Made by a program: the position numbers and the translations under genes. Source: Mobula hypostoma (Eukaryota). Taken from it: a stretch of 64,000 bases of DNA. The stretch's first letter is position 1. Every line of letters starts with the position of its first letter. The stretch lies in NCBI RefSeq assembly GCF_963921235.1, contig NC_086097.1:69070001-69134000 (forward strand), in the 5' to 3' direction. Below the pieces are notes generated by a model, which ran no database searches, had not been told where the DNA came from, and saw nothing but the letters and a program-made list of their open reading frames with translations. This document shows positions 1-64,000 of the stretch, one piece after another.

Positions 1-556
1 GGGTCAAAGATCTCCTGGGACTCAGGTTGGCTGGCGTATGCAGGATTCCCTGTGAATGCAGAGCAACGTATATCAGCCAGATGGGATGCCCCATGGAAAC
101 TCGCATTTAGGATCACCGGACATGTATCCGTTTGGGTTACCCGTAGAAATCAGCAGCAGCAAAACATTCCACTCCCAGTGGCCATAGGATTGACTTCAAT
201 GGCACAAATCGTACCACACCAATGACTTTTTGGACCATCTGCTGAAGGAAGTTATTGAAATAAAAGCAGAGGAAAAGAATTTTAACAAAGACAAAGGTCT
301 CACTCTAAGTAAGATCTGGAATTCAATTATAAACGAGGTGGGAGAGCAGAAACCAGATTGGATGAGGACTAACCAATCAGGAGGGATGGACTACAGGGGT
401 ATAAATACCACCAGCCTAGACATGTTCAAGCATCATCTCTGATGAAGATGGCAGAGTTTGGCATCGAAACATTAGTAATAATCGATATCTGTACTCGGGT
501 GGAAGCCCAAGAAGAGCTTATTCGTCATACATGCCGAGAAAGCACGAGATCCTTTT
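1..556 (+). mobile_element. Penelope-like retroelement 3' end: decayed GIY-YIG endonuclease plus terminal repeat (pLTR)
   Basis: Frame from nt 3 reads VKDLLGLRLAGVCRIPCECRATYISQMGCPMETRI*DHRTCIRLGYP*KSAAAKH..GHRIDF, then LKEVIEIKAEEKNFNKDKGLTLSKIWNSII. This is the GVYxIPCxC..YIGQT..R..EH pattern of PLE GIY-YIG domains, with in-frame stops. A TATAAATA and a hammerhead core follow. Confidence 0.85.
439..474 (+). ncRNA. Decayed hammerhead ribozyme core in the Penelope pLTR
   Basis: CTGATGA (439-445), stem II GATGGC..GGCATC, GAAAC (466-470). The following ATTAG looks like CpG-decayed GTCGG; stem I is not recoverable. Confidence 0.6.
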
Positions 557-1409
557 GAAGTATTATCTTTCAAATACAATAGCGAGGAGTAGAATGTCCA
601 TAGGTATACAGAAAATAAACCCAAAACAAGGATTTAATTTAAAGCAAAGGTCCACAGCTGTAAGAACCAAGTGAAGGATGGATGACAGAATGTATTTCTT
701 TCAGATAGAAAATGGTCAACAGCTGGAGTGGACTATTGGAAGGATGGCTGAGTATTTTTAATTTCCTTTAATGGATACATTTTTCTTCACTTAATTGTGC
801 TATTATTAGCAGATTGTATCTTTGGCCAAAGATTCATAATAATATCTCCCATGATAAAATCTCATGACACAATTACTTTTCCACTTGTACATCAATGGGA
901 ACACAACAAATGTTAGCAAATATTTATAGATTGTTGGAGAAAGAAAGATAATGTAACAGGCTTCAATTAACTTGGTGTTGATTAAAATTATGGACTTCAA
1001 ATATAAATCCACATTCAGCAAACACTTGTTAGCATGATAAACACATAAATAATAAGATAACTGAACAGGAACATTGCAATCCTGAAATTAACATGAAAAT
1101 CAAGAAATGCAAATTGTTTTCAACACTATGGAGTAAATTATAATTCACTATGCAATTGAAACAGAAGACAGGCAAACCCCATTCTGCAGGAACAAATTAT
1201 GTCTTGACATTTTATGGACACTTTACTCAAAAGTTCCATTATTTCAACGGATATAATTATTTTGTCCATAACTCTGGCCTTTTCTTTAGGTATCCAAGGC
1301 AGCAGCTGCCAGTCTCACTCCAAGTGGTTCTTTTTAAACAAAAGATTTTACAAAATATTAATTTGTTTTGCGTATCTTTCATTGTTGATGAATTTCTGGT
1401 GGATTTCCT

Positions 1410-1788
1410 CCTTCGGTTAAATTTGAAGATACCTGGAAACCGTTTATGCAACATTTTCCAAATCTTTTTTCTAAAATTATATGATGAGAGGAGCGGAGTT
1501 AGTGACATTATGGATCATGTTTGATACAAGTTGTTGGTCTAGCCCTGTTTTGCCTTTTTTTAGGTTTTTTTTTTCTTTTTCTTTTGGGTTTTTTTTTGTT
1601 TATATATATTTTTTTATTTCTTTGTCATGTTTAATCTCATTATGAGTTTGGAAGTCTTTTATTTCTATGTTACTTAAAATTCATTTTATATATGCTGATG
1701 AACATTTTTCCAATCTCTTTGTACCAACTTTGTTATTGAGTTTATAATTTTGAAAAATTAATAAAAAGATTTAAAAAGAAAATAGAAA
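1410..1788 (+). mobile_element. 5'-truncated L1/Tx1-like LINE 3' end
   Basis: ORF2-like end PSVKFEDTWKPFMQHF, T-rich 3' UTR, AATAAA and A-rich tail; flanked by direct repeat GGATTTCCT (1401-1409 and 1789-1797). Confidence 0.65.
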
Positions 1789-2139
1789 GGATTTCCTGCT
1801 TTTATTTCAGTCAAGCTACTCCTGGGGAACTAGTTAAGCTAATGAAAAAAATTGCAGCATATACCTGTCTGTAAAAATTGATGCACAATACCTGGCCTGG
1901 ATTTTACAGCACTATCAAAAATGAAAAGGTGATATTCAGCAATACCACACTGCAATAATTTCTCAAGTGTGTACACACAAGTGCACTTTCACAAGTACTT
2001 ACTTCTCTAAAAGGATGTGCCTATACTTAAGAAACAGGGAGGAACAAGCCAATCCAGCTTCTTGAACTGCTTCATCATTCAATCTAACCAAGGCTAATCC
2101 AGTCTTGGCCTCAACATCATTTGCCTACACTCTCCCCAT

Positions 2140-2540
2140 CTCAAAGTTCAATGTTCATATTAAATAAGTACAAATATGCCACCAAATATTACTCTGAGAC
2201 AGATTTTCTTATAGGCATTCATAGTAAATACTAAGAAACACAATGGAACCAATGAAAAACTGCACTCAAAGACGGACAAACTACCAATATGCAAAAGATA
2301 CCAAACTGTGAAAATACAAAAAAGAAAAAAAGAAATAAAATAATAATTAATAAATATTAAGAACATGCATTGTTGGGTCCTTTAAAGTGAGGCCATGGAT
2401 AATGGCATTAATTCAGTAATTTATCTATTCTGGTTCAGGAACTTGATATTTGAAGGGATAATGACCATTCCCGAACATATTGGTGTGGGACCTAAGGCTA
2501 CTCTACCTCTTCCTGATGGCAGCAGTGAGAAGAGAGAGGT
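2140..2540 (-). mobile_element. Rex1/Babar-type LINE 3' UTR fragment
   Basis: Clear similarity to 19565-19990, the 3' end of an element with a Rex1-like RT. Confidence 0.6.
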
Positions 2541-5500
2541 TTACCTGTTATGGACTAGGCCATATCCACTACTTTTTGTGGACTTTTCTCTTGGATCTTC
2601 ACCTTTAATATACATGATAATTCTACCACACAGTTCTCTGGAGCACTGAATTCCCAAAGTGAATAACTTCACATTTTCCCACATTATACTCCATTTGTCA
2701 ACTTCTCACTTAACATACCTATAATCCCTTATATTTCCTTGTGTCCTTATCAGAACCTGTCTAACCACATGTTTTTGTGACTGAAGCACACTAATCTATT
2801 ATGTCTTATCATGTGTCTTCTGGGTATCCAGATATACTACATCTGCTGGTTCTCTTTATCCACTCTACTGTTATGCCCTCAGAAAGTTATTACAAATTAC
2901 TTTTCTTTCATAAGACCATGGTATACCACCATGATAGATACTTGCTAGTTTGTTGTCTGTAAACTATATTCATTGTGATTGTTTGCTCAACCCACTTGAA
3001 GGCTTCATGGTTATTGGGTAGAGGATTCTGTTGAATTGACATGAGAACAGTATTTCTTTTATTATTTGTATACACAACTTTCTTCAATATCATTGGTGTT
3101 GCTTCACCTTTGGCAATACAATCCAACCCTATATGGCCTGTTCTTGAGAGAGAAATAGCCTGTATAAGGTAGTGTCACCACAAATATTAGCCAATCATTG
3201 GAATTTAAAATCAGAAAAGGAGAAAAATATCATTAGGGGATCTTCATGGAGACAGATTTTGCTATTTCTTTTGGATTGAATTATTTCCGTATGCTCAGTG
3301 AATCCATTACATTTGTGCAATAGATTACAACGGTTTCAATCACACATAACCTTTCAGTTCCATATATAGAGATTCAAGGGGATCCTAATCATCATCCACA
3401 AAGGAGGAAAATTCACTGAAATGAAAGCCATCTGCAAATAAATGCAATTACTCGAGTGGGTCAACACATTGCAGAATATTTGGGACACAACAGCATATCC
3501 TCCTTAACAGTTAACCCTATTGCAAAGACTAAACTAAATTGATTTATTTATGCATACACTTTCCAAGAATCGCATCTACTGCATATGTACAAAAACAATG
3601 AGCATTGAACAATTGCCATTGCACTGCATAACTACCAGGCTACAGTCAAAAATTCCTGAAAATTGTGCTGTGCTCGCATGTTAGAAAGGGGCAAAATAAA
3701 ACAGTTTTAAATCATTTAGAAAATTTACCGAACAAATTTAGTTAAATAACATATAAAGGATTAACATTTGAAACAATGACATTAATTAAAAGCTCTAAAA
3801 ATAAGTGCACAGAATGAGCTGCCACAAAAAATGTGAGTTTTGACATTATCATATTTAAAACAGACATACAAAACAAATGCTTATCTGGGACAGGCATTTA
3901 ATAATTTAAGTAATCATTAATATTTTTTAATCATGTCACACTGAAAATGCTATAATCTGTTATTGTTCCTTCAATAAAATGAGCACACATTTTAAATTAA
4001 ATTCATTTTAAAGACATTGTGTATTTCATAGTACCGTACTTACTGAACATTGAAATATCAAACATATGAAAAATATTTCATAGCACAGTATTTACCTAAA
4101 ACCTGCAAGGCTGATTCTCTCTGACTTGTAATAAGCAGAAGGTAGAGTACAGCAGTCAGATTACCCGGTGACATTCAATTTATTGACCTAATAGATAAAA
4201 TAATCCAGTTACTACAATAGTAGCTCTGTAAATGATTTTATTTCCCAACACTGCTGTTCTCATCACAACAGTAATGTGTGTTTGATTATCATCCGGGATT
4301 TGCGGCATTCTGACCTTTACAACCCACTGATCTGTCAAGTCATTGGTTCCCGGAAACTGCAGATCCACTCTAACAACACAAATTTTAAAACGTACCCTCA
4401 GCTGCCTGCCTTAGCAAGCTTGGGCAGAGAGTGAAGTAGCATTCTACAACCATATATGAGGTAAATTAAAGAATGCCTCTGCCGTGCATGACTCTCGTCA
4501 TAGGAACTGAAATTCACACCTCTGATGCTCATTTGGAATCATTAGAGATATTATTCAGAAATCCATCACTGCATAAAGTCCCATATATTACAATTCCAAT
4601 GTAATTCATCAGTGAATCTTCCCAAAGCTCATTTATCTTGCTAAACAAAAAGAACAAAGCAGGTAGATGAACTCATATTTTCTTATCCTCTGTCCCTGAG
4701 GAAAACAACGTTATGCATTTGAAATGTTAAACTCCTCCTCTAGTTCTCCTCCTTCCCCCTCCACCCCCATTTCTCTCTTGCCCATCCAGTTCTTTCATTA
4801 CCGTTACAACCTTATAAAATATGCAGCTAATAAATCATTATTCCGTTTTTAACATAGCACGTCTAAGGCAGTGTGTCAATCTAAAATGTAAACAGTATCT
4901 TTATTCTTGGAGTTATGGTTACTGAAAGAAAAGATTGCCGCTCGATATAAAAATGTTGTTTACCTAATGTTCCGATGCAGTTACTCAACTGCAAAATCAT
5001 TCTTCACACGCTGAAATTATTCTTTGACACCGACCATTTACTCAAACCATGACAGATGTGAGTGTAAGCGGGAGGATCCTTGCTCAGGAAGCAAATGACC
5101 TCCTATACCAGACCGATTACAGCAGTGTAATGCAGTGAAAGATAGATTCATTAAGCCAATGAATATCAGTGTCCCAGCTTCCCTCACTCCCGTCACTTGA
5201 GTGATAACTGTTAATCAGCCTGAACCTTTTCAACTGGAAGTAAGAGCGATTCTGTACGGTGGACTGTGGCATCATGGAGGGAACTGGCCATCACAGTGGC
5301 TTGGTTTGTTTTCAATACTTAGTAGGAACATAGTTAATACGAACAATGGAACGAACCCCTCTGCAATAGCTTTCATTCAGTTACAGCAGCAGCTATAAAA
5401 ACACAACTTTAATCCTCGTCAAGGTTGTCTAAAGGGCATATGCAAAAAAAGGTAGGAAACGAGGAACACTTTTCATAACCGCAGAGCACGGCAAAGACCT

Positions 5501-5683
5501 TTGATTAAAATTAGCAAGTTTGTTTGTCTTCTGCATTTAAAATAAAGATTGGACTCCAAGAAAATTTCAGATGGTCCGCTGAAATTATTAGATTAACGGA
5601 GTACAAGCAAAATAACTAAAATGTGGATTGGGAGTTATCAGGAAGCCTCGGCATTGCACTGATCTACTACGTCCTTACGGAAG

Positions 5684-5945
5684 GGTGCCACGGTAGCGTA
5701 GCGGTTAGTGTGACTATTACAGCCTGGAGCATTGGAGTTTGGAGTTCTATTCCGGCGCCGTAACCAGTTTACATGTTCTCCCCGTGACCGTGTGGCTTTC
5801 CTCTGGTGCGCCGATTTCCTCCCACGGTCGAAAGACGTACCAGTTAGTAGGTTAGTTTGTCGTTGTAAACTGCCTGGGGTTAAATAGGTGGGCAGCTGTG
5901 ACGGAAGCGTCTATTCCGCACTGCATTTCTAAATAAAAATAGATA
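5684..5945 (+). mobile_element. tRNA-derived V-SINE (HE1-like)
   Basis: Pol III A/B-box-like head (GGTAGCGTAGCGG..GAGTTCTATTCC), V-domain-like CTCCCCGTGACCGTGTGGCTTTCCTCTGGTGCGCCGATTTCCTCCCACGGTCGAAAGACGT, A-rich tail. Confidence 0.75.
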
Positions 5946-7599
5946 GATGGTTTCATACTTGCTGATGTAGCCAAGAATCTTTTAGAGTGAGGAGTGGGGC
6001 AGAATGAAAGGAGAATATGATTTATGGCCACCTCTATGAACTATCAATTCTCAGAAAACAGGCTGAATATTCGCATTTCCTATTGAGAAATGTCTTGATT
6101 GACAACATTAAAACGCTTTAATCGATTAACTAAGATTGATTACATTCTATCAAAATGCTCCTTGTTATATACTGTAAGAATAAATAATAAATATCGCTAA
6201 GTGTCACAGCAGTTCAGATGGGTGCTTGAGTGTAGACATAGAAATACTGTAGTGGTTTTTGTACGGATGATTCTAATACTATTTTATATCTCTTGGATCA
6301 TATCATTTCACATGCACTATGTTTTATGTTTTATATTAAGAGGTTATATTCAGTCACTAGGCAGACCATGTGGTGTGAAACTGAAAGACTAAACTCATTG
6401 TTGAGCCAGTTCTTAATTTTGAAATCTAATTAACAATTAGTGCCATGGAACTTGCAGCAACTGTTATCTTATTTCCCTTTTTTCTCTTCCCCTGATCCAC
6501 CTGATCCCCATCACCTATCACTTCCCTTCCTATTTCCCTATCGCCGACAGACTCCTCCCAATAATTCCTCCCTAGCACCACTCCCTTTGCCCTCTCCACT
6601 TCCCAGTCTTCATTCCATAAGACCATAACACCATAAGACAAAGGAGCAGAAGTCGGCCGTTCGGCCCATCGAGTCTGCTCCGCCATTTTATGAGCTGATC
6701 CATTCTCCCATTTAGTCCCACTTCCTCGCCTTCTCACCATAACCTTTGATGCCCTGGCTAGTCAGATACCTATCAATCTCTGCCTTAAATACACCCAATG
6801 ACTTGGCCTCCACTGCTGCCCGTGGCAACAAATTCCATAGACTCACCACCCTCTGACTAAAAAAATTTCTTCGCATTTCTGTTCTGAATGGGCGCCCTTC
6901 AATCCTTAAGTCATGCCCTCTCGTACTAGACTCCCCCATCATGGGAAACAACATTGCCACATCCACTCTGTCCATGCCTTTCAACATTTGAAATGTTTCT
7001 CTGAGGTCTCCCCTCATTCTTCTAAACTCCAAGGAATACAGTCCAAGAGCGGACAAACATTTCTCATATGTTAACCCTCTCATTCCTGGAATCATTCTAG
7101 TGAATCTTCTCTGTACCCTCTCCAACGTCAGCACATCCTTTCTTAAATAAGGAGACCAAAACTGCCCACAGTACTCCGAGTGAGGTCTCACCAGCGCCTT
7201 ATAGAGCCTCAACATCACATCCCTGCTCCTATACTCTATTCCTCTAGAAATGAATGCCAACGTTACATTTGCCTTCTTCACTACCTGTCATAAGGAGGTG
7301 GCTGGGAATGGACCCAAGTGCAAGACACAGACACTGAAGTACCAGGGATAGGACTAGGATACAGGGTGAGGGCAAGGACATGGACACGAAAACCAGGAAC
7401 CCGGAACAGGACTGGACAAGAGAGTTAGGAGCCCGGGCTTGGACTCCGAGCCAGAGACTGGACAAGGACCCAGTACCTGGGTCTTGCCTCTGGCTTGGAC
7501 CCCAGAACTAGGCAAGGACAAGGGTTGGCTGGCAGGCAGGATGAGGCTGGAGTCTGAGACTTGAGGTGAGGCTTGGCAGGAGGCAGAAGACCTGAGGCG

Positions 7600-8397
7600 A
7601 GGCTTGGCAGAAAGCTGGAGTCTTCAGGCTTGGGGCTAGGCAGGAGGCTGGAGTCTTCAGGCTTGAGGCTAGGCAGGAGGCTGGAGTCTTCAGGCTTGAG
7701 GCTAGGCAGGAGGCTGGAGTCTTCAGGCTTGAGGCTAGGCAGGAGGCTGGAGTCTTCAGGCTTGAGGCTAGGCAGGAGGCTGGAGTCTTCAGGCTTGAGG
7801 CTAGGCAGGAGGCTGGAGTCTTCAGGCTTGAGGCTAGGCAGGAGGCTGGAGTCTTCAGGCTTGAGGCTAGGCAGGAGGCTGGAGTCTTCAGGCTTGAGGC
7901 TAGGCAGGAGGATGGAGTCTTCAGGCTTGAGGCTAGGCAGGAGGCTGGAGTCTTCAGGCTTGAGGCTAGGCAGGAGGCTGGAGTCTTCAGGCTTGAGGCT
8001 AGGCAGGAGGCTGGAGTCTTCAGGCTTGAGGCTAGGCAGGAGGATGGAGTCTTCAGGCTTGAGGCTAGGCAGGAGGATGGAGTCTTCAGGCTTGAGGCTA
8101 GGCAGGAGGATGGAGTCTTCAGGCTTGAGGCTAGGCAGGAGGATGGAGTCTTCAGGCTTGAGGCTAGGCAGGAGGATGGAGTCTTCAGGCTTGAGGCTAG
8201 GCAGGAGGATGGAGTCTTCAAGCTTGAGGCTAGGCAGGAGGATGGAGTCTTCAGGCTTGAGGCTAGGCAGGAGGCTGGAGTCTTCAGGCTTGAGGCTAGG
8301 CAGGAGGCTGGAGTCTTCAGGCTTGAGGCTTGGCAGGAGGCTGGAGTCTTCAGGCTTGAGGCTTGGCAGGAGGCTGGAGTCTTCAGGCTTAAGGCTA
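7600..8397. repeat. 33-bp minisatellite, about 24 copies
   Basis: Unit GGCTAGGCAGGAGGCTGGAGTCTTCAGGCTTGA, near-perfect copies, no spacers. Confidence 0.97.
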
Positions 8398-8431
8398 GAG
8401 ACACCTCCTGGGCAGGGTGTTGATCACCACC

Positions 8432-8650
8432 CGACAGAGGCAAGGGACAGGAAGGAACAGAACCAACCGCAGGGAACGGCAAGATGGCCTGGCTTCCTCT
8501 ACGGAGGCAAGGGACAGGAAGGGACAGAACCAACCGCACGTAATGGCAAGACAGCCTGGCTTACCTGATGGAGGCAAGGGACAGAACCAACCGCAGGTAA
8601 CGGCAAGACAGCCTGGCTTACCTGGGTGGAGGCAAGGGACAGGAAGGGAG
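8432..8650. repeat. Imperfect ~55-66-bp tandem repeat (3-4 copies) inside the same LTR
   Basis: Recurrent GAGGCAAGGGACAG(GAAGGGACAG)AACCAACCGCA..GGCAAGACAGCCTGGCTTACCT. Confidence 0.8.
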
Positions 8651-8937
8651 CTAGGTACAGGGTGGCTCCAGGACAAGACTGCAGGCGAGACGAGGTGAGA
8701 GTTACCGGCAAGACAAGGCAGGGCTTCAGGCGAGGAAACAGAAGGCAGGGGAAGGGATACAAGGAGTAAGGACAAGAACAATCCAGCAACCACGCCCTGG
8801 TCTCTGAAGGTATTTATGCAGCCAGCCCCAACGAGCATCAGCTGACTCAATTAGAGCTCAACAAGAACAGAAACAGGGTAGACAGGAAAACCTGGAGCAA
8901 GGGTCGATGGACCGGACCGTGAACCGGAATACGGACT

Positions 8938-11210
8938 TCACGGACCAGACCATGACACTACCGACTCATCCTGGAGGTTAACCTTAAGAGTATCCTGCAT
9001 GAGGACTCCCAAGTCCCGTTGCATCTCAGAACTTTGAATTCTTTCCCCATTTAAATAATAGTCTGCCCGTTTATTTCTTCTGCCAAAGTGCATAACCATA
9101 CACTTTCCAACATTGTATTTCATTTGCCACTTCTTTGCCCATTCTTCCAATCTATCCAAGTGTCTCTGCAGACTCTCTGTTTCCTCAGCACTACCGGCCC
9201 CTCCACCTATCTTCGTATCGTCAGCAAACTTAGCCACGAAGCCATCTATTCCATAATCCAAATCGTTGATGTACAATGTAAAAAGAAGCGGCCCCAACAT
9301 GGACCCCTGTGGAACACCACTGGTAACTGGCAGCCAACCAGAATAGGATCCTTTTATTCCCACTCTCTGTTTCCTGCCAATCAGCCAACGCTCTATCCAC
9401 GTATGTAACTTTCCCGTAATTCCATGGGCTCTTATCTTGTTAAGCAGCCTCATGTGTGGCACCTTGTCAAAGGCCTTCTGAAAATCCAAATATACAACAT
9501 CCACTGCATCTCCCTTGTCTAGCCTACTGGTAATTTCCTCAAAAAATTGTAATAGGTTTGTCAGGCAGGATTTTCCTTTAAGGAATCCATGCTGAGTTCT
9601 GCCTATCTTGTCATATGCGTCCAGGTACTCTGTAACCTCATCCTTGACAATCGACTCCAACAACTTCCCAACCACCGATGTCAAGCTAACAGGTCTATAA
9701 TTTCCTTTTTGCTTCCTTGCCCCCTTCTTAATAGTGGAGTAACATTTGCAATCTTCCAGTCCTCCAGAACCATGCCAGAATCTATCGACTTTTGCAAGAT
9801 CATTGCTAATGCCTCCGCAATCTCCACAGCTACTTCCTTCAGAACACGAGGGTGCATTCTATCTGGTCCGGGAGATTTATCTACCTTTAGACTATTCAGC
9901 TTCCTGAGTACTTTCTCTGTCGTAATTGTGACTGCGCGCATTTCTCTTCCCTGCCACCTTTGAGTGTCTGGTATACTGCTGATGTCTTCCTCAGTGAAGA
10001 CTGATGCAAAATACTCGTTCAGTTCCTCCGCCATCTCCTTATCTCCCATTACAATTTCTCCAGCATCATTTTCTATCGGTCCTATATCCACTCTCACCTG
10101 TCTTTTACCTTTTATATACTTGAAAAAGCTTTTAGTATCCTCTGATATTATTTGCTAGCTTCCTTTCATAGTTAGTCTTTTCCCTCTAAATGACCTTCTT
10201 AGTTTCCTTTTGTAAGGTATTAAAACCTTCCCAATCCTCTGTCTTCCCACTAATTTTTGTTTCCTTGTATGCCCTCTCCTTTGCTTTAACCTTGGCTTTG
10301 ACTTCTTTTGTCAACCACGGTTGCATTCTTTTTCCATTTGAAAATTTCTTCATTTTTGGAATATACCTGTCTTGCACCTTCCTCACTTCTCGCATAAACC
10401 CCAGCCACTGCTGCTCTGCCACCCTTCCCGCCAGTGTCCCTTTCCAGTCAACTTTGACCAGTTCCTCTCTCATGCCACTGTAATTTCCTTTACTCCACCG
10501 AAATACCAACACATCAGATTTCCGCTTCTCTTTTTCAAATTTCACAGTGAATTCAATCATGTTATGATCACTGTCTCCTAAGGGTTCCTTCACCTCAATC
10601 TCTCTAATCACCTCCGGTTCATTACACAATACCCAATCCAGTACAGCCGATACCCTAGTGGGCTCAACAACAAGCTGTTCTAAAAAGTCATCTTGCAGAC
10701 ATTCTACAAATTCTCTCTCTTGAGATCCAGTGCCGACCTGATTTTCCCAATCCACTCGCATGTTAAAATCCCCCACAATTATCATAACACTGTCCTTCTG
10801 ACAAGCCTTTTCTATTTCATGTTGTAATTTGTAGTCCACATCACTGCAGCTGTTTGGAGGCCTATAAATAACTGCCATCAGGGTCCTTTTACCCCTGTGA
10901 TTTCTTAGCTCAACCCATAAAGATTCTGCACCTTCCGATCCTATATCACCTCTTTCTAATGATTTAATATCATTTCTTACCAATAAAGCCACGCCACCCC
11001 CTCTGCCTACCTGCCTATCCTTCCGATACACCGTGTATCCTTAGACGTTCCGCTCCCAGAGACATGCATCCTTTAACCATGTCTCAATGATGGCCACAAT
11101 ATCATACCTGCCAGTCTGTAGTTGTATGACAAGATCATCCACCTTATTCCTTATGCTGCATGCATTTAAGTATAACACCTTAAGACCAGTATTTGGTACT
11201 TTTTGCTTTG
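8938..11210 (-). pseudogene. CR1 ORF2 (endonuclease and reverse transcriptase), frameshifted
   Basis: ORF pieces 11041-11304, 10186-11031, 9681-10097 and 8938-9684 carry EN and RT motifs in different frames. Confidence 0.9.
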
Positions 11211-11475
11211 ATTTCACTGCAACTTTATTGCACTGCAACTCATCCCAATGGCTACAAATTTGCCCCATCACCTGCCTGTCTTTCCTGACATCTTTACTGC
11301 TCACTATCTTTCTGTTTTCCCCTTCCCCCGCTCTGTCATTCCGGTTCCTATCCCCCTGCCAAATTAGTTTAAACCCTCCCTAACAGCTCTATTAAACTTT
11401 CCCGCCAGGATATTGGTCCCCTTCGGGTTCAGGTGTAACCTGTCCTTTTTGAACAGGTCATACTTCCCCCAGAAG

Positions 11476-11745
11476 ATTCCATGCTCCACCTTCCTCACCC
11501 TTCAAACTCCATCATCCTCAATCCTTCATTACTTCTACTATCCCCTCCCAGTCTCTGATATCACTCCATTGTCCCCTCCTGGATCTACCTACCACCTATC
11601 AGCACATGCCTCTTTCCTTCCATCTTTTCATACTGCCTACCTCCCCTCTATCCTTTAGTCCAGATGAAGAGTCTTGACCCAAAACATTCAGTTCTGTCCA
11701 TTGATGCTGCCTGACCCTCAGCAGTCCCTTTTGTTTTGTGTGTTA
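11476..11745 (+). mobile_element. Penelope-derived pLTR copy with decayed hammerhead; its 5' part lies at ~6460-6618, split by the CR1
   Basis: Pyrimidine-rich tract, then AGTCCAGATGAAGAGTCTTGACCCAAAACATT..GATGCTGCCTGACC, homologous to 30700-31120. Confidence 0.7.
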
Positions 11746-12059
11746 CATTACATAAGGACTCGCCTACCTGGCAATCCTTCCCCACATGAAAAAGCACATA
11801 AATAATCACAGTTCAGAGCCTGAGTACATTTTCGTGTGAGGCCCCAAGACAGTAGCACTCTATCACACATCTGGGTCTAGGCTTAGAAAGACCTTTGTAC
11901 TTTACTCTGTTCAGTCTGCCATTCTGCATAGGCCATAGACAGCAAGAGAGGACTGAAAAATTCCTAAAGGTGGGGGACAATAAGGTGGGTCAAGCTTGGA
12001 GTCAAGAAGTGAGCAGGAACTTCCACAAAGAAGGCACGCCAGTAGCAACATTGCCTTAG

Positions 12060-12560
12060 ACGTCTGTGGAGATCTGGTATGTCACCAAAGACACTAACAA
12101 ATGTTTAGAGCTGTACTGTGGGGAGAATTCTGACTGGTTGCATCATGATTTGGTATGGAGGTGGCAATGAACAGGATCAGAAAAAGCTGCAGAGGGTTGT
12201 AAACCCAGCCAAACCTCCCCACCATCAAGGACATCTTTGAAAGGTGGTGCCTCAAGGAAGTGGCACCATTAAGGTCCCTCCCTGTTCAGGACATTCACCC
12301 TTCTCTTTGCTACCATCAGTGAGGAAGTGCAGGAGCCTCAAGACACATATTCAATGTTTTAGGAACAGCTTCTTCCCCTCAGCCATCAGATTTCTGAATG
12401 ACCACTACCTCACTTTTTGTTCTCTTTTTGCACTCTTTTTTAAATACTTTTATTTTGTAACACAGTAAATTTTTATGTCTGCTGTCACAAATCAACAAAT
12501 TTCATGACATATTGTATGTCAGTGATAATAATCCTAATCCTAATCCTGATTCTGATTCTG
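12060..12560 (+). mobile_element. Rex1/Babar LINE 3' fragment
   Basis: RCTVGRILTGCIMIWYGG..KKLQRVV and FRNSFFPSAIRFLN motifs; (AATCCT)/(GATTCT) tail. Confidence 0.75.
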
Positions 12561-14289
12561 AGAGGAGAACACAATCAGGTGGAAGTAGCAGGGGTTTCAA
12601 TAGGCACAATCAGGGTCCAGTCAAGGTGAGGTTCTGGAGAAGCCATCAGGCAGGAGTCTGATGGTATGTTAACCATTGGGAAGCAAATGGTGTGAAAAGC
12701 AGAGAGCAGTGTAGGTGACTACAACAAGATTTCCTAGGTTCTGTTACTGGATTGTAGGTTTGGTAGAAGATGGAGGCTCATTCAACCAGGAGAAGGAGAG
12801 AGACTCCTCAGCCTCAGTGGGAAAAGACCAAGTAAGGCTTTCAGTAACATAGAAACTGGTTTCAACTAGCTGCCTTTCTCTCTACACCTCATATGGCATC
12901 CCTCCACATCTATATTGGGAAACTTCAGGTACCAAGTTAAATTTCTTTAGACAGAACCATAAATATAAGACTACATTAAAAAATTTCTAGGCATCAGCAC
13001 CCAAATTTTCTCATTGTCCTTGGACTGGATATCATTTTCCTGCCACTTTCAGAGGCTGTGTCCTTTCAGGATTTAAACTGCAGCAGGCTTTCCCCAGATC
13101 TTGTAAATGACACAGAAATCCAAAGGTCCCTGTACAAGCCAGAACATAAAAATATGGTCAGCAATGCAAGTTGTGAAGGCTGAGGGGTCAAGGTAAGTCA
13201 AGGGAAATGGAAATACAGTGGAAAATTGGAATTCAAGTAGAAAATCAACCAGGTCCTGATTACTAGGCAGGCTAGGGTTGAGAAGTCTGCTCCTGCTCAT
13301 TAATTTTTTATATGTGAAGATGCACATCTAACAGCAGCACCAAACAGCTCAGATTCATTTTACAGCCAACAGATAGCAAATTGAACTCCCAGAGTTCCTC
13401 AGCCTTTGGCACAGTTCATTCTGGCCTGTCAACAGGCAAACTTGTCCACTGGTTAAGCTATGCAAATCAATTGCTAAATAACCATTGCACATATTTCACC
13501 AGATATCATGTGGCCTTCACTGAGATGCTTGGTGTTTCAATAAAGGTCAATAGGTAGGCAAGAGAAATGTCTAGAAGGCAGTGGAACTATGCCAGGAGAC
13601 AAACCATGAGATCTTGGAAGCATGACATCAGATTCAAGGACTTTACAAGTATGATCAAAGGCAGTAAACAGAGCTTCAAATGATATTACCCACCAAATGC
13701 AGCAGTGCATTCAGACACAACTCAATGGACTTTACGCCCTGATAATAATATTATCAGTTAGGGCTCATCCCCAATATATATTGACTCATTCCATGTTTTC
13801 ATAACAAAGGCCACTGAACTGAAACGTTGACTCTTACTTCTCTTCCCAACCATGATGCATACCCTACTGAGTGTTTCTGGCACTTTATATTTTTACAGAA
13901 TTCCAGTATCTGCAGTTTTTTGTTAAAATTACACTATGAGTCCCTATTGGACGAACAAGTAGTTATCAAAATACCATTTTTAGTTCTTTTTTCTATGTGC
14001 TACATCTGACAATTGTTAAATTACAGTACATCTTATGTTATTTTCTGCCTTTGTTTGGTCCACTGAATTTTTGTTTCTGAGTTATTTTATGCAAAACCTT
14101 GGTCATCTAATTTTGACATTACTTGCCCAATTTGAGAACTTGAATCATATTTTACCATCCAATCAATCTATTAACAAGAGCATTTTTTACTGATCCCTAG
14201 AGATGCAAACTCAAATAATGCCCACTTCACAGCCCACGTGGAACAAGGAGAAAATATGGCCTGTACATTTTAGGTGAGGTAACATTTAG

Positions 14290-15040
14290 AATGATCGATT
14301 TGTTACAGCACATAACAGGGCCATTTGGTCTACTGAGTCTACGCTTTCTCCTAGTAATCTGACCATTCTCAATCCTACACTATTTCCACATAATCCTTCA
14401 TTCCCCTCGTGTCTAGCCCACTCCATTTTGAATGTCCAGACACATTCAATTTTGTCCACAAGTTAAAAGCTGAGCCCCCAGTCCTTGAAATAAAGGAAAA
14501 GTTTCCTTTACTGCTATGTCTATGTCATGATCATATATACCACCATCAAATCTCCTCTCACCTTTCCTTGCTCCAAGGGGAACAAAACCAGATTCCCTAG
14601 TCTTGTCCAATGAATGTCTTCAACTGAGAATATTAATTTTTATTTCTCTTTCCAAAGATGCTGCCTGACTTGCTCAGCATTTCTAATATCTGCTATTTTT
14701 TCCATCTTAAGTTCAAACTTGATGTTGAAACCCCTCATTATTGGAACTATTCAAGAATATTCACATCCTTGTAAGCAAGCATTCATACTCTATTTCCCTC
14801 TATTTGCCTTACTAATTCCTCTCTCAAAATGCTCTGTTTATTTTCCAGGATTTGTGCACATATTTATCTGCCTCCTCAAATCCATTCTAACTGTGAAATT
14901 TAATCTTTGCTGCCTTCCCTTATTCTTTTTGTCAAAATGTATCGCTTCACAATTTGGTGCATTAAATTTCATCTGTCACTTATCCATCCATTCAACCAGT
15001 GTACCTGTATCTTCTTACAATCTGCTGCTATCCTCGCTGT
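14290..15040 (-). mobile_element. Old CR1 fragments with a small Penelope-pLTR piece (~14610-14700)
   Basis: Degenerate similarity to the 3' regions of the younger CR1 copies in this window. Confidence 0.45.
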
Positions 15041-15234
15041 TTACTACACAAAGGCAAAACAGGAAAAGTGATCTAACAAGAAAAGTTAAAAATAGGACAA
15101 CATGTAAGGAGAAGCCTAATAGCTACCAGTAGAAAAAAAAACTAAGCCTGAAGTTTGGGAGCATTTTAGATTTATTTAAAGGAATGACCAAGAAACTGTT
15201 AAAGGGAATGTGTAAATGAATTATCAAGAACATT

Positions 15235-15449
15235 GCTGGTGGACATGGGGGGGGTGGGTTTGTTGCCTTGCTGTTGCTTGTGCGTAGGAGGGGGAGTTGG
15301 GGGACACTTTGGGGTTCTGAAGTTTTTACTGTCATTCATTCTTTGGGGCACTCCTCGGTTTTCGTGGATGTCTGTAAAGAAAAAGAATTTCAGGATGTAT
15401 ATTGTATACATTCCTCTGACATTAAATGCACCTATTGAAACCTATTGAA
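15235..15449 (+). mobile_element. LINE/SINE 3' end with tandem tail
   Basis: Ends ATTAAA..(CCTATTGAAA)x2; its terminal region resembles the Rex1-type tails elsewhere in the window. Confidence 0.5.
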
Positions 15450-16095
15450 AACAGACTAAGAGCTTCTATCTGTAAATAGGAGAAGACAATGGAGGGTAAA
15501 TATGTATTACGGGCAGTCATGGGAAAACTTATATTGGGGAAAACTTAAACAACAGAAGAATTAAAGATGTATTTTGTGTCCACTTCCGTGGAAGACACAT
15601 AAAATCTCTGAGAAATGCTGGAGATCCAAGCGACCAGTACAAATATTGAAAATAAATTAGCATTAGTCAGAAGGAAGCCAGAGATTAATGTAAAGCAACT
15701 ATATGCCACAGTCTTCACATGATTTTTAAGTCATCTTCCTATATATGTTGCTGAACATCTTGAAATATATAATGTTTAGCAACATATATAGGTTCAGATT
15801 AGGTGGGACTACAACCAGAGGTCATGGGCTAAGGGTGAAAGGTGAAAAGAAAAGTTTAAGGGGAACAATAGGAAACTTCTTCACTCAGAGGGTCATGAGA
15901 GTGTGGAACGAGCTGCCAGTGTGTGGTGCATGCAAGCTCAATTTCAACATTTAAGAGATGTTTGGGTAGGTACATGGATTATAAGAGTATGGAGGGCAAT
16001 GGTCCCAGGGCGGGTCGATGGGAGAAGGCAATTTAAATAGTTCAGCATGGACGAGATGAGCCGAAGAGCCTGTTTCTGTGCTGTACCTTTCTATG
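15450..16095 (+). mobile_element. Decayed CR1 fragments including a 3' end
   Basis: TRGHGLRVKG..FFTQRVMRVWNELP motif and CR1-type 3' UTR. Confidence 0.75.
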
Positions 16096-16233
16096 ACGCT
16101 ACAACTCTATGGACTGCAATTATGTTTAAGAAAATATTGCAGACACTTGGAATTTGAAATTAAGACAAATATGTTGGAAACACACAGTAGGCATGGCAGC
16201 TTCTGGAGGAATAGTCAGAAGAGTCCTCAACTT

Positions 16234-16503
16234 TCTTTTTAATTCCTTTTATTAAATTAGTACACAAAGAGTAAAACATATAGCAACCAATACATTGTTA
16301 GGATATAAATATAAAAGTAATATTAATACAAAAAACAATAGAAACAATGTATGTTAGTTATAGAATGACAAGGTAATATAATTGTATACTAGTATTTCAT
16401 ATATACCTAATAGAATGAAAAAAAAACATTTAAAAAAACCTACCGTGCAACTAACCTAACAAAGCAAAGCTATGGGCTAACTAGGTATATTGTAGACTTT
16501 ATT
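16234..16503 (-). mobile_element. L1-like 3' end insertion
   Basis: Minus-strand AATAAA and A-rich tail; exact 16-bp TSD GAAGAGTCCTCAACTT (16218-16233, 16504-16519). Confidence 0.7.
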
Positions 16504-16681
16504 GAAGAGTCCTCAACTTGAAGCTTTATCTATTTTGCTTTCTACATATCTCCTTCCTATGTTTATGTAGTATCTTTGTCATAATAAAAATATCACAAGG
16601 CTTTATACGACAGCATATGCAGATAAAAATTAACACTGAGCTAATATAGTGTAATCAGAGATGGAGCTTAGAGGGAATCTT

Positions 16682-16834
16682 CTTCTTCTTGTTTTACGGT
16701 GGTTGGCACCCAACTTAATGGTGCGTTACAGCCACCTTCTGCTCCAGAGTGTGCAATAGACCTACATTCCAAATTCCTTCACCCAATCATACACACACAC
16801 ATAACCTACATTTTATTCTCCCATCTTTGGCCAT
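16682..16834 (-). mobile_element. I/Nimb-clade-like LINE 3' end
   Basis: Minus strand GAAGGTGGCTGTAACGCACC..GGGTGCCAACCACCGTAAAAC(AAG)n tail; 15-bp TSD CTTAGAGGGA(A/G)TCTT (16667-16681, 16835-16849). Confidence 0.6.
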
Positions 16835-17349
16835 CTTAGAGGGAGTCTTAAAGGAAAAGAGAATAAGTTTGCTGGGCAGAGAGATGTATTAGGAGGACTT
16901 CAGAGCTAAGGAAAAGATATCAGAAGTAAAAAGACATGGATGCTGCACGAAACTAGGTTAATGCCCCTTATTTTGATTCCAATAGAATTTTTAATTTCTC
17001 CCACTCACATCAAGTCGGTCCAATAATAAAACTGTTAGTAACATTTGAGGAATTCATTCCACAGTATCATCAGATTAAATTTCTCTGTACAGCTAGCAAG
17101 AATATAATAAGATTAGATTTAATAACTTTTCAGTGATTTCACAAACAATAAAAAGCCTTGATAACATAGTTCTTGAAAAAATCATGACAATGCTTAGTGC
17201 TTTAAAAATAAGTATTTTAGATGTAATGATTTAGTGTTTTTGTAAAATGATACAAATTTGATGTGATGGCCATTGAAATGATGTGCAGTTCATCTGCCTC
17301 TTCTTTGTTAAATTTGACGCTGAGAATTGAATCAATTCATGGACCATTC

Positions 17350-19262
17350 AGAAGACCATGAGAACATATGACATACAAGCAGAATTAGGCCATCTGCTCC
17401 ACCATTACTTTGTGGCTGATACATTAACCCTCTCAACCCTTTGATGCCCTTAATAATCAACAACCTATTAACCTCCACTTTAAATACATCCGATGTCTTG
17501 GCCTCCATGTCCATCTGTGGCAATGAATTCCACAGATTCACCACCCTCTGGCTATAGAGCCAATAAATGCTCCTCATACATTAAACCTTTCATTCCTGGA
17601 ATCATTCTTGAGAAACTCCTCTGGACACTCTCCAATGCCAGCACATCATTTCTTAGATAAGAGGCCCAAAATTGATCACAGTAATCCAAGTGTGATCTAA
17701 CCAATGTCTTATAAAGCCTCAGCATTACATCCTTGTTTCTATATTCTAATCCTCTTGAAATGAATGCTAATATTGCATTTGCCTTCCTCACCACCGACTC
17801 AACCTGCGAGTTAACATTTAGGGAATCCTGCACAAGGAACCCCAACTCCTTTTTCACATCTGATTTCTGAATTTGCTCTCCATTTAGAAAATAGTCTATG
17901 CCTTTATTCCTTCAACCAAAGTGTATACACACCCCTGCACTGTATTCCATCTGCTGTTTCTTTACACATTCTTCAAATCTGTCTCAGTCGTTCTGCTGAC
18001 TCACTGCTTTCTCAACACCACCTGCCCTGCCACCTATCTTTGTATTGTCTGTAGACTTAATCACAAAGCCAGCAATTTTGTGCGTCCCAACTTTTGCTAT
18101 ATTGTATGCCCTCTCTTTTGGTTTTATGCTCTCTTTAACTTCCCTTGTTACCCATGCTTGTGTAATGCCCAGGTTAAGATTTCTGCTGCTATGGTGTAGA
18201 TATTCCATTTTAGCAGTTTTCTGCAAAAGCAGTGTGTCCTGCTGGTAGAATGTTTAGGCTTTGACTAGAGATAAGAGGCCATGCTGCTCAACCTAGCAAT
18301 GTTGTGTTAGCCAATCAGGATGGCGGAATTGGGAGAAAGTTCTAGAGAGAACGGGGCAGAGGGAGATTTGTGGCAGACAGTAGTCTGGTTCAGGGTCTTT
18401 TTGGCAGGAGCTACAGAGAGGACAGGAGGGAAGATGACTGAGAATGCTGTGGGAAGGAGCGTCCCCATTGCACAAAAGTACTTTGTGCAGATGATTGGCT
18501 CCAAGGAGGAAGGGCCAATACTCCAGAGATACAGCCCATTTGTTCAAGATGGATCTTGAGTGCAGTTCAGAGTGTGTGTGTGCTTTCACGCAGACTGTGG
18601 GTCCAGCAGGTGAGTAAAAGACAACTCCAGCATGAGCTCCAACTTTATATGCACATTGGACTCGACTATGCCCATTTTTCTTTTCTTTTTCCTAACTGTT
18701 CAATAAAGCTGAAATTTGTAAATATACTTTCTTTATGATTTTGTATTGTTACGATCTGTTATTGCTTGCTGACCAACAGCTGTGTATGGGCAATATTTAC
18801 ACAGCATTTGCTCCAGTTGAGGTTTCTTTAATCAGAACATCATGACATTCCCACCTGGTTGAACCCCAAATCAAACTGACCCTAGATGTATATTGTTTGT
18901 ACTTCTCACTGCCGAGTCGCATGGCTGTTTAGCAGAACCAGCTAATGATCAAGTTTGCATATGAGCCCGGTGAGGGGGCTACACTTGCTTCATCCTCCTA
19001 TCAGAAATACTTCTTCTTTTGAGATGAATCTATCCTGCGTCTTTCAATTGCTCCCAGAAACTCCAGCCATTGCTGCTCTGCCATCATCCCTGCAAGTGTC
19101 CCCTTCCAATCACCTTTGACCATTTCCTTTCTCATGCCTCTGTAGTTCCTTTACTCCACTGTAATAGTGGCACATCCAACTTTAGCTTCTTCCTCTCAAA
19201 CTGCAGGGTGAATTCTATCATATTATGATCACTGCCTCTTAAGGGTTCCTTTACCTTAAGCT
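17350..19262 (-). mobile_element. Internally deleted CR1, interrupted by a solo LTR
   Basis: ORF pieces 17332-17577, 17552-17857 and 17984-18226 match CR1 ORF2; CR1 sequence continues at 18988-19262. Confidence 0.85.
18161..18983 (+). mobile_element. Solo LTR
   Basis: TGTAAT...GGCTACA termini, exact 4-bp TSD CTTG (18157-18160, 18984-18987), internal CCAAT and AATAAA. Confidence 0.85.
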
Positions 19263-19564
19263 TGCATGATATTCATAAATTCTGGAACTCATCTATACAC
19301 ATGCCACTTTGATAAGAACACTTGCAGTTTTCAATGTTGCCATTTAAATGCTATGTGCTTTCAAACAAATATTCAGTATTATTGTTTATTGTTTACCCAA
19401 CAGTTTATTGTTGGTAAAGATAAACTACTTGCTCTCAGGTTTGAGGCATTATCATAAGCAGTATCACCATTCTTATCATTGCATTCTTTCAACCTAAGAT
19501 CACTGAACAAGCTTTGTAGGTTTTTTGCTATTTTCTGAACAACCCAACAAACTATCAAAGCTTC

Positions 19565-20835
19565 TAGAGTTCAAAGTAAGTGTATTATCAATGTGTTTAA
19601 ATGTCACCATAAACAACCCTGAGATTCATTTTCTTGTGGGCATACTCAATAAATCCAATAACCACAATCGAATCAGTGAAAGAACGCACCAACTGGGTGA
19701 AAAACCAGTGTGCAAAAGACAACAAACTGCAAATACAAAAAGAAAAAAGAAATAATAATAATAATAACAAACAAACAATAAATATCAAGAATGTGAGATG
19801 ATGAGTCCTTGAAAGTGAGTCCATAGGTTGAAGAAACATTTCAATGATAGGGCAAGTGAAATTGCATGAAACTAATCCCCTTGTCTCAAGAGCCTGATGG
19901 TTGAGGGGTAATAGCTGTTCCTGAACCTTGTGGTGTGGGTCCTGAGGCTTCTGTACCTTCTTCCTGTTGGCAGCATCAAGAAGTGAGCATGACCTGGGTG
20001 GTGGGGGTCTCTGATGATGGATGCTGCTTTCCTGTGACAACGCTCCCTGTAGATGTGTTCAGCAGTGGGGAGGGCTTAACTTGTGATGGACTGGGCCATA
20101 TTCACTATTTTTTGTAGGATTTTCTATTCAAGGGCATTGGTGTTCCCATACCAGGCTGTGATGCAGCCAGTCAATATACTCTGCACCACACATCTACAGA
20201 ACTTTGTCAAAGTTTTAGATGTCATGCTGAGTCTTTGCAAACTTCTAAGGAAGTAGAGGTGCTGCTGTGCTTTTTTTGTAATTACACTTGCGTGCTGGGC
20301 CCAAGACACATCCTCTGTAATGATAACACTGAAGAATTTAAAATTGCTTCTCCTCTGAGGACTGGCTCATGGACCTTTGGTTTCCTTCTCCTGAAGTCAA
20401 TAATCAACACCTTGGTCTCACTGACATTAAATAAGAGGCTGTTCTTGTGGCAACATTCAGCCAGACTTTCAATCTCCTCTATGTTAATACATCACCGCCT
20501 TTGATTCAGCATACAACAAGGGTGTCATCAGCAAACTTGAACATGGCATTGGAGTTGTGCTTAGCCACACAGTCATAAGTATAAAGTGAGTAGGACAGGG
20601 GGCTGAGCACCCAGCCTTGAGGTGCTTCTGTGCTGATGGAGATTGTGGAGGAGATGTTTTTGCCAATCCGAACTGACTGGGGTCTACAAGTGAGGAAATC
20701 CAGGATCCATTTGAACAAGGAGGTATTGAGGCCAAGGTCTTGAAGCTTATTGATTACTTTTGAGGGGATGATGGTATTGATTGCTGAGCTGTAGTCGATA
20801 AAGAGCATCCTGGTGTATGCATCTTTTCTGTCCAG
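19565..20835 (-). mobile_element. Rex1/Babar LINE, 5'-truncated, decayed RT
   Basis: [85 protein letters not shown]. Confidence 0.9.
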
Positions 20836-23399
20836 CTTTGCTATTCCTTAGGGGCATTTTCATCTTATCTTTCACTTCCTTTTTTAATTTAAAAAAATGA
20901 GGTGTATAAAAAACAATATTGGTAAACAAATGCTCACACATATACAAAGTAAAAATATGTCCTATAGTTTAGATTTAATAGCTAAATTAATAAAGTTAAG
21001 AAAAAACAGTTTCAGCTTTCCAGCTTCCTAATGACCTACTGGAGACAGATTGGCTCTGGGGTTGAATCATCCACATCAGGGACCATCCACCAACACAAGG
21101 GCTGGTCAATTCTGCTGGGTTAGTTTACAGTGAAACTCCTCAGATTCACCTGCAACACTGTTCCGAAGTGCCCTGCACTGCAGATAGCCAGAAAGGGGAT
21201 TAGGGGTGAGGAATGGGTTGGCGTACACAAAAATGTATAGCTTGGGGGGGGGGGGGGTCTAGATGAACACACTGAGTCTGTATTCTTCTGTACTCTCTCA
21301 TCACTCCGATATTGTTTCTCCTGTCCCTTCCACCCCAACATTCCCAAGTACCACATTCACCTGTTAGACCTGCACCAGGTACAGAGTGCTTCATTTGCTG
21401 AGGAGTAGCAAATGGGACTGAATATTGTGTAAACATCAGTGAAGGTCATTAATGGGAGGAAGATCATTAATGAAGCAGAGGTCATTGCCCTGAGGAACAA
21501 CTACCACCTTCCTCCTTTGTGAGATGTCCATCTCCATCTTTATTCCATATTTCTCCATCTATATTCTCCTTGATACCTATTGACTTCAGTTTTACCAGGA
21601 TTTCTTGATGCCACACAGAGATGAATGGCACCTTGAAGTCAAGAGCAAACCTCACCTCCAGAATTTATTTCTTTGATGCATATCTAGACTAAGGTCGTTA
21701 TGCCAAGTGGAGTTCAGAGGTCGTAACAAAATCAAACTGAACAGGTTATTGGTGAGTAAGTACTTCACCACAGGACTATCAACAACACTTCACTGTTGAT
21801 TAATAGCAGACTGATGTTTCAGTAAAAAACTGGTTCAAACTTGTCCTCTCTTGTGTGAATGGTTCATATACAGCACATTTTCCAACTTTTCAGGTAGATA
21901 CCAGTGCTGTAATTGCTCTATAGTAGCTTTGCCTGAGTCAGGTCCAGTTCTGGAATAAAGTTCTTCACTTCAGGTTGTTGTCTGATCCCTGGCCTTCGCT
22001 GCATGCATTGCTCGATATCATGTGAAATAAATACAAATGGTTAATGACTACCTTCTGTGATGGCAGGGGTCTCAGAACGAAGGAAAGATGGATCATCCAT
22101 TTGACATTTCTGGTTCAATATCAAAATGTTGACATTGAATATAATCTAACAGTTATTAATACAATAACTGGCCGGTGGTATCATTATTTTTAATGACAAG
22201 AATGCCTGATTCTGAACATAAAAAATTGTAAATAAAAGCATAATTTAAAGTTACATTTCTATTAGTTTTGATAGCTAATTTGCTAATTTTATTCAATAAA
22301 CTGATCTTCTGTACCTCTGACATTGTGTTCTGCCTCACTTCAGAAACCTACTGCGCAACTGAAATCTCTCCAAGCATCCACACCACAACTTTTGGGTTCA
22401 TTATTACAATAGGTTAATACCTCATCTAGAATACTTTAACACTGTATTCATTTACCAAATCCCCACTGTAAATATCTGCCACGGTTCATCTGTAAGCACT
22501 ATCACCTGAATCAGACAGTTTTGCTTCAATTTAGAGATGTGAACTTTCTCCACTGCAGAGGTGAAGGTGTGCTACCATCAGCAGTGGGGACTTCCAGATG
22601 GTATAAAACTAAACTTCGTCTCACATTAGCCTATCATATAAGATGCTGCAAAAATCTTTCAAAGATCAGGGGGATTATCTTGAGTGCCTTGGCTATCATT
22701 TATTCCCCGTATCTCATTAAACCTGATTGTTTAATCTTCATTACATTGCAATTTATAGAATCTAAGTTTGTATTAATTGGCTGTTACATTCCCAGCATTA
22801 GCAAACAATGATTTTGTTGGAAAACTAAATGAGTTCTCTGACTACAAAGCACTTTGTGACAGTGGAATTTACATAGCCATCTTCCAGTAATTGCACAGGT
22901 CCTGCAGTCATCACTTTACTTTTGCTAAGGCACATTAAGGCTAAAGAAAATAAGAGCAGGAGTAGACCTGTTTGTGCCAGAAATTCCAGTAATGTTGTAT
23001 CTTAGGGTTCAATCGATTAACTGATACAGCCTGCTTCATGTGACCTCACCATATCTCACATCTTTTTAGCTTAGTCATGCCAGTGTAGTCGTGTAATTAG
23101 TCAGGTTTCCAAATCCCACTATTGCTCGTTCAGGACGGAAAGGTGGATGTAAAGTCCATTGCTTTCCCCACTGGTAACTGTTTGTCAGGAATATACAAAT
23201 GTAGGCTGTATTTCCTAGAACTTAGAAGACGTAAGCACTTGCTTGATCAAAGTTTTTAAAATACTGTGAACATAAGAAACTGAGTCGTGAATAATCCAAT
23301 CCACAAACTCACAATTAATCTGTACAAAAACAAATTTCTACATATCAAAATATGAAAGATTTCATTGACAGCTCACAAGGAGCCATTCTTAAAAAGCGA

Positions 23400-23640
23400 A
23401 AAAAAGAGATTGCTGGAAATCTGAAATAAAAATAGAAAATGTTGAAGACACTCAGAAGCTCAGGCAGCATCTATGGAGGGAAAGAGTTGATGTTTCAAGT
23501 CAAAGATCTTTCATCAGAACATTTAACCCTTCTAATGAAGGTCTTCAACCTGAAATATTGGCCATTGTTCTCTTTCTACCAGATATGGGGAAAAAAAAGG
23601 CTTGATCTGCTGGGTATTTCCAAAATTTTCTGGTTTTTAT
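23400..23640. mobile_element. Old inverted pair of Penelope pLTR/hammerhead units
   Basis: GTTGATGTTTCAAGTCAAAGATCTTTCATCAGAA, a 10-nt spacer, then TTCTAATGAAGGTCTTCAACCTGAAATATTGG, with both downstream tails present. Confidence 0.6.
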
Positions 23641-23704
23641 CCTTAAAAACTGATTCTATTAAAACCAGCAAAGAGGATAATACTAAAACCAGCAAAGAGA
23701 ATAA

Positions 23705-24008
23705 TACTAAGGCATCCATTAGTCTTGCGAGACCATGGATCTGCCCCTGGAAAGTCTTCACTCTCCAGGGCACAGGCCTGGGCAAGGTTGTATGGAAGAC
23801 CGGCAGTTGCCCATGCTGTAAGTCTCCCCTCTCCATGACACCGATGTTGTCCAAGGGAAGGACGAGGGCCGGTACAGCTTGGCCAGTGTCATCTCAGAGC
23901 ACTGTGTGGTTAAGTGTCTTGCTCAAGGACACAACACGTTACCTCTGTTGGGGCTCGAACTCACGATTTTCAGGTCGCTAGTTGATTGCCTTAACCACTT
24001 GGCCACGT
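23705..24008 (-). mobile_element. tRNA-derived CORE-type SINE
   Basis: A box TGGCCAAGTGG, B box GAGTTCGAGCC, CORE-like GTGTCCTTGAGCAAGACACTTAACC; 13-bp TSD GCAAAGAGAATAA (23692-23704, 24009-24021). Confidence 0.75.
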
Positions 24009-27000
24009 GCAAAGAGAATAAATGTATAAAAATAAAGCAAAAGATCACCTTGGTTCAAAGCATGTTTCTTTGAAAGAACATCTAGAACTATCAAAACTGC
24101 ATTTATTCATACATAAGCACAAGAAAAAACATTTGATCAAATGCATGCATGAATACAGTGTTATATTAAATAAAAAAGAGTTCTTCCACTTTAATAGGTC
24201 TGCCTTGGAGGATTCTATTAGCCACAGACCACTGACCATCTATCAGTTACAGCAGTTTGCTACAAGATATCGGTGCTTGATCAGTTCATGCCTTGATAAA
24301 TGAACTCCAACAGAAAGTTGGTATTACTTCAACTGACTGATTACCAGCTGTGCCCACTCTCAAAACCCAACTCTAAAATGTCATTCACGTATCTTTGTTA
24401 TAAGTCCATGTTGCAATTGGAATCTGAAATTACTCTGGTGCACATTTAAAAATTGTATCAGTTAATAAATAAATGGCCACACTGTGTTAACTTGGGGACG
24501 GGGGGGCAAAACTGGAACAACTGAAGAGGGAAAAAGTCTGAGGACATTAAAGTGAGCCTGGATGGATTGTTAAAACAAATCAAGTTCGATCAACCCAAAC
24601 AAGATTTTGAAGAAATATAGATAAGAACATTTCCATAGTCATAGCTCAGATTGACTTCTAGAAGCACCCAATGGCACTCCACATAAGAGATTATTAGTTA
24701 AAATTAGCTCTTGGATTAAGATTAAAATTTATTGATCCAGCAAGGTGATAAATTAGGCAACCAAAATCACAAGATAATGTTAATGGGTATTTATTCAAAA
24801 TGATAGAAAATAATTAATGGGAGGCTCACATGGATGCTGGGAACAGAACTGTTATTTATTTATTAATAATGTAGATAATGCAATAGAACAAATGCATCCA
24901 ATTTTATTAATGCCACAAGGATAGATGCCACTTTAAGTACAGTGGACAGAAACATAAGATTACAAAGGGACATTGACAGATTAAACAAGGTGATCAAAAT
25001 GGGTGCAGATGGATTTCAATGGAGATACTGTATGTGTCAGAATAACTGCATGCACTCAACTGGTGCAATGCCTGGAACAAAGAGATATAAAAACTACATT
25101 AAAAAGCTGCAGGAGGTGGAAATATAAACAGAAATGAGTTCTGGAAAAGGGTCTTCAATTGAAACATTAATTCTGTTTCTCTTTCCACAGATGCTACCTG
25201 TATTTTTCAGTATTTTCTGATTTTATTCCAAAGTGATTTATATGCCTGTATATAATGTATACATCACTAAAACATAGTAGTCGGGAACAAACAGAAAAAT
25301 TTGAAAGGGTTAGTGAGATTATTGTCTTTAGAATGTGACTTTCGCTAGAGCTATATGAAGTCATGATTAAACCAGATCTGGAGTATTCCTGTTGGTTCTG
25401 GCCACCAGGTCCATAGACTGCCGATTCACCAGAATGTTTCTGGTGTTCTCAGGACCAAGAAATTAGATGGTAAAAATGAATGAACTGTTTTGTCCTGGAT
25501 GCTCAATGGTTTTTGGAGACACGTTTATCTATGCAAGTGGGAAATATTCCTTCACATTCTTGACTCGTGCCTTTTAAACATGACAGGAACTGTGGGGCAC
25601 AACAAGGCGAGTCAATCAATACAGAAGTTCCAACTTCTGACCTGCTCCATGACCCATGCTACTTAGCTAGTTGATCCAATGATCTGGAATAGGGCAGACA
25701 CTGAAGTGGACCAACCATGTAAATAAAAAGTTTATTCCAACTGAGGATGTTGATAGTGGGGGAATCAATGGTGGTAAATCATTGACTGTGAAAGGCAGAT
25801 AGGGTGAACATTCTCTTGCTGGGGAGATTTATTGCTTGGCTCTTTAGTGGCATAAATATTCTTGCCACTTCTAACTCCATGTCTGATTTGTTGTCAAGGT
25901 TATGCTACATGCAGGCATGTTTGCAGGAATGAATAATGTGCATCATCTATGAATGTCCCGGCCTCAGAACTTGTAATGAAATGAAGGTCATTGATAAAGC
26001 AGCCAGAGATGAGTGGACCTAGGTTACTATGTAGTGATACCCTGGGGTTTCAATTATTTGACTCCAATTTTCCTTAGAACAAGGTATAGTGTTAATCACT
26101 GCAGTGTCTGCCACCCACTAGAGCTTGCATTACCTCTGAGCTTCTAGGATGTTAGAAAGATTCAACTAAGTTTGAAAGATATCCAAATAAGTACATGGAT
26201 AGAAAAAATTTAGAGGGATATGGGCCGAATGCGAAGAAATGGAACTAGTTTGGTTATTATGATTGGCATGGACATAGTGGGTTGAAATACATACCTATTT
26301 CAATGCTGTCTCTGACACCTTGACTCTGGTTGGAAGCAATTGTTATCAACTGCCCAGAGTTTAAGCAGATACCTGTAGCTGAAACAGGACAATTACAGCC
26401 TGGTATCACATTTGATACAAGGTAATCTTCTTCCCACTCCATAACCAAGACTAGCTCAACAACATTAACTAACTCCAGACATGCCCCATTCATCTGTTGC
26501 CAGTACCCACAAACAAGCCTACATATTTGTTCTCGTACACTAAGATTCCATTTCCCATTAAGTAAACTGAAGCTCAAAAATAATCTGCTGGCTGAACGCC
26601 ATTCGCTACACTCTCCAGTGTTTACCATCTCCATTGGCTCCTGGTCAGGGGCTGAGACACTGCCTATGTACTGTATTTTCAAATTCTCCTATGACCTCTT
26701 TCCTTGCATGAGCTGTGTAATTTCCTTCAGATCTACATTTCTTTGAGATTTTTTCACCCCTTCAAATATGGTCTCTTTCTCACCCCAACTTTCAACCTTT
26801 CCTCCAAAGACAGGTAAAACTTAATCTGTGACTGCCTTAAATTCTGGAATTCTCTCAACAATCTCTCTATTCCTCTACCTTTCTCTCCATAGGATAGTTC
26901 CATAGCTCACAAGGCACTCCATAAAGCCCATCTAACAAATTGGTAACACATACAAAATGCAGGAGGAACTCAGCAGGTCAAGAAGCATCAATGGAAATGA

Positions 27001-27579
27001 ATATACAGTCAATGTTTTGGGCTGAGGCACTTGGGTAAACAAGGTTTCAAAACCAAGCTTTTGGTCATCCTGTCCTGATATCTCCTGCAGTATTTAGAGT
27101 CAAAACATTGTTATGAGATGTTTTGCTCATCTGTACTGGCCTAGCCCGCAAGAGGAAAAGGGATAAAATAAAGATGCTTAGCTGTAGTAATGTAAACAAA
27201 ACCTACCTTGTCTAGTTTTGAAGACGGTGGCTCTACACAGCCAGCAGCAGATCATAGCCTAAAGCTGGGACACTCATCTAAATACTTTCATAAGCTTGTA
27301 TGATTTAGATTTCTTTTCTGTTCTAGTTTTACTACTTCATTGGCTAGTTCTTTGTGAGCTCCTGAAACCTACATGTTAACACAAGAGAATGTCAGCTGGT
27401 GGGAGCAGAGGAGTGCGTCTCCAGGACTGGCTGTGGTGGAGGGAGGGGGGGAGTTGAAGAAATTCCTCACACCAAATTCATATATTTCTCTGCTTTTGCA
27501 ATGTACAGTATGTTCTCATAATAGGACATACAGAGCTTTGGTTGCCACAAGGGCAGGAATGGCTGCTGGAGGTTTTAAA

Positions 27580-29850
27580 AGTTTCAAAATGGATGGGGTG
27601 GTGGGGGTGTGCCATTACTAATCAGGGATTGCATCACAGCTGCAGAAAGGGAGGACGTCACAACAGCAACAGTGACACTGAGGTGCAGAATGGAAGACAG
27701 ATTTTGGAAAGATAAAAATAATAACAGGGTTGTTGTCATGGGTGACTTCAACTTCCCTAATATTGATTGGCACCTCCTTAGTACAAAGTGATGGAGCATA
27801 ATTTGTTAGTTGAATTCAGCAAGGATTCCTGACACAATATGTGGACAGGTCAACTAGAGTAGAGGCCATACTGGATCTACTACTAGGCAATGAACCAGGT
27901 CAGGTGACAGATCTCTCGGTGGGTGAGCGCTTCACAGCAGTGGCCACAACTCCCTTACCTTTACCATACCCTTGGATAGGGATTGGAGCAGACAGGATGG
28001 GAAAATATTTAACTTAGTAGTATTGACCATTCATCTACAGAACTAGGTTAGGAAACTCACTACACAACCCTTAGTTAATCAAGGCTCTGCAATAGCCTCT
28101 GCACCAACAACAACATAACTATGTTGACCCCAGGGCAACAACTTTGGACATGAGTTCTACTGTTCCCTTTCTACCAATACTCACTCAGACCACTTTTGCA
28201 ATTTATAACACTGAAATAGGGGATCTCCCACTGGCCTGATGATCAATCCTTTCTTCTCTCAGCCCCTGGCATGGCTTTTCTTCCACGCAATGTGTTAGTC
28301 TCCAGGGTTGTCACACCTTTTGTATTTGAAGCTCCTTTTTTTAAACACTTATCAGTTCAAATGATGCACTTCATTCCTGTTGGATCAAGGTCATTTGACT
28401 GACCTATATCACCTTCTTATTGATTCTGGAACCATTATTGAAGCCAGCATCCATTTATTGCCCTCTTCTTCAAGTGACAACTGGCAATTTATGGCTGTTG
28501 GTTCTAAATCAGTTACCAAACCGGTAACTAGCTCAAAGAACTCATGGCAGACACAGACCCCATTATTCACAAACCTTCAGGTTATATCATACCAAAGGAC
28601 ACCTCACAAATAACTTCTTATTTGAAAATGATTTCTAGTCTAGCAGATTACCTGAAGCATCATTGTGTCTACTTTAAAACACTGATTCAGCCAAGCAAAA
28701 CCAGTTCATAAAATGGAGGATGCACAGCAGCTTCACAAAATGGCAGCTTCCATTCCTTTGACTTCATGGCAAGAACAAGGACAATCGGTTTGTCTACTCA
28801 GGGAAATGTACAACAGAAATGTAGAAGTTGTTTAGGGAGCACTTGAATAGGATTCTGGATAGATTAAATCTACTGAAGCAGGGAAAGGATGGAAGAAAGA
28901 GGAAGAAGGAAGCATACTTAAAGTTTAAGAAGCAAGAATCAGACAGAGCTCTTGAGAGTTATAAAGAAATCAGGAAGGAGCATAAGAAGGGACTTAGGAG
29001 AGATAGAAGGGGACATCAGAAGGCCTTGGCGAATAAAATTATTTAAAACCAAGGTGTCCTACACATAATTAAAGAACAGGAGGATAAATAGAGTGAGGGC
29101 TGGACTGATAAAAGATAAAATAGGAAACAGGCCAAGTCAGATGAGATAAAGGGAATGCTTAATGAATACGCTACTTCAGTATTCACTAGGGAGAAAACCT
29201 TGATGAATGTGAGGTTGTTATGCTGGAACATGTCATATTTAAGAGGAAATCCTGGAACATTTGAAAAGGATTAGGATAGATAAATCCCCAGGACCAGGTT
29301 ACTGAAAGGAAGAGACTGCTGCACCTTTGGCAATAACCTTTGCATCTTCACTGGGCACAGGAGTAGTACCAGAAGATTGGAAGGTGGCAAATGTTATTCC
29401 TTTTTTCAAGAAAGGTAACAGGGATAATCCTGGGAATTATAGACCAGCAAGTCTTACATCTCTGGTGGGCAAATTATTGGAGAGGATATTTAGAGATAGG
29501 ATGTACAAACATTTGGAAAAATGTAGTCTGATTAGGGATAATCAGTGTAACTTTCTGAGAGGCTGGTTGTGCCTCACCCGGGTGACTGAATTCTTTGAGG
29601 ATGTGATGACAGAAATTGATGAAAGTAGAGCAGTGGATGTGGTGTATATGGATTTTGTTAAAGTGTTTGACAAGGTTCCCCATGGTAGGCTAATTCAAAA
29701 AGTTGGGAGGCATGGGATCCAGGGAAATTCGGCTATGTGGGTTCAGAATTGTCTTGCCCACAGAAGGCAGAAGGTGGTAGTAGATGGAGCATATTCTGCC
29801 TGGAGGACCGTGATTGGTGGAGTTCCACAGGGATCTGTTCTAGGAACAAT
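27580..29850 (+). mobile_element. Decayed CR1 ORF2 fragments (EN ~27580-28010; linker and RT ~28790-29850)
   Basis: VVVMGDFNFPNIDW; VPEDWKVANVIPFFKKGNRDNPGNYRP..DVVYMDFVKVFDKVPH..GVPQGSVLG. Confidence 0.85.
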
Positions 29851-30639
29851 GCTCTTATGCCTTTCCTGCCCTTCTATCTTATAACTAACCAATCTCAGTC
29901 CAACATGTTGCATCCAGGAAGCAGACCACTAACTCCCCATAACCTGAATAATACGCTGGCTAAATACAGTATCTAATAATATGTGGCTTTCAGAAAATTA
30001 TACTCATTTGTAGAAATCTTGCCTTAATTTGAGAAAATTGGGCTGTCTAGCAAGTTAATCTGACAGAAAACGTAATAAATTAGGATTTCTAATTTTATCT
30101 CCTCATACATTATCTCACCTAAAATCTCAAACAGAGCTATGGTCCTTGCCTTCCCAACTTCTCCAACTTTCTCCATAATTTGTCCCATCTTTCACTGAGT
30201 ACTCTTTCACTAATTAAACATTTTATATTAGCTACTAATTTATTCATCATTTCTCTTCACCTCTCTTATTTCCTTTATCAGTTTCTCTTATACTATCTCA
30301 TTCCTTACTTTTAAGAGCCTGACATTTGTAAAGCTAGTTTCCACTTTCACTTTAATGTCTATACCCTTATATCCATGGAGCTCTAGCTTTAGAAGCCCTC
30401 TTGTTGTGGGAATGTGTCTGGTCAGCACCTTAAACATTGATTTAAAAACCTTCCAATGCTTAATTATTGTATTACTGTTCTTTAGTTTCAATTCACATGA
30501 GCTTCAACTTACTGAAATTAGCTCTCCGCCAATGAGGTATTTATACGCCTTAATGATCATTTCCATTTCTCACTGTTCCTCCTCCCTGATATAGAAGTGA
30601 TATATGCCACCTCAGTCAAAATAAAACAATCAATAATTA

Positions 30640-31122
30640 CTGTCTGGGTAGCCTCCAACCTGATGGCATGAATATTGTTTTCTTGAATTTCCAGTAATGC
30701 CCTCCCATTCCCCATTCCCCATTCCCCATTCCCTATTGCCTCTCTCACCTTATCTCCTTACAGCCTGTTGCCTCTCTCTAGTGCTCCCCCCCCCACTTTC
30801 TTTCTTCCATGGCCTTCTGTCCTCTCTTATCAGATTCCCTCTTCTACAGCCCTGTATCTCTTTCACCAATCAACTTCCCAGCTTGTTACTTAACCCCTCC
30901 CCTCCCAGTTTCACCTATCACCTTGTTTTTCTTCCCCCCCCCTCCCCCCACCCCCCAACATTCTAACTGATGCCTCATCTTTTCTCTCCAGTCCTGATGA
31001 AGGGCCTTGGCCCGGAACGTCGACTGTACTCTTTTCCATAGAGGCTGCCTGGTCTGCTTGAGTTCCTCCAGCATTTTGTGTGTTGCTTAGATTTCCAGCA
31101 TCTACAGATGTTCTCTTGTTTG
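30640..31122 (+). mobile_element. Penelope-like element 3' end: EN C-terminus plus pLTR with hammerhead
   Basis: LGSLQPDGMNI (PLE GIY-YIG C-terminal motif), pyrimidine tract, then CAGTC CTGATGA AGGGCCTTGGCCC GGAAC GTC GACTG (30989-31026; GAAA core mutated to GGAA). Confidence 0.8.
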
Positions 31123-31338
31123 TGAATCAATAATTCTTTAGTTTTTGGTTGAAGGATATCCTGATCTTGGAAACGATTTTTGACTCTAGCAAGTATTCAC
31201 TTTGCCAATATATGTATTATTTCCAATTCAGTCCAACTTGGAAGAGTTTAACACAGGAAATGTTGCTCTCTATTAATAGTGTAGTTATCTTCCAATTGTC
31301 TACTGCTTTTATCACCCACTCTCTGATGACCTTTAATA

Positions 31339-31745
31339 CAGTGCTGGGCAAAAGTCTTCGGCACCTTAAATTTTTTATCTGGTTTCAGCCTCCACAGAGC
31401 CCTGATCTCAACATCATCAAAGCTGTCAGAGATTACCTGGAGAGACAGAAGCAAGCGAGACAGTTAAAGTCTGCAGAAGAACTGTGCCAGGTTCCCCAAG
31501 ATGCTTGGAGCAACCTACCAGCCGATTTTCTTATAAAACTGCATGACAGTGTACCTCAGAGAATTGATGAGGTTTTAAAGGCAAAGTGCAGTCACACCAA
31601 ATACTGATTTAATTTATTTGTTTCCGTTTACTCCTCTTTGTTGTAATTTTTTTGATATTTAGAAAAGTTTCACGTCGTTATGTTTGAAATCATCTTTGCT
31701 TTACAAAATTGTTTTACATATGCCTAAAACTTTTGCATAGAACTG
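31339..31745 (+). mobile_element. Tc1 internal-deletion derivative
   Basis: TA-flanked imperfect TIRs CAGTGCTGGGCAAAAGTCTTCGGCA and TGCCTAAAACTTTTGCATAGAACTG; transposase C-terminus PPQSPDLNII..KAKCSHTKY*. Confidence 0.85.
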
Positions 31746-31794
31746 TATCGTGTATACCAGCAGTTATACCATGCTTCTGCACATTTGTATACTC

Positions 31795-32880
31795 TATAAG
31801 AACATAAGAATTAGGAGCAGGAGTAGGCCATCTGGCCCGTTGAGCCTGCTCCGCCATCCAATAAGATCACAGCTGATCTGGCCATGGACTCATCTCCACC
31901 TACCTGACTTTTCCCCATAACCCTTAATTTCCCTACTATGCAAAAATCTATCCAACCTTGTCTTAAATATATCTACTGAGGTAGCCTCCACTGCTTCATT
32001 GGGCAGAGAATTCCACAGATTCACCACTCTCTGGGAAAAGCAGTTCCTCCTCATCTCCATCCTAAATCTACTCCCCCAAATCTTGACGCTACTTCTTTTA
32101 GTTCCAGTGGAAACAACTTTTTTGCCTCTATCTTATCTATCCCTTTCATAATTTTATATATTTGTATAAAATACCCTCTCTTTCTTCTGAATTCCAGTGA
32201 GTACAGTCACAGGCGACACAATTTCTCCTCATAGTCTAAGCCCCTCAACTCTGGAATCAACCTGGTGAACCTCCTCAGCACCACCTCCAAAGCCAGTATA
32301 TCTTTCCTCAAGTAAGGAGACCAGAACTGCACACAGTACTCCAGGTGCAGCCTCACCAGTACCCTGTACAGCTGCAGCATAAGCTCCCGGCTCTTAAATT
32401 CAATTCCTCTAGCAATGAAGGCCAACATTCCATTTGCCTTCTTGATAACCTGCTGTACCTGATAAACAACTTTTTGTGATTCATGCACGAGCACTCCCAA
32501 GTCCCTCCGCACAGCAGCATGCTGCAATTTCTTTACAATTCAAATAATAATCTGCTTTTTCAATTTCTTTCCAAAATGCATGACCTCACATTTACCAACA
32601 TTGTACTCCATTTGCAGACACTTGCCCATTCACTTAACCTATCTACATCTCTCTGCAGACTCTCCGTATCTTCTGCACTATTTGCTTTTCCACTCAATTT
32701 AGTGTCATCAGCAAACTTAGATGCACTACACTTGATCCCCTCTTCCAGATCATTAACGTATATTGTGAACAGTTACAGGCCTAGCACCAACCCCCTGTGG
32801 CACACCGCTAACCACTGATTGCCAACCAGAGTAAAACCCATGTATGCCAATTCTCTACTTTCTATTAGTTAACCTCTATC
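31795..32880 (-). mobile_element. CR1 3' fragment
   Basis: ORF 32207-32527 (KKANGMLAFI..HLEYCVQFWSP); (ATAAGAAC)n tail. Confidence 0.9.
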
Positions 32881-35174
32881 ACAATCCTTGGAGATCTTCA
32901 CATCCAGGATTTTTCTTCCCTACTCCCTGCTTTCTAATAATTTCTCTGAGAAATATTGGGTCATCAGTCATATACAAACATAACCTAGTCTTCCCTACCA
33001 TTACTGCATATTATTTCTTAATGGTTATTAATGCTTTCAGTATTCTGTCCGTATTCTGACTGCTTTCTACTTCTTAACCTTACCTAAAAATGCATCTGGA
33101 AACAGGTGGGGCCTTGTGGTCATCAGCAAGGTAATAATACTTGAAGAAATCTCCCAACGAAAGTCAAGCAAGTCCCCATCGAGAAGATGGGGACTTCTCT
33201 TTTACCACTGTTCAGTCAGATCTCTGGAGAACTACATTCTCACCTAAATCGTTGAAACAGATGACAAACAACAGAGGACCCACCAACAATCCCTGTGGAA
33301 CATGACTGGTCACAGGCCTCCGCTACCACCCTCTGACTCCAGCCATAAAGCCAATTTTTTATCCAAATGGCTAGCACACCCTGGATCCCATGTAATCTAG
33401 TCTTCTAGATGTTCCTATGAAGTGGAAGTTTGTCAAAGGTCATGTTAAAATCCATGTAGATAACATCTGGCTCTTTGTTACCTGTTCTAAATAAAAATCA
33501 AATTTATAAGACATGCTGAGTATGCTGTGAGTATAGGGAGTTGGGAAAGAGGTTGAAGAGCAGGAACTCCAAGGTAGCAATCTTTGGATTACTCCCAATA
33601 CCACATGCTACTCAGTGCAGGAAAGATGAATGAGTGGTTGAGGAACTAGTGCAGGGGACATGTTTCAGGTTCTTGGATAATGGAGCCCCTTCTGGGGCAG
33701 AGGTGACCTGTACAAGAGGGACAGGTTGCACCTTAACTGGAAGGGAACCAACATCATGACTGTGAGATTCACTGGGTACTGCTCGGGAGGGATTAAACTA
33801 GTTTGGCAGGGGGATGGGATCCAAAGCACCAGATCAGAAAGTGGAGGGATAAAGAGCTCAGGGTCAGTAAAAGCAGGCAAGAGCAAGGTAATAGATATGA
33901 TAGGATAGATAGTTTGGTGTGTGTATTTTAATGCTCTGAGCATTATAGGTAAAGGTGATGAACTTAGAGCATGGATCAGTACATGGAACTATGATGTCAT
34001 GGTCATTGCAGAGACTTAGCTAAAAGAAGGATAGGAATGGGTGTTTAAAGACCCAGAGTTTTGATGTTTTAGTAAAGATGGAGAGGGAGGTGAGAGGGTT
34101 GTGGCAGGGCAGGGCAGATGCACTACTAATCAGGGATGATATCATAGCTGCACTCAGAGGGAACATATGGAAAGTTCATCCACTGAATCTATATGGGTAG
34201 AACTCAAAAAAATAGGAAGGGTGCAATCACTCTGATGGGTTGTACTGCAGATCCCTCTATAGCTACCGAGGCTTTAAGGAACAGATATGCAGCCAGATGA
34301 AGGAAAGGTGTAAAAACAATAGAGTTGTTGTCCACTTCCCTAACGTAACTGGGACGTAAGTGCAAGAGGTTTAGATGGGGCAGAATTTGTTAGGTACATC
34401 CAGGAGGGTCTGTTAAATCAATGCAGTATGTATATAGTCTAGCAAGAGTCAGGGATGTACTGGGCCTGGTTTTGGGTAAAGATACTGGCCAGATAACTGA
34501 CTTTTCAGTGGAAGAGCAATAAGGGAACAGTAACCACAACTTCTGAAGTTTTAAGATAGCTATGGATAAGGATAAGTATGGACCTTGCAGGAGAGTATTA
34601 AATTGGATCAGGGCAAACTATGAGAACATTAGGCAGGAACTAGGGAGAGTTAATTGGGAACAATTTGCTTGGGACAAGTCCATATCTGACATGTGGAGGG
34701 TACTTGAAGACCAACTGTACAGAATACAAGACAGGTATGTTCCAGTCAGAAGGAAGAACAAGGCTGGCAAGGCTCTTAATACCTTACACTAGTATTTACC
34801 CAGGAGAGGATGTGGAGAATAGGGAGCTCAGTGCTGAGCTTATTGATATATTGGCACATTTCAGGGTAAAGGAAGAGGTAGTACTGTGCCTCCTAAAGAG
34901 CATTAAGGTCATTAAGTCCCAGAACCTGGTGGGATATACCCCAGGTTATGGAGAGAGGCAGAAGATGGTATTGCTGGGACTTTGACCAATACCTTCATGA
35001 CCTCTCTAGCTTCAGGCAACGTCCTGGAAGACTGGTGAGTAACTAATGTTGTTCCATTGTTCAAGAAGGGATCCAGAAATAATCCTAGAAATTATAGACT
35101 GGTAAGTCTCATGTCAATGGTAGGGGGAGAGAATTCTTAAGGATGGGGTTTATTGCCATTTGGAAAACCATATC

Positions 35175-35350
35175 AGGAAGAGGCGCAGTCGACGTTTCAG
35201 GCCGAGACCCTTCGTCAGGACTGACGAAGGGTCTCGGCCTGAAACGTCGACTGCGCCTCTTCCTATAGATGCTGCCTGGCCTGCTGCGTTCACCAGCAAC
35301 TTTGATGTATGTTGCTTGAATTTCCAGCATCTGCAGAATTCCTGTTGTTT
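35175..35350. mobile_element. Young Penelope-derived insertion with an inverted 5' segment
   Basis: 44-bp perfect inverted repeat 35175-35218/35221-35264, then the pLTR tail; AGGAAGAG duplicated at 35175-35182 and 35351-35358; interrupts CR1 RT. Confidence 0.9.
35186..35223 (-). ncRNA. Minimal type I hammerhead ribozyme, core intact
   Basis: Minus strand CAGTC-CTGACGA-AGG(GTCTCGG)CCT-GAAAC-GTC^GACTG: stem I CAGTC/GACTG, CUGANGA and GAAA core, palindromic ACGU in place of stem III, GUC cleavage triplet. Confidence 0.8.
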
Positions 35351-38300
35351 AGGAAGAGTCAGCATGGCTTTTTGCGAGGCAAGTCATGTCTTACTAGCTT
35401 GATTGAGTTTTTTGACAAGGTGACGAGAGTGATTGATGAAGATAGAGCTGTGGATGTTGTCTATATGGATTTTAATAAGGCATTTGACAAGGTTCTTCAT
35501 GGGAGCTTCATCCAGAATGTTAAGATGCATGGGATCCATGGTGAATTGGCTGTTTGGATTCAGAATTGTCTTGCCCATGGAGACAGAGGGTAGTGTCAAA
35601 CGGACATACTCTAGCTGGAAGTCTGTGATTAATAAAGTGCCACAGGGACTTGTACTGGAGCCTCTGTTGTTTGTAATATAAATGACCTGGATGAAAATGT
35701 AAATGGTGGGGTAGTAAGTTTGCAGATGGTACAAAAATTGATGGTGTTGTGGATAGCATAGATGACTGGCAAAGAATGCAATGGGGTATACAGTAGATCA
35801 GTTGCAGATATTGTATGAGCAGAGGAAAGGCAGATGGAGTTTAACCTGGCTAGATGCGAAGAATTGCACCTTGGTAGGTCAAATGCAAAGAGACAATACA
35901 CTGATAACAGCAAGACCCTTAACAGTGTTAATGATCAGCAGGGATCTTGGGGTCCAAATTAATAGCTCCCTTAAAGTGGCTACACAGCTTGATTGGACAG
36001 TTAAGAAGACTTATGGCATGCTTGCCTTTATTAAGTCAAGGCATTGAGTTCAAAAGTCGGGAAGTTATGTTGCCGCTTTATAAAACTCTAGTTGGGCTGC
36101 ATCTGGATTACTGCATACAGTTCTGGTGGCCCCATTATAGGAACAATGTCGAGGCTTTGGAGAGGGTGCAGAAGAGGTTAACCAGGATGTTGCCAGGAGT
36201 AGAGGGCATATGCAAAAACAAGAGGTTGGACAAACATGTGTTGTTTCCTTTGGAATGGTGAATGCTGATGGGAGATCTGGTAGAGGTTTAAAGATTATGA
36301 GAGGCATAGATAGAGAAGGCAGTGTCTTTTCCCTAGGGCTGAAATGTCCAATACCAGCAGAGATGCACTTAAGGTGAGAGAGGGTAATTTCAGGCTTTTT
36401 ACACAGAGTGTGGTGGCTGCCTGGAATGCACTGCCTGAGGTAGTGGTAGAGGCAGATATATTAGTGACTTTTAAGAGACGTTATATAGGCATATGAATGT
36501 GAAGAAAATGGAAGGATATGAACATTGTGTAGGCAGAAGAGACTAATTTATAGTTGGCCATTTGATTACTGTCTTAATTAGTTTGGCAGAACATTGTGGG
36601 CCAGAAGGCTTGTTCCTAAGCAGTACTGTTCTTTTCTGTGTTCTGTGCCTTTTCTGTCATTGCCTTTCCAAATGCTGGTAGGTCCTGACACTCAGAATCC
36701 CCTGCAGAAACTTTCCCACCTCTGATATTAGGCTCACTAATCTGTAGTTCACGGGCTTGTCCTTGTCGCACTTTTAGAAAATAAGCACGACGACAGTCAT
36801 GTTTCAGTGTTCTGATATCTTAGCCACGGCTAAAGGTATCACTGCCAAGGCCTTGCTTCACACAAAATCCTAGAATACACTCGGCCAGCAGATTTGTCAA
36901 CCTCAATTTGTGATAAGACCACCAGCACCTCCTCTTTTTTTCATGTGGATCAAACTATATCCCCACAGTTACTCTATCAGACACAATTCTTCACATTGCA
37001 TTGTGGAAGCATCCTGTTTATAGTGGTCAGACATTTGCCCTGAAAATCGTGAGTTACAGAAAGGAGCTATCCTCACTACAACACTTGGCCCTGAGATCCA
37101 ATGGCCCTACCTTCAACTGTCCTGCAAAAGGCGGTCAGCCTTACTGCTAATTGCTTAGCCTGAAGCCCTGTATCACTGTTCATTGAACATTTTACCTCCT
37201 TTCACCCTCATACGCCTATAAAATCCCTTGTTATTTTGCTATTCTTAGTTCCTGCGCCTATTCTTCCTAATTGCTCATTTTGGTTTCTGCTGATCTAATT
37301 ACAAGCCTTTTTTTAAAAAAAAATACTTAGGTCTCAATCTTTGTTCTAAGCATTTAATATTGTCATGGAACCCTTGCCCTTTTTCATAATCAATTTAACA
37401 TGGAGCTGATTTTGTAATTTCTTGTTAAATCTACTCCATTATTAGAATGCTATTTGGCCTGACATTTTTCAAAATAATTAATCTGGGTTGATCCCAATTC
37501 ATATGACAGAAATAATTTAAATTCCACTCTATAATATTTGATTCAATGCCTTCTTTATTTTAAATGTAAACTTCAATGGATTATACCTGAATATTCTCGA
37601 TGTTAAACTATTTATTACTGTAGAATATTCAGCCCAGTGCATGTTCAGCATGCTGATAAGAAAGTGACCGTCCCTATGTTGAATGGAACTGGGAGTTATC
37701 TTTTGCACATGTGATCCGCAATCCCAAACAATCCACTGGCTGGTGGCAGGATTATCACATGTAGAAGATGGCACATTTAAATTCCCCTGCTACCATACAG
37801 GAAACAGTACCCTAGCATAAAAGCTAGGACCAACAGGCTCTGGGACAGCTTCTTCCACCAAGCCATCAGACTGATTAACTCATGCTGATACAATTGTATT
37901 TCTATATTGTAATGTAAAGACTTTTACTCCTCATGTATATGAAGGATGTAAGTAATAAAGTCAATTGAATTCAAGATGTTACCATTACAATAATACTCAC
38001 TCCAATGTTTGCCTAACAAGAGTCAAAACAAGCCAGCTGGACTAGGGGAGAAGGCCGGGAACTGGGGTTGAGGAGGAGATAGAAGAAAGGATCAGCCATG
38101 ATTGAATGGCAGAGCAGATTCAAAGGGCTGGATGGCCTAATTCTGCTCCTGTGTTTTATGGTCTTATGGACTAGCACTTGATTATACATCCAAGTCAGAA
38201 ATGGAACTGTGCATACGTGGGAGCCCTTAATGCAACTTTAACTCTTACACCAGTCCAGATGTAGCACCTGCATGGTAGGGGTTACCAAAAGCATTTCAAA

Positions 38301-41300
38301 CCAGATGTATAAAATGCACACATTTCATTACATTTGACAAAGTATGTTCAAGCCCAAATCAGACAATGGGATGTGTAATAATGGATAAACCTACACCATC
38401 TGTTATACGTCAAAAAAGGAATCATTTTGTCAATATATTTGGGGTCCATTCACAGTGCAGGGTGATCCACTTTGAGCTGGGAGGAGGAGGAAGGGGTAGC
38501 ATTCACCAAGATATTGGAGAGTTTTTTCTACAACTGCTTTTTATGAGCTAGAATATAAGGGAGATAATTAGGGGTTTTTATTCATAACAACATGGGGTGA
38601 ATTGACAGTGCATTATGACTGCACTCCAAACAGATGGGTCAAGTTAGACTGATAGGTTAAGTTAGATGGGGTCAAGTTAAATGGGTGAAATGCTCCTTTA
38701 CTGCACTTCTTACATTGAAGTTAAAAGTAAACCCTATTTTACAGATAGGTAAATATTTTTGGATAAATATTACATTTTGCAATCTTAAATGAGTAACCTA
38801 TAATTTAAGTAAATTTATTTTCTTTTTCTGGTAATATAAAAGGTCACATTTCTACCATCGTACTAAGTGAACTTCCAACGCTAAACAATAGATCATTCAG
38901 TTGAAGAATGAAGGCATTGGTTCCTGAATTAGAGGAGATATTTTATTAGTTCTAATGGTCACAGCTAACATGTGGAGGAGTCATTTTACAGTGAAGGGTA
39001 GTATGCCACTCATGTCATGACATTCCCCTCAGCCACATGCCAAATTTTCAGTATAATAACATATTATCAATAAGACAAACATTAAGTATACAAAACTCTA
39101 GATGAGATCCAACTAAATTCACTAAATATACCAGGCTTTCTCTGAGAAGTAGTGGATATAGACGACTGATACCACCAGTAAAGCAGTAGAGCAATGGACC
39201 AGGCTGTCCAGAGCAGGCCACATTCTACATATCTACACTACCATGCTTTCCTTGCATTCTCACCACCCATATCTTCAGTAAGATAATAACAAGCCTATGT
39301 GTGGGCTACAGGAGTTCATCTAGTCAGCATCAAATTACAGGAAATCATAACTCATAAAGAGTGTGATATAAATTGCATGATTGCACTACTTTCTGGTGAT
39401 GTGTTCAGTGGCGTGACTCAGCAGCAACATCAGGTATTGAGAAATGGACCTCTGTGAATGTACCTACATGGCATTTCAAATGATCATACCATGTCACAGC
39501 TCCTTGTTAAAACATCTGAGTAACATAAGTGTCTCCAGAAATAGACACAATTCCAAGCACTGCCTTCACAGCACAAAATTAGTAGGTAGACAGAGTAAAT
39601 GAGCCTCCTTCAATAAATGCAACATCACATTGACTCATTGGGATTTCTGGCATACAATCACTTAAAGTAGAGGGTGAATATTTGGGATTGTATTGAGAAT
39701 CTCAAACCATGCATCAGGAATACACAGAAGCAGCAGAAGGGGAAGGCCATTTCACAAATTACCCATCCCTCATTGCATTGGTCAAAACCGGCCCCATCTG
39801 GAGTTCCCACATTGGTATCATTAGCCATCTCAGAATACCCCAAAGCCAGAGTGGAAGTAAGTTACCCTCGATTCCAAGAGAAGAAAATGCAGGTGCAAGA
39901 TGGGACACAATTACATTATTTTCAAACCTAACAATAAACTATTAAACTAACATGTTGTCTTTCTGTGAGTGTATTTAGCAAATCGCTGTCTGAATACATG
40001 CCTGCAGCTCCCAGCTTCCTTCTGATCAGTAACCAGTTCTATCAAGGGCATTTCGCTGCCTAAGTTTTCTATTCCTGACAGAAGCTCAAATGTTGATCTA
40101 CAGTATATTCTTCAAATGCTTCAAATCTGATACAAAAATTGAACATTTTTGCATTATTCATGTTACGAGATCTATGAGTACATCTTTATAGTTTAGAGAT
40201 TTTCTCATTTATGTTTCTTCCAAAAGGATTTTTATTCATTTTTCAACCATGCCCTTTTTCTGTATACTTGGTTTTCTTCTCACTTTCTTGAGTATACCTT
40301 GTAATTGCTTTCATAAAATATGGCCATTTTAGTTAACGTCACTGTTTCCGCCAAAACAGTAAAAATGCTGTAGATACTCAAAAGGATAGGCAGCATCTGA
40401 GGAGGAAAAGTAGGAATGATGTTTCAGGGCCTTTCAGCATCTACAGTCCCTTATTTTTCAGTTTGATATTCTTTTTTCAAGCCCAGAGCCGATTCTATTC
40501 TTAATAGGCTAGATAAAGAAATAATGAATCATTATTTTCCATCAAGAAATAATTGATGTAAAGAAACAAGAGATGGTTGCATTTTATGAAGAAGAAAAAG
40601 GTACAACCAAGACCAACCAAAAACATAGAAGACTAGTTGACTTCTTTTATTCCTAAAATTGTCTTATTTTGTTTCCAAATATTTAATCAAATAGATCCTT
40701 TACACATTTATCTGACCTGAGGCATTAATTTTATATCAATGCACCTGACCTTGTATATTATATAGCCAATCACCACCAGGTTTTTGATCCTAATGTACTT
40801 CACCTGACACAAAAACAAATGCAGATGACAATATCAACTGAATTTTACCTGATCATTCAAGTTATGGAAAATGTAATTGCAACACCAGAATTATGTCTTG
40901 TTAATTTTCAAAATAAAACTCAACATAATGTGGTGAATTCTAAATTAGAAATTCACAACTCTTGTTTTTGTTAATACATGAGACTCCTCCAAAAATAATT
41001 TTTAATGCATACTTTTCGTATACTAGGGACCTGTTGTAGCCCCACCTACTGTACACAGTACAAAGTTATAACAGTGATCTACCTTCAAAAGTCAATGTAT
41101 ACACACTTGAATAAGCTGATCATTTTCTTCATTAATGAAGTATAAATATTACACTGTCAAGTCCATTGGAAATGTATTTGTTCCACTAAAAGATGTATTT
41201 TTAAAATAAAGCTGAATTGTTAAATTGAATTGTATTCTGATCAAGTTATAATTCTCTTTATCAAATTATCCATTTTAATGAGGCCATCTGCAAGATTCCC

Positions 41301-41399
41301 ATAATCTCCACAAGAAACAGCCCAACCCAGCGTATGCAAGCGATTTGACGAATGAGGGAGTCCAGACCAAAGCACAGCAGCAGCTCCCTAGTGGCTCAC

Positions 41400-41485
41400 C
41401 CACAGGCTGCATTTGCTGCACATTGCCCCAGCTGTCTCCCCAGACGTCGCGCCCTTCCCAGCAGCCACTGCAACACAACCACCAT
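41400..41485 (-). CDS. Candidate first coding exon of an unidentified host gene (MVVVLQWLLGRARRLGRQLGQCAANAAC.., phase 2; whole exon 41521-41400)
   Basis: Acceptor CTATTGCAG|G at 41522/41521, Kozak GAGATGG, donor GTGG|GTGAGC at 41400/41399; GC-rich, no repeat recognised; 1.1 kb downstream of a candidate promoter exon. No homology recognised. Confidence 0.3.
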
Positions 41486-42637
41486 CTCAGATGGAGATCA
41501 GTTCCTCTTAAATTACTAGTCCTGCAATAGTGACAGTACATCCAACCAGAAATGCAAGTAAGGACCATTCATCAGTAAACACAATGCACTTTAAAAAGAT
41601 TCCAAGCCAACAATCAACCTTAGGTTTCTGTCACAGAAGTAAAATAGTCTGTTGTCTGTATTGAGATGTATAAAGGAAGCATATTCGGAATGACTAAAAA
41701 AAAGTCACCATAATACCCAAGACACAGATGAAAAGCAAAATGATTAATGCATTTGAACATCTCCACCTGCCCCAGCCAGATGAGATGCAAAAAGACAGTA
41801 AAATATTTATATATCCTTATTTGAGTCTTTACATGCCTTTCATTTCACAAAATGCCACCATTTTGTCTAGATGAGCTTCCTCCTCAAATTAAATATTAAT
41901 AGGTTAATGAAGATATATCCATGAAAATACAGGTCTAGATTTCCTTACTATACTGGACAATCTTAAGCACATATTTCTTATATTTGAACAAAGATACTTA
42001 AGCAGAGAACCATAATAAAAAATTTTAATCCCTTAAAATCACCGGTTCAACACATCATTGAAATTATATTAATCTGCATCAACTAGTGTGGAAATTAATG
42101 CCATAGAAAAACAGTTGAACATGGAAGCAAATTAGAATTAAGCTCCTGGCGATAGGATATATTTACAACTAATGATAGAGGCTGCAGTTAAATAGTAGGC
42201 CCTTTGGTATGTGGAAGATTATGCCTACGCTACTCCTTAGAATGAACAATACCCGGTTCTGCAAGTGTGTGAAAATACCATCTTAATTATATGTGTCATT
42301 AATAATGCATTATTACATTGTACAACATATTTAGCCTTATTATTAAGTCATTTGCAAATTCTATAGGTACATTTTCTCAAAAACAAAACTAAAAGTTAAA
42401 ACAAAAATAATGGGCTGGTGCCTGTGCACTAAAAGCCTAGGCCTTCATCTTATTCCAATCTGCAAAGTACAGTGTATTGATGCAGCAGCCCCCTCGTAAA
42501 ATTTGAATAATGCCAAACACAAAGAAGAAAGTCTGTGTAGGCGTTTTCCTTGCACCACAACAGAGTTTAATTCTGAAGTCTATGTTTACCACCAATTGTT
42601 ATTTTTAAAAAGGAAGTCTTAATGGCAAAGAACTCAC

Positions 42638-42760
42638 CCTTTCCCTTTATGCCATCTTCCTTTCGGTTTGTTCAGATCTGTAGGATGCGCTAGGAGGTGC
42701 CTCGTTTGACCTGCTGCATGCTGCTATGACATCAGTCAGATGATACAGCTCATTATGGGA
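42638..42760 (-). other. Candidate non-coding first exon
   Basis: Strong donor AAGG|GTGAGT at 42638/42637 just downstream of an X-box and CCAAT cluster; 5' end unknown. Confidence 0.4.
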
Positions 42761-42769
42761 CAGACTACT

Positions 42770-42783
42770 GTTGCTATGGAAAC
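42770..42783. promoter_or_regulatory. RFX X-box
   Basis: GTTGCTATGGAAAC closely fits the X-box consensus GTTGCCATGGCAAC; nearby minus-strand CCAAT (42816-42820) and TGACATCA (42727-42734). Confidence 0.55.
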
Positions 42784-43809
42784 CGAGATGTGCCGTGAAT
42801 TTCTACTGCAGGCCTATTGGCACTTCGAATAAGGTGGTCCCTCAACGTGCTGTCAGAATTTGGCTGCAAATGGCAGTTTTCTATAAAAAGAGACAAGTAA
42901 GAAGGATCCGCCTCACAGCACCAGGCTTTCTGCAAGGCAGAACATTTCGTTTGGAATTATATGCAGAAAAGGGGCAGCAGAGAAGGAAGTGTGCATTTTG
43001 CCTCCTAGAAGCACTGAGGAAAGAATTCTAATAAAGCAAAAGTATCATTCTGTTAACAAAAAAAAAAGACAAGTTAGTCTCCAAGAGATTAGGGGCTACA
43101 TATTAACTTTGACTCTGTTCAATAAATCATCTGGAGTTAAATCAGCTGCTTCTTATACACAATGGAAAAGAGAATCAGTGAGGTGCATAACAAGCAACAG
43201 AAGGGTGGTGGCTTGAAAGTGACTTTAGCACAACAAGTACACAGGCGATTTCATCTTGACAGGCCGCAAGGAAACTGAGGTACCCATTCAGCTTCAATCA
43301 GCCATCTTTACATATAAACCAATTTCCTATGACACACTTGAGATTTTGGAATAGAAGTAGATATAGAATATTCTGTGCTGCCTCTCTTCAGATTTATAGA
43401 ATGGCACTGCAGAAGACATACTAAAATATATGTTTAACAAAATTGTGGGTCAGGAGGAGCAGGGGATTCAGTTACTGTCATATAACCCACTAACTCTGGC
43501 ACATCACACTTCCAAGGCCTCAAGATATTTCACCATTCACAGCAGATAAATATTCAGCAGCCAAAGTCTACCCTAGAGCACAAAAGTCAGTGTCAGTCCA
43601 CTAACAACAGCTCAGTGGTTACTGCCAGAAATGATATTCAAGAACTCTCTTTCGAAAATTCTACTTCAGCCAAAGCTATGAGATTTACCACAGGATGAAT
43701 AGAAGGGTATTTCTGTAAGCTTCTATTTACAGATCTACTGAAGGAAAATACATGTCTACTTTCCTTTATATTCATTTGAATGATTTCATCTATTTGGACA
43801 CCACATCAC

Positions 43810-43943
43810 AGTGATGAAAGGTCTCAGTCCAAAGGGTCAAATGTTTATTCCTCTCCATTGATGCCGCCTGACCTGCTGAGTTCCTCCAGCATTTTGTGTG
43901 TGTTCTTCTGGTCTCCAGCGTCTGCAGAATCTCTTGTGTTTAT
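43810..43943 (+). mobile_element. Penelope pLTR copy, decayed hammerhead
   Basis: GTGATGAAAGGTCTCAGTCC..GATGCCGCCTGACCTGCTGAGTTCCTCCAGCATTTTGTGTG..GCGTCTGCAGAATCTCTTGTGTTT. Confidence 0.75.
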
Positions 43944-43974
43944 GACTGCAGAGAGCTCATTTTTGAAGATAGTA

Positions 43975-45180
43975 AATCATAAGACCAAAAGAAATTAGGC
44001 CACATAGCCCACTGAGTTGGCTCCGCTGTTTCATCATGGCTGATCCATTTCCCACTCAATCCCATTCTCCTGCCATCCCCGTAACCCTTCATGCCCTGAT
44101 TAATCAAGAACCTATCATCCTCCACCTTAAATACATCCAATGACCTGGCCTCTGCAGCTGCTTGTGGCAACAAATTCCACAGATTCAGCACTTCCCGGCT
44201 AAAGAAATTTTTCCTCACCTTCATTCTAAATGGACATCCCTCTATTCTGAGGTAGTGCCCCCTGGCCCTAGACTCCCACACTATAGGGAACATCCTCTCC
44301 ACATCCACTCCATAGAGAGTTTTCATCATTCAATAGGTTTCAATGAGATGCCCCCTACCTTATTCTTCTAAATTACAATGAGTACAAGCCCAGAACCAAC
44401 AAATGCTCCTCCTATGATAACCCTTCATTTCCAGAATCATTTCTGACCCATCCCCAATGTCACCACATCCTTTCTTAGATAAGGGGCCCAAAACTGATCA
44501 CAGTACTCCAAGTGAGGCCTCACCAGTGTCTTATACAGCCTCAGTATTACATCCGTGCTTTTATATTCCAGTCCTCTCAAAATGAATGCTAACATTTCAT
44601 TTGCCTTCCTCATCACCAACTCAACCTGCAATTTATACTTTAGGGAATCTAGCACGAGGACTCCCAAGTCCCATTGCACCTCAGATTTTCTAATTTTCTC
44701 CATTTAGAAAATAGTCTATGCTTTCATTCCTTCTACCAAGGTGCTTGATCATACACTTCTAATCAATCAGCCAATCCTCTATCCGTGCTAGCATCTTTCC
44801 TGTAACATAATAGGCTCTTATCTTGCTAAACAGTCTCATGTACAGCACTTTGTCAAAGGTCTTCTGAAAATCCAAGTACACAACATCCACCAATTCTCCA
44901 TTGTCTATCCTGCTTGTTATTTCCTCAAAGAATTCTAACAGATTTGTTGGCACAAGATTTTCCCTTAAGGAAACCATGTGCCTCCAATTATCCCAAATTC
45001 TCACCCTTAACAATCGCCTGAACCATCTTCCCGACCACTGAGATCAGGCTAACTAACCTATAATTTCCTTTCTTCTGTCTCTCTCCTTTCTTGAAGAGTG
45101 GAGTGACATTTGCAATTTTCCAGTCCTCTGGAACCATGCCAGACTCTATTGATTCTTGAAAGATCATTATTAATGCATCC
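43975..45180 (-). mobile_element. Deleted CR1 3' half
   Basis: ORF pieces 44988-45182, 44759-45013, 44437-44703 and 43940-44329 with RT and C-terminal motifs. Confidence 0.9.
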
Positions 45181-47039
45181 ACAAGTGACGCAATTGATTA
45201 GATATAGTATTTGCAAAATTATAATAACTAAGAAAAATAACATGAAAATTATGATAATCTGTCAGGATCCACAAAAGAGATCATTTGCTGCCACCACAAG
45301 ATTTCTAATTTAACAATGAACGTTCTCAGGATAAGATAAAATGCAGCCAACAATGCAGGGTGATTTGTCTAGTCATATTTCCCTGAAACCAAACCAAGTA
45401 ATAATTATCAATATATGTCTGTGTATATTACAAGTACATCTGCTTATTGACATGAGTCAAACTACTCAAGCCAGGAAACTCAAAACTGGAAGAAAGTGAG
45501 ATCTTTCTTACCAAAATGCTGTTCTGCTTCTGAGAAACATATTAGCTCAGATCTTGCAATGGGTGGTGTTTGTTCTTTTGGATTCTATACAGCAAGATGC
45601 TGAACATTCAAAAGGCATAAGGCTCTTTACAGATCATGTGGAACCCATGTGGATGAGACAACCAACTATGCAGTTCTTTAAACAATCAGATTGAACTGCC
45701 AATAATGAACAATGCAGTGTCTACATCAAGTGATAAATGCAGATATAATGTTAAATCAGGTTCAGGAAGGCAGGGGATCATGTGGGAGCAAAGATTAGAT
45801 TAAGAAAAAGATGCAGAAAGAATAAGAATTAAAGTATCTTTATTATGTTCAATAACAAAAATCCAAAAGTAAACAACTTCACCGATGAAAAAAACATTTT
45901 TCGGTTATGTAAGCTTGTTAGACATGAACTAAGTCTTATCATATCATTTGATGGCCCTTGCCCCTTTTTCATCTGATTCTCACAGTATCAAGGCCCTGTG
46001 CTAGTACGGAAAGGAGAGGACCGCTGCGATGAAAGTGTAGTCTGTTCTTGACTGCATCAGCTCAGAGGAAGTAAGCCAGAGAAGCCCTTATAAAGTGAAT
46101 CACCAAGCAAGAAGGGAAGGACTTTGACAGGTAATGTATGACTGCAGCAGAGCAAGAACACTTCTACCCCTTTTGCAGAGGTCCTAATCCACACTTGCAA
46201 GTGGGCAGGGAGAGACATCCCGAGAGAAAATCTGCCAGCAGCAACCGAGTTCATCAGTCAGCTCCAGCTTGTGCTGGTGTTTGCACAAAGCATGAGAAAC
46301 ATTCTGTGTGGCATGCAATGGAGTTATTTCTGAGAGTTTTGGTAACTTTCACAGGTGATCCCATGGAAACTCAGAAAGCTCCCACCTTATTTTCCAGATC
46401 TTTTCTTTAGTGATGGGCCTGCACATTGTCTCTAGCCGTTATTTTGTGCAGCAGCATATAGTAAATATGCTCAGGTACCGCCTCAGAAAAGGATAGTGTC
46501 TTTGTGGGATTCCTTTATCTCTGCCAACTTTTCTTACAGTTTCCTCATCCATCTAGAGATACAGTCAGTGTCCTGAGCTTTCAGACTGTGTGAGGTTGGC
46601 CTGCACCTGCAGAATCCTGGAGTAAAAGATCAGCAATCGCCAGCTCCCAAGCTGTAGCTGACAGAGCAACACGTCGCAGGAGCACTGGGATATGTCAACA
46701 ACCACACATGACAGGCACTGGAGGATTGCACAATTGTGGTTCTTAATTACTTGTGTTGACTACTAACCAAATCTGAAGCATTGTTGAAATAAAGTTACTA
46801 TTCCTGGATTGGGTGAATTTAAGGTGGAAGTTGGTAGGTTCTTGATTAGCCATGGCATGAAAAGTTACAGGGAAAAGGCAGGAGAATGGGATTGAGAGGG
46901 AATTGCATTAGCCATGCCAAAATAGCAGAATGGCCTAAATATGCTCCAATGTCTTATGGTCTTATTTGTCAATTATGTTCAAATTGGAAATTGTTGAGTG
47001 CAGGATCCAGATGGTGGACTGAAGAAAGGCAGCTAGCCT

Positions 47040-47345
47040 GTGGCAGTGAGGACTTGTACGACTTTAAGGCACCAGTGATTGGAGTTCAATTCCTGCCACT
47101 CTCTGTACGTTCTCCCTGTAATTGTTTGTGGTTTTTTTCCAGATGTTATGTTTTTTTCACACATTCCAAAGACATATGGGTTAGTGAGTTGTGGGCATGC
47201 TATGTCTGTGCCAGAAGCATGACAACACCAGCAGGCAGCCCCCAGCACCTCCTTGGACTGTGACGGCCATTGATGCAAACGAAGCATTTTGCTTTGTGTT
47301 TGATGTTTTGATGCACATGTGACAAATAAAGATATTCTTTCCAAT
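47040..47345 (+). mobile_element. V-SINE-like element
   Basis: GGAGTTCAATTCC B box, decayed V-domain (CTCCCTGT..CATTCCAAAGAC), tail ending AATAAA. Confidence 0.6.
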
Positions 47346-47602
47346 CTCTTTGCTGATGCAGAGTAGAAGACAGTTGATATTTCTGAGATAAGAGAATGAT
47401 TCAGAATAAAGTATTCTCAGATCACACGTTCACCAGAAGTTCTGGCATCAAGGAACACTCGAAGTTGATACCAGAGCTGATCTTCTTCCTCTTTGTGTTG
47501 CGCTTCCCCATCTCCCCTCTATATTTTGCTGCCCATTAACCAAAAAGGACATACTAAAATGGCAGTAAGAACTGGTCCTTCAATATAACGAGGCTACGGT
47601 AC

Positions 47603-48459
47603 TGGAATTGGAATTGGTTTATTACTGTCATGTGTACCAAGACAAAGAGAAAACTTTTGTTTTGCATGTCATTTGTAAAGGTCAATTTATTACAGCAGTG
47701 CATTGAGGTACTGCAAGGTAAAATGAATTACAGAACACAAAATGCAACGCAGGTAGACAGTCAGGTGCAGTACTAGCATGAGAAAAATTGTGAGGTCAAG
47801 TATCCATTTTATCATATCGGGGGACAGTCTTATAACAGTGGAGAGTGCTGTCATTGTGCCTGGTGGTACAAGTTTTCAGCCTGCTGTATCTTCTGCCTGA
47901 TGGGTAGGTAAAGAACAGAGAGAAGTATAGACAGAGTCCATGGAGAGGAGGCTGGTTTTTATTTAAACCCTGAACTGTGTTCTCAACTCTCTTGCAGTCA
48001 TAGGCAGAGCAGTTGCCATACCAAGCCACGATGCATCCAGAAAGGGTGCCTTTCTGTGATGCATCGAAAAATGTTGGTGAGGGTCAAAGAGGACATGCAA
48101 AACTTCTTTAGTCTCCTGAGAAAGTAGAGGTGCTAGAGACCTTTCTTGCCATAACATCCATTGTTGATGTTCATTCCTAGGAACTACGAGCTCACAACCT
48201 TTCTAACCTTAGCACCACTAATGTAAACAGGAACATATGCACCATCCTTCTTCCAGAAATCAATGACCAAATCTTTTTAGCTGGCATTGAGGCAATGGTT
48301 TTTGTCATGACACACATGTCACTAGGCCTTCTATTTGCTTCCTTTACTGAGATCCATTAAGATTCGAGAGTCGGCCCATTGCATTGGCATCATCTGCAAA
48401 GTTGTAGATGGAGCTAGAACTAGAATCTGGCCGCACAGTCATGAGTGTATAGGGAGTAT
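47603..48459 (-). mobile_element. Old Rex1/Babar LINE 3' fragment
   Basis: MAWYGNCSAYDCK.., (GGAATT)n tail, decayed KFADDA motif near 48390. Confidence 0.65.
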
Positions 48460-49413
48460 TGTTATGTAGTGTAACTCCAAAACATAAAACTAATTGAAAG
48501 AAATATACGTAGCTGGGAGACGCATGTCTACTTCATTTCTTTACTTTAGCAAGAAGTGCGCATATCGTTTGTTGGCATAATGACGTATGCCATTCACATA
48601 CTTTTACATAAAACCCGTCATCAACTATGTAAACGAGGGATGCTTACTCAAACAAAATATTTACAATATTACTGAAATAGTAAATACACAACACTCCTCC
48701 CTGCTTAGATATAAACTCCAACTCAATATAGAATGCATCTCAACTACTATACTGTACATATATGTAGTCACTCGTGTGACTAGTTATGGTAACTACTCAC
48801 ATGAGTGGAGATGTGGTAAAAGGAAAGGGAATAAGTTATATCTCTGTGCTTTGTTCATTTGGAATTTTTTGTTTAGTTCTGGGGGCCAACAGATGTTGTA
48901 TCTTCTGTTGACCACTATATTTCACTTAACTAAACTTCACCATTTCAAGATTGTATGTTTGCTAATTCCTAATAAAGGATCAAATACATTTCTTTGAATT
49001 TTGGAAGAATCATTATTGGAGCCGAGGGTGCATCCTACAAGTATCAACAAATCCATGGGAGTTGCCAGCAGCGACAATTTTGTTTGGTTGGATTTGACCA
49101 CTACACCTACTATATAGATATTCCCAGCCTAGTAAATTTTAAATTGCCCCATTCAGATCCAAAGATTCAGTCTGTGTGAAGGATTTCTCAGTGTTGTGGG
49201 ATAACATCTTTCTTGAAAAGGCAGGGGTCACTCTGTTCGGTAGGAGCAACTTGTCGCTGTAAGACAATCTCAGGTTCTGGGGCCTCCTCCATGGTGGTTG
49301 TAAGTGTTGACTCTGGGGCTGCAGGAAGTGGTTTTGACAGCTCTGAACACTTATCTCCTCTACTGCTCTCCTCAACTTATCAATGCATCATCTCTAGATG
49401 ATTGAAATGCAAT

Positions 49414-52400
49414 TGTAATCGGGTGACCGTCGGATCTTATTCAGTATCGTTAAAAGTATACTTAGGCATCCATCCGGGTAATGCTAGAATAGTTGTCTGT
49501 GCCTTTAAGGGAGACAGTGATGTCATTACGCATGCGCGGGATAATGGGGAGACCACTTTGTTTCTGCTGAAGACGCTGGTGGGGCGTTGGAATTGAGTTC
49601 CTAACCCGAGATTGGGCATGATGAGGAAAGGTGAGCATTAATTGACGATATCCATGTGAAATCATTTATGCTTGTTGTTGAATCGAGATTATCGGTAATT
49701 TGATATAGAACCATAGAAACCATAGAAACTACAGCACAGAACAGGCCTTTTGGCCCTTCTTGGCTGTGCCGAACCATTTTCTGCCTAGTCCCACTGACCT
49801 GCACACGGACCATATCCCTCCATACACCTCCCATCCATGTATCTGTCCAATTCATTCTTAAATGTTAAAAAAGAACCTGCATTTACCACCTCATCTGGCA
49901 GCTCATTCCATACTCCCACCACCCTCTGTGTGAAGAAGCCCCCCCCAATGTTCCCTTTAAACTTTTCCCCCTTCATCCTTAACCCATGTCCTCTGGTTTT
50001 TTTCTCCCCTTGCCTCAGTGGAAAAAGCCTGCTTGCATTCACTCTAACTATACCCATCATAATTTTATATACCTCTATCAAATCTCCCCTCATTCTTCTA
50101 CGCTCCAGGGAATAAAGTCCTAACCTATTCAACCTTTCTCTGTAACTGAGTTTCTCAAGTCCCAGCAACATCCTTGTAAACCTTCTCTGCACTCTTTCAA
50201 CCTTATTTATATCCTTCCTGTAATTTGGTGACCAAAACTGAGCACAATACTCCAGATTCGGCCTCACCAATGCCTTATACAACCTCATCATAACATTCCA
50301 GCTCTTATACTCAATACTTTGATTAATAAAGGCCAATGTACCAAAAGCTCTCTTTACAACCCTATCTACTTCTGACGCCACTTTTAGGAATTTTGTATCT
50401 GTATTCCCAGATCCCTCTGTTCCACTGCATTCCTCAGTGCCCTACCATTAACCCTGTATGTTCTACCTTGGTTTGTCCTTCCAACGTGCAATACCTCACA
50501 CTTGTCTGTATTAAACTCCATCTGCCATTCTTCAGCCCATTTTTCCAGCTGATCCAAGTCCCTCTGCAGGCTCTGAAAACCTTCCTCACTGTCTACTACA
50601 CCTCCAATCTTTGTATCATCAGCAAATTTGCTGATCCAATTTACCACATTATCATCCAGATCATTGATATAGATGACAAATAACAATGGACCCAGCACTG
50701 ATCCCTGTGGCACACCACTAGTCACAGGCCTCCACTCAGAGAAGCAATTCTCTACCACCACTCTTTGGCTTCTTCCATTGAGCCAATGTCTAATCCAATT
50801 TACCACCTCTCCATGTATACCTACCGACTGAATTTTCCTAACTAACCTCCCATGCGGGACCTTGTCAAAGGCCTTACTAAAATCCATGTAGACAATATCC
50901 ACTGCCTTCCCTTCATCCACTTTCCTGGTAACCTCCTCAAAAAACTCCAATAGATTGGTCAAACATGACCTACCACTCACAAAGCCATGTTGACTCTCCC
51001 TAATAAGTCCCTGTCTATCCAAATGCTTGTAGATTCTGTCTCTTAGTACTCCCTCCAATAACTTACCTACTACTGATGTTAAACTCACCAGCCTATAATT
51101 TCCCGGATTACTTTTCGATCCTTTTTTAAACAACGGAACAACATGAGCCACTCTCCAATCCTCCGGCACCTCACCCGTAGACAGCGACTTTTTAAATATT
51201 TCTGCCAGGGCCCCCGCAATTTCAACACTAGTCTCCTTCAAGGTCCGAGGGAACACTCTGTCAGGTCCCGGGGATTTATCCACTTTAATTTTTCTCAAGA
51301 CAACAAGCACCTCCTTCTTTTCAATCTGTAAGTTTCCATGATCTCACTACTTGATACCCTCAATTCCAAAGACTTCGTGCCAGTTTCCTTAGTAAATACA
51401 GACGCAAAAAACCTATTTAAGATCTCCCCCATTTCCTTTGGTTCTGCACATAGCCGACCACTCTGATCTTCAAGAGGACCAATTTTATCCCTTACAATTC
51501 TTTTGCTCTTAATATACCTGTAAAAGCTCTTTGGATTATCCTTCACTTTGATTGCCAAGGCAACCTCATGTCTTCTTTTAGCCCTCCTGATTACTTTCTT
51601 AAGTATTTTCTTGCACTTCTTACACTCCTCAAGCACCTGATTTACTCCCTGTTTCCTGTACATTTCACACAACTCTTCTTCTTTATCAGAGTTGCAATAT
51701 CCCTTGAGAACCAAGGTTCCTTATTCCTATTCAATTTGCCTTTAATCCTGACAGGAACATACAAACTCTGCACTCTCAAAATTTCCCCTTTGAAGGCTTC
51801 CCACCTACCAATCACATCTTTGCTTGAGAACAACCTGTCCCAATCCACGTATTTTAGATCCTTTCTCATTTCTTCAAATTTGGCCTTCTTCCAGTTCAGA
51901 ACCTTAACCCTAGGACCAGATCTATCCTTGTCCATGATCAAATTGAAACTAATGGTGTTATGATCACTGGAACCAAAGTTCTCCCCTACACAGACTTCCG
52001 TCACTTGTCCTAACTCGTTTCCTAACAGGAGATCCAATATTGCATCCCCTCTAGTTGGTCCCTCTATATATTGATTTAGAAAACTTTCCTGAACACATTT
52101 TACAAACTCTAAACCATCTAGACCCCTAACAGTATGGGAGTCCCAATCAATGTATGGAAAATTAAAATCCCCTACCACCACAACTTTATGTTTCCTGCAG
52201 TTGCCTGCTATCTCTCTGCAGATTTGCTCTTCCAAGTCTCGTTGACTATTGGGTGGTCTGTAATACAATCCCACTAATGTGGCCATACCTTTCCTGTTTC
52301 TCAGCTCCACCCATAAGGACTCAGTAGACAAGCCCTCTAATCTGTCCTGCCTGAGCACTGCTGTAATATTTTCCCTGACAAGCAATGCCACTCCCCCACC

Positions 52401-53848
52401 TTTCATTCCTCTGCCTCGATCACATCTGAAACATCGGAACCCTGGAATATTAAGCTGCCAGTCCCGCCCCTCCTATAGCCAAGTTTCACTAATTGCTATA
52501 ACGTCATAATTCCACGTGTCAATCCACGCCCTCAACTCATCCGCCTTACCCGCAATACTCCTAGCATTGAAATATATACACCTCAGAAGATTTTTACCAC
52601 CACTCACAACCTTTCTATCAGCGGATTTTGCTTGAACTCTTAACATCATTTATTTTCACCCCAGCCACACTGTCAGCTCTGGCATTCTGGTTCCCATCCC
52701 CCTTGCAAATCTAGTTTAAAGCCTCCCCAACAGCACTAACAAACCTCCCTGAAAGGATATTGGTCCCCCTGTAGTTCAAGTGTAACCCATCACTCTTGTA
52801 CAGGTCCCACCTGCCCCAGAAGAGGTCCCAATGATCCTGAAATCTGAAACCCTGCCCCCTACACCAGTTCCTCAGCCACTTGTTCATCCTCCAGAGCATC
52901 CTATTCCTACCCTCACTGGCATATAGCACAGGTAGCAATCCTGAGGTTACCACCCTCGAGGTCCTGCTTTTCAACTTCCTACCAAGCTCTTCATACTCAC
53001 TCTCCAGGATCTCCTCACTCTTCCTTGCTATGTCATTGGTACTGATGTGCACCACGACATCTGGCTGATCACCCTCCCACTTCAGAATGTCATGCAAGCG
53101 ATCAGAGACATCCTTGACCCTGGCACCCAGGAGGCAACAAACCATCCTGGATTCTCTGTCATGACCACAGAACCTCCTATCTGCACCTCTAACTATCGAA
53201 TCCCCTATCACTACTGCTCTCCTCTTTTTCCACCCTCCCTTCTGCACTGCAGAGCCAGACCTGTTTTACATATGGATGTTTTAGATTTTCATGAGTAAAG
53301 GCACGAGTAAAGGATCGCGGGACTTATGCAAAGTTCCTCACCATCCAAGTAGGTCAGTCTTCCTGTAACTTAACTACCAGGCAATACCTTGTAAAAGCAG
53401 TGCCAAAGTGTACCTTTTGTCTAACCTTATTGTATCAGGACTGATTGTGCATGTAACAGCGTAATGTGAATGTTTAGTCTCTGTTCGGAAGTTCAGCGCA
53501 TGTGTACGTCTTAGATGAGATGTATTCGCTTATATTTTTCGCTGTTATGTATAAGATGCAGGGTGGGTGGGATTCTAATGTTGTTTGGATTGTAATCCTT
53601 CAGGATTGCCACTACCGTATTAGTACCGTATTAGTTCTGGTATTTTTTATACTGCATACGCAATTCTGTCCATACCCAAGGGTGTGGATCGAAAGTTAAA
53701 CTGTGATTATAACAGCAAGAACTGGTTGTAAATTCGTTCGTTTTGTTTTGCGACCCTCTTCTGGCACAGAAACATCTAGAACAGATAAAGAAATTAAAAC
53801 CCGAAAAAGTATTTGTTGTCCTGAGTGTGTACTTTTCCCCAGGCTACA
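49414..53848 (+). mobile_element. Solo LTR (~880 bp excluding the CR1 inside it) inserted in the Gypsy integrase
   Basis: TGTAAT...GGCTACA termini, exact TSD CAAT (49410-49413, 53849-53852); the integrase C-terminal sequence is continuous across it. Orientation tentative. Confidence 0.85.
49705..53260 (-). mobile_element. Relatively young CR1 with SGNH-esterase ORF1 part and frameshifted ORF2
   Basis: 52711-53247 AVVIGDSIVRG..GARVKDV..DGLHLN (SGNH); 51642-52406 EN; 50384-51310 RT; 49785-50381 C-terminus; (CCATAGAAA)n tail. Confidence 0.97.
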
Positions 53849-55801
53849 CAATCTCCACTGTTCAGGCAAGTGATCCAGTTCTGTGCTTAATCTTTCCAAG
53901 ACCCCACGTTTGATCACCTCTCTAGTCCCTCACCAGGACTGTTTAGCCTGGAGTGAATCATCAAACCTCCTTGTTTGAGGAACCTTCAATTTGTCTCGAA
54001 ATTGTCCTGCATACTCCCTCTGAGATTAGGTTTGAGGAGATCCAAGTGTGAGTGCAAAGGATGAACCAGGAACAGCATAGCTGATGAGCTGTTGTTTGTG
54101 GAATGTGCTGCATTGTGATATACAAGGAGGAAATTGGCAAGCTTGTACTAACATTACTACCAAGAAATACGTGCCCATAAATGGTCTGGCAAAATCCACA
54201 TGAATCCCTTGCCAGGGCAGTGCAGGCCGTTCCCAGGGATGGCGAGCTGCTGCTCTTGGCATCTTCTAGAGGTGTTGGCATTGTGAACAGTGCATAGCAA
54301 GCTGCTGAATTTGCTGATCTATCCCAGGCCACCAGACAAAGGTCTGAGCCAATGCCGTCATTTTCACCATGCTGAGATGAACAACATGTAGCACCTCCAA
54401 CACTTCTGTTCTCAGCTTAGATAGTACAACAACTCTCAATCGCCTCATAACACAACCTCCATCATGGGCAAGTTCACCCCGTCACTGATAAAACTGGGGG
54501 AACTGGAAGTTCTGCTGCACATTCCAGCCATTTTTGGGTGGCCATGTAGTCCCGAGACAATGTGGGGTCTTTTCTAGTTTCCCTTTGGATCATGTCTGTC
54601 GTGACAGGAAAACTTCTGATTTGCATTAAGGAGAATATGTCAAGAGGAGTGTCTTATTTTGTAAATTTTTCAGATATTTCCTTTTCCCAGGGTAAACAGG
54701 GCAATCCATCAGCATTTCTGTGATTAATTATCCTCTTGAATTTGATCTTATAGTTGTGACCTCCAAGAAACAGAGCCCATCTCTGCACTTATGATGCTGC
54801 TGTTAGTGAAACACCCTTATGTGGATTGAAAATGGACACCAGCGGTTGATGATCAGTAATGAGGGTAATCCTCTCCCATACAAGTACTGATTGAAACGTT
54901 TTCTACCCCAAATCAGACTCAAGGCCTCTCTGTCAATCTGTGCATAATTTTTCTCTGCAGTGGTAAGGGAACATGATGCAAAGGCTATGAGGTGTTCACT
55001 TCCATAACTTATAATATGTGACATGGCTGCACCGATGCCATAGGCATCACAGGCAAGCTTCCCTGGATCATGGTGTGAGTACAGTGTCCGATGTCACCAT
55101 TTCCTTTACCTTTTTAAAAGTCACCTCATACTGCTTTGTCCATTGCCATTTTTTCCTGATCTGTAGCAATGAGTTGAAGTGCTGGAGCACAGTAGCTGGA
55201 TTTGGCAGGAACCTGTTACAGTAATTGACAAATCCTCAAAAGGACTGCAACTGTGACACATCCTTTGGCCTTAAGGTATCCTTCACTCCTTGAATTTTCT
55301 CAGCACATGTAAAACTTGTGTGTCAATGGTGTAACCACAGTAAGTGATGCTTGGTTGAAAGAATTCACACTTGCCATGATGTGCTGTGAGCCCATAATCT
55401 TCTAATCTTGTTAACACTCTCTTGAGATTCTGGAGATGTTCCTTGTCATCCTTACAGGTAACAATGATGTCATCCAGGTAACACTGAGTGCCTGGGCAGC
55501 CTTGCAGCACCTGATCCTTGGTTTTCTGATGGAGTGCAGGTGCAGATGCTACTACAAAAATAAGCCTATTATAGCGATAAAGCCATTGTGAGTGCTTATG
55601 GTGAGAAACACTTTGGACTCTTCTTTCATCTCCGTCTGTAGCTGGACCTCAGTTGAATCCACTTTGCTGAAGTGTTTCTCTCCAGAAAGGTTTGCAAAGA
55701 TATCCTCTATCCTGGGCAGAGAGTATTGGGTTGATGGTGACCTTAAAACCACCGTAGATCCTGTCAGACTGTTCAGACTGTGATGGAGAGCACTTGGTAA
55801 A

Positions 55802-55931
55802 CACATTCCTTACACACAGCCACACACACAACATAGACACACACACACAAACACAAACACACAGACACACACACAGAAACACACGCAAACACACAAACAC
55901 ACATAAAACAGACAGACACACACACACACAT
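55802..55931. repeat. Imperfect (CA)n microsatellite
   Basis: Directly visible in the sequence. Confidence 0.95.
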
Positions 55932-56729
55932 TCTGCTGTCACTGTGTTCAGTGTACTCATTTCAATATTTTTCCTAGTCTGTTCGTATAATGGGTCCTAA
56001 ACTGAGTTGATGCACTTGGGTTGGCTCTATGGTGCCTTTCCCAGCATACACTGCAGAATATTCCAATTTTTCATAATGGGGATGTGTAAATATGTACCTG
56101 CTGTTTCCATATAGTAGTTAAGGTAGATACTTCTGTTTATTTTGCAATATGTAACTACATTGTGGGAGCATCATATTCTAATTCATGTGTAGTCAAGTTA
56201 ACTTTGTGGATAATTAAAGATGGTTCTGTCCTAGTGCCTAATAAAATGAGGCTCTTTGCCCTCAGTAGGAAAGAGTGATAGGGGCTGCCAGGAGTTCACA
56301 CCAGAAAAGTAAGTATGGAGCTATTATTGTGTTTTCTGGACAATATGTTTTTGTAAATATTGGCAGTTTTCTTTTCATTATTTTACTAATTTTTGAGCTT
56401 GATCTTGATGCACCTAATAATCACACTTGCTCTAGAGTACTAAGCGACTCCAGCCATTTTTTTTCATTTGGTCACAACCCACGTATCTAACATATGGCGT
56501 CCATGGTGGGATGGCCAATTGCAAGCAGCTGCGTTAAACTCGGCGGGGAGAGGGGTATCGTGGTCCCAGGTCAGGAAATCCCTGAAGCTAAAACTGAAGC
56601 AAATGCCTGGGAAACCACAAAGACCTCAGAGGAGAAAGAACTTCAGACCAGGACAAACTCTATCTAGAAGCAGGAGGGCCTTCAAGTGGCACCACCTCTG
56701 AACCTTCCCTGGAAAATCTGTTCAGAGAC

Positions 56730-57468
56730 CTTCGATTTTTGGCTTGCAGTGGTTTCCTCTGTGGTGCTTTCAAAGAACACCATTCTTGTTCAGTATTTTT
56801 CTTATAGTGGACACATGAACAGAGTCTTCAACAAATTTTACAGATTTCTGCAGGTCTTTTGCTGTTACCCTTGGGTTCTTTTTCACCTCCTTTGACATTG
56901 CACATTGTGCTCGGTGTGATTTTCGCAGGATGCCCACTCCCGGGGAAGAGTACTGAGTTTCCCCCATTTGTAGTTTATCTCACTGTGGACTGATGAGCAC
57001 TCAGGTCTTTAGAAATGCTTTTGTAGCCTTTTCCAGTTTCATGCGTCTTTACAATTCTTCTTCCAAGATCCTCTGGAAATTGTTTTGATCGAGGTATGGT
57101 GCACGTAAACAGATCTTTCTTGAAAAGAGCAGGCTTTGTCAGTAACCTGACTAGGTGTGTCTTTTATAGGGCAGGACACCTCTACAACCCACACTTCCAA
57201 TCCTATCTCATTGATTGGAGCACCTGACTCTAAATAGCTTTTGTAGAAGGCATTACTCCAGAGGTTCACGTACATTTTCCAACAAATATATGTAATATTG
57301 GATCATTTTTCTCAATAAATAAATGAAGTATACTGTTTCTGTGTTATTTATTTAATTTGGTTCTCGTTATCTAGTATTAGGACTTGTGTGAAGATCTGAT
57401 CACATTTTAGGTCATATTTATACAGAAATAGAGAAGATTCTACAGGGTTCACAAACTTTCTAGCACTA
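56730..57468 (-). mobile_element. Tc1 transposon 5' part
   Basis: TIR-like GTGCTAGAAAGTTTGTGAACCC; transposase N-terminus ..GKGYKSISKDL..STVR and KEVKKNPRVTAKDLQKS..VHVSTIRKILNKNG. Confidence 0.85.
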
Positions 57469-58516
57469 CCACACATTGTGGGGTGCATCAAATTCCAATC
57501 CATGTGTAGTCTTAAGTTAACTTTGTGGGTAATTAAAGATGGTATGCCCTGGTGCCTCATAAAGTGGGGCTCTTTGCATGCGCTATCTCCTCCAACAGAG
57601 TCAAATGAAAGCGAATTAAGGAAGGCACTGGATGATGCTATGGCTGTGTTCAAGGATGGACTGGAAAAACTCAAAGATATCAAGAGTAAAATCATTTTAA
57701 ATGAAAATGAAAGAGTGATAGGGGCTGCCAGGAATTTACACCAGAAGAATAAGTATGCAGCTATTATTGTGTTTTCTAGTCAATATCTTTTTGTAAATAT
57801 TGGCAGTTTTTCTTTCACTATTTTCGATAATTTTCTTCAGTTTAATTTTTGAAGCATCCAATAAACACCCTTGCACTAAAGTACTGAGCAACTACAGCCA
57901 TTTTTTTTTCCTTTGGTCTATATCTGCATATCTAACACAGGTCATTGTTTCTTGGCTACTGGGACCAATAGCATTGCCCATGGGCTCCACCCAAACCCAG
58001 AAAGAATTCCTTCAGCCCCCATGCAAACTTGCTCACAGGCTACTTTATCACAGATAGCATAAAAACCAGAAAGGTGTTGCAAAACTCAAATGTGGCAGTT
58101 TCATTGAAAACGATTTTACTCTTGATATATTTGAGTATTCCAATTCACCCTTGAACACAGCTGTAGCATCATCCAGTGCCTTCCTTAATTCACTTTCAGC
58201 TGGCTCTGTTGGAGGGGATGTGGCATGCAAATGGTGGATGCATCTCCAAACACATTATAGTTGTCTCAGACACTCACGAGTTCACAATTCTGACCCTCCT
58301 GCTTTTACCACTTACAAGCCTAATGTTTCACTGTTACGAATGTCATTCCCATAGGAGTTACTTTTTTGAAGCATAGGTTCTTAGTTGGATATTTGCAGGC
58401 TTCAGTTCAGTGTTCTTGAAGTGCCATTCAAACTCACTTTGTGGAATGACTGAAAAAGCCTAGCCAGTGTCCAAATACATTTTAATTAATTTGCCGTTCA
58501 CCTCGGCTTGTCTCTT

Positions 58517-58695
58517 TAAAAATGCACACACAAGGAAATCTGCAGATGCTGGAAATTCAAGCAACGCACACAAAATGCTGGTGGAATGCAGCAGGCCAGG
58601 CAGCATCTCTAGGAAGCAGTACAGTCGACTGTACTTCTTCTTACAGATGCTACCTGGCCTGCTGCATTCCACCAGAATTTTGTGTGTGTGGCTTG
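58517..58695. mobile_element. Penelope-derived palindromic insertion centred on GTCGAC
   Basis: Arms ~58558-58626 and 58627-58695; GGCTTGTCTCTT duplicated at 58505-58516 and 58690-58701. Confidence 0.85.
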
Positions 58696-59899
58696 TCTCT
58701 TGTTAGTTTTCATATTTTAAGTCTCAAGGCTACTTAGTCCTGAGTAACTCTCATCGTTATCAGAGTTTTCATCAACAACAAGCAGATCAGTGCTCTTTTT
58801 GAAACTACAACTTGACTTTTTATGTTTTTCTCTTTCCTGTGCAGTCCATTTATTTTTGTCTGCCTGGCATACTCTTTGTATGTGTCCTACTTTGTTGCAT
58901 TTTCTGCAAGTTTCGCCTTCAAACCTCCATTGGTCTGGTGTATGTGAGCCCCTGCCACAATGGTAACACCATTTGTTCAGCCAGGCTGGTTTCTGTTTTG
59001 ACATTACAAGTTTGTTCATGCTCACTTTCATTTGCAATTGTGTCTCTGACTGCTGTTTCCATTGATATAGCAATTTCAACTGCTCTTTTAACTGAGAGTT
59101 GTATTTCAGTTAGGAGCTATTTTTGAATGCTTTCCTGTAAGATTCCACAAACTGAACGATCTCTCAGTACATCATTAGGCTCTTCACTGAACTGACAATG
59201 CTCAGACAATCTCTTTAATTCGGCGCATACACTGAAATGAACTCTTTCCTTTTGTTTCCACTTATGAAACCTGAAGTATTCTGCAATCAACAATGATTTT
59301 TCTTCTAAATGTTCCTGCATTACATTCATGATATCAGCAAAACTCATTTTGTCTGGTTTGGTTGGAGCAGTCAAATCTGTATGCTTTTCCACCCAATGCA
59401 CTCATCAAAACTGGCACTCGCTTTTCATTGTCTACTTCATTCGCTTTAAAATACTGCTCAATTTGCTCAGTGTATATCAGTCAGATATCTTTTGTGCAAA
59501 CAAATTAATTTACCTTTCTGATGCAGCCAGCCATTTTTACTTGCTTTTTAAAAAATTTATTATCATTATCACCCGGTACTCACTGTTAATAAACCCGTGA
59601 AATTCATCCGTTTTCTACCTTTTTTTAACTTGCATCTATGTCCCTTCCTAAAAAAGCACGTGATATGATTTTTTAAAAAATTCAGACATCTCACCGCTGC
59701 TTTTTAAACTCAAACATCTTGCTGCACTTCAACGGGTAGGTAGTCATCTTGGGTTCATTATAGGACTCAATCACCACCACTGTTATGTTTTGTAAATCAA
59801 AAACAAAAATCATCTACACAAAGGACTGGGTAACCTCCTCCTGTCTGTAAATTTCCATGATTTTATGAATATGCCACAGAGCATCTGCAGAGGGTGAAT

Positions 59900-60753
59900 T
59901 AATCAAATCAAAATCAAGTTTAATTATCATTCAAACCATACATGGATACAGTTGAATGAGACAGTATTCCTCTGGGACCAAGGTGCATAACATACATTCA
60001 AAATAGCAAGAGAAAAAAAACACATTGTTACACAAGAAAATACATGTCCAAGTCCCTGAGCAACATGCAAATTGATGGTACAAACCCCGACAATCCAGCG
60101 TGTCATTCCACCGGTTGAACACTGGAGGGCAACACTGATGGGAGAGGACAGCTCCCAATGGAACATGGAAGTCACGCTACATTGCCTCCAGAATCTCACC
60201 TGGACCAGGAGCAGGTAAGCCCATGGCTTGAGGCCTATTTCTCGCCACAACCGAAGCCATGATGCTGCCTTGTCACCTGTCTCACCACCAATTAAGGGAG
60301 CAGGTCTGCAACATCTCACATTATCAATGTCCAACAGGGTCTTGCGATCGCAAGAGAAACATCCAAGTCAGTCACTCACAGTTACACTACACACTGCTTT
60401 CGCACACCAACTCTGATATCTTTGAGTAGCAGGCAACAGCACTGTCTGCACCCAGGTCAGCTCCTCTGTACCTGCTCCAGCCTGTCCGCCAGCTTCTCCT
60501 TCTCTGAGCCATGCTTTGGCTTCTCCTTCTCCAGCCCAAGCACCAGTTTCTCCTTATCCGACTCTTCTGCCAGCTACTTCGACACCGCATCTGACTGCTC
60601 CAAACGTCGAGCAGTTCGCTGATGTAGTAGACCTGCTGCACCCTTTGTTTTCGGAGTCCATTACAATCTTACCATCACAAAAAACATTTTTTTTAAATGT
60701 GCATCTTTGGTTGGCCCCCGAGAGGCTGCTGCATTTGAACGCACTACCATCTT
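59900..60753 (-). mobile_element. Putative non-autonomous LINE-derived element
   Basis: Minus-strand start AAGATGGTAG (AAGATGGCG-like), 3' (TTGAT)n-type tail; no RT-coding region recognised. Confidence 0.45.
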
Positions 60754-61434
60754 ATCAAAGTCAAGACTATGCAAGGAATCAAGGCAGGGAGTCGCAAGAT
60801 GGATGGTCTGTGGACACAAATACTACAGAATGGAATCACCTTCTGCTGAAAAATAGCCCAGCATGTGATGGGGCTCCCTGGTGCTCTGGGAAAGCCTGCA
60901 ATGTGGGCCATGCCTGCTGTTCTTTCATCCTGCTTCATGAGAATGCAAAAGAGGTCCCCTACCACAGAGAACCTATATCACCTCCTAAATCTAGTTGTGT
61001 ACAATGAACAGTCAAATCATATCTGCTGTAAATTAGAACTCAAAATCCACATTAAGAGAATCAAAGTGTGGAATTAATTCTGGAGGAAAAGATCTTTTAG
61101 CAATGCTCCCACCAGTGTCTTAATAATTGTCAGACCAAGCTTTGCTGAGCAAATTTATAACAACTCTCTTGCTGATCTCATATTGAATCTTGTTCACCCT
61201 TGTGTTCCTAGCCTCAGTAATCTATTTCAATTTTCAGTTAATCAACAACTCACTTTTGAAATTCTTGTCCTTGTTTTAAGATTCTTCCATGTTTGCAACT
61301 TGCCCATATCTGTGATCTTTTCCAGCGGATATTTAGTCACAGCATTGTTGGTGGAGCTGCCAGACCCTTAAGCTTTTATTTTTCCTCCAAATCCCCCTCC
61401 TATCTACTTACTGTATGTCTCTCAATCTTGTTTT

Positions 61435-62303
61435 TGTTACATACTTCATGGAGATCTTGTGATTGTCTTATGAGGATGATGTAATGGTCTTGCGGAGGTC
61501 ACATGATGTAATTTTCCCACTGATGTGAGGTCACATGATGATCTGTTCTCACCAGGTATATAAGTGTAGACCCCTGGTGACGCAATTAGTTTTCAGTTAG
61601 ATCGTCAGTCAGATACTCCGCTATGCTGCTTATTAATCTCATGATGCAGTATAGTTTTAAAACGGAGTTTTACTTTCTATTGTAAGGTACAGAAGTGTTG
61701 GGCCGGTAGTTTCACCAATAGCTGCCAGGTTTGTTGATGTATCTTTTCAGTAGTATTGGAGAGTGAAGACGGGAACCTGAAGGAGTCGTTTGGCAGTTTT
61801 GGAAAGGATCGACCCATTATTGAATTCGTTCAAGTAAGAGTGATCTGCATGAGATAACCTCTGCTAAACGAAGCAGAAAAGGTTGTGCAGTATCTAGTCT
61901 ATTCTACAGAGAAAAAGGTCAGTGCCTTTAAACCATTTTATTTCCGTCATCGTGATTCCTGCGGACAAGGCAGGTTCCGGCTGGGATCGACAGTAACTTC
62001 GTATCTTCAAGGAATTCTTTACTTCAGGAAAGTCTCTCCTAATTGACTGTATAAATCTCTTGGACTTTCAAATTTACCATTCGAAGAACTGTGTTTGAAT
62101 TTACCACTTTAAGACTGTGTTCGCATTTACCGCTTCAAGAACTAGTACTGAGTTTGGCGGTTTGTTAAATGGCCGTATAGCAGTTTACTTCCGGTTAAGG
62201 TTTTTGTTTGTTATTTTTTTAATATTGAGCAGAGTTTAATAAATGTTCGTTTGTTTATAAATCCTGACTCAACTCTATATTCATTGTTGCCGGTCACGTG
62301 ACA
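61435..62303 (+). mobile_element. Solo LTR
   Basis: TGTTACAT...ACGTGACA termini, duplicated GAGGTCACATGATG, TATATAA ~61557, AATAAA ~62238, TSD TTTT/CTTT (one mismatch). Confidence 0.75.
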
Positions 62304-62632
62304 CTTTAAGGTGCTCCTTACAACTTACCTCTTTAAAGAAACTACTGGTCATCTGCCCTGATACTTCATGTGGCTCTCAGTCGGTTTGTTTTTACTTCTG
62401 TTATGTATTAGATGTTCTTCATAAATGAAAGTTGTTTTGGTGTTGTTGGGAGGTGAGGTAGGCAGACCAATTTAATGAAGTAGCTGCAACCAATGTTCAG
62501 ACATTTTCTAAACATTATAATGTTCTCCCTGCAATGTGTTGGTGCAAAGCCCAGACACTTGCAGAATAATACATTCATATATGGATCGTGTGTATCTTCA
62601 ATGGGCGTTGGGTGTGTGCATACTAGCATAAG

Positions 62633-62872
62633 TGTTGTGTATTTAATATTTCAGTAGTATTTGAGTAACATTGTAAATATATTGTTTGATAAAGCATTCT
62701 TTGGTGTTTGCATAATTCATTATGTGTTAGATATAGAAGTATGTCAATGTCATACATCATTACACCACCACATTATGCCTGCACCTAGCTAAAGTATAAC
62801 AAATTACATGAATTAGCAGTGGTTGTCCCATGTTTTTCTTTTGATTGGTTTTTGAAGTTACAAAACAAAACA
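62633..62872 (+). mobile_element. Solo LTR of the same family as the Gypsy LTR at 48460-48693, opposite orientation
   Basis: TGTTGTGTATTTA...CAAAACAAAACA matches the reverse complement of 48460-48693; TSD ATAAG/ATAGG. Confidence 0.85.
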
Positions 62873-64000
62873 ATAGGCTTTGATTTTCTGCCTGAAAAAA
62901 TTGTGACACCCTAGAATTTTTTGGCCCACTCTCTCCTGATGGAAGTAGTAAAAGCTTAAAAATTGCTGCAGCAAGCTAATATTTCTGATGATTTAAAACT
63001 GGCATTTTTGTGCATACTCTACATTAAACTGGGTTAAAATGACAAAGCTGCTCCATATTTTTTAATCTCACTATTCATTTTCAGGATAATTTTTTTGCTT
63101 CTTCAGCAAAAATATTTTTCTTCATCAGTACTGCAAATAGACCAAATGCTCTATAATGACATACTCCCAGTTTTACAAACAGAGGCATATAAGTCATAAT
63201 TTAATCCAGTTACAATTCATCACAAATGAAGGACAACATTTAACCATTGAGAAAATAAAAGGCTTTCAAATTGCAAACTATGGATCTACTTTACAAAAAC
63301 TCTTTAATGTTGAAAAGCGTACAAAAGTAAATTATAAAATATTATTTATTACTAAAAGCTACCAAAGTATAAAATGATAGACTGCAGTGCTTACTATTTA
63401 CATTTAAAGTGAGAATGGTAATATATTCTAAGATGCTGGTTTAAGTTTACAGATCAAACAGCAGTTCTTGCAGTAGTTTCATGATGAGAAACGCACTGAG
63501 AATAGATCAACAAAATCCACATTTCATTTTGTCTTTCATTGCTTTTGCTGTGGCCTTAAAATAATTCACGTCTGCATCTGAGTTCCAATCTTTGGCCCTC
63601 TGACACTGAGAGAAGATACTTAGCACAATCGAATAATTTAGGATGGTTTCCCTGAATCCAATGATGCTAAATGACAAGAAGATTAAAAGTGAACATTGGA
63701 GGAAGACAACCAAATACTTATAATTAACATTATGGTTAAGTCTGGTGACAGCTTTGCTGTTACTGCAAAAATCTGCAGTGAGAAGATCACGAAAAGCAGG
63801 CCCCCTCCATGGACTCTGTCCACAGTTCTTACTGCCAGTATAACCAAAGATCTCACTCAAACTGACATTTTCTGTTCTCCGTGCCATTGGGCAGAAGAAA
63901 CAAAAGGCCCATGCCACCAGGCTCAAGGACAACTTCAATCCCCCATTATAATACTATTGAGTTGTTCCCTAGTACAATAAATACAGGCTCTTGACTTAAC

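Follow-up and report, generated by a model that had tools for sequence, protein, structure and literature searches.

The segment at 35175-35358 of the 64-kb window (the whole stretch of DNA that was analysed) is, in the reading that we favour and consider quite probable, a recent dead-end insertion of a Penelope-like element (PLE), derived from a hugely abundant hammerhead-bearing repeat and lying inside an old LINE, with a hairpin that would block folding of the ribozyme. The insert is 168 bp in size and has neither an ORF nor poly(A), and tandem units are absent from the locus. Its left part is a perfect hairpin with arms at 35175-35218 and 35221-35264 (44 nt, 100% complementary, 2 nt apart); the second-longest perfect hairpin in the 64 kb, counting arms of at least 10 bp and loops of at most 10 nt, has arms of 11 bp. 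The octamer AGGAAGAG occurs at 35175-35182 and again at 35351-35358, as an 8-bp direct repeat that extends by 0 bases on either side, and we take these to be the left and right copies of a target duplication. The left copy (35175..35182, plus strand) doubles as the outer end of the inverted arm, being identical to element bases 35257-35264 read on the opposite strand (an 8-nt microhomology), and the reading frame of the interrupted LINE continues through it. The right copy (35351..35358, plus strand) has no homology to the element end. Between the two copies lie the short inverted arm beyond the duplication (35183..35223, minus strand), which bears a complete minimal hammerhead, and the forward arm of 130 nt (35221..35350, plus strand), which is a 5'-truncated end of the repeat family and stops at an end point shared by the family. 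At the inversion junction (35219..35223), the 2-nt loop reads GA on the plus strand and TC on the minus strand, and 2-3 nt (35221-35222 or 35221-35223) are common to both arms. A mir-789 or mir-3926 precursor was considered for the hairpin and rejected (52 bits, against Rfam gathering cut-offs of 100 and 82), as the long stem alone was matched.

The surrounding sequence is a decayed LINE (33529..36475, plus strand), detected by tblastn with the window's own LINE frames, and its reverse-transcriptase region is split by the insert. We take this LINE to be CR1-like; a weak RVT_1 match at 35351-35560 (E 0.006) falls below the cut-off. Among 104 reading frames compared with Pfam, the only matches above the curated cut-off were reverse-transcriptase/RNase H domains and one ALKBH8_N, which is presumably LINE-derived.

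The repeat family is represented in the window by 16 matches, the locus at 35175 included, in a profile search at E values up to 1; the 8 window copies from which the profile was made are necessarily among the matches. Contigs of four runs (X1, X5, X17 and X9) were mapped onto 34700-35900, with 71,387 contigs mapped from X1 and 46,544 from X5. The summed depth in X1 is 3.6-10 million over four bins at 35192-35355 versus ~30-100 in quiet flank bins, a figure that is not a copy number. Among the 24 rows listed of 1,895, loose ends occur at the family end point 35350 in 232 contigs of X1 and 226 of X5, and at a second end point, 35316, in 10 contigs of X17. The two end points are ~32-34 nt apart, and the stretch between them (35317..35350, plus strand) is probably an optional "tail" as defined in PMC8557442 and PMC11167929; the right arm of the pair at 58.6 kb likewise ends ~32 nt earlier. 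Translation of the forward arm yielded two proteins among 7 candidates, both of which are Mobula gene models with the repeat as an exon (94% and 78% identity), suggesting that the host is a ray. The family sequence is also abundant in X17 and X9, although these runs are only presumed to be RNA and are uninformative on the locus at 35175-35358.

Three other sites in the window show more of the family's structure. One is a longer and older copy at 30640..31122 (plus strand), which contains ~19 codons of an ORF end (30640-30697), a pyrimidine-rich stretch, the hammerhead motif and the tail; it retains the native stem I strand upstream of the core, and its 3' end is the same as that of the forward arm. 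We take the ORF end to resemble the C-terminus of a PLE endonuclease. Searches with these ~19 codons gave no informative relative: a tandem-repeat protein with 7/17 identities was rejected, and an atlas match of 0.75 for the ORF remnant was uninformative. Searches from this ORF end linked no reverse transcriptase or GIY-YIG ORF to the repeat family, so the PLE identity rests on architecture and ribozyme type. Both of these agree with the Penelope-like origin proposed in the first-pass annotation. A second head-to-head pair, at 58505..58701, has arms that are identical at 61/69 positions and a 12-bp flanking direct repeat; it is centred on a 6-bp palindrome across the predicted cut site (58626/58627), and the last ~32 nt are present in one arm and missing from the other. 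The third head-to-head pair, at 23388..23649, is old, with an 8-bp flanking direct repeat and with both decayed cores lying a few bases downstream of the junction. Beyond the window, pattern scans gave 0 matches in viral contigs and 0 and 0 in metagenome contigs, while 37 prokaryote loci that matched over only 19-23 nt were dismissed as chance. In the literature covered, for the most part freely accessible papers, there was no description of this ray family, of twin priming by PLEs or of a stem I boundary; Repbase or Dfam may hold entries for the repeat.

The mapped contigs also bear on the possibility, which we regard as extremely unlikely, that the hairpin is an assembly or library artefact such as a fold-back chimera. 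Among the 32 pieces listed of ~127,000 mapped, no contig spans the hairpin centre, and coverage across the left junction extends for only 26 nt, as would be the case for a chimera. This coverage comes from a contig of organism A (run X1) that matches 35043-35200 with zero differences and reaches 26 nt past 35174, under the 31-letter rule for bridging. An artefact is nevertheless hard to reconcile with this zero-difference contig over the left junction, with a non-palindromic loop made of genuine family bases, with an exact target duplication, or with the presence of similar junctions in runs of two organisms.

The insertion is young, as the first-pass annotation had proposed from its retained CpGs. 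This follows from its CpG content relative to the flanks, from the identity of the arms (44/44) and from a contig of a relative that leaves the window at the duplication. The observed/expected CpG ratio is 0.91 in the insert (11 CpG), versus 0.09 and 0.17 in the 1-kb flanks and 0.24 in the window, and three older family copies have ratios of 0.13-0.37. The contig of the relative, organism B, has single-copy depth and tracks 34700-35174 with 8 differences in 475 nt (98% identical) before departing exactly at 35174, with 29 further letters that are unmatched there. It thus stops one base before the duplication, which is what a left-aligned joint of the empty site to 35351 would give, and the insert is presumably absent from organism B; the empty-site joint itself is not among the best-supported 15 of 628 joints. 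At 35255 and 35309, letters other than those of the window make up, respectively, 97% and 97% of the depth in X5 versus 66% and 80% in X1 (in part an undercount), as well as 89% and 99.7% in X9 versus 64% and 88% in X17. The window's letters are thus commoner in the organism A runs than in the organism B runs, a hint that the subfamily of this copy expanded in the organism A lineage.

The hammerhead motif was identified with a strict descriptor for minimal type I hammerheads, modelled on PMC4209133 (core boxes, 4-bp stem II, palindromic helix III region, stem I of at least 4 bp). Its sole match in the window is the minus strand at 35223-35186, and there were 0 matches in 100 Markov-simulated windows. 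The motif (35186..35223, also folded as a monomer) comprises, all on the minus strand, a 5-bp stem I (35223-35219 with 35190-35186), the core (35218-35212) followed by an extra A (35211), a 4-bp stem II (35210-35207 with 35202-35199), GAAA (35198-35195) and the palindromic ACGU (35195-35192), with the predicted cut between 35191 and 35190. The core boxes CUGANGA, GAAA and UH occur in type I order, an unpaired base lies between positions 9 and 10.1, and positions 15.2-16.2 are palindromic (ACGU) without a stable helix III. The plus-strand core, which begins at 35221, lacks the 5' strand of stem I. The first-pass annotation had been correct in describing exact 44-nt arms around a 2-nt loop, a complete minimal hammerhead of the dimer type on the minus strand and a plus-strand core deprived of its stem I 5' arm. 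The first pair of stem II (10.1-11.1) is G-U in this motif and G-C in the 31-kb copy. Because G10.1-C11.1 is highly conserved in minimal hammerheads (PMC4209133), the G-U pair is expected to lower the activity of this copy, leaving the motif type of the family intact. The outermost stem I base (35223), and hence the outermost pair, may have been donated by the other arm: family contigs that cease to fit after 35222 carry another base next (agreement 0.52), and protein P0002 concurs. Across 8 decayed copies, 73% of the cells in stems I and II are paired, versus 22-43% in slid registers, but this pairing does not beat shuffles, 85 of 500 of which attain the observed value; 3 of the 9 pairs have two-sided changes.

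In its genomic context this ribozyme probably does not work. The RNA of the two arms is predicted to fold at -93.6 kcal/mol (z about -18) into a 44-bp duplex, which would abolish the ribozyme fold at 35175-35264, and in the predicted fold of a 250-nt minus-strand transcript the pair probabilities of stems I and II are ~1e-20 or lower. In addition, the head-to-head cores are on opposite strands and so cannot provide a tandem partner for cleavage as a dimer. It is highly improbable, in our estimation, that the unit is a retrozyme-like small mobile ribozyme that cleaves itself, alone or as a dimer, and is able to cut a host pre-mRNA. Such a ribozyme would account for the minus-strand motif that satisfies the descriptor, for stems I and II that pair at a probability of 0.88-1.0 in the predicted fold of the isolated 38-mer, and for the abundance of the family in the two runs presumed to be RNA. 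However, the core of the same 38-mer mispairs at a probability of at least 0.98, the conserved G-C pair is replaced by G-U, and the upstream arm, which is transcribed first, is predicted to sequester the whole motif. The unit is also not tandem, whereas retrozymes are so by definition, and metazoan minimal hammerheads are reported to have no activity as monomers and low activity as dimers (PMC4209133; review PMC6765202). The first-pass annotation had further inferred a recent mobile ribozyme insertion that could lie in the sense strand of a host intron if a candidate minus-strand gene is real, and had proposed a check against Rfam. Its framing of the unit as a mobile or active ribozyme is not supported. 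The unit appears instead to be a truncated by-product with stems I and II disabled by the predicted 44-bp duplex, and the hairpin matched no Rfam hammerhead family at E values up to 10, giving generic hairpin matches only, below cut-off. As for the intron, the surroundings are the decayed LINE; no host gene was found in the window among the 104 frames searched against Pfam and two exon-like frames (63510-63953 and 57400-57849, neither with a convincing relative), although short exons could escape such a search.

The junctions are most likely accounted for, every one of them, by two cDNAs, of which the second was primed through the 8-nt match and was joined to the first via the 2-3 shared bases. 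The enzymology and order of events that we infer are as follows. The endonuclease of the element would make staggered cuts 8 nt apart, and the lower strand would prime reverse transcription without homology at the fixed internal start of the family (35350), giving a cDNA of 130 nt toward the 5' side of the RNA. The AGGAAGAG end of the upper strand would then pair with the 8 matching nucleotides that lie just 3' of the ribozyme in the same RNA, and prime a second cDNA of 41 nt. Both cDNAs would stop at the 5' edge of the ribozyme and be joined via the 2-3 shared bases, and fill-in would produce the palindrome and the duplication. The right junction, without homology and on the fixed end of the family, is as expected from internal, non-homologous initiation. 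At the left junction, an 8-nt match would arise by chance with a probability of ~1.5e-5 at a given junction and ~0.002 anywhere in 130 nt, which bears out the microhomology suspected there in the first-pass annotation. Purified PLE protein from the anole cleaves the target on both strands, extends each of them and initiates, without homology, at two internal sites of the RNA (PMC11167929); priming driven by homology is not what was reported in vitro for that element.

The order of bases at the inversion junction distinguishes between several ways of making the palindrome. The GA loop on the plus strand means that the short left arm extends beyond the long arm on the 5' side. The short arm includes family bases that are missing from the long one, which excludes copying from the forward arm alone. 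These bases (at least 35219-35220) weigh against the idea that a plain 130-nt insertion came first and that the inverted copy arose from a later event at the DNA level, such as template switching at a replication fork or a further insertion. Template-switch events show short flanking microhomologies, and short microhomologies (8 nt and 2-3 nt) do flank the inverted segment on both sides; but the arms are identical, down to a minority family variant at 35255, and a single duplication frames them both, and we give a later DNA-level event very little credence.

The position of GA on the plus strand also excludes that the cDNA primed at 35350 simply folded back, since GA would then be on the minus strand. 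The main rival to the two-cDNA model is instead self-priming of antisense RNA. Here the same element is involved, but the antisense RNA (or one cDNA) would fold back at a short quasi-palindrome at the 5' edge of the ribozyme, be copied into a hairpin and be integrated, with one arm trimmed at the 8-nt target match. PMC3846280 reads the palindromes of head-to-head PLEs as self-priming on an antisense template, and the order on the plus strand (antisense arm, GA loop, sense arm) fits this scheme, which predicts the same loop orientation; the 58.6-kb pair is likewise centred on a native palindrome. Against this, the primer would be very weak (a 2-3-bp stem with a 2-4-nt loop), and in vitro both strands are extended from sense RNA (PMC11167929). 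The listed joints, the best-supported 15 of 628, consist of 11 antisense-to-forward arm joints, which are other head-to-head copies, together with 1 internal deletion and 3 joints within the LINE. Of the 11 head-to-head joints, 8 have one arm that terminates at 35219-35224 and another that begins 45-94 nt downstream, and such unequal arm ends are better explained by two separate cDNAs than by a continuous fold-back. We regard self-priming as unlikely.

The same 8 of 11 joints, again among the best-supported 15 of 628, have in common that the antisense arm exits within the 5' strand of stem I (35219-35224), a hint, and given selection and mapping bias no more than that, of a preference of inversion junctions for the outer edge of this stem. 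Four of them use the same 2-3-base overlap as the locus at 35175-35358, and one of the eight rows has intervening letters in X9. Binomial p values for this clustering (2e-4 to 4e-3) are not relied on, as they come from only the 15 best-supported of 628 joints; moreover, the window's antisense arm ends at 35222-35223, so that longer arms cannot give direct joints. A splice acceptor is one candidate cause of the boundary, since directly upstream of the stem I edge the 31-kb copy shows a pyrimidine tract that terminates in CAG, and Drosophila Penelope contains an intron that extends up to the 5' end of helix I (PMC4209133, PMC2377424). Two junctions lie on the predicted cut site, namely 58626/58627 and one row of the 12 listed of 314. 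We do not accept these as proof of cleavage, because the former is equally explained by the 6-bp palindrome and the latter could be chance. More speculatively, and with more doubt than confidence on our part, palindromic mini-insertions might mark the outer edge of stem I, and not the cut site, as a discrete RNA end or as a hard stop for reverse transcription, the ribozyme region bounding cDNA length, possibly via a splice acceptor, with the minority of cut-site junctions recording cleavage in vivo and with PLEs using homology-guided twin priming alongside non-homologous initiation. If so, both cDNAs would run to the stem I edge, and the most complete events, the one at 35175-35358 among them, would become perfect hairpins that silence their own ribozyme.

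As a single locus, the insert carries little weight, being a young and probably inert scar that one retroelement left within another, itself dead. Its interest is that of a well-preserved fossil of PLE integration. The formation of head-to-head ends by PLEs and the role of the hammerhead in vivo are left open in PMC8557442 and PMC11167929, and so abundant and recently active a family provides a very large number of junctions for counting. Twin priming and a defined RNA boundary would become directly testable if the outer junctions of short inverted arms showed an excess of microhomology and the inner ones were concentrated at the stem I edge.

PLE insertions have been described as bearing at the 5' end a truncated copy in inverted orientation, with an optional tail of 30-40 bp (PMC8557442), and as having 8-10-bp duplications and palindromes at the inverted junction (PMC3846280). 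The unit at 35175-35358 shares with endonuclease-bearing PLE units the head-to-head arrangement, a short palindrome or overlap at the junction, the lack of poly(A) and two alternative 3' end points ~32-34 nt apart (the optional tail). An inverted, 5'-truncated partner at the 5' end is present here and in the two other window pairs. The hammerhead lies in the terminal repeat, and in the 30.6-31.1-kb copy the motif is downstream of an ORF end and a pyrimidine-rich stretch. A short target duplication (8 bp) surrounds the whole unit, for which an empty site is presumed. Unlike published PLE units, the 168-bp insert is very small and has no ORF, its inverted arm ends at an internal 8-nt target match and not at a fixed end point, and both of its arms terminate no more than a few bases from the ribozyme's 5' edge, giving a perfect hairpin. 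In the twin priming reportedly described for L1 by Ostertag and Kazazian in 2001, the second target strand is said to anneal inside the RNA and prime a second cDNA, which leaves the 5' segment inverted and linked through microhomology. In L1, the parts into which an inversion divides the element normally do not overlap, whereas the two cDNAs here overlap by 44 nt, and this overlap results in the hairpin.

The ribozyme resembles the minimal type I hammerheads of metazoan PLEs (Cervera and De la Pena 2014, PMC4209133) in its intact core, the extra base before stem II, the 5-bp stem I, the absence of loop III and the palindromic 15.2-16.2, and the same paper likewise reports motif pairs on opposite strands, 100-700 bp apart. 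It differs from them in the 4-bp stem II with G-U at 10.1-11.1 and in that the two motifs abut, one hiding the other; cartilaginous fish are not named in the parts of it that were covered. As in the anole element Poseidon PAc (Frangieh et al. 2024, PMC11167929), internal start sites ~110-150 nt downstream of the ribozyme core set the end and the tail, and both target strands would be cut and extended, but priming by PAc is non-homologous and the second junction here has an 8-nt match. Non-LTR retrozymes (bioRxiv 10.64898/2026.07.22.740005), reported in one chondrichthyan genome, are similarly short, non-coding PLE derivatives with type I hammerheads, in which monomer copies are common; they are, however, head-to-tail tandems in which each unit has a hammerhead, while the unit at 35175-35358 is head-to-head and single. 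By its architecture and ribozyme type, this unit is most likely a truncated head-to-head PLE insertion.

The forward arm of the young head-to-head insert (35221-35350, 130 nt) is open throughout in one frame (35223-35348), and in two Mobula gene models, represented by the proteins P0002 and P0003, the repeat has been taken in as an in-frame exon. Two further frames that looked exon-like by eye, at 57400-57849 (plus strand) and 63510-63953 (minus strand), gave no convincing match in a search for relatives. Several frames are also open in a tandem array of units of about 36 bp at 7500-8420, which adjoins a young LINE copy.

In one contig of the sequencing run X1, among the 12 of 314 joints listed, the family 3' end at 35350 is followed by three letters and then by a return to 35249. 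The latter position is the first base past the predicted hammerhead cut site, and the joint is a head-to-tail junction.

Directly downstream of the long family copy (30640-31122) lies a weak match to the DDE_3 transposase (31134-31604; E 9e-5, below the cut-off). A decayed LTR-retrotransposon-like remnant occupies 54806-59109 on the minus strand, with RVT_1 and RT_RNaseH above the cut-off and a weak zinc knuckle, and its span includes an older head-to-head pair of the repeat family (58505-58701), the center of which is exactly the palindrome across the predicted cut site. A third, much older pair (23388-23649) comes from a diverged subfamily, in which the letter differences in stem I are apparently compensatory changes. 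The 58505-58701 pair carries a 12-bp direct repeat, and because the right copy overlaps the end of the arm, junction microhomology is suggested here too, as at the young insert (35175-35358).

What the first reader, a model, noticed from the sequence alone, without database searches (positions are those of the whole stretch)
58505..58701. Palindromic insertion folded exactly at the predicted ribozyme cleavage site
Seen: an inverted repeat with ~69-bp arms and no spacer, with its axis at GTC|GAC (58626/58627). That is the GUC^GACUG cleavage position of the hammerhead in the sister copies. Read outward from the axis, each arm holds only sequence 3' of the cut, and the catalytic core is absent. 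A 12-bp target duplication (GGCTTGTCTCTT) overlaps the inverted arm end. Inference: a fossil of reverse transcription of a self-cleaved RNA followed by fold-back or second-template copying, which would be genomic evidence of ribozyme processing in vivo. Alternative: later deletion between the two CAGTCGACTG palindromes of a 35175-type hairpin.
Basis: partly seen in the sequence, partly recalled or inferred. Interest (0 to 1): 0.75.

Follow-up and report, generated by a model that had tools for sequence, protein, structure and literature searches.

The report
Head-to-head Penelope insertion, microhomology join
This 185-base palindrome is one of at least a hundred similar insertions of a very abundant Penelope-type jumping gene, likely made when two DNA copies were joined at a short self-matching word that happens to straddle the predicted ribozyme cut, so it is weak evidence that the ribozyme cuts in living cells, although copy ends across the genome do fall at that base about two to three times more often than at most neighbouring bases.

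Summary
In detail: a spacer-less inverted repeat with axis GTC|GAC, no catalytic core, and a 12-bp target duplication. It is a 5'-truncated, head-to-head insertion of a Neptune-type Penelope-like element (PLE): a 110-nt arm with the PLE tail plus a 63-nt arm. The same fold occurs at 101 places in this genome, against 78,615 arms that read through the predicted cut. The axis cannot locate the join, because the cut is the centre of GTCGAC, the strongest inverted microhomology in the region. Joins at words unrelated to the cut are as common or commoner: 178, 122, about 100, about 315 and 57 places; 20 of 20 sampled were head-to-head. Microhomology joining of two cDNAs therefore suffices. A residue remains: arm starts at the cut base are 1.4 to 3.5 times those at five control positions, under 1% of arms. 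The architecture is published; the scan met this motif on other genomes, with split verdicts.

The parts
58505..58516 (+). left copy of 12-bp target-site duplication GGCTTGTCTCTT
58517..58626 (-). long arm, 110 nt: element positions +1 to +110 from the predicted cut; its outer ~40 nt (about 58517-58557) is the one-sided PLE tail
   Evidence: long arms end at +95 to +116 in 43 of 43 fold loci; tail label from PMC8557442 and PMC11167929
58624..58629 (.). GTCGAC, self-complementary word native to the element; the predicted hammerhead cut lies at its centre; the join may lie anywhere within it
58627..58689 (+). short arm, 63 nt: element positions +1 to +63, no tail; its outer end matches the target (5 of 6 nt)
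   Evidence: short arms end at +55 to +79 in 38 of 43 fold loci
58690..58701 (+). right copy of the target-site duplication
35175..35358 (.). sister head-to-head insertion with two cores, joined upstream of the core; 8-bp duplication AGGAAGAG at 35175 and 35351; used as reference for the hammerhead and cut position

Best explanation
The palindrome is a truncated head-to-head insertion of a Neptune-type Penelope-like retrotransposon, likely made when both nicked strands of the target primed reverse transcription and the two cDNAs were likely joined by annealing at the self-complementary word GTCGAC, whose centre coincides with the predicted hammerhead cut. Shown: arms, tail on one arm only, target duplication, the family's GIY-YIG ORF about 300 nt upstream of the core, and the junction counts. 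Inferred from in vitro work on the anole PLE (PMC11167929): staggered nicks on both strands, one cDNA started at the outer site (tail included) and one at the inner site. Inferred: both cDNAs ran at least three bases past the cut on uncut or re-ligated RNA, paired through GTCGAC, and were trimmed and filled in.
For: GTCGAC is the most stable inverted microhomology of 5 nt or more between -90 and +72 in 3 of 3 copies examined. The fold there has 101 places. Joins at words away from the cut: TGCTG 178; AGCAAC 122; GAAGG 49 of the first 100 rows of 207; the imperfect GAGAC/GAAAC join 31 of the first 100 rows of 1,018; GGCC fold 57; ACGT fold 21 of the first 50 of 72 places. 20 of 20 fetched control loci are head-to-head insertions of the same build (18 joined away from the cut, 2 at a GAC word that starts at +1). 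78,615 arms read through the cut. 43 of 43 fold loci have a long tail-bearing arm and 36 of 43 a direct repeat of 9 bp or more. The fold occurs in several subfamilies with matching arms, so it arose repeatedly. PMC11167929: the protein nicks and extends both strands, starts at two sites bounding the tail, ribozyme mutants insert normally, and no RNA reads end at the cut. PMC3846280 already notes palindromes at head-to-head PLE junctions.
Against: Arm starts at +1 exceed controls: 118 against 72 (-9) and 37 (-8), and 88 against 36 (+4) and 79 (+8); after correction 1.9-3.5 times, and 1.4 times -3. The 6-bp AT-rich palindrome CTATAG folds at only 3 places against 29 arms at 24 places for the cut-site pattern in the same subfamilies (not all checked to be folds). 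The 5-bp word CTGAA gives only 9 of 100 rows. A 3-bp GAC join that starts at +1 reaches 8 of 100 rows. Three loci have both arms ending exactly at +1 with filler between (L195, L234, L235). Control patterns differ in length and subfamily reach, and the TGCTG and AGCAAC joins need shorter cDNAs.
Confidence: 0.68

Rival explanations
1. At least one arm was copied from ribozyme-cut RNA. The cDNA ran off the 5' end at GACUG; its terminal GTC then paired with GAC in a partner cDNA, or two cut-end cDNAs were joined blunt. Both routes give this exact sequence.
For: +1 is the highest of six positions counted (corrections; binomial p 1e-7 to 8e-4 against -9, -8, +4, +8 under a simple base-composition model). 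Both arms end at +1 with filler in L195, L234, L235. GAC and GACT joins starting at +1 give 8 and 6 of 100 rows. Two earlier scan notes report stronger peaks in other genomes (unchecked).
Against: The excess is about 300 arms beside 78,615 read-through arms. -3, which keeps three bases upstream of the cut, is also raised, and a join starting at -5 is about three times commoner than the fold. GAC and GACT recur in the partner arm, which favours +1 by microhomology alone. Filler at the axis can arise later by repair at a hairpin tip. Metazoan minimal hammerheads cleave poorly in vitro (PMC4209133) and cleavage was dispensable for the anole element (PMC11167929).
Confidence: 0.15
2. The insertion was first a longer two-core hairpin, like the 35175 copy, and later lost its centre by slippage or repair between the two GTCGAC words, which are direct repeats.
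For: Two-core hairpins are common: 9 close head-to-head pairs among the first 100 rows. Any microhomology join can in principle be made after insertion as well.
Against: Folds with no arm difference over 45 nt exist (8 of 43), so the fold forms at or soon after insertion. 8 of those 9 short two-core pairs belong to the CGC subfamily, but only 9 of the first 50 folds do; subfamily age could also explain this.
Confidence: 0.12
3. One cDNA, or an antisense template, primed on itself at the palindrome and was copied back, as proposed for rotifer Penelope elements.
For: Arms nearly always share a subfamily and sometimes private variants (L008, L025). Short fold-back pieces occur at other junctions (L202, L206, L216). 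PMC3846280 proposes self-priming.
Against: A 6-nt palindrome leaves no room for a loop. The two outer ends stop at two different, recurring positions that match the two priming sites. Asymmetric joins are as common as symmetric ones. 4 of the first 50 folds pair a TAC arm with a CAC arm, which hints at two templates.
Confidence: 0.05

Closest known systems
Endonuclease-bearing Penelope-like elements, Neptune/Nematis type, with an inverted 5'-truncated copy and a one-sided 30-40 bp tail (PMC8557442, passages; PMC3846280, passages)
   Same: Head-to-head arms, tail on one arm, short target duplication, palindrome at the inverted junction, RT plus C-terminal GIY-YIG ORF with a CX4CxxC linker, hammerhead in the terminal repeat.
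   Different: Here both arms are so short that the core is lost, and the family is large enough to count junction types; the passages read give no such count.
PAc, Poseidon element of the green anole (PMC11167929, parts 1-2 of 4 read)
   Same: Cleaves and extends both strands, two start sites bounding the tail, minimal hammerhead upstream of them.
   Different: Poseidon clade, with the hammerhead overlapping the ORF start; joining of two cDNAs was not reconstituted. The window's family was not assayed.
Minimal type I hammerheads of metazoan PLEs (PMC4209133, part 1 of 4 and passages)
   Same: CUGANGA and GAAA core, 5-bp stem I, extra base before stem II, palindromic ACGU in place of helix III; opposite-strand pairs were noted there too.
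   Different: The finding's own copy has no core. The palindrome needed for dimer cleavage (ACGU) is centred 3 nt upstream of the cut; GTCGAC is a second, overlapping one.
L1 twin priming (recalled; PMC2837659 seen as search listing only)
   Same: Both target strands prime, and the cDNAs are joined at microhomology inside a target duplication.
   Different: In L1 the second primer copies an upstream part of the RNA; here both arms copy the same 3' stretch, giving a palindrome.

Membership tests
EN+ Penelope-like element, Neptune/Nematis type | RT followed by C-terminal GIY-YIG endonuclease in one ORF | tested here: met
   380-aa open frame in L055 has YIDD and a GIY-YIG match (PF01541, E 0.0024, 18.6 bits, below the 22.6 cut-off) and ends about 300 nt upstream of the core. 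It lies in sister copies, not in the window's copy; no full-length ORF was recovered.
EN+ Penelope-like element, Neptune/Nematis type | CX2-5CxxC linker before the endonuclease | tested here: met
   CKRNKCYTC in L055; motif definition from PMC8557442
EN+ Penelope-like element, Neptune/Nematis type | inverted 5'-truncated copy, one-sided tail, target duplication | tested here: met
EN+ Penelope-like element, Neptune/Nematis type | RT phylogeny places it in Neptune rather than Nematis | not tested
   no tree built
Minimal type I hammerhead (sister copies) | core CUGANGA/GAAA, stem I, stem II, cut after UC | tested here: met
   read from sequence in L048-L075: TAGTC CTGACGA ... GAAACGTC GACTG. Rfam gave no hammerhead hit in the window; folding the 35216-35256 plus strand, which lacks the 5' stem I strand, gave no hammerhead fold.
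Minimal type I hammerhead (sister copies) | self-cleavage at GUC^GACUG | not testable with these tools
   needs an assay; the position is predicted from the consensus
Insertion with ribozyme-defined ends | sharp pile-up of 5' ends at the cut | tested here: not met
   under 1% of arms; 1.4-3.5 times controls
Insertion with ribozyme-defined ends | some excess of ends at the cut that microhomology cannot explain | tested here: inconclusive
   excess seen with two filters; no full microhomology null could be built

The most novel reading that the evidence does not exclude
The two- to three-fold excess of arm starts at the exact cut base, and the loci with both arms ending there around filler bases, are a germ-line record that the minimal Penelope hammerhead cuts a small share of templates in vivo. 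A cut cDNA ends in GTC and can pair with GAC in its partner, so some of the 101 folds, perhaps this one, would be products of cut RNA. Junction censuses in PLE-rich genomes would then measure ribozyme activity.
Probability: 0.3. Interest if true: 0.6.

Novelty: new member of a known kind. Interest (0 to 1): 0.3.

Why it matters
Whether PLE hammerheads cut in vivo, and how PLE insertions are finished, are open questions (PMC4209133, PMC11167929). This locus does not answer the first, because the cut is hidden inside a palindrome that attracts joins anyway. The family does bear on the second: thousands of young head-to-head copies have one tail-bearing and one tail-less arm and join at predictable microhomologies, as expected if both target strands prime. 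The small +1 excess is a defined, testable lead.

Tried and rejected
Ortholog test: contigs of 4 runs laid on window 58100-59100. The flanks are themselves a repeat and no piece spans the insertion, so neither an empty nor a longer allele could be told. RNA: no RNA holder listed; only contigs were offered, which cannot show RNA ends. Rfam: only mir-3926, below its gathering score, on the 35175 hairpin; rejected as a generic hairpin match. One search was meant to count +2 starts but the pattern was one place short; its total (1,041) is not used. The +8 control pools +6 to +8 starts of the CGC subfamily (36 of 79 rows by eye), so ratios were redone on TAGAG rows only. A by-eye class of 'simple truncations' was dropped: of 10 such +1 loci one proved a long inverted arm, one a forward join from the ORF, and at most one had an adjacent duplication (7 bp). 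T/C discordance at -9 between arms was rejected as evidence for two templates because it is a CpG site. A single amplified master palindrome was rejected: several subfamilies, varied outer ends, own duplications. A DNA-transposon MITE was rejected: unequal arms and variable 9-18 bp duplications. No full-length autonomous copy was found in 4 regions fetched. A sequence look-up among earlier findings returned nothing.

Full report
Observation. The inverted repeat is present as described: arms 58558-58626 and 58627-58695, 90% complementary, no spacer, with GGCTTGTCTCTT at 58505 and 58690 and nowhere else in the window. Between the two target copies lie 173 bases: a 110-nt arm on the minus strand and a 63-nt arm on the plus strand, both starting at GACTG, with 6 mismatches over 63. 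Positions below are counted from the predicted cut, +1 being the G of GACTG.

What the family is. Sister copies extend upstream through TAGTC CTGACGA ... GAAACGTC, a pyrimidine-rich stretch of about 300 nt, and the end of an ORF. In L055 that frame is open for 380 aa, with YIDD, a CX4CxxC linker and a weak GIY-YIG match. That fits a Neptune or Nematis type Penelope-like element as defined in PMC8557442 (passages); no tree was built. The core matches the minimal type I hammerhead of PMC4209133 (part 1 of 4 and passages), and the cut after GUC follows from the consensus; it was not assayed. The family is very large: 23,740 exact copies of one 43-mer and 78,615 arms that run intact through the cut, in a 3.48-Gb genome. 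That the host is a cartilaginous fish is my recall, not a result.

The fold is recurrent. A DNA search scored 40 of 2,719 candidates; 26 of the 28 other loci fetched have the same axis. Patterns give 43 exact places and 101 with tolerance for subfamily and CpG change. In 43 distinct fold loci the long arm ends at +95 to +116, the short arm at +55 to +79 in 38, and 36 have a direct repeat of 9 bp or more, 29 of them 11-15 bp. One arm with the tail and one without matches the two start sites and the two-strand nicking and extension reported for the anole element in PMC11167929 (parts 1-2 of 4). That paper also found ribozyme mutants inserting normally and no RNA reads ending at the cut.

Why the axis is not evidence by itself. 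The cut lies at the centre of GTCGAC, so blunt joining of two cut ends, pairing of one cut end with an uncut partner, annealing of two uncut cDNAs, and later deletion all give the same letters. GTCGAC is also the most stable word of 5 nt or more shared by the element and its reverse complement between -90 and +72 (3 of 3 copies). I therefore counted joins at other words. TGCTG: 178 places. AGCAAC: 122. GAAGG: 49 of the first 100 rows of 207, about 100; CTGAA: 9 of 100. The imperfect GAGAC/GAAAC join: 31 of the first 100 rows of 1,018, about 315; CGTC 13, GAC 8, GACT 6. Symmetric folds: GGCC 57 (pattern open to older subfamilies), ACGT 21 of the first 50 of 72 places, CTATAG 3 (against 29 arms at 24 places). 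Row splits are by eye. Twenty control loci fetched, 18 joined away from the cut and 2 at the GAC word, were all head-to-head insertions of the same build. An asymmetric join can form two ways, so halved counts (89, 50, 158) are the fair match to 101; AGCAAC was counted in one form only. The fold at the cut sits inside this range.

I counted arms whose three upstream bases all depart from the consensus, with further filters to exclude intact copies. Far filter: +1 118, -9 72, -8 37. Near filter: +1 88, +4 36, +8 79, -3 136 of which about a third are fold arms. Corrected for filter passage, chance extension and divergence, +1 is 2.2 times -9 and 1.9 times -8; on TAGAG rows only, which removes a subfamily artefact at +8, it is 3.5 times +4, 2.1 times +8 and 1.4 times -3. 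Unfiltered row lists between -13 and +10 show ends at nearly every position. The estimate is 540-570 starts at +1, under 1% of read-through arms, with an excess of about 300. The filters drop some of each position's favourite joins and the correction assumes random flanks, so the ratios are rough. The result is a real but modest local peak, not ribozyme-defined ends. Three loci with both arms ending at +1 around filler (L195, L234, L235) favour cut ends, but repair at a hairpin tip would give the same. Near-miss variants of the fold (24 places) are about as frequent, relative to the fold, as near-misses around the GAAGG join (about 10 per 49, by eye).

Mechanism. Most likely the element's enzyme nicked both strands 12 bp apart, each 3' end primed on the element RNA, one at the tail end and one at the tail start helped by the GGCTTG/TGCTTG match, and the two cDNAs paired through GTCGAC and were trimmed and filled. 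The anatomy and counts are shown; priming and joining are inferred. I give this 0.68, at least one cut template 0.15, later deletion from a two-core hairpin 0.12, self-priming 0.05. The ortholog and RNA tests gave nothing usable.

What is known. PMC3846280 (passages) describes head-to-head Penelope copies with palindromes at the junction, a one-sided tail and 8-10 bp duplications, and proposes self-priming. PMC8557442 describes the inverted truncated copy as typical. The 2026 bioRxiv paper on animal retrozymes (10.64898/2026.07.22.740005; part 1 of 5 and passages) does not treat inverted junctions in what I read. Five searches listed no census of PLE junctions against the hammerhead site; the library lacks most subscription papers. 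Earlier scan notes on other genomes split: two claim strong peaks at the cut, three call the support weak; I could not check their data.

Verdict. An ordinary product of a known element class, with a confounded axis: new member of a known kind, interest 0.3. The residual excess at +1 keeps a 0.3 chance that the family carries a faint in vivo record of cleavage.

Noticed in passing
window 35175-35358: Young two-core head-to-head copy; the short arm is only about 16 nt past the cut and its outer 8 nt are the target duplication AGGAAGAG, so it was likely primed by homology with the target. Only the minus strand keeps the 5' strand of stem I.
   Followed up: partly
window 30994-31121, 43857-43942, 23450-23517, 14646-14674, 26966-26996: Five more copies or fragments of the same family, older and more diverged; 30994 keeps a forward core with GGAA for GAAA.
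   Followed up: no
L202, L206, L211, L213, L216 (junctions near locus position 1510): Junctions in which the inverted arm is followed by a short forward copy of its own end and then jumps to GTCGACTG, skipping the core: templated fold-back filler.
   Followed up: partly
L195, L234, L235, L236: CGC-subfamily loci with one or both arms ending exactly at +1 and 1-8 filler bases at the axis.
   Followed up: partly
L231 1387-3417 and L232 931-3489: Kilobase-scale head-to-head insertions reaching into the ORF (arms 787 bp at 93% and 1,041 bp at 98%): the same build at larger size.
   Followed up: partly
L033, L174/L175: Short tandem stutters of 26-31 nt inside an arm, restarting at -9 or at +1.
   Followed up: no
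G000, rows: Five perfect folds AAGAGG|CCTCTT with only a 2-bp native homology, all in TATAG copies; more than a 2-bp word would suggest.
   Followed up: no
L046 and L063: Two copies truncated at the same base with the same upstream flank, so a truncated copy was re-amplified within another repeat or duplication.
   Followed up: no
window 7467-8525: Tandem array of a 33-bp unit, 96-98% alike in its core, followed by 57-67 bp repeats at 8434-8624.
   Followed up: no
window 57573-57709 and 58096-58231: Inverted repeat pair about 400-470 bp apart (84-86%) just left of the finding; the flanks of the insertion are a high-copy repeat.
   Followed up: no
window 35182-35257: Rfam mir-3926 match (51.8 bits, gathering score 82) falls on the PLE hairpin; likely a generic hairpin match.
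   Followed up: partly
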